Shown: piece by piece, positions 1 through 64,000 of the stretch
Numbering within the stretch: position 1 is the stretch's first letter
Layout of the letters: the number at the start of each line of letters is the position of its first letter
From: a virus
Virus record (IMG/VR): IMGVR_UViG_3300021365_000008
Span: 15,656 to 79,655 of that record
Strand: one strand, 5' to 3'
Length of the DNA: 64,000 bases
Made by a program: the position numbers and the translations under genes
Notes under the pieces: generated by a model
The model's input: only the letters and a program-made list of their open reading frames with translations
What the model was told of the DNA's origin: nothing
The model's database searches: none

Positions 1-3000
1 ATAAGCAACGCAGAACAGACATTGTTAGCGGATGTATATGCGCAGAGCATGAACCTGATGGATTTGACTAATAAGAAAGCGTCAGAAGTAGCTGAGCGGA
101 TACAAGCGCAATCAGAGTATGACAGCGATATAGAAAGCATGTCGTTCTTACCGAACGTAGCACAAGCAGAAGGGTATCAGCTGGACTCGCGAGATATGCT
201 GGTAACATACAAGAAGAAGCGTGTACGTCAGTTCCAAGAGTTGATGAGTCGCTACAAGAACAATAAGATGTTCCGTAAGAGAGTAGCGCCAAGGTTGTTG
301 CAAGAGGAAGAGGAGTTGCGAATGCTGACTGATGATAGTGTAGTCATCGATGAGTCATACTTGTTAGCGATGGGTCAGCGCGAGTTGGACTTGGCGAAAC
401 GTGTGATACAATCTGTTGATGCGACAGACCCTGAGATTTCGGTCGCATTGAGTGCATTGCAGAATGTGTACAGTGTTATTGACTTCTATGGTCAGTATCG
501 GTCTATATCGAAAGACCCTGACTTGAAGGACGCGGCAACATCTTTGTTGCGGGAGTCTGCACAGTTGCGCGAAGAGTATTTGGAGAAGGCTCGTGTGGTA
601 TTGCGTGAAGCTGCTAAGCGCGAGTTTGCAGGTAAGGGTGTAAATGTTGATGCGAATACGTTTGAAGAGCTGGTAGAAAGCGGATTTGTTTCAAGTACCT
701 TCCAAGATGCCTCTCGTCAAGGATTGACGGAGTTGTCTTTCTTAGATAAGATTGTACGTGATTCAGCACAGAAGCAACGTGTCGAGTTCAATCGACGGGC
801 GAAGGAATACTTGGATGCGAGTGCTAAGATGAAGAAGGGTGCTTACTTCAAGAAGTACAGCTGGAATGGATTTGTAGAGCTAGATGCTCAGGGCAATCCT
901 ACATCACGCATTATTACTATGTTGAATGACCAGTTTGATATTGCTCGTGAGCGCAAGTTTAAAACGTCGAGCAAGCAAGAGTACTTAAAGTGGTTGAAGC
1001 AAACGTCACTGAAATTAAATATTGACTCTGTGTTTGTCGACAAAGACGGCGTAGTGTCGCGTAAAAAGAATCCGGCGTATGAACGTCTGCTAGAAGAAAA
1101 GCTTGGCAAGTATGGCGCATCAGAAGCATTGCGTCAACAAGAGACCCGCTATCAAGAATTTGTAGATCGTCGTGAAGCGGCTTACGATAACATCGAGCTG
1201 ACTGTTCCACGGGCTGAACAAGAAGAAGCTAAGGCAGTATGGATGCAAGAAAACAAGTGGCGCAAGGATTTGCGATTCCCATTGAAGGAAGTTAATGGTA
1301 AGTCCAGCGAGTTCTATGATGCTCGCTTCGATGAGTTGATGGCGGATAAAGATGCCAAGGCTTTCTACGAATTCTATCGCCAACAGATTATGGAGTTGGG
1401 CAGAATGTTGCCGGCACATAAGATGCGTAAGCAAGCACGTTTGTTGGAGAACGGCTTGTTTATACCTGCAATCAGTAAAACTTTGATGGAGGAAGTTATG
1501 GAAACGCAGGGGTATGGCGAAAAGGTGGGCAAGCTTACTGATTCATTTAAAGCATCTCTGACTGTGGATGCAGAAGCTAACTTGAACAACTTAATAGATC
1601 CTACAACAGGACGTCCGCGTCAGGAGTTGCCAACGTATTTCTTAGGGCAGCTAGACCCCAAGACGCAGGAGTACGATATGGATAAGACGTTCTTAGGGTT
1701 TGCTATGATGGCGACTACATACGATAGTAAAAACCAAGTAGAGGATAAGGTAAAGATGGTGCGCAGTGTATTGAGTGGCGCAACAATTATAAAAGACCCA
1801 AACAACAAGGTCAATAGCGCACTAGACCCTAAGCTGCGAGATGCTAAGGCGCGGGAAGATGTCATGCGTAGTGTAGATACCGTAGTAGATACGTTTTACG
1901 GTGTGCAGCAGCGGCGAGACATCACGGGTAATGCGCCGGAGTCTATGTGGACGCGGGAGCAAAAAGCAAAGATTGAAGATCTGCGTGAACAGTTGCTGAC
2001 GGCACAATCGAAGGAAGCTAAAGAGCGTATACGCAAAGAAATTGAAGAAGCTACCCCAAAGCTCAGTACAGTAAAAGCGGCACGTCAAGCTCAGCAGTTA
2101 TCGCAAGCTATGGGTATGGCATGGAACCTACCGGCGGGTATCGTAAATATGGTGTTTGGTGGGCTGTCAGTCTTTAAGCATGCTGCTGGTCGTGCAGACT
2201 TTAATGAAAAGCATGCGCGAAAGGCAACCGGTATTATGCTGTCGTCATCATTAAACATGATGACTTTGAATACTGGCCTGACAAAAAATGAGGTAGCGGA
2301 GAAGATTCAGAATATGATGATTAATATGGATGTTCTGAAGGACTTTACGGAGATGCGATACGATGTGCGGAAGTTTGCTGCTCAAGCGGGGGAGTCGGGT
2401 GTAGCTCAGAAAGGCCGTGGCGTAAAGGACAAGCTGCGTATGTATGAGATACAACGTAGCTCGGAATATTTTGTATACGGTCAGGGAACTATCGCTACTC
2501 TGTTAAGTATTGAAGTAGACGGTAAGAACTTGTGGGAGCATATGGATGCAGATGGTGTCATTCAACTGGATGGCTATCGACCAGGAGAAGCTAAGCATCT
2601 TGAGTTGATGAATAAGATTGACCAGATAAATAAGCGTATCCATGGTAACTACGACCCTAATAGTCCAATTGCTATTAAGAAGACAACACTTGGTCCGTTG
2701 TTGATGCAGTTCCGTAGTTGGTTACCGGAAGCTATTGCTACGCGCTTTGAAAAGGAAAGCTATGATCCGTATCTAGATAGGACGGTAAAAGGGTCTTTCC
2801 GTACTATGTGGAATAAGAAGCATCTACGTGCAATGTTTCCGTTACTGCTGCCAAGCTTTATTCGTACTAAAGGTATGGATACGTTACCGCCGGAAATCAG
2901 TGAATTAGATCAAGAAAATATTCGCAAGTTTAGTGCCGGTGTCCGTCAGTGGTTGCAGGTAATGGTATTCTTAAGTCTGTTACGGGCGATGAAGGATGAT

Positions 3001-3318
3001 GAGGATAAGGAAGAAAACATCCGGTTTTATAATGCCGCGCTGAACCTAGCTGGGCGTGTAGAAACAGACCTAGGTTTGTTTGGTGACCCTAGAAATATCT
3101 TTGAAATGACGCAAGGAGATATGCTTGCTGTGATCGGATTATTAGGACGTGTAGCAGATTTCTTTGACGCTATGAAAGATACTGCAATGGGCGAGGGAGA
3201 AATTACTACAGGCGTGTATGCTGGTAAGAATAAGATGTTGCATCACGGTGGTAAGCTGATACCGCATGTTAACTCTGTACAGCGAATAGTAAACCAGATG
3301 GAGCGTGAGATGAATTAA
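1..3318 (+). CDS. Giant virion/ejection (RNAP-cluster) protein, C-terminal part; 5' truncated by the window
   Basis: Frame is open from base 1; >1098 aa, largely helical; C-terminal block IKKTTLGPLLMQFRSWLPEAIATRF resembles the ends of crAss-like giant virion proteins. No DxDxD RNAP catalytic motif in this part. Confidence 0.6.
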   Translation: MSNAEQTLLADVYAQSMNLMDLTNKKASEVAERIQAQSEYDSDIESMSFLPNVAQAEGYQLDSRDMLVTYKKKRVRQFQELMSRYKNNKMFRKRVAPRLLQEEEELRMLTDDSVVIDESYLLAMGQRELDLAKRVIQSVDATDPEISVALSALQNVYSVIDFYGQYRSISKDPDLKDAATSLLRESAQLREEYLEKARVVLREAAKREFAGKGVNVDANTFEELVESGFVSSTFQDASRQGLTELSFLDKIVRDSAQKQRVEFNRRAKEYLDASAKMKKGAYFKKYSWNGFVELDAQGNPTSRIITMLNDQFDIARERKFKTSSKQEYLKWLKQTSLKLNIDSVFVDKDGVVSRKKNPAYERLLEEKLGKYGASEALRQQETRYQEFVDRREAAYDNIELTVPRAEQEEAKAVWMQENKWRKDLRFPLKEVNGKSSEFYDARFDELMADKDAKAFYEFYRQQIMELGRMLPAHKMRKQARLLENGLFIPAISKTLMEEVMETQGYGEKVGKLTDSFKASLTVDAEANLNNLIDPTTGRPRQELPTYFLGQLDPKTQEYDMDKTFLGFAMMATTYDSKNQVEDKVKMVRSVLSGATIIKDPNNKVNSALDPKLRDAKAREDVMRSVDTVVDTFYGVQQRRDITGNAPESMWTREQKAKIEDLREQLLTAQSKEAKERIRKEIEEATPKLSTVKAARQAQQLSQAMGMAWNLPAGIVNMVFGGLSVFKHAAGRADFNEKHARKATGIMLSSSLNMMTLNTGLTKNEVAEKIQNMMINMDVLKDFTEMRYDVRKFAAQAGESGVAQKGRGVKDKLRMYEIQRSSEYFVYGQGTIATLLSIEVDGKNLWEHMDADGVIQLDGYRPGEAKHLELMNKIDQINKRIHGNYDPNSPIAIKKTTLGPLLMQFRSWLPEAIATRFEKESYDPYLDRTVKGSFRTMWNKKHLRAMFPLLLPSFIRTKGMDTLPPEISELDQENIRKFSAGVRQWLQVMVFLSLLRAMKDDEDKEENIRFYNAALNLAGRVETDLGLFGDPRNIFEMTQGDMLAVIGLLGRVADFFDAMKDTAMGEGEITTGVYAGKNKMLHHGGKLIPHVNSVQRIVNQMEREMN

Positions 3319-4502
3319 CGCTCAGCCATCAGCTTTAATACTTCTTGAATACGTTGCAGCAATGTGTTACCCGTCTCGTTACGGGTAGTGCGTAGTTGCT
3401 CTTCTCTGTAGAATGGGTCTAGCTCCGCCCCAAAACATATTGTGCCCCACTGACCTAGAAGTATTGAAAAGTCTATTACGTTAAAGTATCCATTATTGTT
3501 TAAATCTCCTGGAAGCCAGTATGGGTTTTCCCAGTTACTTAACATCAATAGCATATCGTTCATTCCCACCACGTAGTCGCCGTCTATATCTCCTACGCAT
3601 ACATTGGCGTCATTATTGACTAGACCTGGACGGGTAATGGGGATCATAGTATGCATACGTTCTATTTGCCCTTCAGTAAAGTTTGTTCTGCATGAATCCA
3701 CGTAGTAGTCCATGTGGTTGTTAGGTGTATAGTTATACGCTCCAGGAGGGCATATAGGATTCTCACAACTCCAACTTACCTTGATGGGTGGTGTATCGCA
3801 TACATAGTCACCCGTTTCTTCGCAAGGGCCAAGGTCTTCTCCGCAGTAGTCTACGTTTCTAAATACGTGATGCAAGCTAAGGTAGTGACCCACTTCATGG
3901 ATAAGTGTTTTGTTTTCATCTCTATCGCCCCACAGGTGGTCTCCAATACGTCCAAAGACATTAGCCCTAACCCACACTCCGTCGAATGGGGTAGGAGCTT
4001 GCGCTGTCCAAGCAAATCCCAAAATCCCAGCACAGAATTGCGGGAATATATGCACGTTCATGTACAGGCTTCTATCCCATACAATATCCTCTAGGTAGTC
4101 TTCGGTTGTGCTCCACCCATAGTAGCTATAAGGTACGCAGGTGTTGTACAGCTCAAGGGTTGGCTCCATGCCTTCCACCTCATCTAGGTTATGGTATTCT
4201 ATGGCAAGAAGGTCAAAAGTAAACATAGCTTCCTCGAACTCTTCGTTGAGGTGTTCGTGTGCATCCCATATGATCGCATCGCCCAACATGCTATACTCGT
4301 AGGGGAAGCTGTCTGTGTAGTGTACGTGTACTACGTAGTTTACGTTCTTCCAAGACGGAGGGTCTGGGTTATACCCCATCATCTTTATGGCTTGGGGTTC
4401 ATTCCCAAATACTACGCAGCTGTCCTGTGCAGAAAGATTAAGGGTGAAGCAAAGAAGAGCTAGTATACTAACCCTACTTTTTATTTTTCTTATTAGCGAC
4501 AT
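3315..4502 (-). CDS. Secreted zinc metalloprotease, M43/pappalysin family, with C-terminal dockerin-like double EF-hand
   Basis: HEVGHYLSLHH zinc motif, GDYVCDTP, Met-turn NHMDY; signal peptide ending LSA|QD; GDIDGDYVVGMNDMLLMLSNW and GDLNNNGYFNVIDFSILLGQWG repeats. Confidence 0.88.
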   Translation of the reverse strand: MSLIRKIKSRVSILALLCFTLNLSAQDSCVVFGNEPQAIKMMGYNPDPPSWKNVNYVVHVHYTDSFPYEYSMLGDAIIWDAHEHLNEEFEEAMFTFDLLAIEYHNLDEVEGMEPTLELYNTCVPYSYYGWSTTEDYLEDIVWDRSLYMNVHIFPQFCAGILGFAWTAQAPTPFDGVWVRANVFGRIGDHLWGDRDENKTLIHEVGHYLSLHHVFRNVDYCGEDLGPCEETGDYVCDTPPIKVSWSCENPICPPGAYNYTPNNHMDYYVDSCRTNFTEGQIERMHTMIPITRPGLVNNDANVCVGDIDGDYVVGMNDMLLMLSNWENPYWLPGDLNNNGYFNVIDFSILLGQWGTICFGAELDPFYREEQLRTTRNETGNTLLQRIQEVLKLMAER

Positions 4503-4779
4503 GTATGAAGTGTAGGTAGTGAAAAATTGCAGCCCATATGAATGTTACCGCAAGCCCTACATTCAACATGACCTCTGTCCATGGCGGACATGAAAGGGTC
4601 AAGAAATTAAATAGTGATCCGGCTGAGATACCCGCCAGTCCAAACTTTACCATAATGCGTTCCCAGTTAGGGAGTTTGTAAAGAAGACTGTTACGTCCAA
4701 AAGCAAACACCATAAAAGCAGTGATGCTTACACATATGCATAGATTGCATATTGCATTAATCGTTGTCAGAGTCATCAT
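4474..4779 (-). CDS. Small 3-TM membrane protein
   Basis: 101 aa, three hydrophobic segments, basic C-terminus; overlaps both neighbours. Confidence 0.7.
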   Translation of the reverse strand: MMTLTTINAICNLCICVSITAFMVFAFGRNSLLYKLPNWERIMVKFGLAGISAGSLFNFLTLSCPPWTEVMLNVGLAVTFIWAAIFHYLHFIHVANKKNKK

Positions 4780-5062
4780 AGTTGTCAGCGTCTGGGAATA
4801 ACCTATTGCTGAACATCTCTACTCCTTTAAGTCCAAGGAATCCTAAAATGAACCCAATGGAAAGTTCGTACTTGCTATCAAAACCTGTGATATCAAGTAC
4901 AACCGGAGTAATGTAATTGGCAGACGCGACGCCTGTAATTAAAGAGAAGAAGGTAGCTTTAAGATTGATAGCAGCTTTCTTGCCTAGCATAAGCAAGGAG
5001 CCAAACAATCCAGCTACACTGATACCTACGTTGATACCAATCTCAGCAAGCAGTTCTTTCAT
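4757..5062 (-). CDS. Holin-like membrane protein
   Basis: 101 aa, three Gly-rich hydrophobic helices (GLFGSLL, LITGVASANY, IGFILGFLGLKG), acidic tail. Confidence 0.6.
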   Translation of the reverse strand: MKELLAEIGINVGISVAGLFGSLLMLGKKAAINLKATFFSLITGVASANYITPVVLDITGFDSKYELSIGFILGFLGLKGVEMFSNRLFPDADNYDDSDND

Positions 5063-5074
5063 GAATAGAAGAGT

Positions 5075-5209
5075 TTACCGGCCCTGACCTCGGTACTTCT
5101 TCTTGTAGAGCTTAGAACTCTTGTTGGTAGAGCTTTTAGTTTTAGCGTGAATACCAGGTCGGGATACGCTTGCTCTCTCTAGTTTGACTAATTCTTTAAT
5201 GCGGGCCAT
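5075..5209 (-). CDS. Small basic protein, 44 aa (not in ORF track)
   Basis: Manual translation MARIKELVKLERASVSRPGIHAKTKSSTNKSSKLYKKKYRGQGR; directly behind a TATATTTG box. Confidence 0.7.
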   Translation of the reverse strand: MARIKELVKLERASVSRPGIHAKTKSSTNKSSKLYKKKYRGQGR

Positions 5210-5212
5210 GGA

Positions 5213-5230
5213 CAAATATAACTAAATATA
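5213..5230 (-). promoter_or_regulatory. Bacteroidota sigma-A type -7 box (tandem TATATTTA / TATATTTG)
   Basis: Minus strand reads TATATTTAGTTATATTTGTCCATG; matches TAnnTTTG 3 nt before the ATG at 5209. Confidence 0.6.
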
Positions 5231-5242
5231 ATTAGAATAGTG

Positions 5243-5316
5243 TGCGCCTGGTAGGACTTGAACCTACGACCAATGGATTATGAGTCCACTGCTCTAACCA
5301 ACTGAGCTACAGGCGC
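5243..5316 (-). tRNA. tRNA with CAU anticodon (Ile2 or elongator Met)
   Basis: GCGCCTG/CAGGCGC acceptor stem, D-arm TAGCTCAGTTGGTTAGAGC, anticodon loop CTCATAA, T-loop GGTTCAAGTCC; no encoded CCA. Confidence 0.92.
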
Positions 5317-5361
5317 ATAAGATTATGCCTTATACATCTTTCAATGTAGTGCGTTTGTGAG

Positions 5362-5447
5362 TAGCCGGGGCGGGACTCGAACCCGCACGATCAGTTCTGA
5401 TCAACAGATTTTAAGTCTGTCGTGTCTACCAATTCCACCACCCGGCC
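5362..5447 (-). tRNA. trnL: tRNA-Leu(UAA)
   Basis: GGCCGGG/CCCGGCT acceptor, GTGGAATTGGTAGACAC D-arm, ACAGA-CTTAAAA-TCTGT anticodon arm, long variable arm, GCGGGTTCGAGTCCCGC T-arm. Confidence 0.94.
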
Positions 5448-5452
5448 TGCCA

Positions 5453-6160
5453 TTACCACTTAATAGGCTGACTTCCGTTGTCTATTAGAAATTTATTAGC
5501 CTGACTAAAGTGATTGCTTCCAAAGAATCCTGCTTTACCTCCGCTGTAACCTTCTGCTGCGGGGTGTGGAGCAGTTAGTACTTTGTGATAGGGTCTGCGA
5601 AAATAAGAAGCATATTCTTGTGCAGCTTTACCCCATAGCATAATAACTAATGGCTTGTTACTATCCCGTTCAGCTAAGGCTTGTAAACTTGCAGCGATAA
5701 ATTGTTCCCAGCCCCAACCATGGTGAGACTTAGCTGCGCCTTTATCTACTGTTAGAATTGTATTGAGCAGCAATACACCTTGTTGTGCCCAAGGAAGTAG
5801 ATTGCCTCCTTCAATACTGGTATCGCCATAGCTGCCTTTTACTTCTTTAAGAATGTTGCGTAGGCTAGGATTGATTGACGGGCTGTTGCCTACGTCAAAT
5901 GCAAGACCTGTGGCTACCCCATTGTGATAAGGGTCTTGTCCAAGTATAAGCACACGCGCATCGTCAATACCGGTTTCTTTGAATGCTCGAAAGATGTCTG
6001 TGCGATGTGGATATACAGTACCGTATGTGGCTGCTACCTGAATACGGTACTTAAGGTCATTCATATAGCCGGAAGCAAACTCCTCAGCTAAGTGAGGAGT
6101 CCATTGCTTACCAACTATTTGTTCTATATCAGTCTTGATCGGTTGAGTCGATACGTTCAT
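5453..6160 (-). CDS. ung: Uracil-DNA glycosylase, family 1
   Basis: VLILGQDPYH, GLAF, PSLRNI, QGVLLLN, LWG, HPAA motifs. Confidence 0.95.
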   Translation of the reverse strand: MNVSTQPIKTDIEQIVGKQWTPHLAEEFASGYMNDLKYRIQVAATYGTVYPHRTDIFRAFKETGIDDARVLILGQDPYHNGVATGLAFDVGNSPSINPSLRNILKEVKGSYGDTSIEGGNLLPWAQQGVLLLNTILTVDKGAAKSHHGWGWEQFIAASLQALAERDSNKPLVIMLWGKAAQEYASYFRRPYHKVLTAPHPAAEGYSGGKAGFFGSNHFSQANKFLIDNGSQPIKW

Positions 6161-7157
6161 ACTTTTCTAATACAAGGTTATTAATCATACCCAGCTGTGT
6201 TTCCATGCTGTTGCCCCAATTGTTTCGAGCAAGATGGAACGCACATCGATGGAGCAACTCACTATATTGGGTTTCACCATCGTATATGTAGGTATCATCG
6301 AGCTTGAAAACATCTGCAGGATACTCTTTATTTGTTTGCACTGCGACAATGTATATCTCGGAAATTTTGTACTCGGGATATACTTGATTCAAACACATAG
6401 AGTAAAAAGCAAGCTGCCTGTGATAATTGTACTTGAGCACTGTTTCTTCAAACTTGCCAAGAGGAGCACGGGTAGTCTTCAAATCAACTAGAGCAATTGA
6501 TTTGTGCTTGTGGCTAATGAGCACTCGGTCTAACTTAGCTTTGATTGGAAGAGTCACCGTTTGGTCTTCTATCTCATATGGCAAATCAAATGTGATTTCC
6601 ATTTCTTCTTTAGACTCGTCGTAGGCATTGAATCCCAATTCACAAATCAAAGACTTGGCAATTGGGTTCATCTTAATCGACTCGACACAGCCAGTCACGA
6701 TATGATATGTAGCTGGGTCGACAATAAGTTTACCTGCGCTAGTACATAGACACTTCCAATATTCACCGCCGTCTTTGACAATGCGATTAATCTTAGTTTG
6801 AAGGCTATACTTTGGATAGAAGTCTGCGGGTATAACAGCTTGCCACGTCTCTTCTGAGTACGTGTCAAGTTCTGTTACCGGAATTTCTTCTGCAGGAATC
6901 TCCGAATACAAGCGCTTGAATAAAACCTGAATGATATCCTGTGTCTTGGGACCAGGAGTGGCTTCAGAAATTATATCTAGCTTACCCGGTTCAAGCAGCT
7001 CTTCATGTATTAGAGTACCTATTTCAAAAGAGCTAGATGCTTTTTCTTCAAGGTTACCATCTAAAAACTTGCGGAAGTATCGTGGGCTGCCCCCAGATGC
7101 TGGGTCGATATAGTTGAGCGAGCTATTGCTTATCGCTTTTATGTCAAAGTAATCCAT
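6129..7157 (-). CDS. PD-(D/E)XK exonuclease (RecE/ExoVIII-like)
   Basis: ISNSSL, GTLIHEELLEP, KAKLDRV, VDLKTT, YHRQLAFY. Confidence 0.85.
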   Translation of the reverse strand: MDYFDIKAISNSSLNYIDPASGGSPRYFRKFLDGNLEEKASSSFEIGTLIHEELLEPGKLDIISEATPGPKTQDIIQVLFKRLYSEIPAEEIPVTELDTYSEETWQAVIPADFYPKYSLQTKINRIVKDGGEYWKCLCTSAGKLIVDPATYHIVTGCVESIKMNPIAKSLICELGFNAYDESKEEMEITFDLPYEIEDQTVTLPIKAKLDRVLISHKHKSIALVDLKTTRAPLGKFEETVLKYNYHRQLAFYSMCLNQVYPEYKISEIYIVAVQTNKEYPADVFKLDDTYIYDGETQYSELLHRCAFHLARNNWGNSMETQLGMINNLVLEKYERIDSTDQD

Positions 7158-8218
7158 TAGAATAAACTCAGTTGGTTTTCGAATAGGTCAAGGTATTCAT
7201 CTTTTTCCTCCTCAGTCCAATATTCTCCAGATACCATGTTGTACCAAAGCTTCTCTTGCTGATCCCAGATAAAGTCACCATTGTTGAATATAGACTTATC
7301 ATGCGCCTCTACCTCGTCAAAGATAGTAGGAGTATATAAAGGACTACGTGCAGGTTTACTATAATGCGCATAATCAGCGTAGAAGGTCATACCATTAGTT
7401 ACTTCTACATCATTAAAGTATAGCTGAGCATCTACTACCACACCGTTATCTAGAGATATTTTGGTGTCCGTGCGTTGGTACCACTCCGGATGATTCTCTA
7501 GTCGGTCAAGCCGTTCTAGTGTAGCGTCATCAACTGCGTATACTTCTACTTGAATGTTGTGCCCATCCTCTCGATGGCCTGGTAATACAAATGGTACGCC
7601 CTCGCAAATCATAGCATACTGATCAATAGTTTGGCCGGAACCTACTAGCTTACTAGATTCTAGCAAACGGTGATTGCCCCAGCCTTGACGCAATGTTCCA
7701 TATACAGCAACGAGATGCTTGTTTTGTAGAACATTAGGCTTGCTATAGAGTACACCATCTTGTTCATGCCACCGGCCTATACGATTTACATATAACTTGC
7801 CTTTCTTAGACATACGAGTATATACAAATCTGCTATCTGTTAGCGACAGTATATCTTTCCATGATTGCCACGGAGTTTTGCGCAGGGTATCTGCAACGAA
7901 GCGGGTATCGCTTTTATCCTTGCTCCAAGTATGTGGTACTTGAACAGTACCATTATGGAACAGCCAGTTATGTTCATTGATTTGTACTGGGTGTACATTG
8001 TCTAATGAAGTTTTGCCGACTGTAGTAAGGCGGGCATGGAAGACATAAGGTCTTTCAGAAGTGAGCCAGTCTTGTGCTTCTGCTATGTTCATGGTTTTGA
8101 GTACTTCACCGCTATCAAGCATCTGAATACCAAAACCATCGGGGTTGTAAGAGAGAGCTTTTGCAGCAATCTTTTGATCAAGCTTCCCCTGTTCTTTCTT
8201 GACTATAATCACACACAT
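7157..8218 (-). CDS. Class II glutamine amidotransferase fused to gamma-glutamylcyclotransferase
   Basis: N-terminal MC nucleophile, NPDGFG, HARLTTVG, VHP, FHNG, SDT; then VYGTLRQG...LDRLE GGCT motif. Confidence 0.88.
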   Translation of the reverse strand: MCVIIVKKEQGKLDQKIAAKALSYNPDGFGIQMLDSGEVLKTMNIAEAQDWLTSERPYVFHARLTTVGKTSLDNVHPVQINEHNWLFHNGTVQVPHTWSKDKSDTRFVADTLRKTPWQSWKDILSLTDSRFVYTRMSKKGKLYVNRIGRWHEQDGVLYSKPNVLQNKHLVAVYGTLRQGWGNHRLLESSKLVGSGQTIDQYAMICEGVPFVLPGHREDGHNIQVEVYAVDDATLERLDRLENHPEWYQRTDTKISLDNGVVVDAQLYFNDVEVTNGMTFYADYAHYSKPARSPLYTPTIFDEVEAHDKSIFNNGDFIWDQQEKLWYNMVSGEYWTEEEKDEYLDLFENQLSLF

Positions 8219-9128
8219 CGAGAGTGAGTTGTTTAGAATTAATATTTCTGTTAGGTTGAGGATGGACAGTTAGCCGGTGGCGGACCGTTGTAGGTATTAG
8301 CTTACCAACACGACTGAACTCTTGCCAAGCAATGGCTTCTTTCATGTATGCTTTACGATAAGCCGCAGCTAACAGAACTTTTTCTCCGTACTTTTTCTTG
8401 TACAAGCTGTGGATATGACTGCCCAGAGCACTATTGATATTCAATAAGTCACTGTAGATTGTATCCCACTTGAGTTCTTCGTAATACGGATTAGAAAACA
8501 GGATTCGTAACAATTCAATACGCCACTTAAGCTGTTTCAAGTTTTTAATACCGGAAAAGATTCGAATCTCCATGCGGTCATCCATAAGATTAATGGCATT
8601 GTAACGCTCATTATAATCTCCCTGCTTAAAGAACTTAGAGTAGCCACGCATCTTTGCACGTTTAGGATACAAGGCATAGAGCAATGGAATGATTTGCTCT
8701 GCTTTCGCTTTATAGTAATCAGACGTTGCTCCTTTCTTTGATATTGTAACATGCCCTCCACATCTGTAGGTAGTATCAGAGTGAATAAGGAAGTTCAATA
8801 TGGGATTAGAGAGATGCTCATAGTAGTTCATAGACATAAGGTCATAGATAGGGCTGATAAGCTCAAATCCATATGAACCTAGTGAGCCGTCACGCTCAGC
8901 TCGAAACTTATGTGGTAGTAAATCCTCGCGGTGCCCTTGATATACCTGCGCTATAGTTTGACCCTTACTGTCTTCTTTTTCTGCTTCGAAACCAAAGCGA
9001 TACAAGGTGTCTATAGTACAATCCCAAAGAGCAGACATAGAGTGGTACCCGTAAAGGTCACCGTAGTCATATCGTCTGTCTTCGTATAGAGCATCGTATA
9101 GTTCGTTGCGTTGCTCTAAGGACGACAT
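8178..9128 (-). CDS. Putative amidoligase (COOH-NH2 ligase, glutamine-synthetase-like fold)
   Basis: FGFEAE, RDGSL, GFELISP, CGGHVTIS, RYNAIN, MEIRIF. Confidence 0.82.
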   Translation of the reverse strand: MSSLEQRNELYDALYEDRRYDYGDLYGYHSMSALWDCTIDTLYRFGFEAEKEDSKGQTIAQVYQGHREDLLPHKFRAERDGSLGSYGFELISPIYDLMSMNYYEHLSNPILNFLIHSDTTYRCGGHVTISKKGATSDYYKAKAEQIIPLLYALYPKRAKMRGYSKFFKQGDYNERYNAINLMDDRMEIRIFSGIKNLKQLKWRIELLRILFSNPYYEELKWDTIYSDLLNINSALGSHIHSLYKKKYGEKVLLAAAYRKAYMKEAIAWQEFSRVGKLIPTTVRHRLTVHPQPNRNINSKQLTLDVCDYSQERTGEA

Positions 9129-9322
9129 GGCGTGTGACGATTGTTGAAGTCCTCAATTTCACGTAGCATCACTTCAAATAATTCTTCAGTGCTGATTTCA
9201 TGTTGACGCCATTTATCTGCGGCGTCTGTGAGTGTAGTCATATTCTTAATAGCGTACTCTCGGTCGCTGTCCATCATACCATTCGAGATTTCCTCGTGGT
9301 AGTACTCTTTTAATTTGCCCAT
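9116..9322 (-). CDS. Hypothetical protein
   Basis: 68 aa, packed between neighbours. Confidence 0.6.
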   Translation of the reverse strand: MGKLKEYYHEEISNGMMDSDREYAIKNMTTLTDAADKWRQHEISTEELFEVMLREIEDFNNRHTPCRP

Positions 9323-9324
9323 GA

Positions 9325-9780
9325 TTATATGGAATAAAGGTGTGTAGGATCTGGTATATCCAGATCAAGGTTTTCTGCAGCCCACTGGCGGATATTGTCG
9401 ATATAGGTCTTGAACTCTTTTGTCGACATATCTTTTGTAGACCGTTTAGTAGTCCCGAGAACACGTCCAGTTTCAGGATGGTACAGTTCAGTCTTAGTGA
9501 ACTTCTCCTTTAAGAAATCGTGGATAAGGTCTCGGGTTAGATTACCGGAAGTGCCAGAATTAAAATCATCGGCTTGCCAACCGGCGGATTCGAGTTCTTC
9601 TCGAATCATATACAAGAGTGTACCCCAGTAGTATCTATTCTGTGGGTTGCTCCTGATGCGTACGCTGCGGATTATAATCTCAACGTCGTGTCCTTCGAGC
9701 TTACGTAGCTCGTTTTGAAATTGCAGGTCTTCATGCGGTACTATTGTACCGGCTTCAACCTTTGCTGTAACATGAATCAT
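9325..9780 (-). CDS. NinB/Orf-like recombination accessory protein
   Basis: RSNPQNRYYWG and STKDMSTKEFKTYIDNI...LDIPDP motifs. Confidence 0.65.
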   Translation of the reverse strand: MIHVTAKVEAGTIVPHEDLQFQNELRKLEGHDVEIIIRSVRIRSNPQNRYYWGTLLYMIREELESAGWQADDFNSGTSGNLTRDLIHDFLKEKFTKTELYHPETGRVLGTTKRSTKDMSTKEFKTYIDNIRQWAAENLDLDIPDPTHLYSI

Positions 9781-10367
9781 ACATAGAAGTACGTGTGCTT
9801 CCTTGTGTCTGATGATATGGTAAATACAAGCTTGCGTTCTTCTGTAGTGGCTACAGGAAAGAATTCCATGCTTGCAGCTTTACTGACGTACTTGATGTTA
9901 TCGTCAGGAATTATTTTCTCTTGTACGATAAGGTCTTGAAATACCTTGAGGTATATCCACTTGTTATCTAAGTCCCAGTCAGCTTTACCGGGCACATCAT
10001 ACATAGCACAACTAATTTGAATTGGAAACTTATTTTTAGAAATCTTCCGAAACTTCGACAGGTACGGACGGAAGCTATCCTTAATAGCATTGACAATCTT
10101 TACACGTATAACCGGTCGTGTAGAACCTGCATAAAAATCTTGACCATTGATTTTCTTCATGCGAGGTGTCCCCACTGTTCGAGCATTGCGTATAATAGGT
10201 TGTCCGTCATTAGTACATAGACGTCCTTTCCTGTCGAAGCGGAAGGTAGGGTCTTGGTATTTCTTAGGTAGGCGATCTTTCTGAGTGTAGTAAGTAGGCC
10301 TACGACGATTGCTCATCTTTACATACTCAATGAACTCAGGTATGGTGATCGTTGCGATATGTGTCAT
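9777..10367 (-). CDS. RusA-like Holliday junction resolvase
   Basis: DWDLDNK...K.FQD...IIPDDN. Confidence 0.7.
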   Translation of the reverse strand: MTHIATITIPEFIEYVKMSNRRRPTYYTQKDRLPKKYQDPTFRFDRKGRLCTNDGQPIIRNARTVGTPRMKKINGQDFYAGSTRPVIRVKIVNAIKDSFRPYLSKFRKISKNKFPIQISCAMYDVPGKADWDLDNKWIYLKVFQDLIVQEKIIPDDNIKYVSKAASMEFFPVATTEERKLVFTISSDTRKHTYFYV

Positions 10368-11331
10368 GCCATAAAGATATGACTTTGCTTACCTCAGTTT
10401 TACCATGCAGCTTTACTAAGTCGCTAATGTCCTTGGCTTGATAGTTTGGTGTACCAAATCTACCGTTAGTTAAGAAGAGTGGTTGGATACCATACTCCTT
10501 GCGCATGAAGTTAGCCATAGTCACACCCGCTCGGTCGAAGTCGTATAGACTTACAACTTGTGGTGCGTTCTCAAGTAACTCATGTATCCATTCTTCATCG
10601 GGATACACGGTTTCTGATTGGGGAGCAAAAGCTGTAATACCAAACTCATGCAGTACTAGTACATCTTTCATACTTTTAGTTATAACAACACCATTGCTTA
10701 GGTCACGTATACGTTGATAGCCTTGTACAATGGAGCAGTTACACATGAACCTATTGGTCTTGCGTTTAGGAAAGTATATCTTGTACTGCTCGTCACCGAA
10801 ATCATAAGCATAGGCAGGGTCACCTTTCTTGTAAGAATAAATTTGCTTGCCGTTGAGCCATACAGCAGTTACTGGTGGTACGTTGAAGTCAATAAGCGTT
10901 TGCTTTTGAATGCCAAACTGTGTCCAGAACTCTCTGTCTTCGTCATTGAACTGACGACGTTTGATTTCGATAACGGTTTCTCTACGTCTGAAAGTAACGA
11001 GGTGCGGGTAGTCTACTCGTTCTACCCGCACCCCGTCAATCAACCCAAAATCATTCGCTATTATTTCTAGTGCTTCATAAAAGGAGCAGTTGTAGATATG
11101 CATTACTACTTTAAAGCATCCTCCACTAAAGAATCCAGCGAAATCTTTGAATATCAGCGAGCCTTCTTTCGTGTAGAAGAATCCACAAGTCGGGTTTTTA
11201 TCCTGTCGTAGGGGAGATAGAAACCTAGTCTGAAGCTTTATGGGTACACCTAGATAGTGCTCCATGATTTGCTCCTGACTGTATTGACTTAAGATATAGT
11301 CTGACGTAAGATCAGGCTTAAGCTGATACAT
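10336..11331 (-). CDS. DNA primase (DnaG-like, crAss type)
   Basis: SPLRQDKNPTCGF N-terminus; TOPRIM-like ITKSMKDV and YDFDRAG. Confidence 0.85.
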   Translation of the reverse strand: MYQLKPDLTSDYILSQYSQEQIMEHYLGVPIKLQTRFLSPLRQDKNPTCGFFYTKEGSLIFKDFAGFFSGGCFKVVMHIYNCSFYEALEIIANDFGLIDGVRVERVDYPHLVTFRRRETVIEIKRRQFNDEDREFWTQFGIQKQTLIDFNVPPVTAVWLNGKQIYSYKKGDPAYAYDFGDEQYKIYFPKRKTNRFMCNCSIVQGYQRIRDLSNGVVITKSMKDVLVLHEFGITAFAPQSETVYPDEEWIHELLENAPQVVSLYDFDRAGVTMANFMRKEYGIQPLFLTNGRFGTPNYQAKDISDLVKLHGKTEVSKVISLWHDTYRNDHHT

Positions 11332-11957
11332 TACCAGGGCTGAGTATCTTCAGCTGTAGTTGGTTGAGCTGTAGCTGTAGCAGACCACTCATTATCGGAG
11401 GTATCCGGTACAGTAGGCTCCATGTTATCCCACTTTGGGTCGATACGCAACTGGTTCGGTTCATTCATAGGTTGAATGAATGGCTGGTATGCTCGCTTAG
11501 GGAAGGTAGTATACTGGCTGTTATGCTTGTATACTACCTTGAGACGGCAAGGCACATCTACATAAGTCTGTCCAAGCATATCAATCACACCATTGCAGAA
11601 CTCTTCGAAGTTCTTAGCGCGGAATACACACTTGTCCTTAGGAATAAAGCATGACAGGATGTGCTTGATGCGTTCACCCTGTGCAGTAAACTGATCCTTG
11701 ACATAGGATTCGGCTTCGGCAGTAGTATTCTTCCAACCTTTAGCTTTCTCTAGTAGCGAGTCAAAGTCAATTGGCCACTCCGTATGAGTAAAGGAATTGC
11801 TAGAGCCATCTGTAAAGATGAACTTCAGCACCTTGTTGCCTTCGCCATCCGCTTTCATGGTATCATACACTACATCTTTGAGCATTACATTTTCTGTGAT
11901 GCCTGCGGGTATGCGTCCGCCTTCACCTGTACCGGTGGTTTCATCAAATCCGTACAT
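11331..11957 (-). CDS. Putative ssDNA-binding protein
   Basis: Between primase and AAA ATPase; beta-rich core, acidic tail ending in ...EDTQPW. Confidence 0.55.
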   Translation of the reverse strand: MYGFDETTGTGEGGRIPAGITENVMLKDVVYDTMKADGEGNKVLKFIFTDGSSNSFTHTEWPIDFDSLLEKAKGWKNTTAEAESYVKDQFTAQGERIKHILSCFIPKDKCVFRAKNFEEFCNGVIDMLGQTYVDVPCRLKVVYKHNSQYTTFPKRAYQPFIQPMNEPNQLRIDPKWDNMEPTVPDTSDNEWSATATAQPTTAEDTQPW

Positions 11958-12661
11958 TACTTGATAGTATCAGGGTATACTGCATCCCACTTCAATTCTA
12001 TTAACTGACCTGCAAGGGTAGGGATACGACACCCTGCGTCAGTATTGATTCCAGTTCGGAAGTCCACCATAAGCTTATCCTCTTCTCGAGTGATACGTCC
12101 TACGCCATCCATGATAGAACATAGATGTACCTTGAGCTTACCGGTTAGGTTAATCTTCTGCACTTCTACGCCTTCATCATCGTGCCCATCTTTCTGGTGT
12201 CCGATGATAATAATGTGTTTAGAAACACGTGCAAACTGCTCAACAATCTTAATTACTTGAGTACGCGCTAAAGACCAGCCTTTACCGTGCGGTATATCAC
12301 CAATGTGATTTACACTGTGTTGACGGCATACAGCCTCTGTCACCCACGCTTCGATATGGTCAATGGTATCCAGTACTACAAAGTCATAGTCATTGCTATT
12401 CTCATGTAGATACTCAAGGCATTGCTTGAGCTTTGTCAAGCTGTCGACTACTACACTGGTTGCACCTTCACAATATGAAGTGCCACCAAGCAGTCGTTCT
12501 CCATTACTGCCTTTGACTTCGGTGTCGATAATCAAGTGCTTGGGTAACTGTGCTACAGCACTAGTTTTACCCACCTTAGGCTTGCCGTATAAGAACAAGC
12601 GTTGCGGCGATACAGCCGCAGTTATTTTTTGTGGTTCAATCATCAAATATTCCTTCTTCAA
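11957..12661 (-). CDS. AAA_24/Sak4-like P-loop ATPase
   Basis: YGKPKVGKT Walker A, IIDTE, VVLDTID, IIIGH. Confidence 0.88.
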   Translation of the reverse strand: MKKEYLMIEPQKITAAVSPQRLFLYGKPKVGKTSAVAQLPKHLIIDTEVKGSNGERLLGGTSYCEGATSVVVDSLTKLKQCLEYLHENSNDYDFVVLDTIDHIEAWVTEAVCRQHSVNHIGDIPHGKGWSLARTQVIKIVEQFARVSKHIIIIGHQKDGHDDEGVEVQKINLTGKLKVHLCSIMDGVGRITREEDKLMVDFRTGINTDAGCRIPTLAGQLIELKWDAVYPDTIK

Positions 12662-12974
12662 TCTCCTGAATTAGAGACCCTAAAGTCCTTTGTGCTTTAT
12701 CACGAAGATACGAAATCTTCTCTGTATCTTCTAACATAGTGTCCATAGAGGAAGCTACGTAAGTGTTTGTCGCATAAGCTCTTACATACTCGTCACCAAT
12801 GAAAGTAAAGGTGCGTCTGTGTCCTACAATTGTATAAGTAGTAATTGCTCTAGAGTCGTGAGTTGCTTGATCCCGAGAAACAAAAATGCTTCCCGGCTCT
12901 ACATCTTTAGAGACCATAGGGGTTGTCTCGACGTGCTGGCGAATCTCCACCGTCCCAGTCTTCAAATGTTCCAT
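12636..12974 (-). CDS. Hypothetical protein (true start possibly MVSKD)
   Basis: Fills the gap between DnaB and the ATPase on the coding strand. Confidence 0.55.
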   Translation of the reverse strand: MEHLKTGTVEIRQHVETTPMVSKDVEPGSIFVSRDQATHDSRAITTYTIVGHRRTFTFIGDEYVRAYATNTYVASSMDTMLEDTEKISYLRDKAQRTLGSLIQEIEEGIFDD

Positions 12975-13887
12975 GTCTTAAGTTGTTTTTAAGTAGCGTG
13001 ATGCCTGCTTGACCATGCCGGTTCTTGAGGCAATGCAACGCTACGAGGTTTCTAGTTGTAAGGTTCTTTCTACCATATGTTTCTAGCCCTAATAATGCTG
13101 GCTGATGTATGACCATTACAACATCAGCAGCGTGGTAGAGCTGTTTACTACCATGGATATCTGTCTTCAATGGGTAGTGTAGGTTAGGTGCATCGGGGTC
13201 ACGTCGCTTCTCGCCTTCTATCTTATCATTCAGCTGCGATAGTAATACTACCATAGCTCCGAAGCGTTTGCGTAACTCAATGCACATCTTACCTAACCCA
13301 GCAAGACTGTCTATCTCGTTCTCTCCAGGCATAGGGTTGACAAGTAGAGTATGGTCAAGACAAACAACGTAATGACAGTCACCATGTTTCTCAATAAAGC
13401 TGCTAATAGCTCTCGCAATTTGTATGCGATTGCTCGGCTGCTCAATAAAGAAAATAGATGGCTCATCTATTTGCCGTAGCTTATCCTCAATCATTACTCG
13501 CTCTACGTCATCCAGTGCTGTAGTAGCATGCAGCATGCGGTCAAGAGGCACTTCAGCAAGTGAAGACAGTCGACGTATCAGCTCCATCTCTGCAGACATC
13601 TCGAAAGAAAAGTGAAGAATCTTTACCGGTTTGTCAAACTTGTTGTATGCAGTAGAAGTGAAGTCTCGAATGAGATTGTTCAAGAACATACTCTTACCGT
13701 GACCGGAAGCCCCGGCCAGTACATACACCATTCCAAACTGCATACCACCAAGCAACATAGTATTGACCTTATCCCAGCGTGTACGCATAACAGGGATCTT
13801 GCCATTCATGTAGTTGTGTATAGTCTGTTGTGTCGCTTCGACTACATCAGACATACTACGTGGTGCTAGTTCAGATGATTCGATCAT
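12907..13887 (-). CDS. dnaB: Replicative DnaB-like (SF4) helicase
   Basis: LAGASGHGKS, FSFEM, VCLDH, LSQLN, GSKQLYHAADVV, KNRHG. Confidence 0.93.
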   Translation of the reverse strand: MIESSELAPRSMSDVVEATQQTIHNYMNGKIPVMRTRWDKVNTMLLGGMQFGMVYVLAGASGHGKSMFLNNLIRDFTSTAYNKFDKPVKILHFSFEMSAEMELIRRLSSLAEVPLDRMLHATTALDDVERVMIEDKLRQIDEPSIFFIEQPSNRIQIARAISSFIEKHGDCHYVVCLDHTLLVNPMPGENEIDSLAGLGKMCIELRKRFGAMVVLLSQLNDKIEGEKRRDPDAPNLHYPLKTDIHGSKQLYHAADVVMVIHQPALLGLETYGRKNLTTRNLVALHCLKNRHGQAGITLLKNNLRHGTFEDWDGGDSPARRDNPYGL

Positions 13888-14458
13888 GTGGTAAATCTTC
13901 TTTAGGCGCAGCTTCCATCAGTTCCCATATATCCACAAAGGAATATGCTTGTAACCAACGGTCAATGCGCATGTGGATAAGCTTGTTGTCTCTTGCGAAG
14001 TGCAGGGCAGACATCACTTTCTTGTGGTCGTACTTACTACCAATGGATTTGTGATACCACCGTGTTAACTCTTCCTTGTTTACACCTTTAACAGGCATAC
14101 GCTTGCCATCAATGTTGATGAACCCAGGATATGCGTTCCAGAATTCTTCACCATCAAGGTTAGATGCACTGTAGAAGAGTGATACAAACTCATCTGTGAC
14201 CTCGTAGAAATCAGCATACTTAGTGTTAGTACCAGGATTGGTATCTACAATAAGTCCTTTGTTTTCTAACTCATCTAGTACAGTCTGAGGAAATACAGTA
14301 CCTTCTTCTGCAATCTTGTACAGTAAATCTCTGCGCCGTTCATAGATGATAAGGCAGAACAGGAGTTGAAGCGGGCTAATACCCAGCTTGATAAGTACAT
14401 CGACAAACTTATCAAGTGGGTAGATCAACTCATCGTCCTGTTTTTGTCGGTACGCCAT
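13871..14458 (-). CDS. Putative replication initiator / helicase loader with winged helix
   Basis: LDELENKGLI wHTH-like segment, FWNAYP motif, adjacent to DnaB. Confidence 0.55.
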   Translation of the reverse strand: MAYRQKQDDELIYPLDKFVDVLIKLGISPLQLLFCLIIYERRRDLLYKIAEEGTVFPQTVLDELENKGLIVDTNPGTNTKYADFYEVTDEFVSLFYSASNLDGEEFWNAYPGFINIDGKRMPVKGVNKEELTRWYHKSIGSKYDHKKVMSALHFARDNKLIHMRIDRWLQAYSFVDIWELMEAAPKEDLPHDRII

Positions 14459-14720
14459 GGCTCATAACAATTTGCTGTTCGATGTTTCGTGCTTCATACA
14501 AGCTCTTCGTAACTGATTCTAAATCTGCTTCGAGATTGTAGTTATCAGAAAGAGCTAATTGAAATTGCCATGGCTCATCACTCCATTTCCTTTTACCGGA
14601 CTTAACTAGTAACAGGATTTCGGAGTAAAGAGTCGTTGCACTTTGCGAGTAACTCCTTAATGGAGTGGACCCATTGGATGTTAGCGGACTTAGATTGCCG
14701 CTTTTTAAGCCATTTTTCAT
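14430..14720 (-). CDS. Hypothetical protein; start uncertain
   Basis: C-terminal ~65 aa fill the gap between SF2 helicase and initiator; the only upstream ATG lies 118 nt inside the helicase. Confidence 0.45.
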   Translation of the reverse strand: MKNGLKSGNLSPLTSNGSTPLRSYSQSATTLYSEILLLVKSGKRKWSDEPWQFQLALSDNYNLEADLESVTKSLYEARNIEQQIVMSHGVPTKTGR

Positions 14721-15840
14721 CTTGTGTATCCTTCAGATAAAGATTAATAATAACTCCAGTCTTTCCTTCCTGGAATCGAATTGCACGGCCTGTCCGTTGC
14801 AAGTCTTGTCTAGGTGTAGAAGTACCAGAGCAAACGATAGCCAGCTCAATACCTTTTACATCAAACCCTTCATCCAATGCACGTGCAGTATGTATGACAC
14901 GTGTATCAGTTCGTTTATCAGCAAAAGAATCTAAGACATTTTGGCGAATGTACTTAGACATTTTTGAATGGTATACTGCGCCCCAAGGCTGCGTCTCTTT
15001 ATTAATTAAGTTAGCGAACTTGACACTTTCGCTGAAGGTAATAGTCGGCACATCGAATACATCTATGAGTTTTTTCGCGGCCTCTTTTTTCGTAGCACTC
15101 TGATAAATAAGTTGCTTACGAGCATTCATAGCGCGGTTCCATGCACGAGCAGAGTTTAGAACTTGCTGCTCTTCCCAACCTGCTAAGTTTCTTGTGAATA
15201 CTGTGAGGTATTGGCGGTCTGTCATACACCGCATAGCACTATGAAAACGATTGTTGAAGATAGCGAAATGCTTGTAGTAAGCATCTGTTATCTCCTTGTA
15301 CTTAGCCTCTTCCTCGTCTGACATACGTAGGCCGAGGTTAAATACTTGAAACTGTGAGACATAGTTGTTCCGCACAGCTTCATGCAATCCAATAGTATCA
15401 ATTACCGGAGCTGCTTTCTCAATGATATGGTACCTGTGGTCTTCCTTATTGAGAGTAGCAGTCAAGCCTAGGATATACCGGTAATCGGTACAGCCAAAGA
15501 TACTACTGAATACATCACTCATGTAGTTGTGAATCTCGTCAAGTATCAACAAGTCACACACATGTTCTGATTTCACTGCACTGTTGATCACCATAACTTG
15601 CGTATTAGTGATATGCAGTTTCTCTAGTTGTTGTTCCCACTGCTGTTTGAGGTTCTGAGTAGGTACAATAACAAGAGCTTTACCTGTTGGCAGACGGTTG
15701 TTTAAGTCTTGCAAAATAAGTAGAGCAACAAAGGTCTTACCGAAGCCGGTCACTGCTTCGAGAGTACCCTTGCGCCCTGCTTGTGTCCATTTTGCGATGA
15801 CTTCGTTCTGCCGTTTTAGGCGACGTTGGTCAATCTTCAT
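14602..15840 (-). CDS. SF2 DEAD/DEAH-like helicase
   Basis: AVTGFGKT, LDEIH, GLTAT, ALDEGFDV, QRTGRAIR. Confidence 0.93.
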   Translation of the reverse strand: MKIDQRRLKRQNEVIAKWTQAGRKGTLEAVTGFGKTFVALLILQDLNNRLPTGKALVIVPTQNLKQQWEQQLEKLHITNTQVMVINSAVKSEHVCDLLILDEIHNYMSDVFSSIFGCTDYRYILGLTATLNKEDHRYHIIEKAAPVIDTIGLHEAVRNNYVSQFQVFNLGLRMSDEEEAKYKEITDAYYKHFAIFNNRFHSAMRCMTDRQYLTVFTRNLAGWEEQQVLNSARAWNRAMNARKQLIYQSATKKEAAKKLIDVFDVPTITFSESVKFANLINKETQPWGAVYHSKMSKYIRQNVLDSFADKRTDTRVIHTARALDEGFDVKGIELAIVCSGTSTPRQDLQRTGRAIRFQEGKTGVIINLYLKDTQDEKWLKKRQSKSANIQWVHSIKELLAKCNDSLLRNPVTS

Positions 15841-16303
15841 GCGATACCGAGGTGTTTAGTTCTTCTGACTGAATCCAATCATACGAATCCCCCCAGGCTC
15901 TACCCAGTGGCATCTCTATGTAGATATGCGCGTATGAACCATCATTAATTTCACATAAGCCCCACCGCTCATATATCCATTTGTCTAACTCATAATCGCT
16001 AGGCCGTTCGATATATGTAATATGGTGGTATGCTGATCGTCCAATAACATTACGTGGGCTAGTATGCCAATACTTTTTAAGCTCGGGTTCAGCACCTTCA
16101 TGATAGTAGCGAGGTGGCAAATAATCTTTTTCTTTGATATACTGTAAGCCTTCAGCAGTAAGCAGATTGATTTCTTCTATACCACCACTGTCTCCACAGC
16201 CTTGCCAATGAATATGAATACATGGAAAGTCACGTGGGGATGCGTAATGATTCTTGTATAAGTCCTCGAGTATCGGCATAAGCTTTCTTGGTACTTTTAT
16301 CAT
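15830..16303 (-). CDS. DUF6878-like protein
   Basis: WQGCGDSGGIEEI and ..NDGSY.. motifs. Confidence 0.55.
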   Translation of the reverse strand: MIKVPRKLMPILEDLYKNHYASPRDFPCIHIHWQGCGDSGGIEEINLLTAEGLQYIKEKDYLPPRYYHEGAEPELKKYWHTSPRNVIGRSAYHHITYIERPSDYELDKWIYERWGLCEINDGSYAHIYIEMPLGRAWGDSYDWIQSEELNTSVSHED

Positions 16304-16640
16304 TGTCTTCTTTTTTAAGTTTGCGACCGGTCATCCAGAATTCTTTCTTCATACCCTTGAGCCAGTCTTGAACAGTAGGTACAAAACCTAAGTCTTCAAT
16401 AATGTGTTGTTCAGCAATCGTCCGTACTGGTACGACGTGTCCATCAGAATTGATTATTGTTTTCCCGAATTTTTCTTCGCAAGCAAATACGCCAAAGCTA
16501 TGATGGCGAAGAGCACGGTGACGATGGTCACTGAAAGCAATCTTAGAGCCATCAATCCACTCATGTATTTCCAGATAGTCATCGGGACTACCACGAAAGC
16601 GACGAGTAGAACTGCGAGCGTGATCATAAGCATGAGCCAT
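16230..16640 (-). CDS. DUF6915-like His-rich (HD-like) protein
   Basis: MAHAYDHARSS, IHEWIDGSK, HRALRHHSFG, EQHIIEDLG. Confidence 0.7.
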   Translation of the reverse strand: MAHAYDHARSSTRRFRGSPDDYLEIHEWIDGSKIAFSDHRHRALRHHSFGVFACEEKFGKTIINSDGHVVPVRTIAEQHIIEDLGFVPTVQDWLKGMKKEFWMTGRKLKKEDNDKSTKKAYADTRGLIQESLRIPT

Positions 16641-16667
16641 TATCTGTAAATTTTATAAAAACAGTAA

Positions 16668-16907
16668 TCATAAGTCAAAGATTATTTGTCTAGGAAAAAT
16701 ACCTTTTTCTCTAGCAGCAAGGAGTGCGCCGTTGAGACTGTGGCGTAAGCATACAGTATCCTCGGTGTCTAACGTCTCGAGCATAAAGTTTCCACGCCAA
16801 CGATACATACGGTGAGTATGATTAAAAGGATTAGAGGACATCTCTTGAATTAACTCAGAAATGTCCTCTAATACCTTTTTATACTCCAGAAGAGTATCTA
16901 TCTCCAT
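16668..16907 (-). CDS. Hypothetical protein
   Basis: 79 aa; start overlaps the stop of the upstream gene by 1 nt. Confidence 0.6.
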   Translation of the reverse strand: MEIDTLLEYKKVLEDISELIQEMSSNPFNHTHRMYRWRGNFMLETLDTEDTVCLRHSLNGALLAAREKGIFPRQIIFDL

Positions 16908-17677
16908 CAGTTCAAGAAGAACTGATTGTGATCTACTAAGAACTGCGTCACATTCCTATGTGTATTTACATAGTCTGTTGCCGGCGCTCGTTTGATTGCC
17001 TCCGTGCAGTTGTTGTAGAACTTCCACAATGTATCGGGTTCAAGTTCACCAGATTCATTCTGGTCAAATGCCCACAGATCGCTAGTACGAATCTCCTTTT
17101 TGATATCGCCAAGCATACGAGACGTAATAATATCGTTGAAGTACATACGGCCTGCCATTGATGCGACGGCACGTGGGTCTACCATGCGCTGTTCTGCTGC
17201 ACGTTTGAAGTTCATAAGCTTCTTGAAGTTGCTTGCCATCTTCTCTACTTGTGTATCTACAGAAGCATGGATGTCGTCCCACACATTGCGGTAGTGGCGA
17301 CGAGTAAAGGTGCCATCATCTCCAATAAACATACCGTTCCAACAAGCAAGTACTGTAGCGCCTGATGTAAAGGTCACCTTACGCTGTTTGTTGTAGCTAT
17401 TAAGGAAAGCAAAAGTGCGATTTACTTCTGGTTCTTCAGGAGTATTGATGTGCAGCTTGAACAAAGCTACTTGTCCTTTGAGTGCTGTCCTGCACTCCTC
17501 ATCTACAATGGTAAGCCCGTGCTGACGGACACGTTCAGTGACTGTATTGTATAGCTCTTCATTACTTACTGGCCCGTACGTTCTTGTGGCTTCCGGTATC
17601 GCTACTCCGAACGCGTACCTTTTTTGCTGTTGGTTTACAAGTCGCCTTCGATTCAATTGTTCTGTTACTTGGTTCAT
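16907..17677 (-). CDS. DUF932-family protein
   Basis: FLNSYNK...ACWNGM, F.FTRRH, LWKFYNNCTEAIK. Confidence 0.75.
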   Translation of the reverse strand: MNQVTEQLNRRRLVNQQQKRYAFGVAIPEATRTYGPVSNEELYNTVTERVRQHGLTIVDEECRTALKGQVALFKLHINTPEEPEVNRTFAFLNSYNKQRKVTFTSGATVLACWNGMFIGDDGTFTRRHYRNVWDDIHASVDTQVEKMASNFKKLMNFKRAAEQRMVDPRAVASMAGRMYFNDIITSRMLGDIKKEIRTSDLWAFDQNESGELEPDTLWKFYNNCTEAIKRAPATDYVNTHRNVTQFLVDHNQFFLN

Positions 17678-17879
17678 GTCTTAGAATTTTGATAATACTT
17701 ATTATTAAACGGATTTCCGTCAACAACCGCGTGTGTTCTGTAGCGGTTAAACTAGAGGTAGATAAAGAGTATTCTACTAGCCGTTTTAGATAGTCAGACC
17801 AGTAGGTTACTCGTTCATGCATAGGAAGATGTTCGTACCTCTGAAACGAACTATCCTCATAAACTTTCATTTGCTCCAT
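17562..17879 (-). CDS. Hypothetical protein
   Basis: Occupies the gap between PolA and DUF932; 3' end overlaps the next gene. Confidence 0.5.
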   Translation of the reverse strand: MEQMKVYEDSSFQRYEHLPMHERVTYWSDYLKRLVEYSLSTSSLTATEHTRLLTEIRLIISIIKILRHEPSNRTIESKATCKPTAKKVRVRSSDTGSHKNVRASK

Positions 17880-19747
17880 TTGTCAGTTATATCGACTTCT
17901 GCTTTGAGTAAGTCATTGCCCATAATATGTGTTGCTGCTTGTTCCATTAGTTCTTTGAGTTTGGCTGCCCATTCTTCTGCAAAATCGCGAGGACAGGTAG
18001 TATCAATCTGATCGTGAACCGTCATGACTAGCTTAACCGGCAAGTTGTTCTCTTTGATATGGGTGTGACACAATACCAGGGCATGCTTAGTCATATCAGC
18101 GGCAGTACCCTGTATAGGTGTATTCTTACTGACACGTTCGATGCGACCTTTTACGCCCATATCCATACCTCGAGGCAACCAGTCATCAAACCAGCGAGTA
18201 CGTGACCATGGCTTGAATGTTTTGATGAAACCATTTTTAACACCAGACCGGGACATACCTTCCAAGAAGTCTTTAATCTTAGGAAAGGACTTGAAGTAGT
18301 TCTCAATAAGAGTGGAAGCTTCAGACATAGAAATCTCCATCGTCTCCGATAACTTCTTTGGTCCCATGCCATAGGCGAGTCCAAAGTTGATACTCTTAAC
18401 TGCAGTACGCAGCTTTTTATGGTCGGGGCAGCTACACTTCTCGAAGCCTTGCTCGAAAGCACACGAATCTTCTGCGGCTTCTTTCCACCGTTCCCCGAAC
18501 ACAAGTGCTGCGCATACGCTGTGCAAATCGTGTCCATTACGGAGGGCATGATTGAAGACCGGGTCTTTAGATCCATGGGCTATGATACATAGCTCTTGAG
18601 AGGAGTAGTCAGCAGATACGAATACGTGGTCGGGGTCTGTGATGAAACAGTTCCGATACGCATTGTCTGCAGGTATCTGTTGCATGTTGGGTTCTTTGCA
18701 AGAGACGCGACCGGTACGTTTAATCTGAACGAAGCGCGGGTGAATCTTACCATCTTCATATACATGAGCCATAAAGGACTCACCAAAGGAAGATACCTTT
18801 TTGGTCTGCTCACGATACTTACGCAAAAGCTTACCGATATTGTGTACGGCAGCGATTTTGAGTGTGTCGCGTTCAGAAGTACCCATGATGCTATTGTCTA
18901 TGCATTGGAAGACACGCAGCGTTTGCATAGGGGAGTCCCAGTTAAGGCGGGTACCCATGACTTCTGAGTCAGCTAAGAACATATCTAATTGGCTAGCAGG
19001 CATACGACATGAATCGAACGCGCTGTCAGTGTCGATGATAGTGTTCAAGGCGGATTCGGAGTGTTGTGACTGCACACGCAAGTCATCAACCATACCGAGC
19101 CATGATTCTCGGTCGAGGGTTAGGCCGTTGTATTCTATCTCGAGGAAAGCAATGCAAGCCTGACACTCAAGACGTGCTACGTGCATCAGGTCGTTCTTTT
19201 TGAGAGCGGAAATCTGTGCAAGCATAACGGGCTTGAGGTACTTGACGTCATCTGCAGCATACTGTAGTTGACGAGCAGTGAGCTTACCGCCACGAGAGAA
19301 TGTAGCGCGAACTGATTTATCTAGTCGGACTTGGCAGTACCGTTGTACTACGCTGTCAAGACCAGCACGTAGGTTGGTACCGTTAACTAGTACTTGTTCG
19401 CATAACATGGTATCGTATATCGATACGTCGATATCCAATCCATGGTGCATAAGAAACTTGAGGTCAAACTTGATGTTGTGACCGACTAGCATCTTACAGC
19501 TATTGATAACTTCGAACAGTGATGGTAGCCTTTCTTTATTGAATAAGAAAATGAACTGGTCGTTGGTATCGTGAGCTATCTGTATAGATAGGATACTGTC
19601 GCTTTGAAAGTTGAACCCTGTGGTTTCGATGTCGAGGAATAAGTATACATGGTCCCTGAGAGCTGCAAGTGCAGCGTCCCAGGGCATGTATTCATATCCG
19701 TCAGTACATTCTGAGTTAGTAGGCTCAGTGGTGACGAGGTAAATCAT
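17867..19747 (-). CDS. polA: DNA polymerase family A with 3'-5' exonuclease
   Basis: LDIETTG, GHNIKFD, YAADDV exonuclease motifs; TGRVS, PNMQQIP, SADYSSQE, KSINFGLAYG, NTPIQG, VHDQI. Confidence 0.96.
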   Translation of the reverse strand: MIYLVTTEPTNSECTDGYEYMPWDAALAALRDHVYLFLDIETTGFNFQSDSILSIQIAHDTNDQFIFLFNKERLPSLFEVINSCKMLVGHNIKFDLKFLMHHGLDIDVSIYDTMLCEQVLVNGTNLRAGLDSVVQRYCQVRLDKSVRATFSRGGKLTARQLQYAADDVKYLKPVMLAQISALKKNDLMHVARLECQACIAFLEIEYNGLTLDRESWLGMVDDLRVQSQHSESALNTIIDTDSAFDSCRMPASQLDMFLADSEVMGTRLNWDSPMQTLRVFQCIDNSIMGTSERDTLKIAAVHNIGKLLRKYREQTKKVSSFGESFMAHVYEDGKIHPRFVQIKRTGRVSCKEPNMQQIPADNAYRNCFITDPDHVFVSADYSSQELCIIAHGSKDPVFNHALRNGHDLHSVCAALVFGERWKEAAEDSCAFEQGFEKCSCPDHKKLRTAVKSINFGLAYGMGPKKLSETMEISMSEASTLIENYFKSFPKIKDFLEGMSRSGVKNGFIKTFKPWSRTRWFDDWLPRGMDMGVKGRIERVSKNTPIQGTAADMTKHALVLCHTHIKENNLPVKLVMTVHDQIDTTCPRDFAEEWAAKLKELMEQAATHIMGNDLLKAEVDITDKWSK

Positions 19748-20459
19748 CTGTATTTAATCTTCCATTACGCAGACCGTGATTGTACCACCATGCGAAATGG
19801 TGTGCCCAGTTGCTAGAACCGGACTGCTGTCGTACGGTATGTAAGTTAGTATTGAGCTTATTAAACAATCTACGTGCATTGAAGTTAGGATCGCGCATCA
19901 GCCACATAACGGCAATGAGTACGGATTTCTGTGCGTACGCTTTGTTAAACGTAGTCAATGCAAGCAGTTCGTTGAGAATGAATTCTTTCTCTTGCGTCAT
20001 CTCGTATAAGAAATCACCACGGGTAAGCATAGGTGTTGTAAGGTATGCATCGCCTCCGTGTAGGAAGGGAGCAATTGCACTGGTGCTTAATGGTTTGTAC
20101 GCAAGGCTGGTTTCTTTAAGCTGCTGGTAATTTGTATTACCGGTTGCTGCATAGTAGTCAATCCAGTCGGCGTTGCGCCATTGCAGTTGGTGTGCATTAA
20201 TCTCAGCTATGTCAGAAATCTTAAGATTCTTCTTGATGTATGAGATGCGAATGGATTCACCTGCGTCTATAAGAAGCTTGAGAGCTTCATATCTGTGTTG
20301 ACCGTCGATGATAACGTTGTTGTGTGTTACAGTGATGGGAACTTTCTGCCCAATCTTTTTGATGGACTTAGCCAGCTTCTTTACGTGGCTAGTGTTTACA
20401 CGGCGGTTCAGGTTATGGAACGAGAACTGCTGGAGGTTAGTTGTAGTCTTTACGCTCAT
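19725..20459 (-). CDS. ParB/Srx-like protein with DGQHR motif
   Basis: NRRVNTSHVKKLAKSI...PITV...IIDGQHRYEAL. Confidence 0.75.
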   Translation of the reverse strand: MSVKTTTNLQQFSFHNLNRRVNTSHVKKLAKSIKKIGQKVPITVTHNNVIIDGQHRYEALKLLIDAGESIRISYIKKNLKISDIAEINAHQLQWRNADWIDYYAATGNTNYQQLKETSLAYKPLSTSAIAPFLHGGDAYLTTPMLTRGDFLYEMTQEKEFILNELLALTTFNKAYAQKSVLIAVMWLMRDPNFNARRLFNKLNTNLHTVRQQSGSSNWAHHFAWWYNHGLRNGRLNTDDLPRHH

Positions 20460-20779
20460 TGTTCTGCTTTTAAATAAATCTGTTGCTCATCTTGTTGTAG
20501 CTGCAGCTTACCGAGGTCAGCCATAGCTTGTAGGTTAGGAAGGTCAGAAAGTTCCGCTTTCCTCTGACTAAGTTCAATGTGAATATCCTTAGTTACTCCG
20601 CTCAATACGTCACCAACTTCAAGCATCTTGTTCAGCTTGTGGTTGTGTTTTGCCTTACGCATTAGCATGTCGTAAAGTGCAGTCATTAAATCTACTGCAT
20701 CCATTTGAGATATGAGTAGTTCTTTGCCATCTCTTGTACGGTAGACGGCGGCTTTGGGTTCTGTAGGTACTGGAGTCAT
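20456..20779 (-). CDS. Hypothetical protein
   Basis: 107 aa; YRTRDGKELLISQM motif. Confidence 0.65.
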   Translation of the reverse strand: MTPVPTEPKAAVYRTRDGKELLISQMDAVDLMTALYDMLMRKAKHNHKLNKMLEVGDVLSGVTKDIHIELSQRKAELSDLPNLQAMADLGKLQLQQDEQQIYLKAEQ

Positions 20780-20787
20780 GCGAGGGG

Positions 20788-20818
20788 AAATAAAGGGAGG
20801 AGCTGTATTGCTCCTCCC
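20788..20818 (-). terminator. Intrinsic terminator
   Basis: 9-bp stem GGGAGGAGC/GCTCCTCCC followed by TTTATTT on the minus strand. Confidence 0.8.
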
Positions 20819-20825
20819 ATAAAGG

Positions 20826-21305
20826 TTAGTCTTGGAGTACTACACCACGTGCAGTGGCGTATGCTTCGGAGGTAGTGGGTACTACTACCGCGTCAGCAAG
20901 CAAGGTGCGACCGCTTCGTTCAAATGCTTGCTTCACAGCGAGTTCGAACTCTGCAGAATTTGGATTACCTTGCACAAAGCATGTAGCCGAGGTACGTGTT
21001 TCGCCGTCGATGGTGTAAGGCAAGACTTCACGACGTACGATATCGCCCTCGATTACCATACCGGTTTGCGATTGCCAGATGTAATCCGACACAGCAGACG
21101 CATCGTCAGCGTCATAGAGATAAGGCACCTCGTAGCCGATGGTGCGCACAGTTTTTGCAGGAGCGAGAACTGGGTGGATCTCACCGGTTGCAGGATTAGT
21201 CCAAGTGGTAGAGCCTTGGGACTTAGACAGGGTGACGCGCTTGTAGTTGCGTCCGTTCTTGTCGACACACGTCTCGGTGGCGACTACTTCACAGAAATTA
21301 CTCAT
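20826..21305 (-). CDS. Conserved early protein, possibly OB-fold/SSB-like
   Basis: 159 aa, beta-rich, strong codon bias, own terminator. Confidence 0.6.
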   Translation of the reverse strand: MSNFCEVVATETCVDKNGRNYKRVTLSKSQGSTTWTNPATGEIHPVLAPAKTVRTIGYEVPYLYDADDASAVSDYIWQSQTGMVIEGDIVRREVLPYTIDGETRTSATCFVQGNPNSAEFELAVKQAFERSGRTLLADAVVVPTTSEAYATARGVVLQD

Positions 21306-21358
21306 GTTGAGTGTACTTAAAGGTTAAACAAAAAATTTGATTTATATCGATTTCTAAT

Positions 21359-21667
21359 ATGGCACGTAATCGTTTAGCTGGTAAAGGCCGCTCGTATAAA
21401 AAGAGGGGCATGACTGCGAGAAGTATCGCAAAGAAAAAGAAGTACGATGCTGAATATCAGAAGAAGCGATCCGCTGTTAAGAAACGCGTCCAGGCTAACA
21501 GAGCTAACCGACGCGCTGGTACTTATGGTAATGGTGACGGTAAGGACGCCAGCCATAAGAAGAACGGCAAGATTGTAATGGAGAAAGCCTCCAAGAATCG
21601 TGCACGTAACGGCATGAAGAAAGGTCGTAAGCCTTCTCGTAAGCGCCGTAGTACAAAAAAGAAATAA
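21359..21667 (+). CDS. K/R-rich basic protein with degenerate HNH-like motif
   Basis: GDGKDASH...SKNRARN; the only convincing plus-strand gene inside the minus-strand block. Confidence 0.7.
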   Translation: MARNRLAGKGRSYKKRGMTARSIAKKKKYDAEYQKKRSAVKKRVQANRANRRAGTYGNGDGKDASHKKNGKIVMEKASKNRARNGMKKGRKPSRKRRSTKKK

Positions 21668-21827
21668 CCTACCGGGCGTTCAGACATCCCCTGCCTGCAA
21701 GCAATAGGAGCGTACTAAGCCTTTCAAACGGTTATTCCTCTGATGTAAATGTCTTACAAGTGTCGGTGACTTGCTGCTATGTAACAGTCCGGAGACAAGA
21801 CAATGCTGATGGATAGTTGTAATGGGG

Positions 21828-21860
21828 AAAAGGAAAAGGGCCAGCTTTTACACTGGCCCT
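21828..21860 (-). terminator. Intrinsic terminator
   Basis: 8-bp stem AGGGCCAG/CTGGCCCT followed by TTTCCTTTT on the minus strand. Confidence 0.75.
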
Positions 21861-22058
21861 CTAACCTAATTAACATCTGATGATGTACTGCAACATTGCT
21901 GACAGGCTGTTGCGGGCCTGGAACTGTAAACCACTACTATTGGATATGTACAAGTCGATACCCACATGTCTACTTGGTGCTATGTTTAACCCTTAATACT
22001 AACACTGGTGCTAATATACAAAAGGTTTGTATATATCCAAGAAGCATATGGATAAATG

Positions 22059-22304
22059 CTATGCGATTGATACGCAAACATCATATGCGACGTTTTTCTT
22101 GAATACCTCAACCGGCTCCGTCACAGTAAAGCGCTTCTCATCGTAGTTATGAGACTTGAGGTATTGTTTAGCCTCATTCTGAGCAGACCATGGTGTATGG
22201 CTGTAGAATGGGGTACGTGTGCGTCGTTCTTTGTTGATGACGACGACTTTCCATGTATTATCTGATGCCCACTTTCCCGACGTCTTTGCATTTGCTCCCA
22301 TCAC
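22059..22304 (-). CDS. Hypothetical early protein
   Basis: 81 aa; 4-nt overlap with the upstream gene. Confidence 0.65.
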   Translation of the reverse strand: MMGANAKTSGKWASDNTWKVVVINKERRTRTPFYSHTPWSAQNEAKQYLKSHNYDEKRFTVTEPVEVFKKNVAYDVCVSIA

Positions 22305-22561
22305 TTATCGTTTTGTTGTTCATACTTGCGGTCGGCTTCTTCCAGATAGCCTTCCTTTTCATTTGTAATATACAAATCGGAGTCTTCAAATGCTACGGAC
22401 ACTCCACCCAGATGCTGCAATTTGCTCTGGATGAAGTGTACGGTATCGGATTCTAATGTATCCTGATCACAGCATTCGTGGTCGTCATATGTAACACATA
22501 CAGTTAGGTACACCTCGCCGGAAAACTGAGGGTCAGTGGAGTCGTCGTGTGGATTACTCAT
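22301..22561 (-). CDS. Acidic hypothetical early protein (start MSNPHDD)
   Basis: ATG at 22561 overlaps the 3' end of the upstream gene; the longer ORF-track start is unlikely. Confidence 0.6.
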   Translation of the reverse strand: MSNPHDDSTDPQFSGEVYLTVCVTYDDHECCDQDTLESDTVHFIQSKLQHLGGVSVAFEDSDLYITNEKEGYLEEADRKYEQQNDK

Positions 22562-22913
22562 CGCGGTATGCATTGCCGAGTACAGCGTGGTAGTACTCCT
22601 GTTCGGTTTGACTGCGTTGCTTGTAGCAGATGTAAGCGCATATGGAAAGTGCAGCGATGACAGTGTTAAGCAATACACATACGGATACGAATAGGTAAGA
22701 CTCACGATTGAGCAGAACACCGAGGCAGATATCTGCCATGATAATGAGTATTAGTAAGCCGTAAACAAACCGCTCCTGTACTTCCTGTTTAGAGAGAGTA
22801 GCGGAAAGGTTGGTGATGTAAGTACGGAAGTTCTCTACTTCCTGTTCAGTCATAAGGTTAATGCGGTTAGGCAATTGTGTTATGTCGATGATGTCAATTG
22901 GGATGGTTCTCAT
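22554..22913 (-). CDS. Two-TM membrane protein
   Basis: FVYGLLILIIMADICLGVLL and YLFVSVCVLLNTVIAALSICAYIC. Confidence 0.7.
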   Translation of the reverse strand: MRTIPIDIIDITQLPNRINLMTEQEVENFRTYITNLSATLSKQEVQERFVYGLLILIIMADICLGVLLNRESYLFVSVCVLLNTVIAALSICAYICYKQRSQTEQEYYHAVLGNAYRDE

Positions 22914-23167
22914 AATGTGGTAGATTTAAAGTCAAAGGATTTACCGCCGGTCTCAAAGTCGGGGTCGCAGAGATCGGGGCCAAAAGCTTGCTTGAGCCGG
23001 TCACTACCTATACCACCCTTTAGTAGGGAAGCGTTAGTAAAGATGTCAAGCATGTGAGAGAAGTGACCATGCTCGCCTTTGATTAAAGCGGTTCGCATGA
23101 GGTTGAGTTTATGTGCTGGATGCATTGAGAGTAACCAATTGTCAATGCCGGTACTGATATGTTCCAT
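22910..23167 (-). CDS. Hypothetical early protein
   Basis: 85 aa; stop overlaps the start of the downstream gene. Confidence 0.65.
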   Translation of the reverse strand: MEHISTGIDNWLLSMHPAHKLNLMRTALIKGEHGHFSHMLDIFTNASLLKGGIGSDRLKQAFGPDLCDPDFETGGKSFDFKSTTL

Positions 23168-23176
23168 GGCAAATGA

Positions 23177-23214
23177 AATTAAAAAGGGCTACCGGAAATG
23201 ATAGCCCTTTAATT
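23177..23214. terminator. Intrinsic terminator, potentially bidirectional
   Basis: AAAGGGCTA-loop-TAGCCCTTT with A/T tracts on both sides. Confidence 0.7.
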
Positions 23215-23216
23215 AT

Positions 23217-23342
23217 TTAGTGATAAGCAGGACAGGTAGAGCCGTGCTTGTGGTATGCTTGCGTACTGTAAGAAGATGCGCAAGAGGTCATGAATACTGC
23301 AAGAGCGAGTATTGCAAAGTAATAGATGGAATACTTTTTCAT
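23217..23342 (-). CDS. Small lipoprotein, 41 aa (not in ORF track)
   Basis: Manual translation MKKYSIYYFAILALAVFMTSCASSYSTQAYHKHGSTCPAYH; lipobox MTSC. Confidence 0.75.
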   Translation of the reverse strand: MKKYSIYYFAILALAVFMTSCASSYSTQAYHKHGSTCPAYH

Positions 23343-23369
23343 CAGATGAAGGTGTTTAGGTTAAAAAGG

Positions 23370-23615
23370 TTACCACTGCGCGTCTGCACAGAATGTATCG
23401 AAAAAGGACAAGTCGGGTGTCTCCTCTAAGTAGAAGGTATCACGTACACCAGAACAATCGTTGACTGCTGCTACCCAGTTAAGAGTACAAGAGTAGTAGT
23501 AACCACGGACAGATCCGCAGTTACATGAGTCATCAATTGTATTAGGCACGATTACTTCTTTGGTACAAGAAGAAAGAGAAGCAGTTACGACTGCAAGTAT
23601 GAATAGATATTTCAT
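23370..23615 (-). CDS. Small Cys-rich lipoprotein
   Basis: MKYLFILAVVTASLSSC lipobox; mature part has 5 further Cys. Confidence 0.78.
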   Translation of the reverse strand: MKYLFILAVVTASLSSCTKEVIVPNTIDDSCNCGSVRGYYYSCTLNWVAAVNDCSGVRDTFYLEETPDLSFFDTFCADAQW

Positions 23616-23632
23616 TGTACAAGATGTTTAGG

Positions 23633-24025
23633 TTATTGTTCAAGAACAGGACAAACGCCGGACTCAGTTTGCTCACAGCAGTCTTCGTCGTACGCATTGT
23701 AGCAGATGCATTGAGATGCAGGTTCGGTACAAGCTGGTTCGCTACTATTAGATGACAGCTTACACAGCTGTTCATACTCTTTGATGAGCATACGAGTTAG
23801 ATTCTTGCGGTTGATGTAATCATCCATGTCTCCGCATTCCATGGTAGACTGCATAGACTCAAGAATCATGATGAGCTTGGCTTCTTTGCCAATGAGTGAT
23901 TGTCTCTTTGTAGTAGACTTGGTTGTGTCTACATCGTAGTCAACTTCTTTTATGTAGTCGTTGATTGCTATTATTTCGGATTGTACGTCACTGATGAGTG
24001 ACTGGGTGTAGTGTAAGTTCCACAT
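23633..24025 (-). CDS. Hypothetical coiled-coil protein with Cys-rich tail
   Basis: 130 aa; C-terminus CICYNAYDEDCCEQTESGVCP. Confidence 0.65.
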   Translation of the reverse strand: MWNLHYTQSLISDVQSEIIAINDYIKEVDYDVDTTKSTTKRQSLIGKEAKLIMILESMQSTMECGDMDDYINRKNLTRMLIKEYEQLCKLSSNSSEPACTEPASQCICYNAYDEDCCEQTESGVCPVLEQ

Positions 24026-24087
24026 GTCAATTAGGTATATGAGGTAAAAAGAAAGAGCAGTTTATATCTCATGCTCAGGAGAATGCC

Positions 24088-24168
24088 TTAGCCTATTTGA
24101 CTAATGACATCTTGGATACAATGGATGCCTCCATCATAGCCGTCTGCGTAGTATGTAAGTTCGTTCAT
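24088..24168 (-). CDS. Possible 26-aa peptide
   Basis: MNELTYYADGYDGGIHCIQDVISQIG, preceded by an AC-rich leader. Confidence 0.3.
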   Translation of the reverse strand: MNELTYYADGYDGGIHCIQDVISQIG

Positions 24169-24214
24169 ACTGTTGAGGTTGTAAGGCAGAATTATGTAGC
24201 CTGCCTATTTGCTA

Positions 24215-24688
24215 CTAGTCGATTGGTACTTCTATGCTTTCGCCAAGAAGCGGTTCGCACTTAACGGTAGACAGGTGTCTGCCTTCAGCGCTGTATACAT
24301 GGCGGATGAAAAATCCATCAGCATCCGGATCATCATCTACCACATAAACCTTCTCACTAGGCTTAGGAGGATTAGTATAGTGAGACAATAGAGGAGGAGG
24401 CATAATAGAATAGATGTAGTCAGACTCAGGGTCATCTATGTCACTCCATAAGCCTTCAGCTTCCAGTAAGGAATTAGATTCATCACGTACTTGCTTCTCT
24501 AGTGAATCAATCCACGTATGAAGCTCAGTCAATGTCTTGCCAGTAAGCTCAACAGATTGCTTGCTTAGGTAGTGTGCTACATCCTGTGCAAACTTCAGTT
24601 GTGTAGTAAGAAGGTTAAGCATGCCTTCATTAGGACGCATAAGTTCTTTGTCAGATATATGCGTGGGTTGAGGTAGGTTGTTCATCAT
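24215..24688 (-). CDS. Hypothetical early protein
   Basis: 157 aa ORF with an AC-rich leader. Confidence 0.7.
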   Translation of the reverse strand: MMNNLPQPTHISDKELMRPNEGMLNLLTTQLKFAQDVAHYLSKQSVELTGKTLTELHTWIDSLEKQVRDESNSLLEAEGLWSDIDDPESDYIYSIMPPPLLSHYTNPPKPSEKVYVVDDDPDADGFFIRHVYSAEGRHLSTVKCEPLLGESIEVPID

Positions 24689-24863
24689 GTTAATATGTTG
24701 GTTATGGTGGAAAAGGTTATAGTCTGTTATGCAGGTAATATTCGCAGATGAAATACAGGCTGATTTATTGCGTGAGATGCCTGGTGCACGTAATCGTATG
24801 CACGTGGCCGATTCTTAGTCAGAGTGGGGACACAAAGGGCAGTGGCAGTGATGATAGTGATTT

Positions 24864-24886
24864 AAGAAAAGGGCACTAGGCCCCTT
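24864..24886 (-). terminator. Intrinsic terminator overlapping a stop codon
   Basis: Minus strand AAGGGGC-CTAGT-GCCCTTT followed by TCTT. Confidence 0.6.
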
Positions 24887-25052
24887 CTGCTTCTTGCAAT
24901 AGCGTGTCAGTAACTTCGAGGTATTCGACTAGTGTCATACCTGTCAGCTCTGTGCAGTATTGCGAGAGTTTCACGTAAACCGCTTTGTGTTGCTTGACTA
25001 AGTTGTCAATGCGTACGCGGTCAAGTTGCTGGATGATATCTGCTTGTGCCAT
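24876..25052 (-). CDS. Hypothetical 58-aa protein (not in ORF track)
   Basis: MAQADIIQQLDRVRIDNLVKQHKAVYVKLSQYCTELTGMTLVEYLEVTDTLLQEAEGA. Confidence 0.7.
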   Translation of the reverse strand: MAQADIIQQLDRVRIDNLVKQHKAVYVKLSQYCTELTGMTLVEYLEVTDTLLQEAEGA

Positions 25053-25087
25053 ATGTGTGGGATTGAGTTTCGTGTTGGAACCTACTT

Positions 25088-25117
25088 AGTATAAAGGGGC
25101 GACCGAAGCCGCCCCCT
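25088..25117 (-). terminator. Strong intrinsic terminator with cUUCGg tetraloop
   Basis: Minus strand GGGGCGGC-TTCG-GTCGCCCC-TTTATA. Confidence 0.85.
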
Positions 25118-25121
25118 TACA

Positions 25122-25463
25122 TCAACGCCGGGTAGGTACGATGCCGTACAAGGGCTTAGGAGCCTCTTCAGGGTTCGAAGGCTTGGTCATCTTAGGTGAG
25201 CCATCCGCCTCGTACATCTGCTGAAGCTCGTGACCCTCCAGAGTCACCGCATGTTGGGTGCAGAACTGGTTGTATTCCATAGCACCACTAGCCCGGACAT
25301 CCACCCAGAAGGTGTAGTCTTTGGGCAGGTCCGTAAGAAAGGCTTGCTGCGGAGGATAGACCGCAACAAGCTTGGAGCCGTTAGTAGTGTAGGCGTCGAT
25401 AGCCTGGAACACCAGCGTGCCTTTTTCGCCACGCTGCATCGGGAAGAGAACTAGTTTGTTCAT
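25122..25463 (-). CDS. First gene of the early block; hypothetical
   Basis: 113 aa, C-ending codon bias, own terminator. Confidence 0.75.
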   Translation of the reverse strand: MNKLVLFPMQRGEKGTLVFQAIDAYTTNGSKLVAVYPPQQAFLTDLPKDYTFWVDVRASGAMEYNQFCTQHAVTLEGHELQQMYEADGSPKMTKPSNPEEAPKPLYGIVPTRR

Positions 25464-25534
25464 GATGTTAAGTAGGTTTACGTGTTGCAGCAGGCATTAT
25501 TGCCAACTGCTCGCAGCTGATTTCTCGTTGTAGT

Positions 25535-25608
25535 GGGGGTATGTCGGACCGGTGTCGAAGTGGGGGAGGTTAAAAAGGGGTGGTCAACGAATGCATACCG
25601 ATGGGGGG
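25535..25608 (+). other. Four G-runs at the strand switch (possible G-quadruplex, pac or ori site)
   Basis: G5-N22-G5-N10-G4-N22-G6 followed by TATATAAAATTTT. Confidence 0.45.
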
Positions 25609-25627
25609 TATATAAAATTTTATGGGT

Positions 25628-25635
25628 TAAATTTG
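25628..25635 (+). promoter_or_regulatory. Bacteroidota -7 box
   Basis: TAAATTTG matches TAnnTTTG, at the head of the plus-strand operon. Confidence 0.45.
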
Positions 25636-25638
25636 TAA

Positions 25639-25776
25639 GTGACTAGTACTGAGAGATATTCTTTAAAGTCTGACGAGCGTTATTTGCATGTACGATATCA
25701 TTTACCGGTTGGAGATGTTGTTGTTATCTATACGCTGTCAGGTGTGTTTTTAACTTCAGAAATATTAAAGCGATGA
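25639..25776 (+). CDS. Possible 45-aa protein (GTG start)
   Basis: VTSTERYSLKSDERYLHVRYHLPVGDVVVIYTLSGVFLTSEILKR; ATGA overlap with the next gene. Confidence 0.45.
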   Translation: MTSTERYSLKSDERYLHVRYHLPVGDVVVIYTLSGVFLTSEILKR

Positions 25777-26048
25777 GTAAGTATTACAGTGATCCTTCTG
25801 TGCGCAAGCGTATAGATAGTTTGTTAGAGATTAACGCACGTATTCAGTCTAACTTAGGGACTAGGGGTGCGTATGATGTTGGTTCTACTTCTATAGCTGA
25901 CCAGATGTGGATTCAGTTTCTTGTAGAGATTCGGCAGTTAGATGCGGAGTTTTATAGTATTGTAGCTACTTCGGTGGAGAAAGAGATGGTGAGTAAGAAA
26001 ATCTATAATAAGTATCGTTTCCGTCAGGAACGTAGTGCTCATGTATAA
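25773..26048 (+). CDS. Hypothetical protein
   Basis: 91 aa; IDSLLEINARIQSNLG. Confidence 0.7.
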   Translation: MSKYYSDPSVRKRIDSLLEINARIQSNLGTRGAYDVGSTSIADQMWIQFLVEIRQLDAEFYSIVATSVEKEMVSKKIYNKYRFRQERSAHV

Positions 26049-26054
26049 TTTTCT

Positions 26055-26063
26055 TATATTTCG
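26055..26063 (+). promoter_or_regulatory. Possible -7 box variant upstream of the Tad1-like gene
   Basis: TATATTTCG, one mismatch to TAnnTTTG, in a 30-nt intergenic gap. Confidence 0.35.
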
Positions 26064-26078
26064 GGTAAATATTTTACC

Positions 26079-26387
26079 ATGGAAATTGTCAAGCCAGGGA
26101 TAGAGTATCGGTTGCACAGCTTTAAGTCGGAGACAGAATACCAGACAGTTCGTTTTACGGAGAAGACGCCTGCTGGATTTAATCCTGGTACTACGAATGA
26201 GGAGGTGGTGTCGATGCTTATCGACCGATTATATGCACTACAGACGAAGAACTTTTCTGTAGAGAATCAATGTTGCATCATTATGCTGAAGAACGTTCGA
26301 ACGCTGTTCAAGAAGCGGTTGAATCGTAAGATAGATAGAGTAAACAAATACCAAGAGCAGAATGCAGTTGGAGATCAAAACAAGTGA
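26079..26387 (+). CDS. Tad1-like anti-defence sponge protein
   Basis: PG..Y, QTVRF, GTTNEEVVSMLIDRLYALQ..NFSVEN, KRLNRKIDR, NAVG; collinear with recalled Tad1 motifs. Confidence 0.65.
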   Translation: MEIVKPGIEYRLHSFKSETEYQTVRFTEKTPAGFNPGTTNEEVVSMLIDRLYALQTKNFSVENQCCIIMLKNVRTLFKKRLNRKIDRVNKYQEQNAVGDQNK

Positions 26388-26709
26388 AAAAAGTTTTCAT
26401 CGCCATTATTTAGAATTATTGAATGGTATCTTGAAGCTGACTCCAAGGGAGCTGGATACGTTGTTGCAGTTTCTGCAGCACGACCCAGAAGTAGCTTGTA
26501 GTATGAAGGCGCGTAAGGTTGTAGCAGACGCTATGAACTTTAAAAATGTATCAGTGCTGAATAACTACGTCAAGAGCCTAAAGGATAAGAAAGTAATTTA
26601 CAAAGACAAAGCAGGGGTCTACCGGTACAATGATATTGTCAAACCTAGCGCTAGTCTTGAGCAACTTACCTTCAAATTCATCGTCGAAGAAACCGCTTTT
26701 CAAACTTGA
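26362..26709 (+). CDS. Winged-helix DNA-binding protein
   Basis: LTPRELDTL...SVLNNYVKSLKDKKVIYK. Confidence 0.65.
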   Translation: MQLEIKTSEKSFHRHYLELLNGILKLTPRELDTLLQFLQHDPEVACSMKARKVVADAMNFKNVSVLNNYVKSLKDKKVIYKDKAGVYRYNDIVKPSASLEQLTFKFIVEETAFQT

Positions 26710-26851
26710 ATACGAGATTGAATCGCTTGACGTGCTGTTTGCTTTCGAGTATCGCATGGCAGTCGAGCTTGAAGATCAAGACGTAGAGTATGAAACCGAG
26801 ATTAGTATTGACACAGCTACGTACCACATCACATATTTTGTATATGCCTAG
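26630..26851 (+). CDS. Acidic hypothetical protein; start uncertain
   Basis: C-terminal ~50 aa fill the gap between the wHTH and HU genes. Confidence 0.45.
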   Translation: MILSNLALVLSNLPSNSSSKKPLFKLEYEIESLDVLFAFEYRMAVELEDQDVEYETEISIDTATYHITYFVYA

Positions 26852-27077
26852 AGTCAACAAACTTAAGCAGGAGATTATTAAAGAGATTCTTGAAGAGGAC
26901 GGGGGTAGCTATGACGAGGTGAACGCAGTTGTAGAAAGCCAGTTTGCTTTTTTAAAACGAGAGATGGAGCACGGCGCTTTTAGTACTATACGCCTACCCT
27001 ATTTTGGGAAGTTCTATGTGAAACCGGGACGATTATCACGTTTGAACCATGCGGTTATTTCGAGAGGAGAACTTTAA
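26844..27077 (+). CDS. HU/IHF-like DNA-binding protein
   Basis: VNAVVESQFAFLKREMEHG...IRLPYFGKFYVK; likely start MPRVNK. Confidence 0.8.
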   Translation: MPRVNKLKQEIIKEILEEDGGSYDEVNAVVESQFAFLKREMEHGAFSTIRLPYFGKFYVKPGRLSRLNHAVISRGEL

Positions 27078-27612
27078 GGTGGTTGTCAATACCGAGCTAA
27101 AGCTCATACCAGAGTTTAAGAGCCTGATTACGCGTGACCGTACCGCAGACAAGAAGACAGCTGTTAAGGAATTTAGCTACATCTATTTCATCTACGACCA
27201 CCGTAGTCCTTACTATATATATCCGGAAGAGGAGCGCATGTTACGCGTAGCTACGGACACCGGACTAGGACAAGATTATAAGCCTGATGGCAAAGTTGAA
27301 GCTGCTGTATCAAAATACCTTGAGCTATCTAAGACTCCGACTATTAAGTCTCTTGCATCTATACGCGAGGGTCTGCTTACTAGCAGTCGGCTTATTGATT
27401 CTTTGCGTGAGCGTATTGATGCTGCTCTTACTGATCCTGATTTGGAAGACCTTGACCCTATTGTTCGCTCCGTCACGCGTATGCTTGAGATTTCTGAAAA
27501 GCTCCCAAAGGCGATTGAAAACATTACGACTTTAGAAGAGAAAGTCAAGAAAGAAGAGTCTAATGACACGCGCATCAAGGGTGGTGGTAAAAAAGGAATG
27601 TTTGAAGACTGA
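27049..27612 (+). CDS. Putative terminase small subunit
   Basis: Directly upstream of terL; helical, C-terminal RIKGG. Confidence 0.55.
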   Translation: MRLFREENFKVVVNTELKLIPEFKSLITRDRTADKKTAVKEFSYIYFIYDHRSPYYIYPEEERMLRVATDTGLGQDYKPDGKVEAAVSKYLELSKTPTIKSLASIREGLLTSSRLIDSLRERIDAALTDPDLEDLDPIVRSVTRMLEISEKLPKAIENITTLEEKVKKEESNDTRIKGGGKKGMFED

Positions 27613-29624
27613 TGCTAGTTAATACTCAAGAGTTTAGTCGTGCGGGTAAGCACTTTTTAGAGCACGGCTTTTACTGTGGCGACCCTGTAGGGAGTGCCGC
27701 ATACTACGAGTATTGGAGCGAAGAACTACGCCGCTGCCGTGACGGATACAGCGTGGGCGCTGTAACTATTACCGGTCATCACTACTTCTACCTCAACTAC
27801 GTACAGATAAAGCTGACTGACAAGACGAACCGTAAGATTGTCAGTTTCCCTTATTTCTGGGATGGCGACTATGAATACTTCTGGTTGCAACATATTGCCC
27901 GTAATGGCATCGAACCAGCAGAGTACAAGCGGCTGCAATTGAGCACGTTCGTACCGGAAAGTCATATGAATGGTGGGCGTCATTTGATTGTAGGTAAAGC
28001 ACGGCGTAAAGGATTTTCGTACAAGAATGCTGCTTTAGTGACGAACACCTTCAATACTGAAAAGAACAGTTATACGCTTCTTTGCGCGTTTGACAAGAAG
28101 TACTTATACCCTAAAGGTATAATGGCGATGGTAACTGACAACATGAACTTTATCAATGAGCATACCGGTTGGGCAAAACGCCGGCAGGTTGTAGACAAGC
28201 AGAACCACCGTCGCGCTAGTTACCTAGAGTATATGTCAGGTCAGCAGGTAGAGAAGGGGTACAAGTCAGAAGTCGAAGCCATTACATTTAAAGATAACCC
28301 AGACGCTGCTCGTGGTAAAGATGCCTCTATAGTCATATTTGAAGAGTGTGGCGCCTTCGACAATCTTAAGGCGTCGTATCTAGCAACCAAGCCTACAGTT
28401 GAAGATGGAGGCATCACAACTGGGCAAATGATTTTGTTTGGAACGGGGGGTGATATGGCCGGTGGGACGATAGACTTTGAGTCTATGTTTTACAACCCAG
28501 AAGCTTATAACTTGTTGCCTATCAGTAACATATGGGACGAGGGCGCCGATCATACTACCTGCGGTTACTTCTTTCCGTCCTACAAAAACAAAGTAGGGCA
28601 CATGGACAAGGATGGCAACAGCGATGTAACGGGGGCACGACAGTCAGAAGGAGCTACCCGCGAGCAAATTAAACGCGATGCTAAGGATGCTGGTGTGTTG
28701 GATAAACACATCACTGAATACCCATTTACACCTAAAGAAGCATTTTTACAACATACGAGTAATGTGTTTCCTACGGCACAGCTGATGGAGTGGCGCAATG
28801 AATTGGTGCGTAGCGGTATTTACAAGTCGTTGGCTGTAGCCGGCCATTTAGTAGAGACTAAAACCGGCGTCGTTAAACTACAGCCAGATGACCGGTTACG
28901 GCCAGTAGTGAAATTTCCGGTGCAACGGGGCGACGATACCAAAGGATGTGTAGTTGTGTATCAAAGCCCTTATAAAGAAAACGGAGAAGTTCCTCAGGAT
29001 TTGTATATTATTGCACACGACCCTTATGCGCAAGACGGATTTGGGAAATCTTTAGGTGCCGCATATGTAATAAAACGGGTAAATCCTTATAGTAAACCTG
29101 ACGATATGGTAGTAGCTAGTTATGTTGGTCGACCAGAAACGCAGGATGAATACAACAATAATTTATTTTTGTTGTCAAAGTACTACAATGCAAAGATCGG
29201 ATTTGAAAACGACCGAGGTGAGGTTATTCCTTTTGCAAAACGGTATAAGCTTATGAATTATCTCATGCCAGAGGTTGAGATATTTGATAAGTCAGATAAT
29301 GTGCGCATCAGAAAACTAGGCCGTAACTACGGTATGAGTATGGGTAGCAAAGAGCGCAAAGGACAAGCAGAAATATACTTAAGAGATTGGCTTAAAACCA
29401 AACGAACAACAACCGAAGAGGGAGAAACAAAACTCAATCTTCACTACATATATGATATAGCTCTTATTGACGAGCTTGTCAAGTATAACCGGCGGGGTAA
29501 CTTTGACCGGGTATCAGCAATGTTAGTAGGCATGTTCCATTTGAAGGACTTGCATACAAAAGAAGTACAGATTGTAGAGCAAGCATCAAGTGATTCTTTT
29601 TTTGATCGAGCCTTCTTCGCATAA
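27612..29624 (+). CDS. terL: Terminase large subunit
   Basis: GKARRKGFSY Walker A, IFEECG Walker B, FGTGG, nuclease HDPYAQD...FDRVSA. Confidence 0.95.
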   Translation: MLVNTQEFSRAGKHFLEHGFYCGDPVGSAAYYEYWSEELRRCRDGYSVGAVTITGHHYFYLNYVQIKLTDKTNRKIVSFPYFWDGDYEYFWLQHIARNGIEPAEYKRLQLSTFVPESHMNGGRHLIVGKARRKGFSYKNAALVTNTFNTEKNSYTLLCAFDKKYLYPKGIMAMVTDNMNFINEHTGWAKRRQVVDKQNHRRASYLEYMSGQQVEKGYKSEVEAITFKDNPDAARGKDASIVIFEECGAFDNLKASYLATKPTVEDGGITTGQMILFGTGGDMAGGTIDFESMFYNPEAYNLLPISNIWDEGADHTTCGYFFPSYKNKVGHMDKDGNSDVTGARQSEGATREQIKRDAKDAGVLDKHITEYPFTPKEAFLQHTSNVFPTAQLMEWRNELVRSGIYKSLAVAGHLVETKTGVVKLQPDDRLRPVVKFPVQRGDDTKGCVVVYQSPYKENGEVPQDLYIIAHDPYAQDGFGKSLGAAYVIKRVNPYSKPDDMVVASYVGRPETQDEYNNNLFLLSKYYNAKIGFENDRGEVIPFAKRYKLMNYLMPEVEIFDKSDNVRIRKLGRNYGMSMGSKERKGQAEIYLRDWLKTKRTTTEEGETKLNLHYIYDIALIDELVKYNRRGNFDRVSAMLVGMFHLKDLHTKEVQIVEQASSDSFFDRAFFA

Positions 29625-29635
29625 AACGACTTCGT

Positions 29636-31834
29636 ATGTTCCAAATACCTAAACAAAAAATACCCCGGTCACGTAAGACCCAAGAGTGGACAAAAGAATG
29701 CATACGTGCATTTATCAACCGTTCTTCATTCAGTACTAGCACGAAGCATACGTTACAGACGTATTACGAAGCGTACAATGGTAACATTCGTGAGGCAGAT
29801 TACAATTATGTAACTAATCCCTATAACTCGGAGGCTTGGGCAAAGAAGAACTTTCCTGCACGTCTGCGCAACTACAACATCATAAAACCTATAGTGGATT
29901 TGTTGCTGGGCGAGAAAGCAAAGCGTCCACTAGCGTATCAAGTAGTTGTCCGTAATGCGGATATACAGTCACGGTTCGATAAGTATCGTCAAGAGAAATA
30001 CCGTGAGTATCTAGAACAGGTATTTGTAAACGAAGCTAATGAACAAGGGTTAGATACCGGTCAGCCATCTGAAGAGATGCCGGTAGCTGATGAGTTTATG
30101 GAACAGGTACTTAATAGCTATCGCGATTCACGAGCAATTATAGGACAAGAGGTACTGAACTATTTATTTGACTGGCTGCACTTGGAGGACAAGATGCAAA
30201 AGCTATTCTTTGATTGGCTTGTAGCTGGGGAGTGCTACACCTACAAAGATGTAAGCATGAACGATGTTGACTTTGATGTCGTATCGCCGTTGGATATTGA
30301 CTACGAGAAGGGACCGGATGTAGAATACATTGAGGACGCTGACTGGGTAGTACGCCGTCAAATTATGAGCGTCAACCAAGTAGTCGACCGTTTCTACGAT
30401 GTGCTGTCACCAAAAGACATTGACCAGCTAGAAATGCCTACAGATAAAGCACGTGATGGTTATGGTGGGGTGCAGAGTATGTTCATTAACAAGGCTGAAG
30501 ACGACGAGTCGGATCGTATGGTTGAAGTCATGCACGTCTGCTGGAAGTCGTTTAGCCGTGTAGGTATTTTGAAGTATGTAGATGACTTAGGTCAGGAACA
30601 GGAAATGGTTGTTGATGAGACCTACAAAAAAGACGAAGACGAGGAAATAAAATACTACTGGGTAAACGAGGTGTGGGAAGGATATCAGATTGATAACAGC
30701 ATTTTTGTGTCTGCGCAACCTCATAATGTCCAGCGCAATGAGATGAACAATATCTCAGTATGCAAGCTGCCTTACAATGGCCGTGTGTATAGCAACAGGC
30801 ATTCTGATAATATCAGCGTGGTTAGCATGGGCTTGGCTTATCAGGTGTTATACAATGTATTTCATTACCGGTTAGAGCTGTCTATTGCCAAGAACAAAGA
30901 CAAGATTATGCTTATGGAAATGAATACCATTCCTAAGCGCCACGGTTGGGACGAAGAGAAGTTTATGTACTACGCAGATGCTATGGGCTTTGCGTTCATT
31001 GACTCTACTGCAGAGGGACGTAGCGGCGAACGCGTGACCTTTAATCAGTTCCAAGTACTGGATATGTCGCTTGGTCAGTATATCGCTAGTCAGTTCCAAT
31101 TGTTGCAGGCAATTAAGGCTGAGTGGGAAGAAATGATTGGTGTAAGTCGCCAGCGTAAGGGTCAAGTAAAAACTTCTGACGGTGTGGGCGTAACAGAACG
31201 CGCAATTTTCCAGTCGTCAGTAATTAGCGAAGAGCTATTCCGCAAGTTTGAAACTTTTATGGAGCGCGAATACAACGGATTAATTGATGTTAGTAAGGTT
31301 GCATGGCGTGAAGGCAAGAAAATGACATATGTAACGTCTGATTTGCGCACAGCATTGATTAATATCGACCCATTGGAGTACCAAGAAGCGGAATATGGTG
31401 TATTTGTGAAGAACAATAGCCGTGAGCAAGACAAGCTAAGTCAGATGAAACAATTAACTATGGCATTTGCCCAGAATGGTCAGCAGCCAGGTACGATTGC
31501 AGAAATTCTTGACAGCAACAACTTCAGTAAAATCAAGAAATTGCTGGCAGACGTAGATGTCAAGCAAAAAGAAATGGAACAAGCTCAGCAACAAGCTCAG
31601 CAACAAGCAATACAAGCACAATCTCAAGCACAGGCGCAAATGAAGCAACAAGAGCAAGCATTTGACGCAGATCAAAACGAACGCGACCGTGTATTGAAGC
31701 TTGAACTTAAGAAGATGGACTTAGCTGGAAAGATATCATCTGATGCGGATGGCAATGGCCGAAAAGACGAGATTGACAAGGCACGACTAGAAATTGAGCG
31801 TGAAAAAGTGAATGTCCAGAAGCAAAAAAGTTGA
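29636..31834 (+). CDS. Portal protein (crAss type)
   Basis: 732 aa after terL; RLRNYNIIKPIVDLLLGE; Q-rich C-terminal coiled coil. Confidence 0.92.
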   Translation: MFQIPKQKIPRSRKTQEWTKECIRAFINRSSFSTSTKHTLQTYYEAYNGNIREADYNYVTNPYNSEAWAKKNFPARLRNYNIIKPIVDLLLGEKAKRPLAYQVVVRNADIQSRFDKYRQEKYREYLEQVFVNEANEQGLDTGQPSEEMPVADEFMEQVLNSYRDSRAIIGQEVLNYLFDWLHLEDKMQKLFFDWLVAGECYTYKDVSMNDVDFDVVSPLDIDYEKGPDVEYIEDADWVVRRQIMSVNQVVDRFYDVLSPKDIDQLEMPTDKARDGYGGVQSMFINKAEDDESDRMVEVMHVCWKSFSRVGILKYVDDLGQEQEMVVDETYKKDEDEEIKYYWVNEVWEGYQIDNSIFVSAQPHNVQRNEMNNISVCKLPYNGRVYSNRHSDNISVVSMGLAYQVLYNVFHYRLELSIAKNKDKIMLMEMNTIPKRHGWDEEKFMYYADAMGFAFIDSTAEGRSGERVTFNQFQVLDMSLGQYIASQFQLLQAIKAEWEEMIGVSRQRKGQVKTSDGVGVTERAIFQSSVISEELFRKFETFMEREYNGLIDVSKVAWREGKKMTYVTSDLRTALINIDPLEYQEAEYGVFVKNNSREQDKLSQMKQLTMAFAQNGQQPGTIAEILDSNNFSKIKKLLADVDVKQKEMEQAQQQAQQQAIQAQSQAQAQMKQQEQAFDADQNERDRVLKLELKKMDLAGKISSDADGNGRKDEIDKARLEIEREKVNVQKQKS

Positions 31835-31891
31835 TATTAATAAAGAAATTAAACTTTAACGTAAAAACGTCATATAATTCGGTATATCAAA

Positions 31892-31899
31892 TACTTTTG
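31892..31899 (+). promoter_or_regulatory. Bacteroidota -7 box
   Basis: TACTTTTG, 5 nt before the scaffold ATG. Confidence 0.5.
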
Positions 31900-31904
31900 T
31901 AATA

Positions 31905-32993
31905 ATGGGAGAAGAAAAATCACTCGATTTAAGTCAGGTTAGTGTAGCTAATTTGCTTAATGATGAGGCTCCGTCAAACATCCCGGAGCCTGAGACAGAA
32001 ACAGTAGAAGAAGCTGTAGCTGAACCACAAGTTGAAGAACCTGTACAAGAAGACACAACGGTTGAAGAACCTGTTGCAGAAGCAGGTACAGAGGTAGATG
32101 AAGTGGATACAGAACCGGTTTCTGAGGAAACGTCTGAACAAACTGGGGATGACACAAGTGTAATTGATGTACTTCGCTCTAAGTTTGGCTATGAGGTAGA
32201 GGGCGATTTTGAGGAAGACTATGACGGTGTTGTAGCATTTACTCAAACAGTCGCTAACGAAATAGCTAAAGAGCAGTTGGATTCAGTTTTCGGACAGTAT
32301 CCAGATGTTGAGCAGTATTTGCAGTACCGATATAACGGAGGCGACCCTAAAAAGTATTTCCAGGCTACAGCACCTCAGGTAGACTATGGTTCTATTGATA
32401 TTGATGCTGAAGATGTAGGAACGCAACGTGCAGTAGTGCAAGAGTTTCTACGTCGTAATGGATATACTGACGATGAGGCCAAGGAGACAGTACAAGAGTA
32501 TGTAGATGCGGGTATCCTAGAACGGCATGCTACGCGCAGTTTAGGTAAGCTCAAAACGATGCAAGAGCGAGAAGCGGCTACTATTATGGAGCAGCAACAG
32601 AAAGAAGCGCAAGCGCGTCAACATCAGGTACAGGAACAGTGGACAAACATTAAGTCTACCATTGATACCGGTCGAGTTCGAGATTTTGAAATTCCTGCAG
32701 CAGACCGCAAGAAGTTTTTTGGTTGGATGAGTGAGGCAGTTGATAACCAAGGAAACACGCAACGACTGATTGATCGTCAGTCTATGAATATTGAAACACA
32801 GGTTGCTATGGAGTACTTGTTGTGGAAGAATTTCGACCTCAATAAGCTTGTAGCAAACTCAGCAAATACAGCTAAGGCTCAAAACCTTAAGCAAAAGCTA
32901 CAACGAAATAATACAGCAGCAAAGCGCATGAAGGGAGGACAGACCTCTTATAAAGCGCCGAAGAAGTTACCATCATTGAAAGATTTACTATAA
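31905..32993 (+). CDS. Scaffold-like protein upstream of the major capsid gene
   Basis: Long acidic E/P-rich N-terminus, helical core, crAss gene order. Confidence 0.7.
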   Translation: MGEEKSLDLSQVSVANLLNDEAPSNIPEPETETVEEAVAEPQVEEPVQEDTTVEEPVAEAGTEVDEVDTEPVSEETSEQTGDDTSVIDVLRSKFGYEVEGDFEEDYDGVVAFTQTVANEIAKEQLDSVFGQYPDVEQYLQYRYNGGDPKKYFQATAPQVDYGSIDIDAEDVGTQRAVVQEFLRRNGYTDDEAKETVQEYVDAGILERHATRSLGKLKTMQEREAATIMEQQQKEAQARQHQVQEQWTNIKSTIDTGRVRDFEIPAADRKKFFGWMSEAVDNQGNTQRLIDRQSMNIETQVAMEYLLWKNFDLNKLVANSANTAKAQNLKQKLQRNNTAAKRMKGGQTSYKAPKKLPSLKDLL

Positions 32994-33014
32994 CCCTTAA
33001 TAATTTTCTTTATC

Positions 33015-34442
33015 ATGTCTGCTGACAACATTAAAAAGCTTCGTTTATACGAAGACACTTTTAACAGCGCATCGATGACTGATGAGAATAGCTTAGCTGC
33101 TGCTCTCCTCACTCAACCAGATGTGTTGTCCCCTGTAATCACTCATTTGTCTGGCCAAGAAGACAAGCGTTTCCCGCTTTCTTTCTTGACAGAAGGTATG
33201 GGTGCAACTAAATACATCAATGACGTTGAGTACGATTACCCAGTTATGGGTCGTCTGAACAAGGCTGTTGAGTGTACTGCTCAATCTGGTACTGGTGGTA
33301 ACCACACTCGTATTAAGTTGACTTTTCCAGAGCGTTGGTTTGTACGCCAATACATCTTGGAGGCTCCTGACGGAACTCAGGTTCGTGTTATGGATGACCC
33401 ACAAGCAGTTGCTGGTGGTTATGAGTACAGCGTTCAGTTGGTTGCTGCTGACGGTACGGGTGTAGGCTCTACTGATTTCGTAAACAAGATGTTTGTTCAG
33501 TTGTACGCTCCGGCTGCAATGAGCGGATCTCGCGGTAACGAAAGCCACTGGGTTGCACCTTCTAAGATGCGTAACCAAATCAGCTTGATTCGTAAGTCTT
33601 ACGCATACGAGGGTAACATGCCTGACCGTATTGTGAACTTCGAATTCAATGTTGGTGGTCGTTCAACTAACTTGTGGTACGACTTTGAGGAGTATCAGCA
33701 TATGTTGCGTTGGAAGGAAGAGACTGAATACGCATTGTGGTACTCTCAGTACAACCGTGACGCTAACGGTCTTATTCACTTGAAGGACGATAACGGTAAG
33801 CCAATTACTTTGGGTTCTGGTGTCCTCGAGCAGATTCCTAACGTTGACACTTACTCTTCTTTGACTGCATCTAAGATTAAGTCTGTTGTTCGTGACGCTT
33901 TGTATGGCGCTACTGATGCTCAGCAGATGAACATCGTGTTGTTTACCGGTATCGGTGGTATGGAAGAGTTCGACAACGCGATGAAGTCTGAGATTTCTAA
34001 CGGTACGTACATCAAGAATACTGACCCGAATTCGTTCATTTCTGGTAGCGGTCGAAACCTCCAACTCGGTGGCTTCTTTACTTCTTACCAGCACATTGAC
34101 GGTCACGTAATCACGGTACGTCACTTGCCTCTGTTTGATCACGGAGCACGTGCGTTGAACGCAGATCGTCATCCAGTAACTGGTTTGCCAATGGAATCAT
34201 ACCGCATGGTTTTCCTCGATATGAGCACATACGATGGTGAGCAAAACGTTCAGTACATCTCCCGTAAGGGTCGTGAGTTAGTCCGTTGGGCTGTTGCAGG
34301 TGCATCTGTACCTCCAGGATTCGGCGGTAACGCTCTCCGCGCTACTGACGTTGACGGTTCTGCAGTACACTTCATGAAGGAGTGTGGTGTTGCTATCCGT
34401 CGCGCTACAAACTGTCTACACTTGGAATGCACCAAGTCGTAA
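33015..34442 (+). CDS. Major capsid protein
   Basis: 475 aa, strong codon bias, GSRGN...KMRNQISLIRKSY, followed by a terminator. Confidence 0.92.
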   Translation: MSADNIKKLRLYEDTFNSASMTDENSLAAALLTQPDVLSPVITHLSGQEDKRFPLSFLTEGMGATKYINDVEYDYPVMGRLNKAVECTAQSGTGGNHTRIKLTFPERWFVRQYILEAPDGTQVRVMDDPQAVAGGYEYSVQLVAADGTGVGSTDFVNKMFVQLYAPAAMSGSRGNESHWVAPSKMRNQISLIRKSYAYEGNMPDRIVNFEFNVGGRSTNLWYDFEEYQHMLRWKEETEYALWYSQYNRDANGLIHLKDDNGKPITLGSGVLEQIPNVDTYSSLTASKIKSVVRDALYGATDAQQMNIVLFTGIGGMEEFDNAMKSEISNGTYIKNTDPNSFISGSGRNLQLGGFFTSYQHIDGHVITVRHLPLFDHGARALNADRHPVTGLPMESYRMVFLDMSTYDGEQNVQYISRKGRELVRWAVAGASVPPGFGGNALRATDVDGSAVHFMKECGVAIRRATNCLHLECTKS

Positions 34443-34461
34443 GATAGGTTTTGGTTAAGCT

Positions 34462-34494
34462 AAGGGGGAGGCAGAAAAACCTCCCCCTTTTCTT
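34462..34494 (+). terminator. Intrinsic terminator after the major capsid gene
   Basis: 10-bp stem AAGGGGGAGG/CCTCCCCCTT followed by TTCTT. Confidence 0.88.
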
Positions 34495-34523
34495 CTAATA
34501 GAAATTCACTAGATAAAATAGAT

Positions 34524-35333
34524 ATGTCATCACATTTAATCACCGTTAATCGTCGGCCAAACTACACTAATCTGCCCGACGAAATCTACGCCGAGTCCAA
34601 GCGTAAAATTGGATCTGTTTTTACAGCTTCTGGCGATATTGTAAAAGGCTTGAACTTTGCAGAACAGAAGCAGTATTTACCTGAAATTATTGGCATTAGT
34701 CCGACAGATGCTGAATTTGGCCGTGCTTGCAAAGAGTACTACTTGAACTTAACAGTTGAAGTACCGATGGCCGGTTTAGATTTAGAAGTTGGTCTGGACG
34801 ACGGAGGTCATCCGTTAAGCGTTATTGATTACGTCAAGTACAAGTTCTTATTGGCTCATCCATATGTAGCTAAAGAAGAAGACGAACTTGATGGCAATAA
34901 GCGTTTGAAATATTATATTTCGGATGGACGCAAAGAGTTGATGCAGGCTTCTGCAGATCTTGTCCTACGAAAGAAAGCGTACAAAGAGTACATCAAGCTT
35001 AGCGATAACGAAGACCGTATGGATATGGTTCTTCATGTTTATGGATACAATCCTGCTAAGCTTGCAAAGGATGAAAAAGACTTGCAGTTAGAAGAGTTGC
35101 AAGAAGATAATCCTGAGTACTTTATCGATATTTGTACCGATAAGAATTTAGAGATGACTGCATTAATTAATCAGTCGCTATCTCTTGAGGCCTTGCGTCG
35201 AGTTGGCAATAGTATTTTAGATGGAGACATTGTCCTAGGTGACTCGATGGAAGAAGCCGTCATCTTCCTGAAAGACAAGAAAAATTCTAATGTACTGACG
35301 GCGTTAAAAGCCAAGCTAAAGGCTTTCGCATGA
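34524..35333 (+). CDS. Conserved crAss-like protein downstream of the capsid gene
   Basis: 269 aa in the conserved position after MCP. Confidence 0.7.
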   Translation: MSSHLITVNRRPNYTNLPDEIYAESKRKIGSVFTASGDIVKGLNFAEQKQYLPEIIGISPTDAEFGRACKEYYLNLTVEVPMAGLDLEVGLDDGGHPLSVIDYVKYKFLLAHPYVAKEEDELDGNKRLKYYISDGRKELMQASADLVLRKKAYKEYIKLSDNEDRMDMVLHVYGYNPAKLAKDEKDLQLEELQEDNPEYFIDICTDKNLEMTALINQSLSLEALRRVGNSILDGDIVLGDSMEEAVIFLKDKKNSNVLTALKAKLKAFA

Positions 35334-35334
35334 T

Positions 35335-36027
35335 ATGACCGTTCAAGAGATGCACTATGCAGTAGACCAGGGGTTACAAAAAGTAGCTTCCTCGGTTTAT
35401 GATTATTTCCTTCCTGAAGAAGTTGACTTTTGGTTAAACCGCGCTCAGGAACGATTTATAAAACAGCGTCTCGGTAAAGTAAGTGATCCCAAGCGTCTAG
35501 GCTTTAGTGAAACCACTAAACGCCTGGACGACTTGCGGCTCATTATTACTTCAGATTATGAAGACAGTGTGGTAGCATCTACTGCACCGGAATTCATCAA
35601 TTTTGACCTGCCCATTGACTATATGTTTTTAGTTAATGCGCGGGTCAAGATGTATGTAGACCACTGCGGTAATCCAGTGACGTCTGACTCTCCGTCTACA
35701 ACACGTGATGTACGTATCGTAGAGCAGGATAAAGTATACGCTATGCAGCAGAATCCATTTGGAAAAACTAAACCGGATTACCCTTTGGCAATCATTTTTG
35801 ATGATGAGGTTCGGGTGTATCAGGATAGCGAAAAGTTTATATTAGAAACATTATACTTAGATTACCTTAGGCAGCCAGTGCAAATCACCTTATCTTCGAG
35901 CATTGACTGCGAGTTAGCAGAACACACGCACCACGAGATTATTGACATCGCGGTGAAGAGCATCATCGAGGCAATAGAGTCACCTCGATATCAAACCACT
36001 TCTATTGAACAACAACAATCTGAATAA
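35335..36027 (+). CDS. Tail ring / head-tail connector protein
   Basis: EEVDFWLNRAQ, LDYLRQP, HHEIIDIAV; crAss ring-protein-like. Confidence 0.7.
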   Translation: MTVQEMHYAVDQGLQKVASSVYDYFLPEEVDFWLNRAQERFIKQRLGKVSDPKRLGFSETTKRLDDLRLIITSDYEDSVVASTAPEFINFDLPIDYMFLVNARVKMYVDHCGNPVTSDSPSTTRDVRIVEQDKVYAMQQNPFGKTKPDYPLAIIFDDEVRVYQDSEKFILETLYLDYLRQPVQITLSSSIDCELAEHTHHEIIDIAVKSIIEAIESPRYQTTSIEQQQSE

Positions 36028-36029
36028 AG

Positions 36030-37235
36030 ATGCATAATCTTATTACAACTATCGTGGTAGAAGCCCAAGATGGCTCCACTACTCAAGCAAACATTACAGC
36101 AACTACTGTGGCAGATTCTGCATCAAGCGGGAAATTGATGGTGCAGCGGGATGGTGCTTTTGCAGCAGGTAATCTTACAAACACTACTGCAGACCAACTA
36201 ATTAAGCTTAGTGGTGCTACTACGATGAGCAATGGAAGTGTATCTGTTATGGGATCTAGCGAGTTTAAGCTTGCAGATATTGCTGCCGCTCACTACCAAG
36301 CGGGCAATGCAGGTACTGCAGGTTCTTATTCTTTGGACTACGCTAGTGCAGTTGCTGTAGGAGGGCAATTGTTTTTGCGACTGGAGCGCCGTGATGGTAT
36401 TGGCACAAACGACAGCGAAACCTTTAGCGGAGAAACGTTGACGCAATTAAAGGCTGAGTTTGATGCACGTGTAGCCGCAGATTTATCTGAGTTCAGTAAT
36501 GTTAGCCTTACTATTGTCAGTGATGTTTTGCAATTAAGTGTTGCAGCTCAGGATAATAACTCTGATGTCTTGGTGAGCGCAAACGATGATGTGACTATTA
36601 CGCTGGGCAGTGCTATTGACAAGCGAGGATCTTTGACTCAAGCACAAGCTTTAGAGAAGTCTGGCTTTATTACACAAGGCGCATACAACCAGTATGGTTT
36701 TCCAATTGTGGTTCCGGAGACGTCTACTGCAGCTAATCAAGATTATGGTATCTATACTATTGAGCTGCGTAAAACAGTTGGCCGTCGCATTGTATTTGAA
36801 ACCATCAAGATTTTGATTGCAGATGACGAAGCAAACGGTCAAAAGACTGTAAATGCTATTCAAAACCTTCTCGGTCTTAATGTTGCTGATGTAACTGCAC
36901 CAACTGCTGTAACGAGCACTGCATTTGCATCTGATTCAGCTGGTACTGCTGCAAGCGAATTTAGCATTGCTGCTGCTGCTGACATCTTCGTTAAAGTAGC
37001 AGGAGCAGAAATAGGAGCTACTATCGCTATTACTATCGTGTCTAGTGGTAGTGAAGTAGATGTTACTGAATCCTTTACTGTTGCAACCGCAACAGAAACC
37101 TTCCAAATCGCTGCAGCTACTTCTGATTTGTATACAGAGAGTGTTACACTTACCGCTAAAGCTGTTTTGACAGATCCTGCTGGTAATGTAAGTGCTGCTG
37201 CAACAACTGAAGGAACTGCTACAATCGCCGCATAA
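36030..37235 (+). CDS. Auxiliary capsid protein-like with C-terminal Ig-like domain
   Basis: GYNQYGFP-like core; C-terminal DVTAPTA...AVLTDPAGNVS. Confidence 0.55.
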   Translation: MHNLITTIVVEAQDGSTTQANITATTVADSASSGKLMVQRDGAFAAGNLTNTTADQLIKLSGATTMSNGSVSVMGSSEFKLADIAAAHYQAGNAGTAGSYSLDYASAVAVGGQLFLRLERRDGIGTNDSETFSGETLTQLKAEFDARVAADLSEFSNVSLTIVSDVLQLSVAAQDNNSDVLVSANDDVTITLGSAIDKRGSLTQAQALEKSGFITQGAYNQYGFPIVVPETSTAANQDYGIYTIELRKTVGRRIVFETIKILIADDEANGQKTVNAIQNLLGLNVADVTAPTAVTSTAFASDSAGTAASEFSIAAAADIFVKVAGAEIGATIAITIVSSGSEVDVTESFTVATATETFQIAAATSDLYTESVTLTAKAVLTDPAGNVSAAATTEGTATIAA

Positions 37236-37255
37236 TCCCTTAATACTTAAATAAA

Positions 37256-38053
37256 ATGTCTTATACGAAAACCGTATTAGTGTCTAATGACGCTGCCGCC
37301 ACTTCCACCACCGCTGGTTCAGGCTTGTTGTTGCTTGCTGTAGATGATACCATGACCGCTAGTTCTTCTTGGGCTGCTGCTGTAGATACAAAGTCTTACC
37401 AGTTCTTTACTGGAGAAGGCTCTTCTATTCGCTTCCAAGGTGCAGATATCAAGAAAGCTGCGAACAAAGCATATGCCGCTGGTACCTCTCAAGTATTGCA
37501 GGTAACTCCTGTAATTCAATCTGATGGTTCTGCGTTTATCAAGTTGATTGATGTTACAGATGGCCGTGAAAAGTTTGCGATTGCTACTTTTGAAGCAGTT
37601 GGCGCAGCAAATAATGCTGCTGCTGTAGATCAGTTGGTACTTGCAATTAATGCTTCAACCCGAGACGTTTTTGCAGATGTTGAGGCTGCTGAAAATGGCT
37701 CTGACGCCACTATTATTGACATCACTATTCCTGTCGGTAAAATCTTCCGTGGTGCTTCAAATGATGCTTCATCTGCAGTGACTCAAAGCACAGCGCCTGT
37801 GTTGCCATTTGGTACGCCTGCTGAAGTAGACGCTGCTGTTCAAGCTGCATTGCCTATTCAAGGTGTAACCAACATCGCTGGTCCTAACGTAGTAAAGCCT
37901 GCAGCTGTAACTCCTGGTAAGACATACCAGGCTTTCTCTATTATGTTGGAGAAGACTGTAGGTATGCGTCAAGATGTACACGAGATTTTGATTTACATCC
38001 CTAGTGCGAATACTACGTTAAATGCGGACTTTGATACTCTCTTAGCATTGTAA
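37256..38053 (+). CDS. Second auxiliary capsid-like protein
   Basis: Ala/Thr-rich, high-expression codons; C-terminal motif similar to the upstream gene (ELRKTVG vs MLEKTVG). Confidence 0.55.
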   Translation: MSYTKTVLVSNDAAATSTTAGSGLLLLAVDDTMTASSSWAAAVDTKSYQFFTGEGSSIRFQGADIKKAANKAYAAGTSQVLQVTPVIQSDGSAFIKLIDVTDGREKFAIATFEAVGAANNAAAVDQLVLAINASTRDVFADVEAAENGSDATIIDITIPVGKIFRGASNDASSAVTQSTAPVLPFGTPAEVDAAVQAALPIQGVTNIAGPNVVKPAAVTPGKTYQAFSIMLEKTVGMRQDVHEILIYIPSANTTLNADFDTLLAL

Positions 38054-38066
38054 TACAGATTGAATA

Positions 38067-38624
38067 ATGGCTACAGGATACTGGCGCATACAAACTGTTG
38101 ATGGTAATTTCTATTTAACGGATCATTTACCAAACTCAACAGCACGTACTAACCTTACCGTTAGTATTGAGTGTGTTGGTGCGTATAATGAGGAAGCTCT
38201 CCTAACGGATGCAGCTGACGCAGGTACGCTTGGTAGCTATTCTTTGACTAACCCTTGGTCCTACCCACTGATTGTTGAACCGGCGGATGTAACAGCTGAA
38301 ACCGGTTTAACTTTCAGGGATGGGGTATACAAACTAGAAGTAGATTTCGATATCTCTTCTACTAACTACGCTTTTGCCGAGCATTTCTTACACATACCGG
38401 TAATTGACGCGTGTATATCAAAAAAGCTTGCAGACTATATTGCAAGTAGCTGTACGAAGTGTAAGGAAAAGAAACAGCTTGTCATTCTGCAAGAACTTGT
38501 GGTTTTGCGACAGGGTGCTCAGTTAGACATTAACGAAGGTCGCTATACTGAAGCAGCCAATAAGGTGACCTCTATGTCTAACATTTGTACAGGAACTGGG
38601 TGTTCTTGTATTTGCGGCTGCTAA
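38067..38624 (+). CDS. Tail hub-like structural protein
   Basis: DGVYKL motif, Cys-rich C-terminus (CTKCK, CSCICGC). Confidence 0.5.
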   Translation: MATGYWRIQTVDGNFYLTDHLPNSTARTNLTVSIECVGAYNEEALLTDAADAGTLGSYSLTNPWSYPLIVEPADVTAETGLTFRDGVYKLEVDFDISSTNYAFAEHFLHIPVIDACISKKLADYIASSCTKCKEKKQLVILQELVVLRQGAQLDINEGRYTEAANKVTSMSNICTGTGCSCICGC

Positions 38625-40306
38625 TTATGATTGTAAACTCTTCGAACTACGAGACTACTGCAGATTTTCTTTCCGCGTTAATTGACACGCTTAGTGAGGA
38701 CTCTGAAGTTTATTTGAACCGCATTAAGTATGACTTAGAGCGGACGTGTTTACGAGCGGATTACTTTGCAAATATTTTGCAGTATCAGCTAAACTCTTCT
38801 TTTCTTGATAGCTTTCCGTTCCCTGGGTTCGAAAACTATGTTTATCCAGACCCGTACTTTACAATTACTTATGTCAACGGGTTTGCTACTCAAGCGGATG
38901 CGGGTGCTCCAACTACATATTCCCCAGGTGTAACGGTAATAGCTATTGATATTATTCCTTTGAATTCTAATATTGTTATTTCTGGGCAAGAAATAACGCT
39001 CTATTTTGGGGATCAGGAATACACTGTTACCGCTGATGGTAACAATACCGCGTCATTTAGTTTTACTGTGCCAGCCTCAGTAACTGGCAATATTACAGTT
39101 ACGTCCGCGTTGACGAACACAGCGTCAAATAGTGTGGCCTTCGGGTACCATGCATTGACGATTGATACAACTACGTATACATTGCAGCCAGATTCAACAT
39201 ATGGCATTACGTTATATGAGTCTAATGACGGTTCGCAATTTGGAATAGGAGATGCTGATAAAAACGGCATAGTTTCGCAATTTGACTTACTAAATGGGTT
39301 GACTATTTATGCGACGTCATTCAGAAATAAATTTACCAATTTTGCCACTGTTACATTAGGTAATACATACTACTACCAAGGTGTAAATGGTAGTATCCCG
39401 TTTACCGTTACACCAACTGGCACCGCATATACTTTTGGGACTAACAGCGAAGGGTCTGCGAAAACCTTAGATAAGGTAGAGTGGCGATTTGTGGTTCACG
39501 ACAGTGATGGCACTCCAAACATAGCATCTAATTCTAGTGGGTTACAGACATATGCTCCTACAGCACAAGACTTAAATGCAGATGGTTCTTTTTCGGGAAC
39601 CCTGCCTATATCTGCGGATTTCAATAATCCAATATTAATTATTGCGTCTATTGATAATGCCTTTAATACAGCTAGTATCGGGCGACATAGTGCAATCGGT
39701 ACAACTGCTTCAATAACGAATAATGCCTCCTTTAATGAAGGAGAAAATATCACTATAACATTTGCTGATGATTCTAGTAATGATGTAGTTGCTACCGGTA
39801 GCTTCATTCAGATTGATTCTTATGCAACCAGCGACCTTGAGCTAGGTGGGGATGCTGTGCAAACAGACAGTGCACTTGTAGGCGAAAATAATGCTGTAGA
39901 AAAGATTATTTCACTGCCAGATGGGTATGACAAAGACGTGTATTTCAAAACGTCTTACCTCAGCTTTACGCCAAAAAATGCAGTGTTTATTTCATTTGAA
40001 AATGACACAGGTACAGTAGACTATGATACTTTGGGTGTGACCGCTGCATATCAAATTAATAGCGCAAACGATCAGTACTATACCGCAGATGATGATACGA
40101 TTACATTGAATCTCACATTCCCAAATACAGTTACTCTTTCCGACTATACAATAAACATTTATGCTGCAGAGGTAAGTGCTCCCAGCAATGTATTCGTAGT
40201 AACTAGTAGTACAACTCCAGTAAATTCTTACGATATTACACCTGTAAGTGGTTCTCTTACGGGTACAGATTCTATAAGATTCCGAATATTTATTTACGAA
40301 GCATAA
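38585..40306 (+). CDS. Hub/fibre protein with Ig-like repeats and a dockerin-like loop
   Basis: Helical N-terminus, Thr/Ser-rich beta domains, GDADKNGIVSQFDLL. Confidence 0.55.
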   Translation: MYRNWVFLYLRLLIMIVNSSNYETTADFLSALIDTLSEDSEVYLNRIKYDLERTCLRADYFANILQYQLNSSFLDSFPFPGFENYVYPDPYFTITYVNGFATQADAGAPTTYSPGVTVIAIDIIPLNSNIVISGQEITLYFGDQEYTVTADGNNTASFSFTVPASVTGNITVTSALTNTASNSVAFGYHALTIDTTTYTLQPDSTYGITLYESNDGSQFGIGDADKNGIVSQFDLLNGLTIYATSFRNKFTNFATVTLGNTYYYQGVNGSIPFTVTPTGTAYTFGTNSEGSAKTLDKVEWRFVVHDSDGTPNIASNSSGLQTYAPTAQDLNADGSFSGTLPISADFNNPILIIASIDNAFNTASIGRHSAIGTTASITNNASFNEGENITITFADDSSNDVVATGSFIQIDSYATSDLELGGDAVQTDSALVGENNAVEKIISLPDGYDKDVYFKTSYLSFTPKNAVFISFENDTGTVDYDTLGVTAAYQINSANDQYYTADDDTITLNLTFPNTVTLSDYTINIYAAEVSAPSNVFVVTSSTTPVNSYDITPVSGSLTGTDSIRFRIFIYEA

Positions 40307-40312
40307 TGTAAA

Positions 40313-41545
40313 ATGGATAACTCAATACAGGAACTCGTACGTCAATATGTAAAATCATGTGGCGATATGAGTGACCGGGCGTTAGCGTCTTTGATACTAG
40401 AAGATAATGACGAAATTGAGTATTCCCATCGTACAATTAGGCGACATATAGCTAAGTGTAGAACGCAAAAGAAAGAAGAAGTACGTGATAGCAATGCAAA
40501 CACTGCAGTGTATACGTACAAAGGTCAAAAAGAGATTCATACATTATCTGATGCTCTAGAATACTTCAAAGTTGATGTAGAGCAGTGGGAAGTAGATCGC
40601 TATTCTTGTAACAGCTGGGAAGCTCAAACAAAGACCGGTACAGTTACTTTGTACCAAGTAAAGCTGCAACTTAAACGACGGCAGCAATCTGTCGATGTAC
40701 GCGATGTTCTTGAGGAGCTACGTGAGACATTAGATGGATTTACCATCAATAGGAAAGCTGGAAGTAATACTGCTGTATTAGCTTTGTCCGATTTTCATAT
40801 TGGCGCAAAGGTTCAGGCAATGGGGAACACCCCTGCGTTTGACGTCAAAACCGTTGTACGCCGATTACAGGAAGTCGCTAGCTGTATTAACCAAGAGAAC
40901 TATGATGAGGTATATGTTTGTTTATTGGGTGATTTCATTGAAAGCTTTACTGGAATCAACCATCAGACGACTTGGCAGGAACTCGAATACGGTGCCCACG
41001 GTACTAATGTTGTTATCCTGGCTTACACTATTATTCGTCGTTTTCTCACTTCATTAGATAATGTGTGTGGGGTTTACATTGTCAGTGGCAACCACGACCG
41101 CGTCAGTCAAAAGATTGAAGGAGACCCCTACGGGTCTGTAGCAGGGTTACTAGCATTTATGCTGCGAGAAAACACACCGTTGGATGTTAGGCATAATGCA
41201 GTACTTTTGGGAGTAGAGATTGACAGCATATACTATGTCTTAACGCACAACCATCAGGGTATAGCTAAAGGTGACATAGGCAAAGTTTTCTGGGAGCATG
41301 GGCGTCAAGGCGTGTATAACGTAATGCTTGGCGGACATTGGCATGCAAGGAAAGGAAAGCGCGTTTACCGAACTATTGAAGAAAAGCAAGTAGATCAAGC
41401 AAACTATCGACAGCTGTCTGTAGCTCCTTTATTTACTGGCAACTTTTATAGTGAAAGCAACGGCTGGAATAGTTCAGCTGGTTATACCGTAATTATCAAT
41501 AACGGACAGGGGAAACCCAATGTCTTTGAATATGTGCTATCATAA
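40313..41545 (+). CDS. Calcineurin-like metallophosphoesterase with N-terminal HTH
   Basis: LSDFHIG, LLGD, GNHD, THNH, GGHWH. Confidence 0.88.
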   Translation: MDNSIQELVRQYVKSCGDMSDRALASLILEDNDEIEYSHRTIRRHIAKCRTQKKEEVRDSNANTAVYTYKGQKEIHTLSDALEYFKVDVEQWEVDRYSCNSWEAQTKTGTVTLYQVKLQLKRRQQSVDVRDVLEELRETLDGFTINRKAGSNTAVLALSDFHIGAKVQAMGNTPAFDVKTVVRRLQEVASCINQENYDEVYVCLLGDFIESFTGINHQTTWQELEYGAHGTNVVILAYTIIRRFLTSLDNVCGVYIVSGNHDRVSQKIEGDPYGSVAGLLAFMLRENTPLDVRHNAVLLGVEIDSIYYVLTHNHQGIAKGDIGKVFWEHGRQGVYNVMLGGHWHARKGKRVYRTIEEKQVDQANYRQLSVAPLFTGNFYSESNGWNSSAGYTVIINNGQGKPNVFEYVLS

Positions 41546-41928
41546 TGGCTGCAGGCAAGTACAATTTTATTATTGAGCAAGGTTCACAGCATGAAGTGAG
41601 CTTTCGTTACAAGCTCGCTAATGGTAACTACCAATCCTTAACTGGTTACCGGGTAAGAATGTCTGTAAAAGATCACATTACAGATACGACTTATGTTTAT
41701 CGGGCAACTAGCGACTCTACCGCAGATAGCGGCTATGCACAAGACTTTACTATACCTACGCAAACCGGAAGTGATGAGGGCGTATTTACGCTAACTATTG
41801 CAGATAGCACAACAACCAATTTTACGTTCAACCAGGGTGTGTATGATTTAGAGCTTGTAGACTCTGGGGATAATGTAGAACGGCTACTAGAGGGTAAGTT
41901 TAAAATCAAACCGCAAGTGTCCGAGTAA
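41545..41928 (+). CDS. BppU-like fibre adaptor domain protein
   Basis: AGKYNFIIEQG...GVYDLELVD...RLLEGKF. Confidence 0.65.
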   Translation: MAAGKYNFIIEQGSQHEVSFRYKLANGNYQSLTGYRVRMSVKDHITDTTYVYRATSDSTADSGYAQDFTIPTQTGSDEGVFTLTIADSTTTNFTFNQGVYDLELVDSGDNVERLLEGKFKIKPQVSE

Positions 41929-42941
41929 TGCCTGCTCAAGTAATTATAACTGAACCGGCGCGTAATGTAGTAGAGATTCACTCTACTACAAATTCTGTTA
42001 CTGTTACTGAAAAAAAGAATACAGTAACGGTAAATGCTCTTACGCGAGCAGTAGGTAATGCTACTATTAGTGGAGCTATTGATGTTACGAACACCATTGG
42101 AGATGCGTTATCCGGAGGAACATATAGTGCGGGCACGACTCTTGAAACTATTGTACGAGACTTAATTAGTCCTTTCTTTGAGCCTACGTTTGCGGCGATT
42201 AGCTGGTCTGCTACAGGTGCTGCACAATCAGATGGAGAGTCGCTCTTGATTGAGTGCGGGTTACAGCCAACAATATCTTCAATCAATATTACCTGGTCTA
42301 ATCCTGAAAATGTTGATCCGGCTACCGATGTCACGGTTACCGATTTGACAGTTCAACCTAATCAAACATTCACCTTTGATATTGATGAGCTGTCGGCTAA
42401 CGATATGCCGTATAACGCGCAGTTAAACTATACACCCTCGGGATTAATTGTGCCAGCAACGCGCAGTTTCGTTATTACAGCGGCATACTTAGGAAATGAT
42501 GGTAACAGCGCTGCGATTTCTTTTACAAAGAATGTGTACGCTTATTACCGTCATCGTATGTATGTAATATCGTCTCCGGCATCTACTATTTCAGGAATGT
42601 CTTCACTGTTAAATAGTGCAGTAAGTACTCCATTGAGTACCCTGTCTTTGGCTCCATCTGGCACCAATAGTATTACTGTAAACTGCGATACAGGCACTGC
42701 AAATACCTCTAACTATACTTGGATTTTAATTCCAAGTGCTGCAACTTTGTCTGAGGTGACGGCTGAGGTCGGTGGGGTCGGTGTAGCGGATTACACAGAA
42801 AGCTTTATTGAAAGCAACAACGGAGGTAACTACTATAGTTACATAGTAGGTACAGCAAGCCCTACTTACAAAGTTTATCGAAGCAATCAAACCGGGGCGT
42901 TTGATTCAGACGTTGCATTAAAACTTACAATTACCCACTGA
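41928..42941 (+). CDS. Tail fibre-associated protein
   Basis: Thr/Ser-rich, GTTLETIVRDLI motif, located in the fibre cluster. Confidence 0.65.
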   Translation: MPAQVIITEPARNVVEIHSTTNSVTVTEKKNTVTVNALTRAVGNATISGAIDVTNTIGDALSGGTYSAGTTLETIVRDLISPFFEPTFAAISWSATGAAQSDGESLLIECGLQPTISSINITWSNPENVDPATDVTVTDLTVQPNQTFTFDIDELSANDMPYNAQLNYTPSGLIVPATRSFVITAAYLGNDGNSAAISFTKNVYAYYRHRMYVISSPASTISGMSSLLNSAVSTPLSTLSLAPSGTNSITVNCDTGTANTSNYTWILIPSAATLSEVTAEVGGVGVADYTESFIESNNGGNYYSYIVGTASPTYKVYRSNQTGAFDSDVALKLTITH

Positions 42942-42942
42942 T

Positions 42943-44991
42943 ATGGCGATTAAATTTGGCGATACTCTGGAGAACCAGAACACGGACTATCCAATTGTTG
43001 ACGGTACTGCAAATGACGTTAAAGGAGTTATTTATGTATCTACATGGTCACAACAGCAATTACAGAATGTGCCTATTAATAAGCGAGCAGAAGGTACCAT
43101 TGCTGTGGCTAAGGATACTGGAGCATTGTATGTGTATACCAGTTCTACGCTCACCAACGGCACGAATCAATGGGATGATCACGATGGAACGTCTTGGCAA
43201 GAACAAGCTGGTGGAGGTAGCGGATTGTTAGGCGCACCGTCTGATTCCAGTTGGACTGCGGACAGCCCTGCGGTCACGTTGAGTGACACTACTACAATAG
43301 CTGATGCTATCGATTTATTAAATGAGACTCTTGGGGCACTAGTACCTACTGCGCCTAAAACTCTTGCAACTCAGATTCAAGGGGCAGGGAATGATTTTGC
43401 AGTCGGAAATTTTTTCGATTTTGGCACGCAGCTACAAAATAAAACAACGTCGAATGCAGACGCAAACGGCATAAGTGGCGCCCCTTCTGCAGGCACTACA
43501 GTTGATTATATTACGAGTTCAACTATTTCGACATTTTCGGTTGATATAGACCCTACAAATGATTGTAGTGTTGAAGCAGCTAAACTTGTTTTGTTAGGTC
43601 AGGGATCAGATATAACTGTTGATTTGGCTGCTGTTGATAGTACAGCTACAACAAGTTCATTAACACTGTCGAAAACTACAGGCGGGTTTCCAACATCAGG
43701 GGACTCTGCGAATTTCTACACAGGCATCAGTTCTTTTGCATATGCTTTTTCAGGTACGTTAGACACGGGATATCACAAACTAACTTTTAGTGATGCTAGT
43801 GTATCTCAGTCTGTTACAAAAGAATTTTGGTATCAACCTGATGCTGCTAATATTCTTGCAACTAATACATTGGTTAATACGAGTACTCTCAATGAAGACA
43901 CTAATTTTGCTTATTACTACAGTAGCGGTCTAAAATACTTAGGTAATACAAACTTTAGTATGCCAATTACTGCAACAGTAAACAACATTGTTCCTTCAGG
44001 TGTAAGCTTATATGGAGCGGTAGCAGATAGTCCTACAAATTACAATTTTGCAGTAGGTGAAGCGAGCGCTCCTTTTGCAGCCGGACCAACACTGCAGTAT
44101 GATGATCATCCAGATGTTACATCTAATACGAGTGTTTCTGCAGGTTTGGCAGCATATAGTATGTCTGAAAATGTTTCAATGGGTTCTTATACTGGTCTTT
44201 ATGTAGTGGGTTCTACCGCGAAGCCTAAGTATGATTTTAAGTCTATGTATGGTAACGCTGACAATGTCTCGTTTTCAGGAACTGGAAAAGTATTACTTAT
44301 ATGGGCAAGTAGAACTCAAAGTGATTCAAATCTGTATGTTCTTGAGGACGACATTTACTCCGGTATTAATGGTAATGGTGAACGTGTGGGAGAAACAAGT
44401 AGCGAATCGTACACGGATAATCCAGATGGTGCAGTAGGTACTTGGGGAGCGTGGAGCAATCAATACGGTAATGGTACTTCAGGTCTATCATTAGATGCTC
44501 AAGATGCGATTGTTTTGTACACTGGGCTGAATCACAGTACATCTGATTTCAGTGCTGTGCAAATTCCATCTCAAGTAGGTGGCACAAATTTGACTTCTCG
44601 TAATAGTAGTACTGCTCAGTATTGTACTTGGAAAATTCCGTTGAATACAAGTAATCCTGCGCAAAAAATAAAAATCAAGGTAAAGGGCACGTTTACTGGA
44701 TTTTGGGTTAAGCAATACGATACGTCTGCAGGTAACGCAAGTTTAGAAAGTGCCAATTCTGCAACTGACGGTTGGCTGGACTGTATGGCTCAAGCATCTC
44801 AAACTGATGCTAATGGGGTACAAGTAGACGGGTGTGGTGATGGCGATTCCTTTGATGGGAACCACAGCACGTTAAAAACGCTGACCATTACTGCGGGAAC
44901 AGGTGCTTGGGGTAATGGCAGTCATCTTTATGTGCGCATCAAACAAGCAGCTTCCGAGCAAATCCAACAGCTTGGATTCTTTACAAACTAA
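42943..44991 (+). CDS. Tail fibre/spike protein
   Basis: 682 aa, S/T/G/N-rich; N-terminus MAIKFGDTLEN. Confidence 0.7.
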   Translation: MAIKFGDTLENQNTDYPIVDGTANDVKGVIYVSTWSQQQLQNVPINKRAEGTIAVAKDTGALYVYTSSTLTNGTNQWDDHDGTSWQEQAGGGSGLLGAPSDSSWTADSPAVTLSDTTTIADAIDLLNETLGALVPTAPKTLATQIQGAGNDFAVGNFFDFGTQLQNKTTSNADANGISGAPSAGTTVDYITSSTISTFSVDIDPTNDCSVEAAKLVLLGQGSDITVDLAAVDSTATTSSLTLSKTTGGFPTSGDSANFYTGISSFAYAFSGTLDTGYHKLTFSDASVSQSVTKEFWYQPDAANILATNTLVNTSTLNEDTNFAYYYSSGLKYLGNTNFSMPITATVNNIVPSGVSLYGAVADSPTNYNFAVGEASAPFAAGPTLQYDDHPDVTSNTSVSAGLAAYSMSENVSMGSYTGLYVVGSTAKPKYDFKSMYGNADNVSFSGTGKVLLIWASRTQSDSNLYVLEDDIYSGINGNGERVGETSSESYTDNPDGAVGTWGAWSNQYGNGTSGLSLDAQDAIVLYTGLNHSTSDFSAVQIPSQVGGTNLTSRNSSTAQYCTWKIPLNTSNPAQKIKIKVKGTFTGFWVKQYDTSAGNASLESANSATDGWLDCMAQASQTDANGVQVDGCGDGDSFDGNHSTLKTLTITAGTGAWGNGSHLYVRIKQAASEQIQQLGFFTN

Positions 44992-45021
44992 TTTATGAAT
45001 TCCCATTAATACTCTTACGCT

Positions 45022-47019
45022 ATGTCATTTTCAATTGAGGAAAAAGTAGACTTACTGTTAAAGAAAGTCGCCTTTGGGAAAACTAAGACTGATACTTCCG
45101 AAAACCGCGATGGATTTGGGGAATCTATTGCGTCACCTTTATTACTTCGAGGCGATAAGGTATGGAAGGATGCAGGCAGTATTCCAGCTACACCGCCATC
45201 TACGACAACCTCAATTGTTGGTGTATATACTGGTTCTGCCGTTGTGGAATGTGAGGCTGCTTCTACTAGTACAGATACTAATATTAGTCAGTTCAAGCGA
45301 GCATGGCAATGTGTAGATGGTAGTAGCAATCCTTTAACTGACTGGATACCTTCTGAGTTTAGTGGTTTGTATACCGTAGAGCTTTATGTAGGCCCTAGCG
45401 GTTGGAATGGTGAGGACGCTACTGCAACATCTATTGGAGGCACTAATGGAAGTGGTACAGGTGCTAGTGTTTTCCGCGTTAATCCTGGAGTTGCTTCTGC
45501 TACTTGGTTTTTTGATTATCAGGCCGGTATTCTGTACTGGGCAAATGAAGACGAAACTGGGACTTTAGGAGGGTCGGAAGCATTAACCAGTAGCATTGCA
45601 GGTACTGATGTAGTATACATTAAGGGGTACCGCTATGTTGGCGGGTTTGGTGTAGGTAGCGCATTAGCCGCTGCTACCGATTCGGTTTTAGGCGGACTGA
45701 AGTTGTTCGATGCTACTACGCAGACTACAGCGGCTGAAAGCGTTTCAACTACCTCAAACCGGACATATGGTATTCAGTTCAATGGTAATGGACAAGCGGT
45801 TGTAAACGTTCCATGGGTAGACACGAATACTACTGATCACGATGCGGTTTCATCTACCGAGAGTAATGCCGTAAGCTTTGTTAGCTTCAATTCTGGCACT
45901 CAAGCTTTTACTTTTGACCAGGTTGACTTAGAGACTGATGTAACAGGCACGTTGCCGGTAGCTAACGGCGGTACTGGATTAACGGCTATCACTAGTCTTT
46001 TAAATTCTAACACGTCAGCAAATGATGTAGGTTTAGATCAAGTGGAGAATGCGGCTGCTAGTGGTTTATATGTTGCTCTAGCCGGAGGTTCTACAATTGC
46101 AGGAGCTACGCCCTTGATATTTGAAGGTGCAACAGATAATGTGTATGAAACATCACTGGCGGTTACTGATCCTACTGCAGATCGCACAATTACATTGCCT
46201 AATGCTACAGGCACGGTAGCTTTACTAGAAAATGACCTTGGTGATTTTGCAACTACCACATCTTCAGCACTTGCGAGTGTTATCAGTGATGGAACCGGTA
46301 CCGGGTCTTTGGTGTTCTCTCTAAGTCCGTCATTTACAGGTACGGTGACTGCTGCGGATGTTTCTATTACTGGCTCTCTCACAGTGCAAGGAGACTTTGT
46401 ATCTACAACGTCTACTGTTGTACAATTTGAAGACACTTACCTCGACTTAAATGTGTCTGGAACAGGAAACAATGATTATACCACTAACTCAGGATTACAC
46501 TTTGGGCGGAGTACTGGTGCAGCAGATACTTTAGATGGGTATGCAGCTTTTCACTATGATGGCACTAATGACGTGTTCAAGTTTACACGCTATACGGATA
46601 GCACAACCGGTGCAATTGCTTCTGCTGATAACGTCAAGTCATTGAAGTTTACGAAATCTGATACTGTAAGCCCGACTAGTCAGGGTAACGGTGATAACTC
46701 TTCTACTGATACAGAATATGCAAACGAAAGCTCTACACGTTCTTTAGGAGCGGTTGCAAAATGCCGTATTACAATATCTACTTGGGCAACAGACGGTGGC
46801 TCCTCTGAAAACTATGCTCCTGAAATTGGAGCATTAAATGGCTATGTTGTACAGCACAATTTAAATACACAAAGTGTTTATGTAGTCGCCATTAAAGACC
46901 CGCTCAATACACCAATACCGGTATACTGCAAATATGAAATCATAGATGGTGATTCTATTCGAGTAACTGTAGGACAAACTACAGAGAATGAGGTATACGA
47001 CATTATTGTCATAGGCTAA
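45022..47019 (+). CDS. Tail fibre protein
   Basis: GTLPVANGGTG, DRTITLPNATGT, SPSFTG fibre motifs; C-terminal VQHNLNT. Confidence 0.75.
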   Translation: MSFSIEEKVDLLLKKVAFGKTKTDTSENRDGFGESIASPLLLRGDKVWKDAGSIPATPPSTTTSIVGVYTGSAVVECEAASTSTDTNISQFKRAWQCVDGSSNPLTDWIPSEFSGLYTVELYVGPSGWNGEDATATSIGGTNGSGTGASVFRVNPGVASATWFFDYQAGILYWANEDETGTLGGSEALTSSIAGTDVVYIKGYRYVGGFGVGSALAAATDSVLGGLKLFDATTQTTAAESVSTTSNRTYGIQFNGNGQAVVNVPWVDTNTTDHDAVSSTESNAVSFVSFNSGTQAFTFDQVDLETDVTGTLPVANGGTGLTAITSLLNSNTSANDVGLDQVENAAASGLYVALAGGSTIAGATPLIFEGATDNVYETSLAVTDPTADRTITLPNATGTVALLENDLGDFATTTSSALASVISDGTGTGSLVFSLSPSFTGTVTAADVSITGSLTVQGDFVSTTSTVVQFEDTYLDLNVSGTGNNDYTTNSGLHFGRSTGAADTLDGYAAFHYDGTNDVFKFTRYTDSTTGAIASADNVKSLKFTKSDTVSPTSQGNGDNSSTDTEYANESSTRSLGAVAKCRITISTWATDGGSSENYAPEIGALNGYVVQHNLNTQSVYVVAIKDPLNTPIPVYCKYEIIDGDSIRVTVGQTTENEVYDIIVIG

Positions 47020-47024
47020 TTGCC

Positions 47025-47032
47025 TATATTTG
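47025..47032 (+). promoter_or_regulatory. Bacteroidota -7 box
   Basis: TATATTTG in a 34-nt intergenic gap. Confidence 0.5.
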
Positions 47033-47053
47033 AGTCATTAAAATTTTAATCTT

Positions 47054-47437
47054 ATGACTTTAAAAGAATGCCTAGAGGTCTATCAGGCCTTTCAGAAATT
47101 GAGCGCAATGAACTTGCCTCTGAAAAGCAGTTGGATGATTGCACAGAATATTTCTAAGCTAGAACCGATAATTGACTTATTTCAAAAGTCACGTAGCAAA
47201 TTCATTGACTCCTTACGGGAAAAGGCTAGCGTAGATGATCAAGGTAATCCATTAGTATCAGATGAACTATCAGCTGAATTCACAGCACAAATAGAGATTC
47301 TGTTAAACGAGGATCAAAAGGTCCGCTTAAAGAAGGTAACGCTTATTGATGACGGACAATTGTCTATTGAGCCAGGTATTCTTCTGGCTGCTATGGACTA
47401 CCTTATCGTAAAAGACAATGGCGATAAAGCTAGCTGA
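47054..47437 (+). CDS. Putative fibre chaperone (helical)
   Basis: NLPLKSSWMIAQNISKL...LLNEDQKV; located in the fibre cluster. Confidence 0.5.
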   Translation: MTLKECLEVYQAFQKLSAMNLPLKSSWMIAQNISKLEPIIDLFQKSRSKFIDSLREKASVDDQGNPLVSDELSAEFTAQIEILLNEDQKVRLKKVTLIDDGQLSIEPGILLAAMDYLIVKDNGDKAS

Positions 47438-48842
47438 TGTACTCAACAATGTAAATTCCGCATATCCGGTTATAAATGCTCATGAGCAAACAATCGTGGG
47501 CTTTTATAACGGGGCATCTTCTAGTGCTGCTACGTCATTACAACTTTATTGGTCGGGGGCTGAAAAACTCTTGTTGTCTTCTGATGGCACAACGCAAGGA
47601 ACTCTTTTTGCAACTTCTTTGCCGTACGCTACATCTACCTCTAATGGAGCAATAGCTTCGGATTTTGCTAATAAGCTTCTCACCGACAAAGGAGGAATTG
47701 TAACGGCCACAGATGACAAGTTAGATGGAGGTAATGGCGCTGTAGGGGCATATCTTGCACAGGTAGTAGGTGCAGGAACAGCTTCGGATACAGGCCGAGC
47801 ATCTATGAGCCGGTGGACTGAATTAATTCAGGACTTTGATATGTACGAGTCTATTGACTCTGCCGGCATTACAGATATTATTGATACAGCTAATGAGCAT
47901 TTTTATCTAGCTGGGTTTGATACTGCGAATAATAAAACTCGCAAGCTTTCTTGGGAAGATACAATTGGCGCCATTAATGGAGCATTAGTGCAAGAGTTGG
48001 TAAACTCTGGCATGATTACCAGTGCACAGGGAGGAGATAGTGGTTCAGGAACAATAGGCGATATTAACGGTGATGGGGAAGTTACCTCTGCAGATTTATT
48101 GCTGCTGCTGGGAGGGTTTGGAAATGAGGGAGCGGGTTCTTTTACTACAGCTCGAACCATTATGTCGGGAAGCGAAACATCTGCAACTGTTGCAGTAACA
48201 TCTACTGGTAGTACCTCTTCTGGTACTAATGGGACGTTTGTGCTATCAGACCTGACCACTTTTAATTACCCAGGTATATTAAGCTTGGCCGGAAATATTT
48301 ACGGATTTGGCACAGAGTCCTATTCTGTTAATGCGGCTAACGTATATAAATTGCAGGAGTGCACTGCATCAGCTTCAAATGCTAATATTTGGGGTAATAG
48401 GTATTTGTATGTGACTATGAATACTTCAGTTGAGTTTACTGGTCCTGATACTCTTTGGGCACTTATGCATGTTAAATTAATTGACAGTTCTGCAAGCAGT
48501 AATGAGGCAGAATGCGTGTATTATATGTCTCCAGGTGGTACAACTGGTAATCAAGGTTTAATAGCAAATGATGGTTCTGGTGTTGGGTTTCCTATAGGAG
48601 TTGTCAGTGACGTAGGGTGGGTTGCTAGCAGTAATCCGTCATATATCTCAGGTAATATTATTTCTGTTGCGGACAACTACCAAAATCATGCGGCTAGTTT
48701 AGAAAGTGGCTTTAGTTTGGCATTTAACAGCAGCCCGCTTGGAACTTACATAGAGGACGTAGAGATCAAGATTTTCTTTCATAGCATAAATCAAAACGTA
48801 GAAGTGACTGTAAACAATATTTTATTCGAGGTAAAGAGCTGA
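47418..48842 (+). CDS. Tail fibre protein with dockerin-like EF-hand
   Basis: N-terminus MAIKLADVLNN; GDINGDGEVTSADLLLLLGGFG. Confidence 0.7.
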   Translation: MAIKLADVLNNVNSAYPVINAHEQTIVGFYNGASSSAATSLQLYWSGAEKLLLSSDGTTQGTLFATSLPYATSTSNGAIASDFANKLLTDKGGIVTATDDKLDGGNGAVGAYLAQVVGAGTASDTGRASMSRWTELIQDFDMYESIDSAGITDIIDTANEHFYLAGFDTANNKTRKLSWEDTIGAINGALVQELVNSGMITSAQGGDSGSGTIGDINGDGEVTSADLLLLLGGFGNEGAGSFTTARTIMSGSETSATVAVTSTGSTSSGTNGTFVLSDLTTFNYPGILSLAGNIYGFGTESYSVNAANVYKLQECTASASNANIWGNRYLYVTMNTSVEFTGPDTLWALMHVKLIDSSASSNEAECVYYMSPGGTTGNQGLIANDGSGVGFPIGVVSDVGWVASSNPSYISGNIISVADNYQNHAASLESGFSLAFNSSPLGTYIEDVEIKIFFHSINQNVEVTVNNILFEVKS

Positions 48843-48846
48843 ACTT

Positions 48847-50061
48847 ATGGCGCGGTATAAGATATATGTAGAAAATGGTAGAGTGGTAGTTAGCCCTATA
48901 AGTAGCGGTGTAACTGTCACGCGCACTAGCCATTCCATATATGCGCAAACGCTTCAGTTGCCCGCGAATGGTTACTTAACAGCTTCTGTTGTAAATACCA
49001 ATAATATTCGTGTAGTTACTGCAACCGGTACAGTTCTTTTTAATGACATACCGTATGATAACTTAAGGACATATACCGGAGTAGCAATTAATACTAGTGC
49101 AGCGGCTACGGTTAATACGCTAAATGGCTCAGAGTATTTTGATTTTAGTGCAGACTTTGACTCGTTAACACAGTCGCATACTACTGAACTAGATGCAATT
49201 GCTGATGCGTTGTTGTATAGTAAAGGCGCAGGCACAGGTCCGCTTGGCATCTACTATAATGACCAAAAGGCTACTGACGAAAGCTATTTTGCAATTGATG
49301 CAGATGAAGCAACTGTTCAAGCTGCAAAGTACACTCGTGCAGTATTTTCAGAAACTAGTGGCATAGGAGATGTGTCTATCGGTGTCGGAGCCGGTACCTC
49401 GGGAAGTGAAATATTTACTGAGGTTTTTAACATTCGGGGAGATAACGCAGGGCGCACGGAAACAAACCACAAGGGCCACTTTAACATACTATCTACAACA
49501 GGCCAAGGTCAAGGAGCGTTGCGCTTTTATGAGTCATCAACCAATGGCACGAACTATATTGGATTTGTATCGCCTTCTTCCTTAAACGGCAACAAAACAT
49601 ATACGCTTCCGTCTGTCGATCCTACAGGAGGACAAGTATTGTCTAGTACTGCAGGAGGTTCAATGAGCTGGGTTACGAAGGATAACTACCAGTACTTTAA
49701 CTTAAAAACAGACGGTACTCAGCGAAAACAAATCGGCTCTACAAACGACTTAGACTTAAAAGGAACAGCAGGAAAAATCAGCTTATCTTATAGTGCAGGA
49801 GGTGTTGTTACATTTGACACGGCTGCATTATTTAATGTAGTAGACGATACCTCGCCGCAGTTGGGTGGCGATTTAGATGTACAAGCAAATGTCATTACTA
49901 CGTCTACTACAAATGGCAATATTGTACTAGATCCTAATGGAACCGGTGCAGTTGTTGCGAATGGGCATTTGCAGCTTGAAACGCAATCGGCTCCACCAGC
50001 TGCTATTTCTGGTGGGTTATATGCAGATAATAGCGATAATTTGTACTTTGGCGTGTCTTAA
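48847..50061 (+). CDS. Tail fibre protein
   Basis: YTLPSVDPTGGQVL, DDTSPQLGGDLD, IVLDPNGTG. Confidence 0.72.
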   Translation: MARYKIYVENGRVVVSPISSGVTVTRTSHSIYAQTLQLPANGYLTASVVNTNNIRVVTATGTVLFNDIPYDNLRTYTGVAINTSAAATVNTLNGSEYFDFSADFDSLTQSHTTELDAIADALLYSKGAGTGPLGIYYNDQKATDESYFAIDADEATVQAAKYTRAVFSETSGIGDVSIGVGAGTSGSEIFTEVFNIRGDNAGRTETNHKGHFNILSTTGQGQGALRFYESSTNGTNYIGFVSPSSLNGNKTYTLPSVDPTGGQVLSSTAGGSMSWVTKDNYQYFNLKTDGTQRKQIGSTNDLDLKGTAGKISLSYSAGGVVTFDTAALFNVVDDTSPQLGGDLDVQANVITTSTTNGNIVLDPNGTGAVVANGHLQLETQSAPPAAISGGLYADNSDNLYFGVS

Positions 50062-50092
50062 TTAACTTTACAATCAATAAAATTTATCAATC

Positions 50093-51235
50093 ATGGCTGC
50101 TTCATGGAAAAAAGTGCTTGTAGAAAGCGCTGACATATCAGTAGGTACTATAACTGCTACCTTAGCTGACGAGTCAACTGGCTTTGGCGTAAACTCTGTC
50201 GAGGTTGTTACCTCTGATACTAATGTGTTAAAGACTCGAACTTTACAGTTAGGATCAAATGCATTTAGCAACGACACGTTTCTCACTGGTAACCAAAATA
50301 TCGCTATAACTGGAGATGCAACGGGTTCGGGAACTACTTCAATAACTCTTACGCTTGGAGATGACGTTGTTGGTAATGCGCAACTCGACTTAGTAGATAG
50401 TAATAGTCCATCAAACGGAGATATCTTGTCATATGTTACTAGCGGAACTAATGGTGAGTTTCAGTGGGTTGCAAATACCGCGTCTGCTAACGATGCACTT
50501 ATTACACTTGACCCTGGAGCAGGTATTGGCGCTATTGGAAACTTCTCTACAAATCAGGGTAGCAATGAGACCCTCGTTATTGGCGTAGATGGCGTGCTTG
50601 AGGACTTAGATACTTTGGGTACTGTAGACGCTGCGAACAAGTTTATTGTTTCGTCTGGTGCTAATACATTTGCGTATCAAACTGCCGCACAGGTTCAAGC
50701 AACGTTAAGTTTAGAGGTAGGATCAGATGTCCAGGCTTATGACGCTGACCTGAGCGCTATTGCAGGGTTGTCTGCAGCCGACGGAAATATTATCGTCGGA
50801 AGTGCGGGTGGCTGGGTTGCTGAATCTGGCGATACAGCAAGAACTTCTCTTGGTCTTGGTACCGGCGATTCTCCTACGTTTGCCGGTTTGACTGTACAAG
50901 GCACAGTTACTACTTTGGATAGTACTAACGTTACTATCAAAGACCAGTTTATTTTATTGGCAGATGCAGAGACTCCTGCGAATGTTGATGGTGGTATTGT
51001 TGTAGTAGGAGCTGCAGATACTGTTGCTTTTGGGTGGGATGACGGTGAAGGTCGTTGGGCTATCCAAAATACAGGAGCAACGTCAGCCATGACTGCATTA
51101 AACCCATTTGGTTACATGAGTGTTGTTACGTCTGCTGGAGGTGATAGCGGTAGTGCCCCAAGTGGCTCTGCTAAAATTGGCAATATGTATGTCAATACGA
51201 CGACTAATTCGGAAGAGCTGTATATCTACTTCTAA
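50093..51235 (+). CDS. Tail fibre protein
   Basis: N-terminus MAASWKKV; VQAYDADLSAIAGL and LGTGDSPTFAGL fibre motifs. Confidence 0.72.
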   Translation: MAASWKKVLVESADISVGTITATLADESTGFGVNSVEVVTSDTNVLKTRTLQLGSNAFSNDTFLTGNQNIAITGDATGSGTTSITLTLGDDVVGNAQLDLVDSNSPSNGDILSYVTSGTNGEFQWVANTASANDALITLDPGAGIGAIGNFSTNQGSNETLVIGVDGVLEDLDTLGTVDAANKFIVSSGANTFAYQTAAQVQATLSLEVGSDVQAYDADLSAIAGLSAADGNIIVGSAGGWVAESGDTARTSLGLGTGDSPTFAGLTVQGTVTTLDSTNVTIKDQFILLADAETPANVDGGIVVVGAADTVAFGWDDGEGRWAIQNTGATSAMTALNPFGYMSVVTSAGGDSGSAPSGSAKIGNMYVNTTTNSEELYIYF

Positions 51236-51402
51236 TGGCGTTACTTAGCAATAGGCCAAAAGCCTCCGAAGCACCTTCATTAACTTTAAGCGAGATTGAC
51301 TTTCTCTTACGGCATCTGTCTAAGAGTCAATTTGATGGTAAGGACGTATTAGTCCTGCATAGTGTAGTACAGAAATTACAGAAACATTTAGAACAAGAGT
51401 GA
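51235..51402 (+). CDS. 55-aa helical microprotein (not in ORF track)
   Basis: MALLSNRPKASEAPSLTLSEIDFLLRHLSKSQFDGKDVLVLHSVVQKLQKHLEQE; stop/start overlaps at both ends. Confidence 0.75.
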   Translation: MALLSNRPKASEAPSLTLSEIDFLLRHLSKSQFDGKDVLVLHSVVQKLQKHLEQE

Positions 51403-51554
51403 TGAAACTAGGAATCAATGAAGTACACTTTGTACAGCAAGCAGTAAATAACGTTACTATCAAAGGATCTGATGCGCCGGTTGTTGCATCTTTAATTGAT
51501 AAGCTTGGTAAGGAGTTTGAGCGCCTACAAAAACTAGAGGATAAAAAAGCGTAA
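51402..51554 (+). CDS. 50-aa helical microprotein (not in ORF track)
   Basis: MKLGINEVHFVQQAVNNVTIKGSDAPVVASLIDKLGKEFERLQKLEDKKA; TGATG coupling. Confidence 0.75.
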   Translation: MKLGINEVHFVQQAVNNVTIKGSDAPVVASLIDKLGKEFERLQKLEDKKA

Positions 51555-51565
51555 ATATCTGATGA

Positions 51566-52345
51566 ATGGCAAGCTGGAAAAAAATAATTGCGGATGGCGC
51601 GTCATTGTTGGATATTGGCACACCTCAAAATACGGATAAGGTTCTGATCCAAGACGTAACAGATAATGTTATTAAGTACGTTGACTGGTCTAATGTTGGA
51701 GGTGGAAGTGGTATTACAGAAGTTGCTGATGATACCAGTCCAACGTTAGGGGGGCATCTTGCTACTGGAGGGAACCAAATACGCCTAGATACGAACAATG
51801 TTGGTATAATAGGAGTAAACACAGGGTCAAGTACTCTGGACGTTATTAAAGTTAATGCTTCGAATCAGGTACAGCTTGGTAGTAGTTCGTCACCAACTAG
51901 TAGTCCAGGCAAGACTATACTCGGGTCTAATTATCATGACACTACTAATATTAATGTTAGTACCCTTGGAACATATGGCGTGGGTTCAGATATTACAGAA
52001 TACGGAAATAGTACATCTACTTTTGCTGGGCGGGTATATTATCTTAATAGTACCGGAGGGTGGTCGAATGGTACGCCAACAACAGCAGCTGCGCAAGACA
52101 GCTTATTGACTATAGCCACGGGTGGCCTCAGCACACGTGGTATGCTTTTGCGAGGATTTGTTTGCGTTGCAGTAGGTAACCAAAGTGGTAGTTTAACTGT
52201 AGGCGCACCGGTATTTATGTCAAGTAACTCGTCTGTAACTGACGTTGCACCAACGGGCAATAATGTCTATCAACGAATTCTTGGACATGCAGTAGCTGCT
52301 AAAGTTATTTACTTTAATCCGTCTCAAGAAAATATTGAGTTGTAA
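51566..52345 (+). CDS. Tail fibre protein
   Basis: N-terminus MASWKKI; DDTSPTLGGHL; C-terminal GMLLRG...RILGHA...IYFNP. Confidence 0.72.
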   Translation: MASWKKIIADGASLLDIGTPQNTDKVLIQDVTDNVIKYVDWSNVGGGSGITEVADDTSPTLGGHLATGGNQIRLDTNNVGIIGVNTGSSTLDVIKVNASNQVQLGSSSSPTSSPGKTILGSNYHDTTNINVSTLGTYGVGSDITEYGNSTSTFAGRVYYLNSTGGWSNGTPTTAAAQDSLLTIATGGLSTRGMLLRGFVCVAVGNQSGSLTVGAPVFMSSNSSVTDVAPTGNNVYQRILGHAVAAKVIYFNPSQENIEL

Positions 52346-53163
52346 TGCCAGGCTCTATAGTATCTATATCGGGAGTTGCTATTGCAAATGTTGCTGGTAT
52401 ATCTGGAAGGGGAATAGCTAATATTGCAAGGTTTGCAGGTAGGCCTACCTCTCTGTATAGTCAAGAATGGGAGTTTGACAATCAGGCAGTAAATCTAACT
52501 AGTAGCGGTAATGGATGGTCCCCTACTGGAACACATTTGAACTGGGCCAGCGGAACAAACGCCTGTTCAGACACAAACAATAGGTGGTTTTCTACCTCTA
52601 CGAGAACAGCTACTGGTTTTCGTGTAGACTCAAACGCTACTGGATCTAACCAGACTGGTCCAGCTGGAGCACATAACGGTAGTGGGGGCCATGACACTGG
52701 TGCTAACACTAGGTATCTTTTTGCCGAGACGTCTGGAAGCTTAGATACCAACAATGTTTTCATCGCTAGGATGCCTGCGTTCAACCCAGGCGCGTCAATC
52801 ACAGATCAGACAAACAACTTAGACCTTAAGTTTTACATGCATGGATATGGAAGGGACTGTGGTTCTCTTTATGTGTATGTAAGCACTGAGTCAAGTACAA
52901 CTGACGGTTCGTCCAACACCACGCTTCTTTGTCAATACGACGGTAATGAGTCAAACAACACTACTTGGACTAGAAGTAGCGGAGCCAGCACCCCAAGCTC
53001 TGTGAATTTTAATGGTAACTCCTCGAGTTGGCAACAGATCACCGTCAGCTTGAACAGCATAAGAACGGATAAGGGTGATAGATACATATATTTCGTATAT
53101 GTCGGGACAGACAGCTTCAGGGGTGACCTATCTTTAGATACAATAACTATAGAGGAATCGTAA
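52345..53163 (+). CDS. MAM-domain fibre tip / putative receptor-binding protein
   Basis: TGP..AH...YLFAETS, FYMHGYG..CGSLYV, WQQITVSL, GDLSLDTI. Confidence 0.7.
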   Translation: MPGSIVSISGVAIANVAGISGRGIANIARFAGRPTSLYSQEWEFDNQAVNLTSSGNGWSPTGTHLNWASGTNACSDTNNRWFSTSTRTATGFRVDSNATGSNQTGPAGAHNGSGGHDTGANTRYLFAETSGSLDTNNVFIARMPAFNPGASITDQTNNLDLKFYMHGYGRDCGSLYVYVSTESSTTDGSSNTTLLCQYDGNESNNTTWTRSSGASTPSSVNFNGNSSSWQQITVSLNSIRTDKGDRYIYFVYVGTDSFRGDLSLDTITIEES

Positions 53164-53363
53164 TGCCACAACAAACAGCATGGTACTGCTGCGTCTCCGG
53201 GGCGTATAAAATCTTTGACGAGGCCAAGGAAAACGTTTTGGCCGTATACAAGGAGCATTCAATTCATGGAAATGATCACGAAGTAGGTCAACACTACGAA
53301 GGGACTTGGGATTCTGACGCACAGAGGTTCACCTTCCCCAACGGAGACTACCACCAACTTTAA
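53163..53363 (+). CDS. Small protein, possible fibre assembly chaperone
   Basis: 66 aa, coupled to the MAM gene; GTWDSDAQRF. Confidence 0.55.
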   Translation: MPQQTAWYCCVSGAYKIFDEAKENVLAVYKEHSIHGNDHEVGQHYEGTWDSDAQRFTFPNGDYHQL

Positions 53364-53372
53364 AGTAATAAT

Positions 53373-53897
53373 ATGATAAAGAAATCGTCCCATATGAAGC
53401 TGGAGCTGTATCGAATGGCAACAGGCAAGGACAGCTCACTAGGAACACTATTTATGAGTACCGGTGAGGGTGAAGGAAAAAGAAAGTATCTTTGTTTTAC
53501 CTTAGAAGATGAGTACCGCGAAGAAAAACTCATGCACGAAACGCGCATTCCAGCAGGTACTTATAATATAAAGCTACGTACAGTAGGCGGGTATAATCAG
53601 AAGTACTCGCATAGATTTAAAGATATACATGTAGGTATGCTGGAGTTGCAGGATGTGCCAAATTTTAAGTACATCTTAATTCACTGCGGCAACACAGACG
53701 ACCATACTTCTGGATGTTTACTTGTAGGCTATGGGCCGAAAAGAGTTTCTGGAGGAGAGTTTGAATTGTATAATAGCACCCAGGCGTATTTTGACGTGTA
53801 CCCGCCTATTGCAAACCATCTCGCGGATGGAGGTACCGTAACAATTGAAATAAATGACTTTGATGAAATTCCAGAATGGATGGGGCAACCCGAATAA
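53373..53897 (+). CDS. DUF5675 / L,D-peptidase-like endolysin
   Basis: CFTLED, IPAGTY, ILIHCGNT..HTSGCLLVG. Confidence 0.8.
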   Translation: MIKKSSHMKLELYRMATGKDSSLGTLFMSTGEGEGKRKYLCFTLEDEYREEKLMHETRIPAGTYNIKLRTVGGYNQKYSHRFKDIHVGMLELQDVPNFKYILIHCGNTDDHTSGCLLVGYGPKRVSGGEFELYNSTQAYFDVYPPIANHLADGGTVTIEINDFDEIPEWMGQPE

Positions 53898-54018
53898 ACA
53901 TAACGACAAGTTTATTTTTAAACTGCGCGTTGGCAAGCTGACTGTAGTTGACGTAATTGTCGACTTGAGCAGCAAAGTTTTTACTTTTACCTTATTGAAC
54001 TTTACAATTAAACTGTAA
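53863..54018 (+). CDS. 51-aa protein between endolysin and holin (not in ORF track)
   Basis: MKFQNGWGNPNKHNDKFIFKLRVGKLTVVDVIVDLSSKVFTFTLLNFTIKL; TAATG coupling to the holin. Confidence 0.65.
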   Translation: MKFQNGWGNPNKHNDKFIFKLRVGKLTVVDVIVDLSSKVFTFTLLNFTIKL

Positions 54019-54467
54019 TGGATAAAGTCCGCGATACCAAGCTCGGGTCGTGGCTAAAAGAGAAGGCTCCTAAGATTTTTGATTTAGTAGGCGACGCATT
54101 ACCAGATGCGGGTGTCTTAGGAGTAGTAAAGAATCTAATACATGCAGACAGCGGCCTAACCCCGGAGCAAAAATTAGAATTCGAAAAGCTCGAACAAGAA
54201 GAGCGTGTCTCGTTGGAAAACAACATTACCCAACGATGGACTGCAGATGTATCGAGTAAAAGCTGGCTGGCACGTAATATCCGACCGGCGATTGTTGCAA
54301 CATTGGTAGTGTTCCTTATTGTGTTTATTGTTATGGACACACTGTCGGTTGGTTACGAGGTGCGAGATATATGGGTAAAGATGTATGAAACTGTTTTGAT
54401 TACAGCAATTGGCGGCTATTTCGTAGTGCGATCAATTGATAAAAACCAACTACCATGGCAACGCTAA
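54018..54467 (+). CDS. Holin (3TM/GTA-type-like)
   Basis: RW.AD..S.SWLARNIRP, two TM helices, GGYFVVRSIDK. Confidence 0.8.
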   Translation: MDKVRDTKLGSWLKEKAPKIFDLVGDALPDAGVLGVVKNLIHADSGLTPEQKLEFEKLEQEERVSLENNITQRWTADVSSKSWLARNIRPAIVATLVVFLIVFIVMDTLSVGYEVRDIWVKMYETVLITAIGGYFVVRSIDKNQLPWQR

Positions 54468-55105
54468 ATGAAATCGTCTACAATATTGCAACTCAAGTAG
54501 AGAAAGCAGATGATGCTGTACTGCTGGAGCGATTAAAGTTTATGGTAGGGTACTACCGTGCCCAATTTATTAGGCAAGACCAGCGTCGTAATCATAGTTT
54601 GCCAAGTCAATTTGTTCAAAGTCTAGAGTGCTTAGAAATGGAGCAGGCGAATGCTATGGAGTGTTGTACTGTAGAAAATATAGGTTGTGAAGTATGGCGT
54701 ACAAAAAAAACATTACCGCGCACAGTTCGTATTTATGACGGCCAAGAATTTGTGTATGTCGGTACTGTAGATGGTAAGGAACCTTATCAACGTACAACAA
54801 GCGTACAGGTAGCTTATGCTGCCTACAGTAAATGGTCTAGTGACCAACCTAAGTACATCTATAAGAATGACCGGATATATGTGATGAATGCACGTCCGGC
54901 GGAAATTCTCGTAAAAGGAGTATTTGAACAACCGCAAGAGCTAGCTGGGTATTTGTGTTGCGATAATACAGCAGTCTTTACTGAAGACAAGCAATACCCT
55001 ATGTCTTTAGATATGACACAACGGGTAACTCAAAGTATCCTATCCAGTGAAATGCAATTAGAAAACCGGCAGAATGACAGCGACGAAGTACAGCTCAGTG
55101 AGTAA
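54455..55105 (+). CDS. Tail ring protein
   Basis: TLNEIVYNI, YYRAQFIRQD, VKGVFEQP, YPMS. Confidence 0.65.
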   Translation: MATLNEIVYNIATQVEKADDAVLLERLKFMVGYYRAQFIRQDQRRNHSLPSQFVQSLECLEMEQANAMECCTVENIGCEVWRTKKTLPRTVRIYDGQEFVYVGTVDGKEPYQRTTSVQVAYAAYSKWSSDQPKYIYKNDRIYVMNARPAEILVKGVFEQPQELAGYLCCDNTAVFTEDKQYPMSLDMTQRVTQSILSSEMQLENRQNDSDEVQLSE

Positions 55106-55532
55106 ATACAGCGCAAGGGATGCGTACAAATGGTTTAAGAAGAACAACCCAGAAACGACTATAACTTATACGCTGTATAAGCATATTATTAGTCAGTTCA
55201 ATAAGAAGATTTCCGACCGGCTTTTGGATGGCGAAGTCTTCAATATGGGTTATAAGCTGGGCACCATAAGAATTAAAAAGATACCGCGTACCTTTAACAA
55301 GTTGTCAGTAGACTGGGGCGAAACAAATCGTCTTAAGAAGCAAGGCATAAAGCAGCTAGTGTACTATACCGATGATTTCTACTATCGGTGGAATTGGGAT
55401 AAGAATCGCTGCTTAGTAAAAAACAAGAGTGTTTATACGTTTGCGCCTACTGCTGGATTGAAAGGCAATCGTCGCAAGTTAGTGTCCCGCCTGAAGTCAG
55501 ATGAATTTGCGTTTTTGAATTACAAGACATGA
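55074..55532 (+). CDS. IHF/HU-like protein
   Basis: IISQFNKKISDRLLDGEVFNMGYKLGTIRIKK. Confidence 0.7.
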   Translation: MTATKYSSVSKYSARDAYKWFKKNNPETTITYTLYKHIISQFNKKISDRLLDGEVFNMGYKLGTIRIKKIPRTFNKLSVDWGETNRLKKQGIKQLVYYTDDFYYRWNWDKNRCLVKNKSVYTFAPTAGLKGNRRKLVSRLKSDEFAFLNYKT

Positions 55533-56329
55533 TCTACAAAACTGTATCCGCCAAAGCCGTAATTGCTAAAGTCTTTCGGGACTTAAAACCTACTAGTGAT
55601 AACTGGGTAGGCGATGCAGTAGAGTGGATGGGAGAAGCTTTGGAATTCATAGGTTACCATACCGGTCTTGAAAAGAAAGCTAAGACTGTGACTGTTAGTA
55701 GCCATCGTGCTGCTTTGCCATGTGAGTTAGTAGACATCATACAAGTTGAGTATAACGGTAGTGCTTTGCCATACGGTACAGATACCACTAGCTATGATTT
55801 GCCCAATGCTCCACGGACAACGAACCCACAACCGTATACGGATACAGAGGTTGTGACCGGATCTGTTTTTGAAACTCAAGCAGCGGAACACCCTACTGGC
55901 AACGACACGTTTAAACAACGCCATAAAGTTAAGGCCGCAAGTTATGGCGGTGGAGACTATTACGTAATCAACCCAGACTATATTCAGACTTCTTTTGAAG
56001 ACGGTGATGTTAAAATCCATTTCACGGCATATCCACTTTGCGAAGATGGATATCCAAAAGTTCCTGATAATATTTACTACAAACAAGCTTTGGAATGGTA
56101 CATCATAAGACAGATGCTGATGGGCGGGTACACACATCCGTTTCTAAATTATGCAGTTGCGGATCAAAAGTGGGGGCACTACTGTGTCGCTGCCCAGAAC
56201 GACGCAGCATATCCGAGCATCGACAAGATGGAAGCATTCAAAAACATGTGGGTGCGCATGGTCCCGAATATAAATGCACACTCAGATTTCTTTATTGGGA
56301 ATAATACTCAAGAGCGTCTATTGCGATGA
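55529..56329 (+). CDS. Tail ring / gatekeeper protein
   Basis: W.GEAL..IG, LPCEL, IHFTAYP..EDGYPKVPD..YY..AL..YI. Confidence 0.72.
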   Translation: MIYKTVSAKAVIAKVFRDLKPTSDNWVGDAVEWMGEALEFIGYHTGLEKKAKTVTVSSHRAALPCELVDIIQVEYNGSALPYGTDTTSYDLPNAPRTTNPQPYTDTEVVTGSVFETQAAEHPTGNDTFKQRHKVKAASYGGGDYYVINPDYIQTSFEDGDVKIHFTAYPLCEDGYPKVPDNIYYKQALEWYIIRQMLMGGYTHPFLNYAVADQKWGHYCVAAQNDAAYPSIDKMEAFKNMWVRMVPNINAHSDFFIGNNTQERLLR

Positions 56330-59300
56330 AGCCGTTGAAAGGAATGAATATGGATGTGTCCTCTAGCAATATGCCGGAGGGTACATACCGTCGTGCACAG
56401 AATTTTATTTATGGTAAAGAACTCGACAGCTTACTGCAGGAGCCTGGTCTTGCTGAAAAAGCAAATCACCTAAATGATCAACATGTCTGTGGCGCATACG
56501 CATTGCCTAATGACAATCTGTTGTTGTTTGCATTTACCCAAGGCACTACTAACGGTTCAGGCAGTACTATTTATAAATACACTGCGGACACGGATAGCTA
56601 TAGCATTGTATTAGCAGATGATGAACTAGACTTCGGTCCCAACACAGTACTGAAGATTACGAGCTTTCAGAATTCAGCAGCGGAAACTTTAGTTGTCTTT
56701 ACTGATAATATAAATCCTATTAGGATACTGAACATTGATGATCCAGATTCGGATATGACAACAAATAAGTTGTTCTCCGATTCCAATTTGGTTGAATTAA
56801 CTGTGCAGCAGTCACAAGGGAGTGGTGGCTTTGAGGAGGGTACACATTTTTTTAGTGTTGCTTATGAAGCTAAAGACGGCAGTAGAACAGCATTTCAAGG
56901 ATTGCATGGGCCTTATCCGGTAAAAGAAAGTTTAGGTACGTTTGATATATCAATGTCGAACATCGACCAGGATTATGAATACTTGCTTATTGCATCGTTG
57001 TCTTTTTCAGGAGATGCTCTAGAAGCGAAAATCCAACGCCGGTTTGCCATTACTAGTGCGACGTTAGAACGCACTGTAGATAATATTAATCCTTATAACA
57101 CATTAACTGTAGAGGAATTAGTAGCAAAACCGCAAGTCTATACACGCGCCAAAACCACAACATTTTATGAAAACCGATTGTACTTAGGCGGCGTAAAAGA
57201 ACACGATGAAGCCGACTTGCAGGCATTTGCAAATGTTATACAGCCTATATGGTGTTATGGCGCGACAGGACAAGATAGTTCTACTCATTCAGTAAACTTA
57301 GATGAAACATACTATCCAGATAACTTGCGCTTTATGCCAGGTGAGGTGTACGCATTCTATGTTTCATGGATACGGTCGGATGGAAGTGAGACACAAGCTT
57401 TCCACATACCAGGATTTAAGCAAGCAACAGTGCCATTAACAATTGGTGCTGATGACTCAGATTTGTATGTCGCTGATCAGACAATTAATGTATCTCCTGA
57501 CGTGACTATAAATAGTATCACTGCTCTTGTAAGTAATGGTGCAGCAAACTATCTGCATTATGACAAAGAAGCAGGAGCGACACATTACTATCAAACACGA
57601 GATACTGGTACGGAAAATAGTACTTTATACAACGCTTCAGATACAACAGATAGAGCAAGAGGAAGGATGGGTTATTGGGAAAACCAAAATGAAACATATC
57701 CGTCAGCCTTTCCAGATGTAAAACGATATGAGTATACTGGGGGAACTGTTCCTGCGCTAAATGACCAAGCACAGACGTTAGCTGGAGAACTGGTACGTCA
57801 TCACAAATTTCCGACACTAAATTGGTTAGCGAATAACACGTCAGTTTATTCTAGCTATAATTACAATAATCGCCCAACCTTAAGTGTCGAGTTTGAGCAT
57901 GTACCGATTCCTGATGGTCATGTAGGAGTTCGATTCTATCACGCAAAACGTACGATTAACAATAGCACGATACTTGGGCAGTCGTTGTTGTTTCATGGGC
58001 ACGATAATAACTATGCGCAAGAGGCTGCTGGAAATGCAAACTACAACGATTACGTATCTACGAATGCGTTTAACACAGCGCATCTGAATGCAAATCCAAC
58101 TGCGCTGGATGGCGCAAATGGGTTACAGTACGGGACGTATCCTAGCTTTTTTACTTGGGAAGTGCAGACATATGCAGATAAAGGCCGTATGCATCCCTTT
58201 GATATGTTGCGTACTAAACCACGCTTAAGTCAAGAAGCTGGCAAACACTTTATTCGTATTGATCAAGTTGTAGGCAAAAAAGCTGAACCGCATACAATAG
58301 GTGAAGGCGCATACGGTACTGACAATCAATACTGGCGTTTTTATGTTGATCCTAATGTAACATTTTCAAATAATACATCTGCTTATATAGTTGACTTATA
58401 TGCAGAGGATCAATTTGAAAGCACCCTAGTACGCAATCGCCTTTTGTCTTTTAATTATAACTCTACCCTTACATCGTTGCATAGTGTATCAGAACAGATG
58501 GCGTTACGGCCAATAAGTGATGCACATTATTTGGGAGCAGGAGTAATAGATGGTGATCGAGAAATAGATAATCGCGGAGGAGAAGAGTGTTTGTTTTTTG
58601 ATATACAACATTCAGTGCTAAATACTGATATGCACTTCCCAACTAGTTCAGTACCTAGCGGAACTACTGATGAAATAGATTATTGGAAAAAAAGACTAGG
58701 GTATGATTGGACAGGCGAAAGCCGGTCTGCAGTCACTGGTATGTTTTACGATAACATGGGCAGCTTGAATTCTGGTAGTGTCCCTCAATCAATTGGCACA
58801 TCACTACCTGTAAGTGTAGCACCAGTAGTAAATTTCTGTGTTACTCGTACAGATATCTATCAAGGATATGCAAGTCAGGATTTAGTAGCATGCACTCCTG
58901 TAATCACATCTTTAGACTCTAGTGAATTTACGCTGGCAACTAGTACGGCGGCAACTACCACGACAAAAATTGCCACAGATTTAAATGTGTCGACAGTAGG
59001 CAAAGTACGGTTTACTAGGGCATTTGGAGATATGTCTATTAGTAAATTAAGGTATCGCACAACAGCTTTTGCCGGTTGGACGCATCGAACAACAAACCTT
59101 AGTACTAGCGCTCCAGAAACAACAACAGATGCTGCTTCGCCAAGTAATGATGCTGGAACTGTTCGTGTAGGACATGAGATAAGTCTGTACACAGCAGCAA
59201 ATCCATATTTCTTAGATACTGAGCAAAGCAAAGAGTCAATATATTATTACTTAGGTGATAATGACAGAGCGATTAGCCCAGCAGAAACTAATGATTTTAC

Positions 59301-60687
59301 ACTGGATACAAGCTTTTTAAAAGTCAATGACTTTAGGCAGCCAGGCGTATATGATCATAGTGCGGAATATAATTCAGCATATCCCTACAGAGTGCATCGT
59401 AGCGTCGCACAAGTAGCTGACGAACCAGATATTAATGTTCGTACTTTCTTGTCGTTTGATTCATATGAAATGCCCCGTTCTCGAGGTACAATTCAAAATA
59501 CAGAAAGTTTTAATGACAAGCTTTTAATCCATCATGAGCGAGGGTTATTTGTAACCAAGGGCAAAGAGAAACTCTCTACAACTGCTGGAGAAATAGCATT
59601 TGGCACAGGAGATATTTTTAGTACAATACCTAGAGAAGTGGTGCCTACACCTAATGGATATGCCGGTACACAGCACCCTTTAAGCTGTGTGTTGACTCCA
59701 GCAGGCTATTTCTTTGCGGACGCGTCACAGGGTAAAATATTTCAATACTCAGAAAAGTTGCAAGAAATAAGCAACTTTGGAATGCGTAATTTTTGGTATG
59801 ATAAGCTTACGAGCTTAAATACTTCTGCTGGTACAAGTGGCGCTATACATAGCTACAGGCCTGGGATGTTTGCTGTTTATGATCCGCGATGGCACCGAGT
59901 GATATTCCACTTGCGCAATAGTTCTTTTGCAACAGAATCAGATTTGCCTGAATACTCTTTTAAGAGTCTGCCGACAGATGCAGGTGGTTATTACAATAGT
60001 AGCAGTCAACAGGATGAGTTTGTTAGCTACAATCTTATGCTGAACAATTGGACGTCGTTTCATACATATAACTGGACGTATGCAGTAAGTACGGAAAATT
60101 ACTTGTACAGTTATAATACTGTATCTACTAATACAGGTACGTTGCAATTGTATGAGCACAACGATTTAAGGCAAAACTTCGGAACATTCTTTGGCGCTGT
60201 AAAAACTGCTCGCTACCCTAGTTTTATTGATGCTGTTCTCGCATTTAGAGAACCAGTTGTGTTCAGTAGTATTAATTGGTATACAAAAGCCGTAGATCAT
60301 ACGGTATCTAATTTGGGGTTTGCTTCCCATAATACTACATTTACATCAGCTCATATCTATACTGACTATCAGTGCAGTGTTGATACCACATTAGTTAGGA
60401 CAACACAATCAACTCTCCTTGACAGGACTGCAAACCTTCGGAGGGATGACTATATGTGGAAATGGAATGGGTATCGAGATGTAGTGATTGATCGTGCTAC
60501 CCGGTTTGTAGACGCAGAGGGCGAACTGGTAACAGGTAACTTAGATGATACAAAACCGTGGTATGATAAGAAGCGGTTTGTAGGAGACGCTGCTACAGTT
60601 AGATTGACATACGCAAATACTATCAGTTCTACGATTGGTTTATATTTGTATGAAATAGGTGCAAAGGTGCGTAAGGCTTATCGCTAA
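56326..60687 (+). CDS. Muzzle / tail stabilisation protein
   Basis: 1453 aa; KGMNMD N-terminus, NRLYLG, PGEVYAFY, GTQH...TPAGYFF.D. Confidence 0.8.
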   Translation: MKPLKGMNMDVSSSNMPEGTYRRAQNFIYGKELDSLLQEPGLAEKANHLNDQHVCGAYALPNDNLLLFAFTQGTTNGSGSTIYKYTADTDSYSIVLADDELDFGPNTVLKITSFQNSAAETLVVFTDNINPIRILNIDDPDSDMTTNKLFSDSNLVELTVQQSQGSGGFEEGTHFFSVAYEAKDGSRTAFQGLHGPYPVKESLGTFDISMSNIDQDYEYLLIASLSFSGDALEAKIQRRFAITSATLERTVDNINPYNTLTVEELVAKPQVYTRAKTTTFYENRLYLGGVKEHDEADLQAFANVIQPIWCYGATGQDSSTHSVNLDETYYPDNLRFMPGEVYAFYVSWIRSDGSETQAFHIPGFKQATVPLTIGADDSDLYVADQTINVSPDVTINSITALVSNGAANYLHYDKEAGATHYYQTRDTGTENSTLYNASDTTDRARGRMGYWENQNETYPSAFPDVKRYEYTGGTVPALNDQAQTLAGELVRHHKFPTLNWLANNTSVYSSYNYNNRPTLSVEFEHVPIPDGHVGVRFYHAKRTINNSTILGQSLLFHGHDNNYAQEAAGNANYNDYVSTNAFNTAHLNANPTALDGANGLQYGTYPSFFTWEVQTYADKGRMHPFDMLRTKPRLSQEAGKHFIRIDQVVGKKAEPHTIGEGAYGTDNQYWRFYVDPNVTFSNNTSAYIVDLYAEDQFESTLVRNRLLSFNYNSTLTSLHSVSEQMALRPISDAHYLGAGVIDGDREIDNRGGEECLFFDIQHSVLNTDMHFPTSSVPSGTTDEIDYWKKRLGYDWTGESRSAVTGMFYDNMGSLNSGSVPQSIGTSLPVSVAPVVNFCVTRTDIYQGYASQDLVACTPVITSLDSSEFTLATSTAATTTTKIATDLNVSTVGKVRFTRAFGDMSISKLRYRTTAFAGWTHRTTNLSTSAPETTTDAASPSNDAGTVRVGHEISLYTAANPYFLDTEQSKESIYYYLGDNDRAISPAETNDFTLDTSFLKVNDFRQPGVYDHSAEYNSAYPYRVHRSVAQVADEPDINVRTFLSFDSYEMPRSRGTIQNTESFNDKLLIHHERGLFVTKGKEKLSTTAGEIAFGTGDIFSTIPREVVPTPNGYAGTQHPLSCVLTPAGYFFADASQGKIFQYSEKLQEISNFGMRNFWYDKLTSLNTSAGTSGAIHSYRPGMFAVYDPRWHRVIFHLRNSSFATESDLPEYSFKSLPTDAGGYYNSSSQQDEFVSYNLMLNNWTSFHTYNWTYAVSTENYLYSYNTVSTNTGTLQLYEHNDLRQNFGTFFGAVKTARYPSFIDAVLAFREPVVFSSINWYTKAVDHTVSNLGFASHNTTFTSAHIYTDYQCSVDTTLVRTTQSTLLDRTANLRRDDYMWKWNGYRDVVIDRATRFVDAEGELVTGNLDDTKPWYDKKRFVGDAATVRLTYANTISSTIGLYLYEIGAKVRKAYR

Positions 60688-60747
60688 TAGGGTATAGAAT
60701 AACGGTATAAAGAATTACAAGTACGCCTACCCGTAATTACAAGAACA

Positions 60748-60909
60748 ATGGCACGTCGTGGTTTGTATGCAAATATTCATGCTAAACGAAAGCGTATAAA
60801 AGCCGGTTCTGGGGAGAGTATGCGCAAACCCGGATCAAAAGGCGCACCTACTGCTAAAGCGTTTAAAAAGTCAGCTAAAACCGCGAAACGCAAAAAACGT
60901 CGTGGGTAA
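60748..60909 (+). CDS. 53-aa K/R-rich protein (not in ORF track)
   Basis: MARRGLYANIHAKRKRIKAGSGESMRKPGSKGAPTAKAFKKSAKTAKRKKRRG; TAATG coupling. Confidence 0.8.
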   Translation: MARRGLYANIHAKRKRIKAGSGESMRKPGSKGAPTAKAFKKSAKTAKRKKRRG

Positions 60910-61214
60910 TGGCAACAAAAAAACGCAAATCCAAACCAATACGTCGGACGACAAAAGGAGCAGGAGCGAACTACCGTCAGACAAAAAGCGGTGCGGGAAT
61001 GACTGCAAAAGGTGTGCGTGCATACCGAAAGGCAAATCCGGGCAGTAAACTTAAAACAGCTGTTACTGGTAAGGTTAAGAAGGGAAGTAAAGCGGCTAAG
61101 CGTCGTAAGTCATATTGCGCTCGTTCTTTGGGGCAACTGAAACGTTCTAGTGCAAAGACACGTAATAATCCGAATTCACGTATACGCCAAGCACGGCGTC
61201 GATGGAAATGCTAA
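60909..61214 (+). CDS. K/R-rich basic protein (DUF6321-like)
   Basis: GMTAKGVRAYRKANPGSKLK...RRKSYCARS...ARRRWKC. Confidence 0.8.
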   Translation: MATKKRKSKPIRRTTKGAGANYRQTKSGAGMTAKGVRAYRKANPGSKLKTAVTGKVKKGSKAAKRRKSYCARSLGQLKRSSAKTRNNPNSRIRQARRRWKC

Positions 61215-61218
61215 TAAT

Positions 61219-61347
61219 ATGGAAGACGAATTTGACATCTCTTTTTTAGATCCTGATAGACTTAAGAAGTCGGAAGATAAACTTAAGAACGGGGAAATTA
61301 CATGCAATCTGGATGACCCAGAAAATTGCGAAAGCTGTAGCGGATGA
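61219..61347 (+). CDS. 42-aa acidic peptide ending in a NrdA-like CxxC tail
   Basis: MEDEFDISFLDPDRLKKSEDKLKNGEITCNLDDPENCESCSG; ATGA coupling downstream. Confidence 0.7.
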   Translation: MEDEFDISFLDPDRLKKSEDKLKNGEITCNLDDPENCESCSG

Positions 61348-63380
61348 AGAAATTTAATGGACATCAGTGCGAACGACGCAACTTAACGGACTTGTTATTA
61401 GGTACAGGTCCGACTGGGAAAAAACGTGCTCAGCCAAAAGCTAAGAAACGTGCTAAGAATTATTCTACTGAGCCTGCTGTAAATCAGATGTCAGGTGGAG
61501 GTCCTGTAAATCCAGAAGATGTACAGTTTCAGGAGTGGCTAGCTGCAACAAGCCAACAATACTATCCTGAATACAGTGGGCAGGCTTTAGGCTCACAAGA
61601 CTTTTATAAGATGGTTAGCGGTCACACGGATAAACAAAAGTATCCGGGTGATATGGCAATTAACCCTACGCTGTTACCTCAGAACATGAGTGAGCGTTAT
61701 ATGGGTCAGCAATTTGGTAGTGCTAGCCCCGGAGCTAAGCGCATGACTATGAGTGATGCTTTTCAAGCAGCAGAAGAGCGGTACAACACGAATCGAGCTA
61801 CAGAGCAGCTTTATATGGATTGGCTGTCACGACAAAAACAAGCTCCTGCTGCACCTCAACGTCAGGTTACTGTAAGTGATGATGGGCGCAGCTTTACTGT
61901 TAGCGGTACTCCAAGCCAAATGAATTTAGGAGGACCGGCTATTGACCCCGCATTACTTGCCCGATTACAAGCAGCACAAGCCCATACTCCTGACTACAGT
62001 TCGATGGCTGCACCGAGTAATGATCGACTGACCAGCTACAATGAAAATCAGCTTCGTACATATGAACATAATGCGGCTGTGGATGAAGGAAGTCATAAGA
62101 TGCGAAATGCTGGCACGAGCTTGAGTAACGCTGCACAATATGCGATAGATAATCCTTTAGATGCTACACAGGTTGGCCTAGGAGCATTAGCTATTGCATC
62201 AGATGCAATACCTGTTGGAGGGAATATAGTCAGTGCTATCGCCGATGGAACAAATGCCTTGATAAGTACAGGCCGGTCAAAGTATTACGATATGACAGGT
62301 GATACTACAAAATCAGCTTTTTATGGCGGTATGGCTGCGTTAGATGCTGCGGCTGCAGCGCCAGGTGTAGGCAATGTAGCAGGCGCTACAAAAATGGGTG
62401 CACTAATAAGCAAAGGTTTGCATGCTGCTCATCCTGCTTCGAAAGTGGTTACAGTAGGTAAGGGCGGAAATATGTTAAGCGAAGGGGTTGAGTACAGGGG
62501 AATCCCAGAAATGAACCATGGAGGGCCGGGCACTCCAAACTACTATGCATATGGTGATGCTTTAGATCAGGAATATGCACAAATGCAGGCAACCGGTCAG
62601 CCGGTGAATCCCCAGGCTATGGACCCAAATTTAATGCAAAAGTTTCAGCAGTTTTTGCAGCTACCTAATATGCAAAACCTGGATCCCGGTCAAGTACCAG
62701 AGGCAATGAATGAGATGACTAAAAAGCAAGGTAAGATATCTTTAGCGTCAGGTATTACATCGACAGCTGGTAGTATGTTATCTAACTCAGAATTAGCACA
62801 AGAAGACAGCGGTTTGGGCACGGCAACGACAGCTGTAGGAGGTGCTTTAAGTGGTGCAGGCGCAGCGTTACCATACGCAGCAATGATACCAGGGGTAGCG
62901 CCGTTCGCTGCGGTTGCTGGAGCTATGTATGGCGTGTATAAAAAGAAGGATGATGAGTTTAAAAAAGACAGAGCAATACAAGAACAGCTAGCAGAGGAAA
63001 ATGAATTGCGATTAGATAATACCTTAGACTACTCACGATATGTGAAAAACGCATATGACGATGCGGGTCAAACTGTCAATAGCTATATGGCTGAGTATGG
63101 TGGCGCTACTGAACCTGACTATGAAACTGAAAAAAGTGAAGTAATCTTAGCAGGTATTGGCGATAAGCCCATTGCAATGGGGCAAGGTAAATACAAGCGT
63201 ATGTCGCAAAATATTTACAAAGCAGACGGACCTTCACATGAACTTGGCGGTATACCAACAAAAGGAGCAACGATGCCATTTGTAGATAGCGTAGGTGCTG
63301 CACATGATAGCCCTTATGTATTTAGCGACTCGAAGGATATGCGCTTTGATGCTACAAACATTTTGAAAATGATCTCATGA
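61344..63380 (+). CDS. Internal virion cargo/ejection protein
   Basis: Ala/Gly-rich hydrophobic helices, repeated MNxGG motifs, GPSHELGG; follows the muzzle gene. Confidence 0.7.
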   Translation: MKKFNGHQCERRNLTDLLLGTGPTGKKRAQPKAKKRAKNYSTEPAVNQMSGGGPVNPEDVQFQEWLAATSQQYYPEYSGQALGSQDFYKMVSGHTDKQKYPGDMAINPTLLPQNMSERYMGQQFGSASPGAKRMTMSDAFQAAEERYNTNRATEQLYMDWLSRQKQAPAAPQRQVTVSDDGRSFTVSGTPSQMNLGGPAIDPALLARLQAAQAHTPDYSSMAAPSNDRLTSYNENQLRTYEHNAAVDEGSHKMRNAGTSLSNAAQYAIDNPLDATQVGLGALAIASDAIPVGGNIVSAIADGTNALISTGRSKYYDMTGDTTKSAFYGGMAALDAAAAAPGVGNVAGATKMGALISKGLHAAHPASKVVTVGKGGNMLSEGVEYRGIPEMNHGGPGTPNYYAYGDALDQEYAQMQATGQPVNPQAMDPNLMQKFQQFLQLPNMQNLDPGQVPEAMNEMTKKQGKISLASGITSTAGSMLSNSELAQEDSGLGTATTAVGGALSGAGAALPYAAMIPGVAPFAAVAGAMYGVYKKKDDEFKKDRAIQEQLAEENELRLDNTLDYSRYVKNAYDDAGQTVNSYMAEYGGATEPDYETEKSEVILAGIGDKPIAMGQGKYKRMSQNIYKADGPSHELGGIPTKGATMPFVDSVGAAHDSPYVFSDSKDMRFDATNILKMIS

Positions 63381-64000
63381 GTAAGAAACAACGTAAAATG
63401 ACGCCTGCGAAGGTTGCTGACCAGCTGGCTAAGTTTATTGCAAAACAGGAAGAAACCTTAAAGCGGTATCCTGTAGGGCCACTGGCTAATACTGCACGTA
63501 AGAATTTGCAGCGCGGGATGAATGCAATGAATGAGTTGCGTAAGACAAACGAGCAGATGCGTGTTCAAAAAGACCCGCAAGCTCAACAGATGCAGCAACC
63601 TGTAGCACAAATGAATCTTGGAGGTAGCCCAACTGGTGTTGCCGATAGCTCATTTGGCATTACGGAAGCACAGCAAGCTATGGTTGATACGCTTGCAACT
63701 CAGTATGGTATGAGTCCTGCTGTTGCTGCGGCTGTAGCTTCTGTGACTCAAAAAGAAAGTGGAGGCTCTGGGACGCGAGTAGAAATGGATTACTCTAATA
63801 CGAGTAATGCGCGTATCAGAACGGTCAACAGTAACTTTCAGCGCAAGTTCAAGGATATGTCAGATGAGGATCTGACGGCACTAAAAGCTGACCCAGAAAA
63901 GTTCTTTAACTATGTGTATGGGGATTTAGACACAAACTCTGAGGAGGGAGATGGCTATAAGTACAGGGGTCGTGGACTTGTACAGGTTACTGGTAGAGAC
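63377..64000 (+). CDS. Cargo protein with GH19-like lysozyme domain (3' truncated; not in ORF track)
   Basis: Open 208 codons to the window end: ...QKESGG...KADPEKFFNYVYG...GDGYKYRGRGLVQVTGR. Confidence 0.8.
   Translation, partial: MSKKQRKMTPAKVADQLAKFIAKQEETLKRYPVGPLANTARKNLQRGMNAMNELRKTNEQMRVQKDPQAQQMQQPVAQMNLGGSPTGVADSSFGITEAQQAMVDTLATQYGMSPAVAAAVASVTQKESGGSGTRVEMDYSNTSNARIRTVNSNFQRKFKDMSDEDLTALKADPEKFFNYVYGDLDTNSEEGDGYKYRGRGLVQVTGRD

Follow-up and report, generated by a model that had tools for sequence, protein, structure and literature searches.

Phage lysis of diderm bacteria is described in textbooks as the work of a holin, an endolysin and a spanin or disruptin; to our knowledge proteases lie outside this scheme, and phage lysis in Bacteroidota is poorly understood. 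Shiga-toxin (Stx) phages encode periplasmic exoproteins with a Sec signal beside their lysis genes, and these exoproteins are freed through lysis. In type 10 secretion, protein release depends on holins and endolysins (PMC9527704, PMC10847046). The Listeria Mtz/Tim system, a phage-origin metzincin with a TIMP-like lipoprotein, raises lysin sensitivity and virion release (PMC8235301). Mirolysin of Tannerella forsythia and ulilysin of Methanosarcina acetivorans (MEROPS M43B) are the closest described proteases; unicellular pappalysins carry an N-terminal cysteine switch and are trimmed autolytically at their N- and C-termini, the mirolysin counterparts being Cys23 for the switch and Ser54-Arg55 (PMC6949598). 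No description of a phage-borne pappalysin was found in the literature searched.

We analysed a 64,000-nt stretch of viral DNA (the window), whose source seems to be a marine phage of Flavobacteriales type that looks strictly lytic. A cluster of minus-strand genes (Table 1) shows a 12-nt gap followed by overlaps (-23 and -29 nt) between successive genes, and the M43 stop codon overlaps that of a convergent giant ORF ending at 3318. Two tRNA genes and a UDG gene lie just upstream and are co-oriented with the cluster. The original prediction had placed a tandem TATATTT(A/G) box ahead of four tightly packed genes converging on a giant gene, with the main endolysin/holin pair elsewhere at 53.4-54.5 kb; the coordinates and the stop overlap bear this out, both box copies are present, and the distant pair is real as annotated (DUF5675 plus a phrog_3427 holin). 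The DUF5675 lysin candidate is C82-like, and the genes of this pair are homologues of those flanking M43 in most relatives. The downstream box TATATTTG fits the Bacteroidota -7 promoter consensus TAnnTTTG; with just 3 nt between this box and the ATG of the basic-peptide gene, the predicted transcript would have no leader or hardly any. Neither TATATTTR (4 found, 8.7 expected) nor TAnnTTTG (42 found, 55 expected) is enriched across the window. A TAnnTTT(G/A) box is nevertheless kept at the same position, 3-5 nt ahead of the basic-peptide ATG, in divergent relatives (L041/42, L036, L013/15/46 and L010/16). Only weak hairpins were seen at the cluster; the conserved box and the gene overlaps favor a putative single transcription unit. 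The basic peptide has a conserved motif (RPG.HAKTK ... YRGQGR) and matches phrog_17967 (E 9e-4) but nothing in Pfam or NCBIfam, its Atlas clusters being hypothetical proteins of 44-45 aa. In seven lineages its gene and M43 are no more than 1.8 kb apart, in varying gene orders.

Table 1. Features of the M43 locus and related features in the window
Feature	Position	Strand	Remarks
tRNA-Leu	5361-5447	-	directly upstream of cluster, same strand
tRNA-Met	5242-5316	-	directly upstream of cluster, same strand
Tandem boxes	5213..5230	-	TATATTTA at 5230-5223; TATATTTG at 5220-5213
Four-gene cluster	5209-3315	-	tightly packed: basic peptide, holin-family, 3-TM, M43
Basic-peptide gene	5075..5209	-	ATG start; 44 aa; net charge about +12
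Holin-family membrane protein gene	4757..5062	-	101 aa; acidic C-terminus; phrog_2359 'holin', E 5e-12
3-TM partner gene	4474..4779	-	101 aa; overlaps both neighbours; by hydropathy
Prepro-M43B metalloprotease gene	3315..4502	-	395 aa: signal peptide, short pro-segment, catalytic domain, dockerin, tail
Signal peptide, residues 1-25	4428..4502	-	predicted cleavage LSA/QD
Candidate pro-segment, residues 26-51	4350..4427	-	Cys29, K/R40, K52
Mosaic segment, mature protease module	3530..4400	-	80-91% nt identity to L001/L003-type phages
Zinc-binding motif HEVGHYLSLHH	3867..3899	-	H202, E203, H206, H212; invariant in 116/116
Dockerin-type double Ca-binding repeat, residues 303-352	3447..3596	-	repeats 303-322 and 331-350
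Conserved GAELDPFY/REE motif and lineage-specific tail	3318..3431	-	possible autolytic site before Arg
Main lysis pair of the phage	53373..54467	+	DUF5675 candidate lysin 53373-53897; phrog_3427 holin 54018-54467

The last gene of the cluster encodes a metzincin of the mirolysin/ulilysin (M43B) type. The match to Pfam Peptidase_M43 (PF05572) has an E value of 1.6e-17 (64.3 bits against a cut-off of 23), the family profile matches mirolysin (E 3.4e-25) and ulilysin (E 1e-21), and the best Foldseek matches of an AF2 model (pLDDT 76 overall, >84 over residues 51-200) are mirolysin (6r7w, 6r7v), ulilysin (2cki) and PAPP-A, with probability 1.00 and TM (target) of 0.54-0.68. All three agree with the M43 identity originally proposed. 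The Met-turn M264 and Tyr266 are kept in 116/116 homologues and the S1' Asp269 in 115/116; this Asp aligns with mirolysin D289 in an MDYxxD pattern and predicts specificity for Lys/Arg at P1'. M43 and dockerin are the only domains recognised in the 395-aa protein, which has no recognised muralytic or peptidoglycan-binding domain.

Export of the protease is indicated by conservation across 116 homologues, by which the signal peptide was judged. Gln occupies position +1 in 105/116, residue -1 is G, A or S in 96/102, K or R occurs among the first eight residues in 98/102, and the presequence has a median length of 18 aa; n-, h- and c-regions are conserved, with a small residue at -1. Only substrates of signal peptidase I in Bacteroidota follow the Q-rule (PMC5837995, PMC10653852), and the pattern supports the proposed Sec signal cleaved before Gln. 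The public gene call P0001 (100% identical, 354 aa) starts at Met42 and so missed the signal peptide. The protease is probably made as a latent zymogen, judging from the putative pro-segment, in which Cys29, four residues after the cleavage site, is invariant (112/112 ungapped sequences), the Cys count is odd, and K/R at position 40 (85/116) and K52 (90/116) are possible autolytic activation sites. The mature part has 11 Cys in 85/116 homologues. The pro-segment is without a Cys-Gly dipeptide and is modelled at pLDDT <50; we can only infer a cysteine switch, because the phage clade is without the anchoring Arg of mirolysin and the model is unsure at residues 21-45. The predicted dockerin-like tail gave a weak single-sequence Pfam match (E 0.098, 13.3 bits against a cut-off of 22.9), and the family profile upholds it by matching solved dockerins (2y3n_B at E 3.9e-7, the range extending to 5.5e-3); two helices are modelled there at pLDDT 89-96, and the two repeats, of about 22 residues each, have the Ca-binding loop plus helix of a type I dockerin. 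The cohesin partner PF00963 had no match across the whole 79.9-kb phage record. Beyond the dockerin lies a predicted amphipathic helix, whose type tracks the phage backbone (like L041/42) and not the catalytic module. A T9SS Por_Secre_tail sorting domain found no match in Pfam or NCBIfam and a search for a lipobox found none, so the protease should be unable to cross the outer membrane alone.

The protease belongs to a phage-only clade of 58 IMG/VR loci and more than 160 protein clusters, with catalytic residues intact in every lineage sampled. In the tree, 51 phage sequences are split from cellular ones by one long branch with 100% SH-aLRT, and the nearest cellular relatives, T9SS-type M43 proteases of Flavobacteriales, are 27-44% identical. 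These are SprB/PKD proteins of 800-1400 aa, and two of the five tested (L074, L079) carry a T9SS CTD. The protease is not a one-off capture from a host. The protease had been called host-derived, which holds in deep time only; here the tree and sliding identity trace the mature module to another phage lineage. The flanks of the mosaic segment (basic peptide, holin pair and signal peptide) are mostly 71-92% identical to L042. Exactly as first described, seven of the first eight Arg codons of the protease are AGR and the last four CGN; AGR makes up 8/15 overall and 13% of Arg codons in the 23 large ORFs of the window. Sliding identity, tree discordance and the Arg codons thus indicate that another phage lineage supplied the mature module by exchange and that the signal peptide and the C-terminal tail are local. 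The codon usage of M43 is foreign to several phage backbones. The dockerin, the surface or secreted relatives, and the exchange of the module between backbones, as is seen for host-interaction genes, lean toward an extracellular role.

The holin-like gene had been read as part of a lysis-type cassette, and comparison of gene order agrees with this. Its product is a small membrane protein with a charged C-terminus and homologues beside endolysins, as in the phrog_2359 holin family (145 cluster representatives of this type). The 3-TM protein has three hydrophobic segments and a basic C-terminus by hydropathy, only four close homologues among 5.8 billion proteins, and a weak match to the phrog_2508 holin (E 0.068); it is 46% identical to L144 4281-4565 and 41% to L148 3874-4182, each with a holin homologue before it and Amidase_2 after it. 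In L144/L145 and L148/L149 the Amidase_2 endolysin comes immediately after the pair or with one small gene in between, Peptidase_M15_3 lies downstream of a more distant holin relative, and overall one of these hydrolases lies 0-1.8 kb after the holin homologue in L144, L148, L150 and L151. Gene order indicates that the holin and 3-TM genes are a conserved pair. The lysis-type reading is supported because Amidase_2 or Peptidase_M15_3 follow the same or related holin genes elsewhere, and because the pair precedes Amidase_2 in other phages, the M43 protease appears to occupy an endolysin-type slot.

The relatives show a similar linkage. In 29/35 distinct lineages a holin gene is found at most 1.8 kb upstream of M43, which usually sits inside the main lysis cassette, and DUF5675 or Amidase_2 lies within 1.2 kb of M43 in 11/34. 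The adjacent holins belong to two unrelated families, phrog_3427-type and phrog_2359-type, and in the lineage of the window M43 has been re-associated with the second of them. M43 is the last late-operon gene, facing a convergent RNR gene, in 19 loci and is operon-internal between holin and DUF5675 in eight. In the complete 64-kb relative G001 a holin-c7-M43 trio closes the late operon, with a Peptidase_M15_3 endolysin 21 kb off. Some relatives bear genes with a TM segment and coiled coil (c7, c11) and small lipoproteins, possibly spanin-like. As to how far such linkage speaks of lysis, common descent accounts for part of the holin adjacency seen in related phages, and accessory genes often insert where late operons end. 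With respect to timing, the cassette in this window is co-oriented with replication genes, so that late expression is only presumptive here.

We tentatively favor, at a little short of even confidence, the reading that M43 is a periplasmic zymogen released by lysis that cuts host envelope or surface proteins, and that the locus is a lysis-type module of mosaic make-up, in which a Bacteroidota -7-type element heads the basic-peptide gene, followed by a two-gene holin module and then by a prepro-M43B in the Amidase_2 slot. Sequence features suggest that the protein would be exported by Sec and cut by signal peptidase I before Gln26. It would then fold in the periplasm with disulfides and Ca2+ and, by analogy with mirolysin, stay latent with Cys29 blocking the zinc. 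Phage lysis would be its route of release, as for Stx-type periplasmic cargo freed by adjacent lysis genes. Autolysis before conserved Lys/Arg would activate it, host envelope and surface proteins would be cut before Lys/Arg, and the dockerin would anchor it to a ligand of the cell surface or matrix. The phage would probably gain from the destruction of surface proteins or receptors on debris and neighbouring cells, and from a loosened envelope. A second export module, as originally suggested, is not required, since the protease brings its own Sec signal and its gene belongs to the main holin cassette in most relatives. Receptor or matrix digestion is a live option.

A related but rather unlikely reading is a periplasmic lysis enzyme for the outer-membrane step, which would cut OM-peptidoglycan tethers (OmpA/Pal-type) or other envelope proteins, doing by proteolysis what spanins, disruptin or mycobacteriophage LysB do by other means. 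M43 is linked more tightly to holins than to endolysins, as the distance to M15_3 in G001 illustrates, it takes the endolysin slot in this window, and latency would avert premature envelope damage. Moreover, about 15% of phages are without spanins and use other devices (10.1101/515445), and a secreted phage-origin metzincin sensitises Listeria to phage lysins (PMC8235301). The dockerin and surface-type relatives, however, suggest action outside the cell, and c7, c11 and the small lipoproteins of some relatives may already be spanin-like. In its strongest form, which we regard as unlikely, the zymogen would serve marine Bacteroidota phages as an enzyme dedicated to a third step of lysis, activated at holin triggering and severing the protein tethers between outer membrane and cell wall; this would account for its travel with two unrelated holin families. 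It is decidedly improbable that M43 is an accessory 'moron' or metabolic gene unrelated to lysis (e.g., for peptide scavenging or particle conditioning) at an operon end that merely tolerates insertion. Its last position in the late operon in 19 loci, its codon usage and its recombination as a module would suit such a gene, but the intact catalytic residues, the eight operon-internal loci and the re-pairing with an unrelated holin family argue against it.

Sec-exported endolysins exist, and this, together with the slot behind the holin pair and an S1' pocket that takes Lys-like side chains (meso-DAP would be Lys-like), counts in favor of a metzincin that cleaves stem peptides or cross-links of peptidoglycan. 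Such a true endolysin is nonetheless very improbable: M43 enzymes act on proteins as endopeptidases, with extended peptides bound across S1' to S6' (PMC6949598), the protease has no peptidoglycan-binding or known muralytic domain, and a further candidate for the lysin is present in each of the phages examined in full (DUF5675 here, M15_3 in G001). Superinfection exclusion, in which the exported protease would strip periplasm-exposed or outer-membrane receptors and bar later phages, had also been raised and is the least credible reading. Predicted export, a promoter-like box of its own and co-orientation of the cassette with early/replication genes in this window are in line with it; it fits poorly with the position of M43 as the last gene of the structural/lysis operon, hence late, in most relatives, and surface-exposed receptor loops would be out of reach of a periplasmic enzyme before lysis.

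Dozens of uncultured marine Flavobacteriales phage lineages thus carry a conserved protease with intact catalytic residues, predicted to be an exported zymogen, beside a holin. This points to a new enzymatic step of envelope breakdown, or to an enzyme that lysis sets free and that remodels host surfaces or particles once the cell has burst. Because the phage-only clade almost always adjoins holins, proteolysis may be an undescribed part of envelope opening or exploitation. Flavobacteriales are major degraders of the organic matter of algal blooms, so the enzyme could affect particle and protein turnover.

Compared with the known systems, the holin-endolysin cassettes of the metagenomic phages L144/L145 and L148/L149 share the holin family, the overlapping 3-TM partner, the order and the packing; their cargo is a cytoplasmic, holin-dependent Amidase_2, whereas the cargo here is a predicted Sec-exported, holin-independent protease. 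With spanins, disruptin (phiKT gp28) and LysB there is a possible functional analogy only, a third component beside holin and endolysin acting on the outermost layer, with neither sequence nor architecture in common; the 44-aa basic peptide bears a superficial resemblance to a cationic disruptin but is far less hydrophobic than an antimicrobial peptide. Mtz/Tim differs in its Gram-positive host, its other metzincin family, its CI/Cro-like switch and its TIMP-like partner (PMC8235301), no such partner being identified at the phage M43 locus. Stx phages and type 10 secretion resemble the locus in a cargo with its own Sec signal, encoded beside lysis genes and sent outward through lysis functions; compared with Stx phages, the cargo here would be a protease zymogen, the marine phage that encodes it looks strictly lytic, and no role toward a eukaryotic host is implied. 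The nearest cellular relatives, the Flavobacteriales M43 proteases, likewise have a Q-rule signal with a Cys shortly past the cleavage site, but differ in their length, adhesin repeats, Por_Secre_tail and 27-44% identity. Mirolysin, also from a Bacteroidota organism, and ulilysin share the fold, HEXXHXXXXXH, Met-turn, Tyr switch and S1' Asp, as well as a Sec signal, a short pro-segment with a Cys near the new N-terminus and an expected Ca dependence. The phage protease is only 20-27% identical to them, is without a Cys-Gly dipeptide or anchoring Arg in its pro-segment, has 11 conserved Cys against the two disulfides of mirolysin, and bears a dockerin and a short lineage-specific tail in place of the T9SS C-terminal domain of mirolysin; and, unlike both, it is encoded by phages and linked to holins.

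The original prediction placed a protease in the muralytic slot of a lysis-type cassette, and the synteny search bears this out, because the holin-like and 3-TM genes precede peptidoglycan hydrolases elsewhere and an M43 protease here. The gene arrangement of the window is common to its backbone siblings L041 and L042 only, and searches with the holin-like or the 3-TM protein singly returned just two contigs, both known before. Among the contexts recovered for the holin-like family, which has 145 cluster representatives, four reached far enough downstream to inform. A peptidoglycan hydrolase lies downstream in all four, Amidase_2 in L144/145 and L148/149 and Peptidase_M15_3 in L150 and L151, and the intervening gene in L144 and L148 is a clear homologue of the 3-TM protein of the window (46% and 41% identity, respectively). 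The two genes thus form a genuine holin module that normally carries an endolysin. Two unrelated holin families have M43 behind them, and shared ancestry alone explains this less easily.

Genes and candidate promoter of the cassette (window coordinates)
Feature	Position	Strand	Size and evidence
Candidate -7-type promoter box TATATTTG	upstream of basic-peptide ATG	minus	position and conservation
Basic peptide	5209-5075	minus	44 aa
Holin-like	5062-4757	minus	101 aa; PHROGs 'holin' phrog_2359, E 5e-12
3-TM	4779-4474	minus	101 aa; weak PHROGs holin match
M43	4502-3315	minus	395 aa; Pfam Peptidase_M43 E 1.6e-17, weak Dockerin_1

The ORF listing and the reverse-strand sequence agree with the predicted four packed minus-strand genes, and the predicted tandem TATATTT(A/G) box is present ahead of the basic-peptide gene. 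The genes are spaced by +12, -23 and -29 nt in order, and the overlaps would favour coupling of the four. A tRNA-Met and a tRNA-Leu lie immediately upstream on the same strand. At the other end, the M43 stop and the stop of the convergent giant virion ORF on the plus strand overlap in TTAA (3315-3318). Hairpins within the cassette are weak ones only; a 13-bp hairpin at 3362-3393, 44 nt beyond the giant-gene stop and within the part encoding the M43 tail, may be a terminator of the convergent transcript. Across the window, TATATTTR, TAnnTTTG and TTTG-N-TAnnTTTG occur no more often than chance would give, so the promoter call is based on position and conservation only; a sigma-70 promoter scan gave no enrichment either, the sigma-70 model not being relevant to Bacteroidota. 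We give the box weight because a TAnnTTT(G/A) box ends 3-5 nt 5' of the basic-peptide ATG in divergent relatives (L041/42, L036, L013/15/46 and L010/16), which suggests that the box is a -7 element of Bacteroidota type and that the mRNA has little or no leader. Two metatranscriptome runs contain parts of the stretch as low-depth contigs across all genes, at DNA-like depth, and one RNA-library contig that joins tRNA-Met to the holin gene (5016-5270) is indistinguishable from carried-over DNA.

The basic peptide belongs to a conserved family (RPG.HAKTK...YRGQGR) with homologues in L005, L010, L013, L016, L022, L036, L041, L043 and L046, often with a -7-type box 3-5 nt 5' of the ATG. Its gene shifts place locally, standing before the holin pair, after M43 or before Amidase_2. 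An Atlas search with the peptide returned unnamed clusters only, without annotation; it might act in lysis as a cationic, disruptin-like peptide, or else bind nucleic acid.

The catalytic residues of the protease are conserved in alignments of 40 and 116 M43 sequences. H202, E203, H206, H212, the Met-turn M264 and Y266 are invariant in both, and D269, kept in 115 of 116, aligns to mirolysin Asp289, the residue that confers the Lys/Arg P1' specificity of pappalysins (PMC6949598). Profile and fold comparisons give mirolysin as the closest solved relative, followed by ulilysin and PAPP-A, and the structure model has a pLDDT of 76 overall and >84 in the catalytic core. A Sec signal cleaved before Gln had been proposed, and the presequences of the homologues support it: the n-region is basic in 98 of 102, the core is strongly hydrophobic, position -1 is G, A or S in 96 of 102, and +1 is Gln in 105 of 116, following the Bacteroidetes Q-rule of signal peptidase I substrates (PMC5837995, PMC10653852). 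In the public annotation (P0001) this protein begins at Met42 and lacks the signal; since residues 26-41 are conserved, the true ORF is the longer one. Of the 116 sequences, 85 have 11 Cys in the mature part, and a Cys four residues past the cleavage site is invariant. In unicellular pappalysins an N-terminal cysteine switch maintains latency, and autolytic trimming of both termini yields the mature enzyme (PMC6949598); the conserved K/R40, K52 and ...DPFY|REE motif would suit autolysis before basic residues. The C-terminal module consists of two dockerin repeats, confirming the dockerin-like tail first noticed, and Pfam and NCBIfam searches found no T9SS sorting domain in the protein. A search for cohesin in the phage was negative, so docking of the protease onto virions by this route is unsupported. 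A single dockerin-type Ca-binding loop was also seen at 48057-48107 in a fibre-like protein (ORF 47418-48842; Pfam Dockerin_1 E 0.0023; genome search E 3.9e-5, under the cut-off).

The M43 gene is linked to holins well beyond the window. ORFs were called in all loci and clustered, the clusters were mapped, and loci with 1.8 kb or more of upstream sequence were dereplicated at 97% M43 identity into distinct lineages. Of these 35 lineages, 29 have a co-oriented holin-family gene no more than 1.8 kb upstream of M43, mostly a homologue of the main holin of the window (54018-54467, phrog_3427). DUF5675 or Amidase_2 is found within 1.2 kb of M43 in 11 of 34 lineages; the DUF5675 gene is a homologue of window 53373-53897, and a 2026 preprint classes DUF5675 as a C82-like candidate lysin. 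Small genes for transmembrane and coiled-coil proteins (cluster c7, or c11 with secreted c13) adjoin M43 in 18 lineages, mostly between the holin and M43. The c11 and c13 genes take this place in about seven lineages (L001:1767-2371, L013:5400-5998, L040:2541-3145); c11 has 95 aa with an N-terminal transmembrane segment and a coiled coil, and c13 has 104-106 aa, is secreted with a Q-rule signal and overlaps the M43 start. Both may be of spanin type; alternatively, c13 may pair with the protease or inhibit it. A GroES/Cpn10-like gene of 94 aa (Pfam Cpn10 E 1e-4) lies within 0.6 kb of M43 in L010, L013, L015, L016, L036, L046 and L054, and in L036 it stands directly upstream of M43 in place of the holin pair.

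In the complete 64-kb relative G001, a holin-c7-M43 trio ends the late operon and a Peptidase_M15_3 endolysin gene lies 21 kb off, its start overlapped by a 50-aa lipoprotein-like ORF (lipobox ..LASC; L154:1026-1638), so the lysis functions of G001 are split over two sites. DUF5675 and Amidase_2 are absent from the records of five relatives; the idea that M43 is their sole lysin was dropped, given the Peptidase_M15_3 gene at 41.1 kb of G001.

M43 relatives were found in 58 IMG/VR loci and >160 metagenomic protein clusters at 38-88% identity, and in cells, nearly all Flavobacteriales MAGs, at 27-44%. A tree built from the catalytic domains of 51 phage and 40 cellular sequences places all the phage ones on one side of a long branch (100% SH-aLRT). 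The protease had been described as host-derived; its host-type origin stands, but this split and the low cellular identity indicate that it has since become a gene family established in phages. One cellular Bacteroidota M43 of 601 aa (L066:4854-6659) ends in a dockerin-like repeat resembling that of the phage enzymes, without a detectable T9SS domain. Two contigs of 1.0-1.4 kb in a 'Methanobacteriota' MAG (L064, L065) carry a phage-type M43 with 66-67% identity and are most likely mis-binned phage fragments.

It is also evident that the cassette is mosaic. The basic-peptide gene, holin pair and signal-peptide codons show mostly 71-92% nucleotide identity to L042, dropping to 45-65% beyond, and from ~4400 to ~3530 the identity to L001/L003 climbs from <45% to 80-91%. 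In the tree the window enzyme groups with L001-L003 and that of L041/42 lies elsewhere; the C-terminal tail tracks the backbone, not the catalytic module. In four marine runs, the dockerin-coding segment shows a several-fold depth rise, DNA contig breaks and variant letters (within window 3409-3536); this segment appears common to several co-occurring phages and is likely a recombination point. Seven of the first eight Arg codons of the M43 gene are AGR and the last four CGN, exactly as claimed, giving 8 of 15 AGR versus 13% in 23 large window ORFs. The AGR share is 29-85% among M43 genes (at least 50% in most loci), whereas backbones spread wider, from 13% to 86%, which explains the pattern in the window. 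An AGR-rich MAM-type fibre tip (52345-53163) was not found in the M43 donor-like records, and its co-transfer with M43 was rejected.

The source record (79,874 bp, bases 15656-79655 being the window) is an IMG/VR virus record rated 99% complete; the window encodes a P22-type portal and very large virion ORFs, and near-identical DNA occurs in marine metagenomes from nine studies dated 2018-2024. The Gln at +1, the TAnnTTTG boxes and the taxonomy of the closest cellular homologues point to a Bacteroidota host, probably Flavobacteriales. In tblastn against 50,697 GenBank phages the M43 and holin-like proteins had no matches, hence no cultured carrier in that collection, and a DNA-level search matched the tRNAs alone. 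The literature library that was searched has no report of a phage-borne pappalysin.

Sequence analysis thus shows an intact M43B enzyme with a predicted Sec/SPI signal, a dockerin, no outer-membrane-crossing signal and a conserved holin linkage. We tentatively favour a surface or matrix protease released by lysis, because the enzyme has a dockerin, its relatives are surface enzymes, and its module has been swapped in the manner of host-interaction genes. The protease would be kept latent as a zymogen and accumulate in the periplasm; lysis would release and activate it, and it would then act on envelope or surface proteins. The main rival, a periplasmic enzyme for the outer-membrane step, seems to us rather unlikely. 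Weaker still are a true endolysin, an accessory gene unrelated to lysis, and a role of the exported enzyme in superinfection exclusion.

The phage protease can be compared with known enzymes. Cellular Flavobacteriales M43 proteins differ in having 800-1400 aa with SprB and PKD repeats, Por_Secre_tail being detected in two of five tested, and mirolysin likewise comes from a Bacteroidota member, Tannerella forsythia. Among precedents the closest is Mtz of Listeria, a metzincin of phage origin that makes cells more sensitive to phage lysins (PMC8235301).
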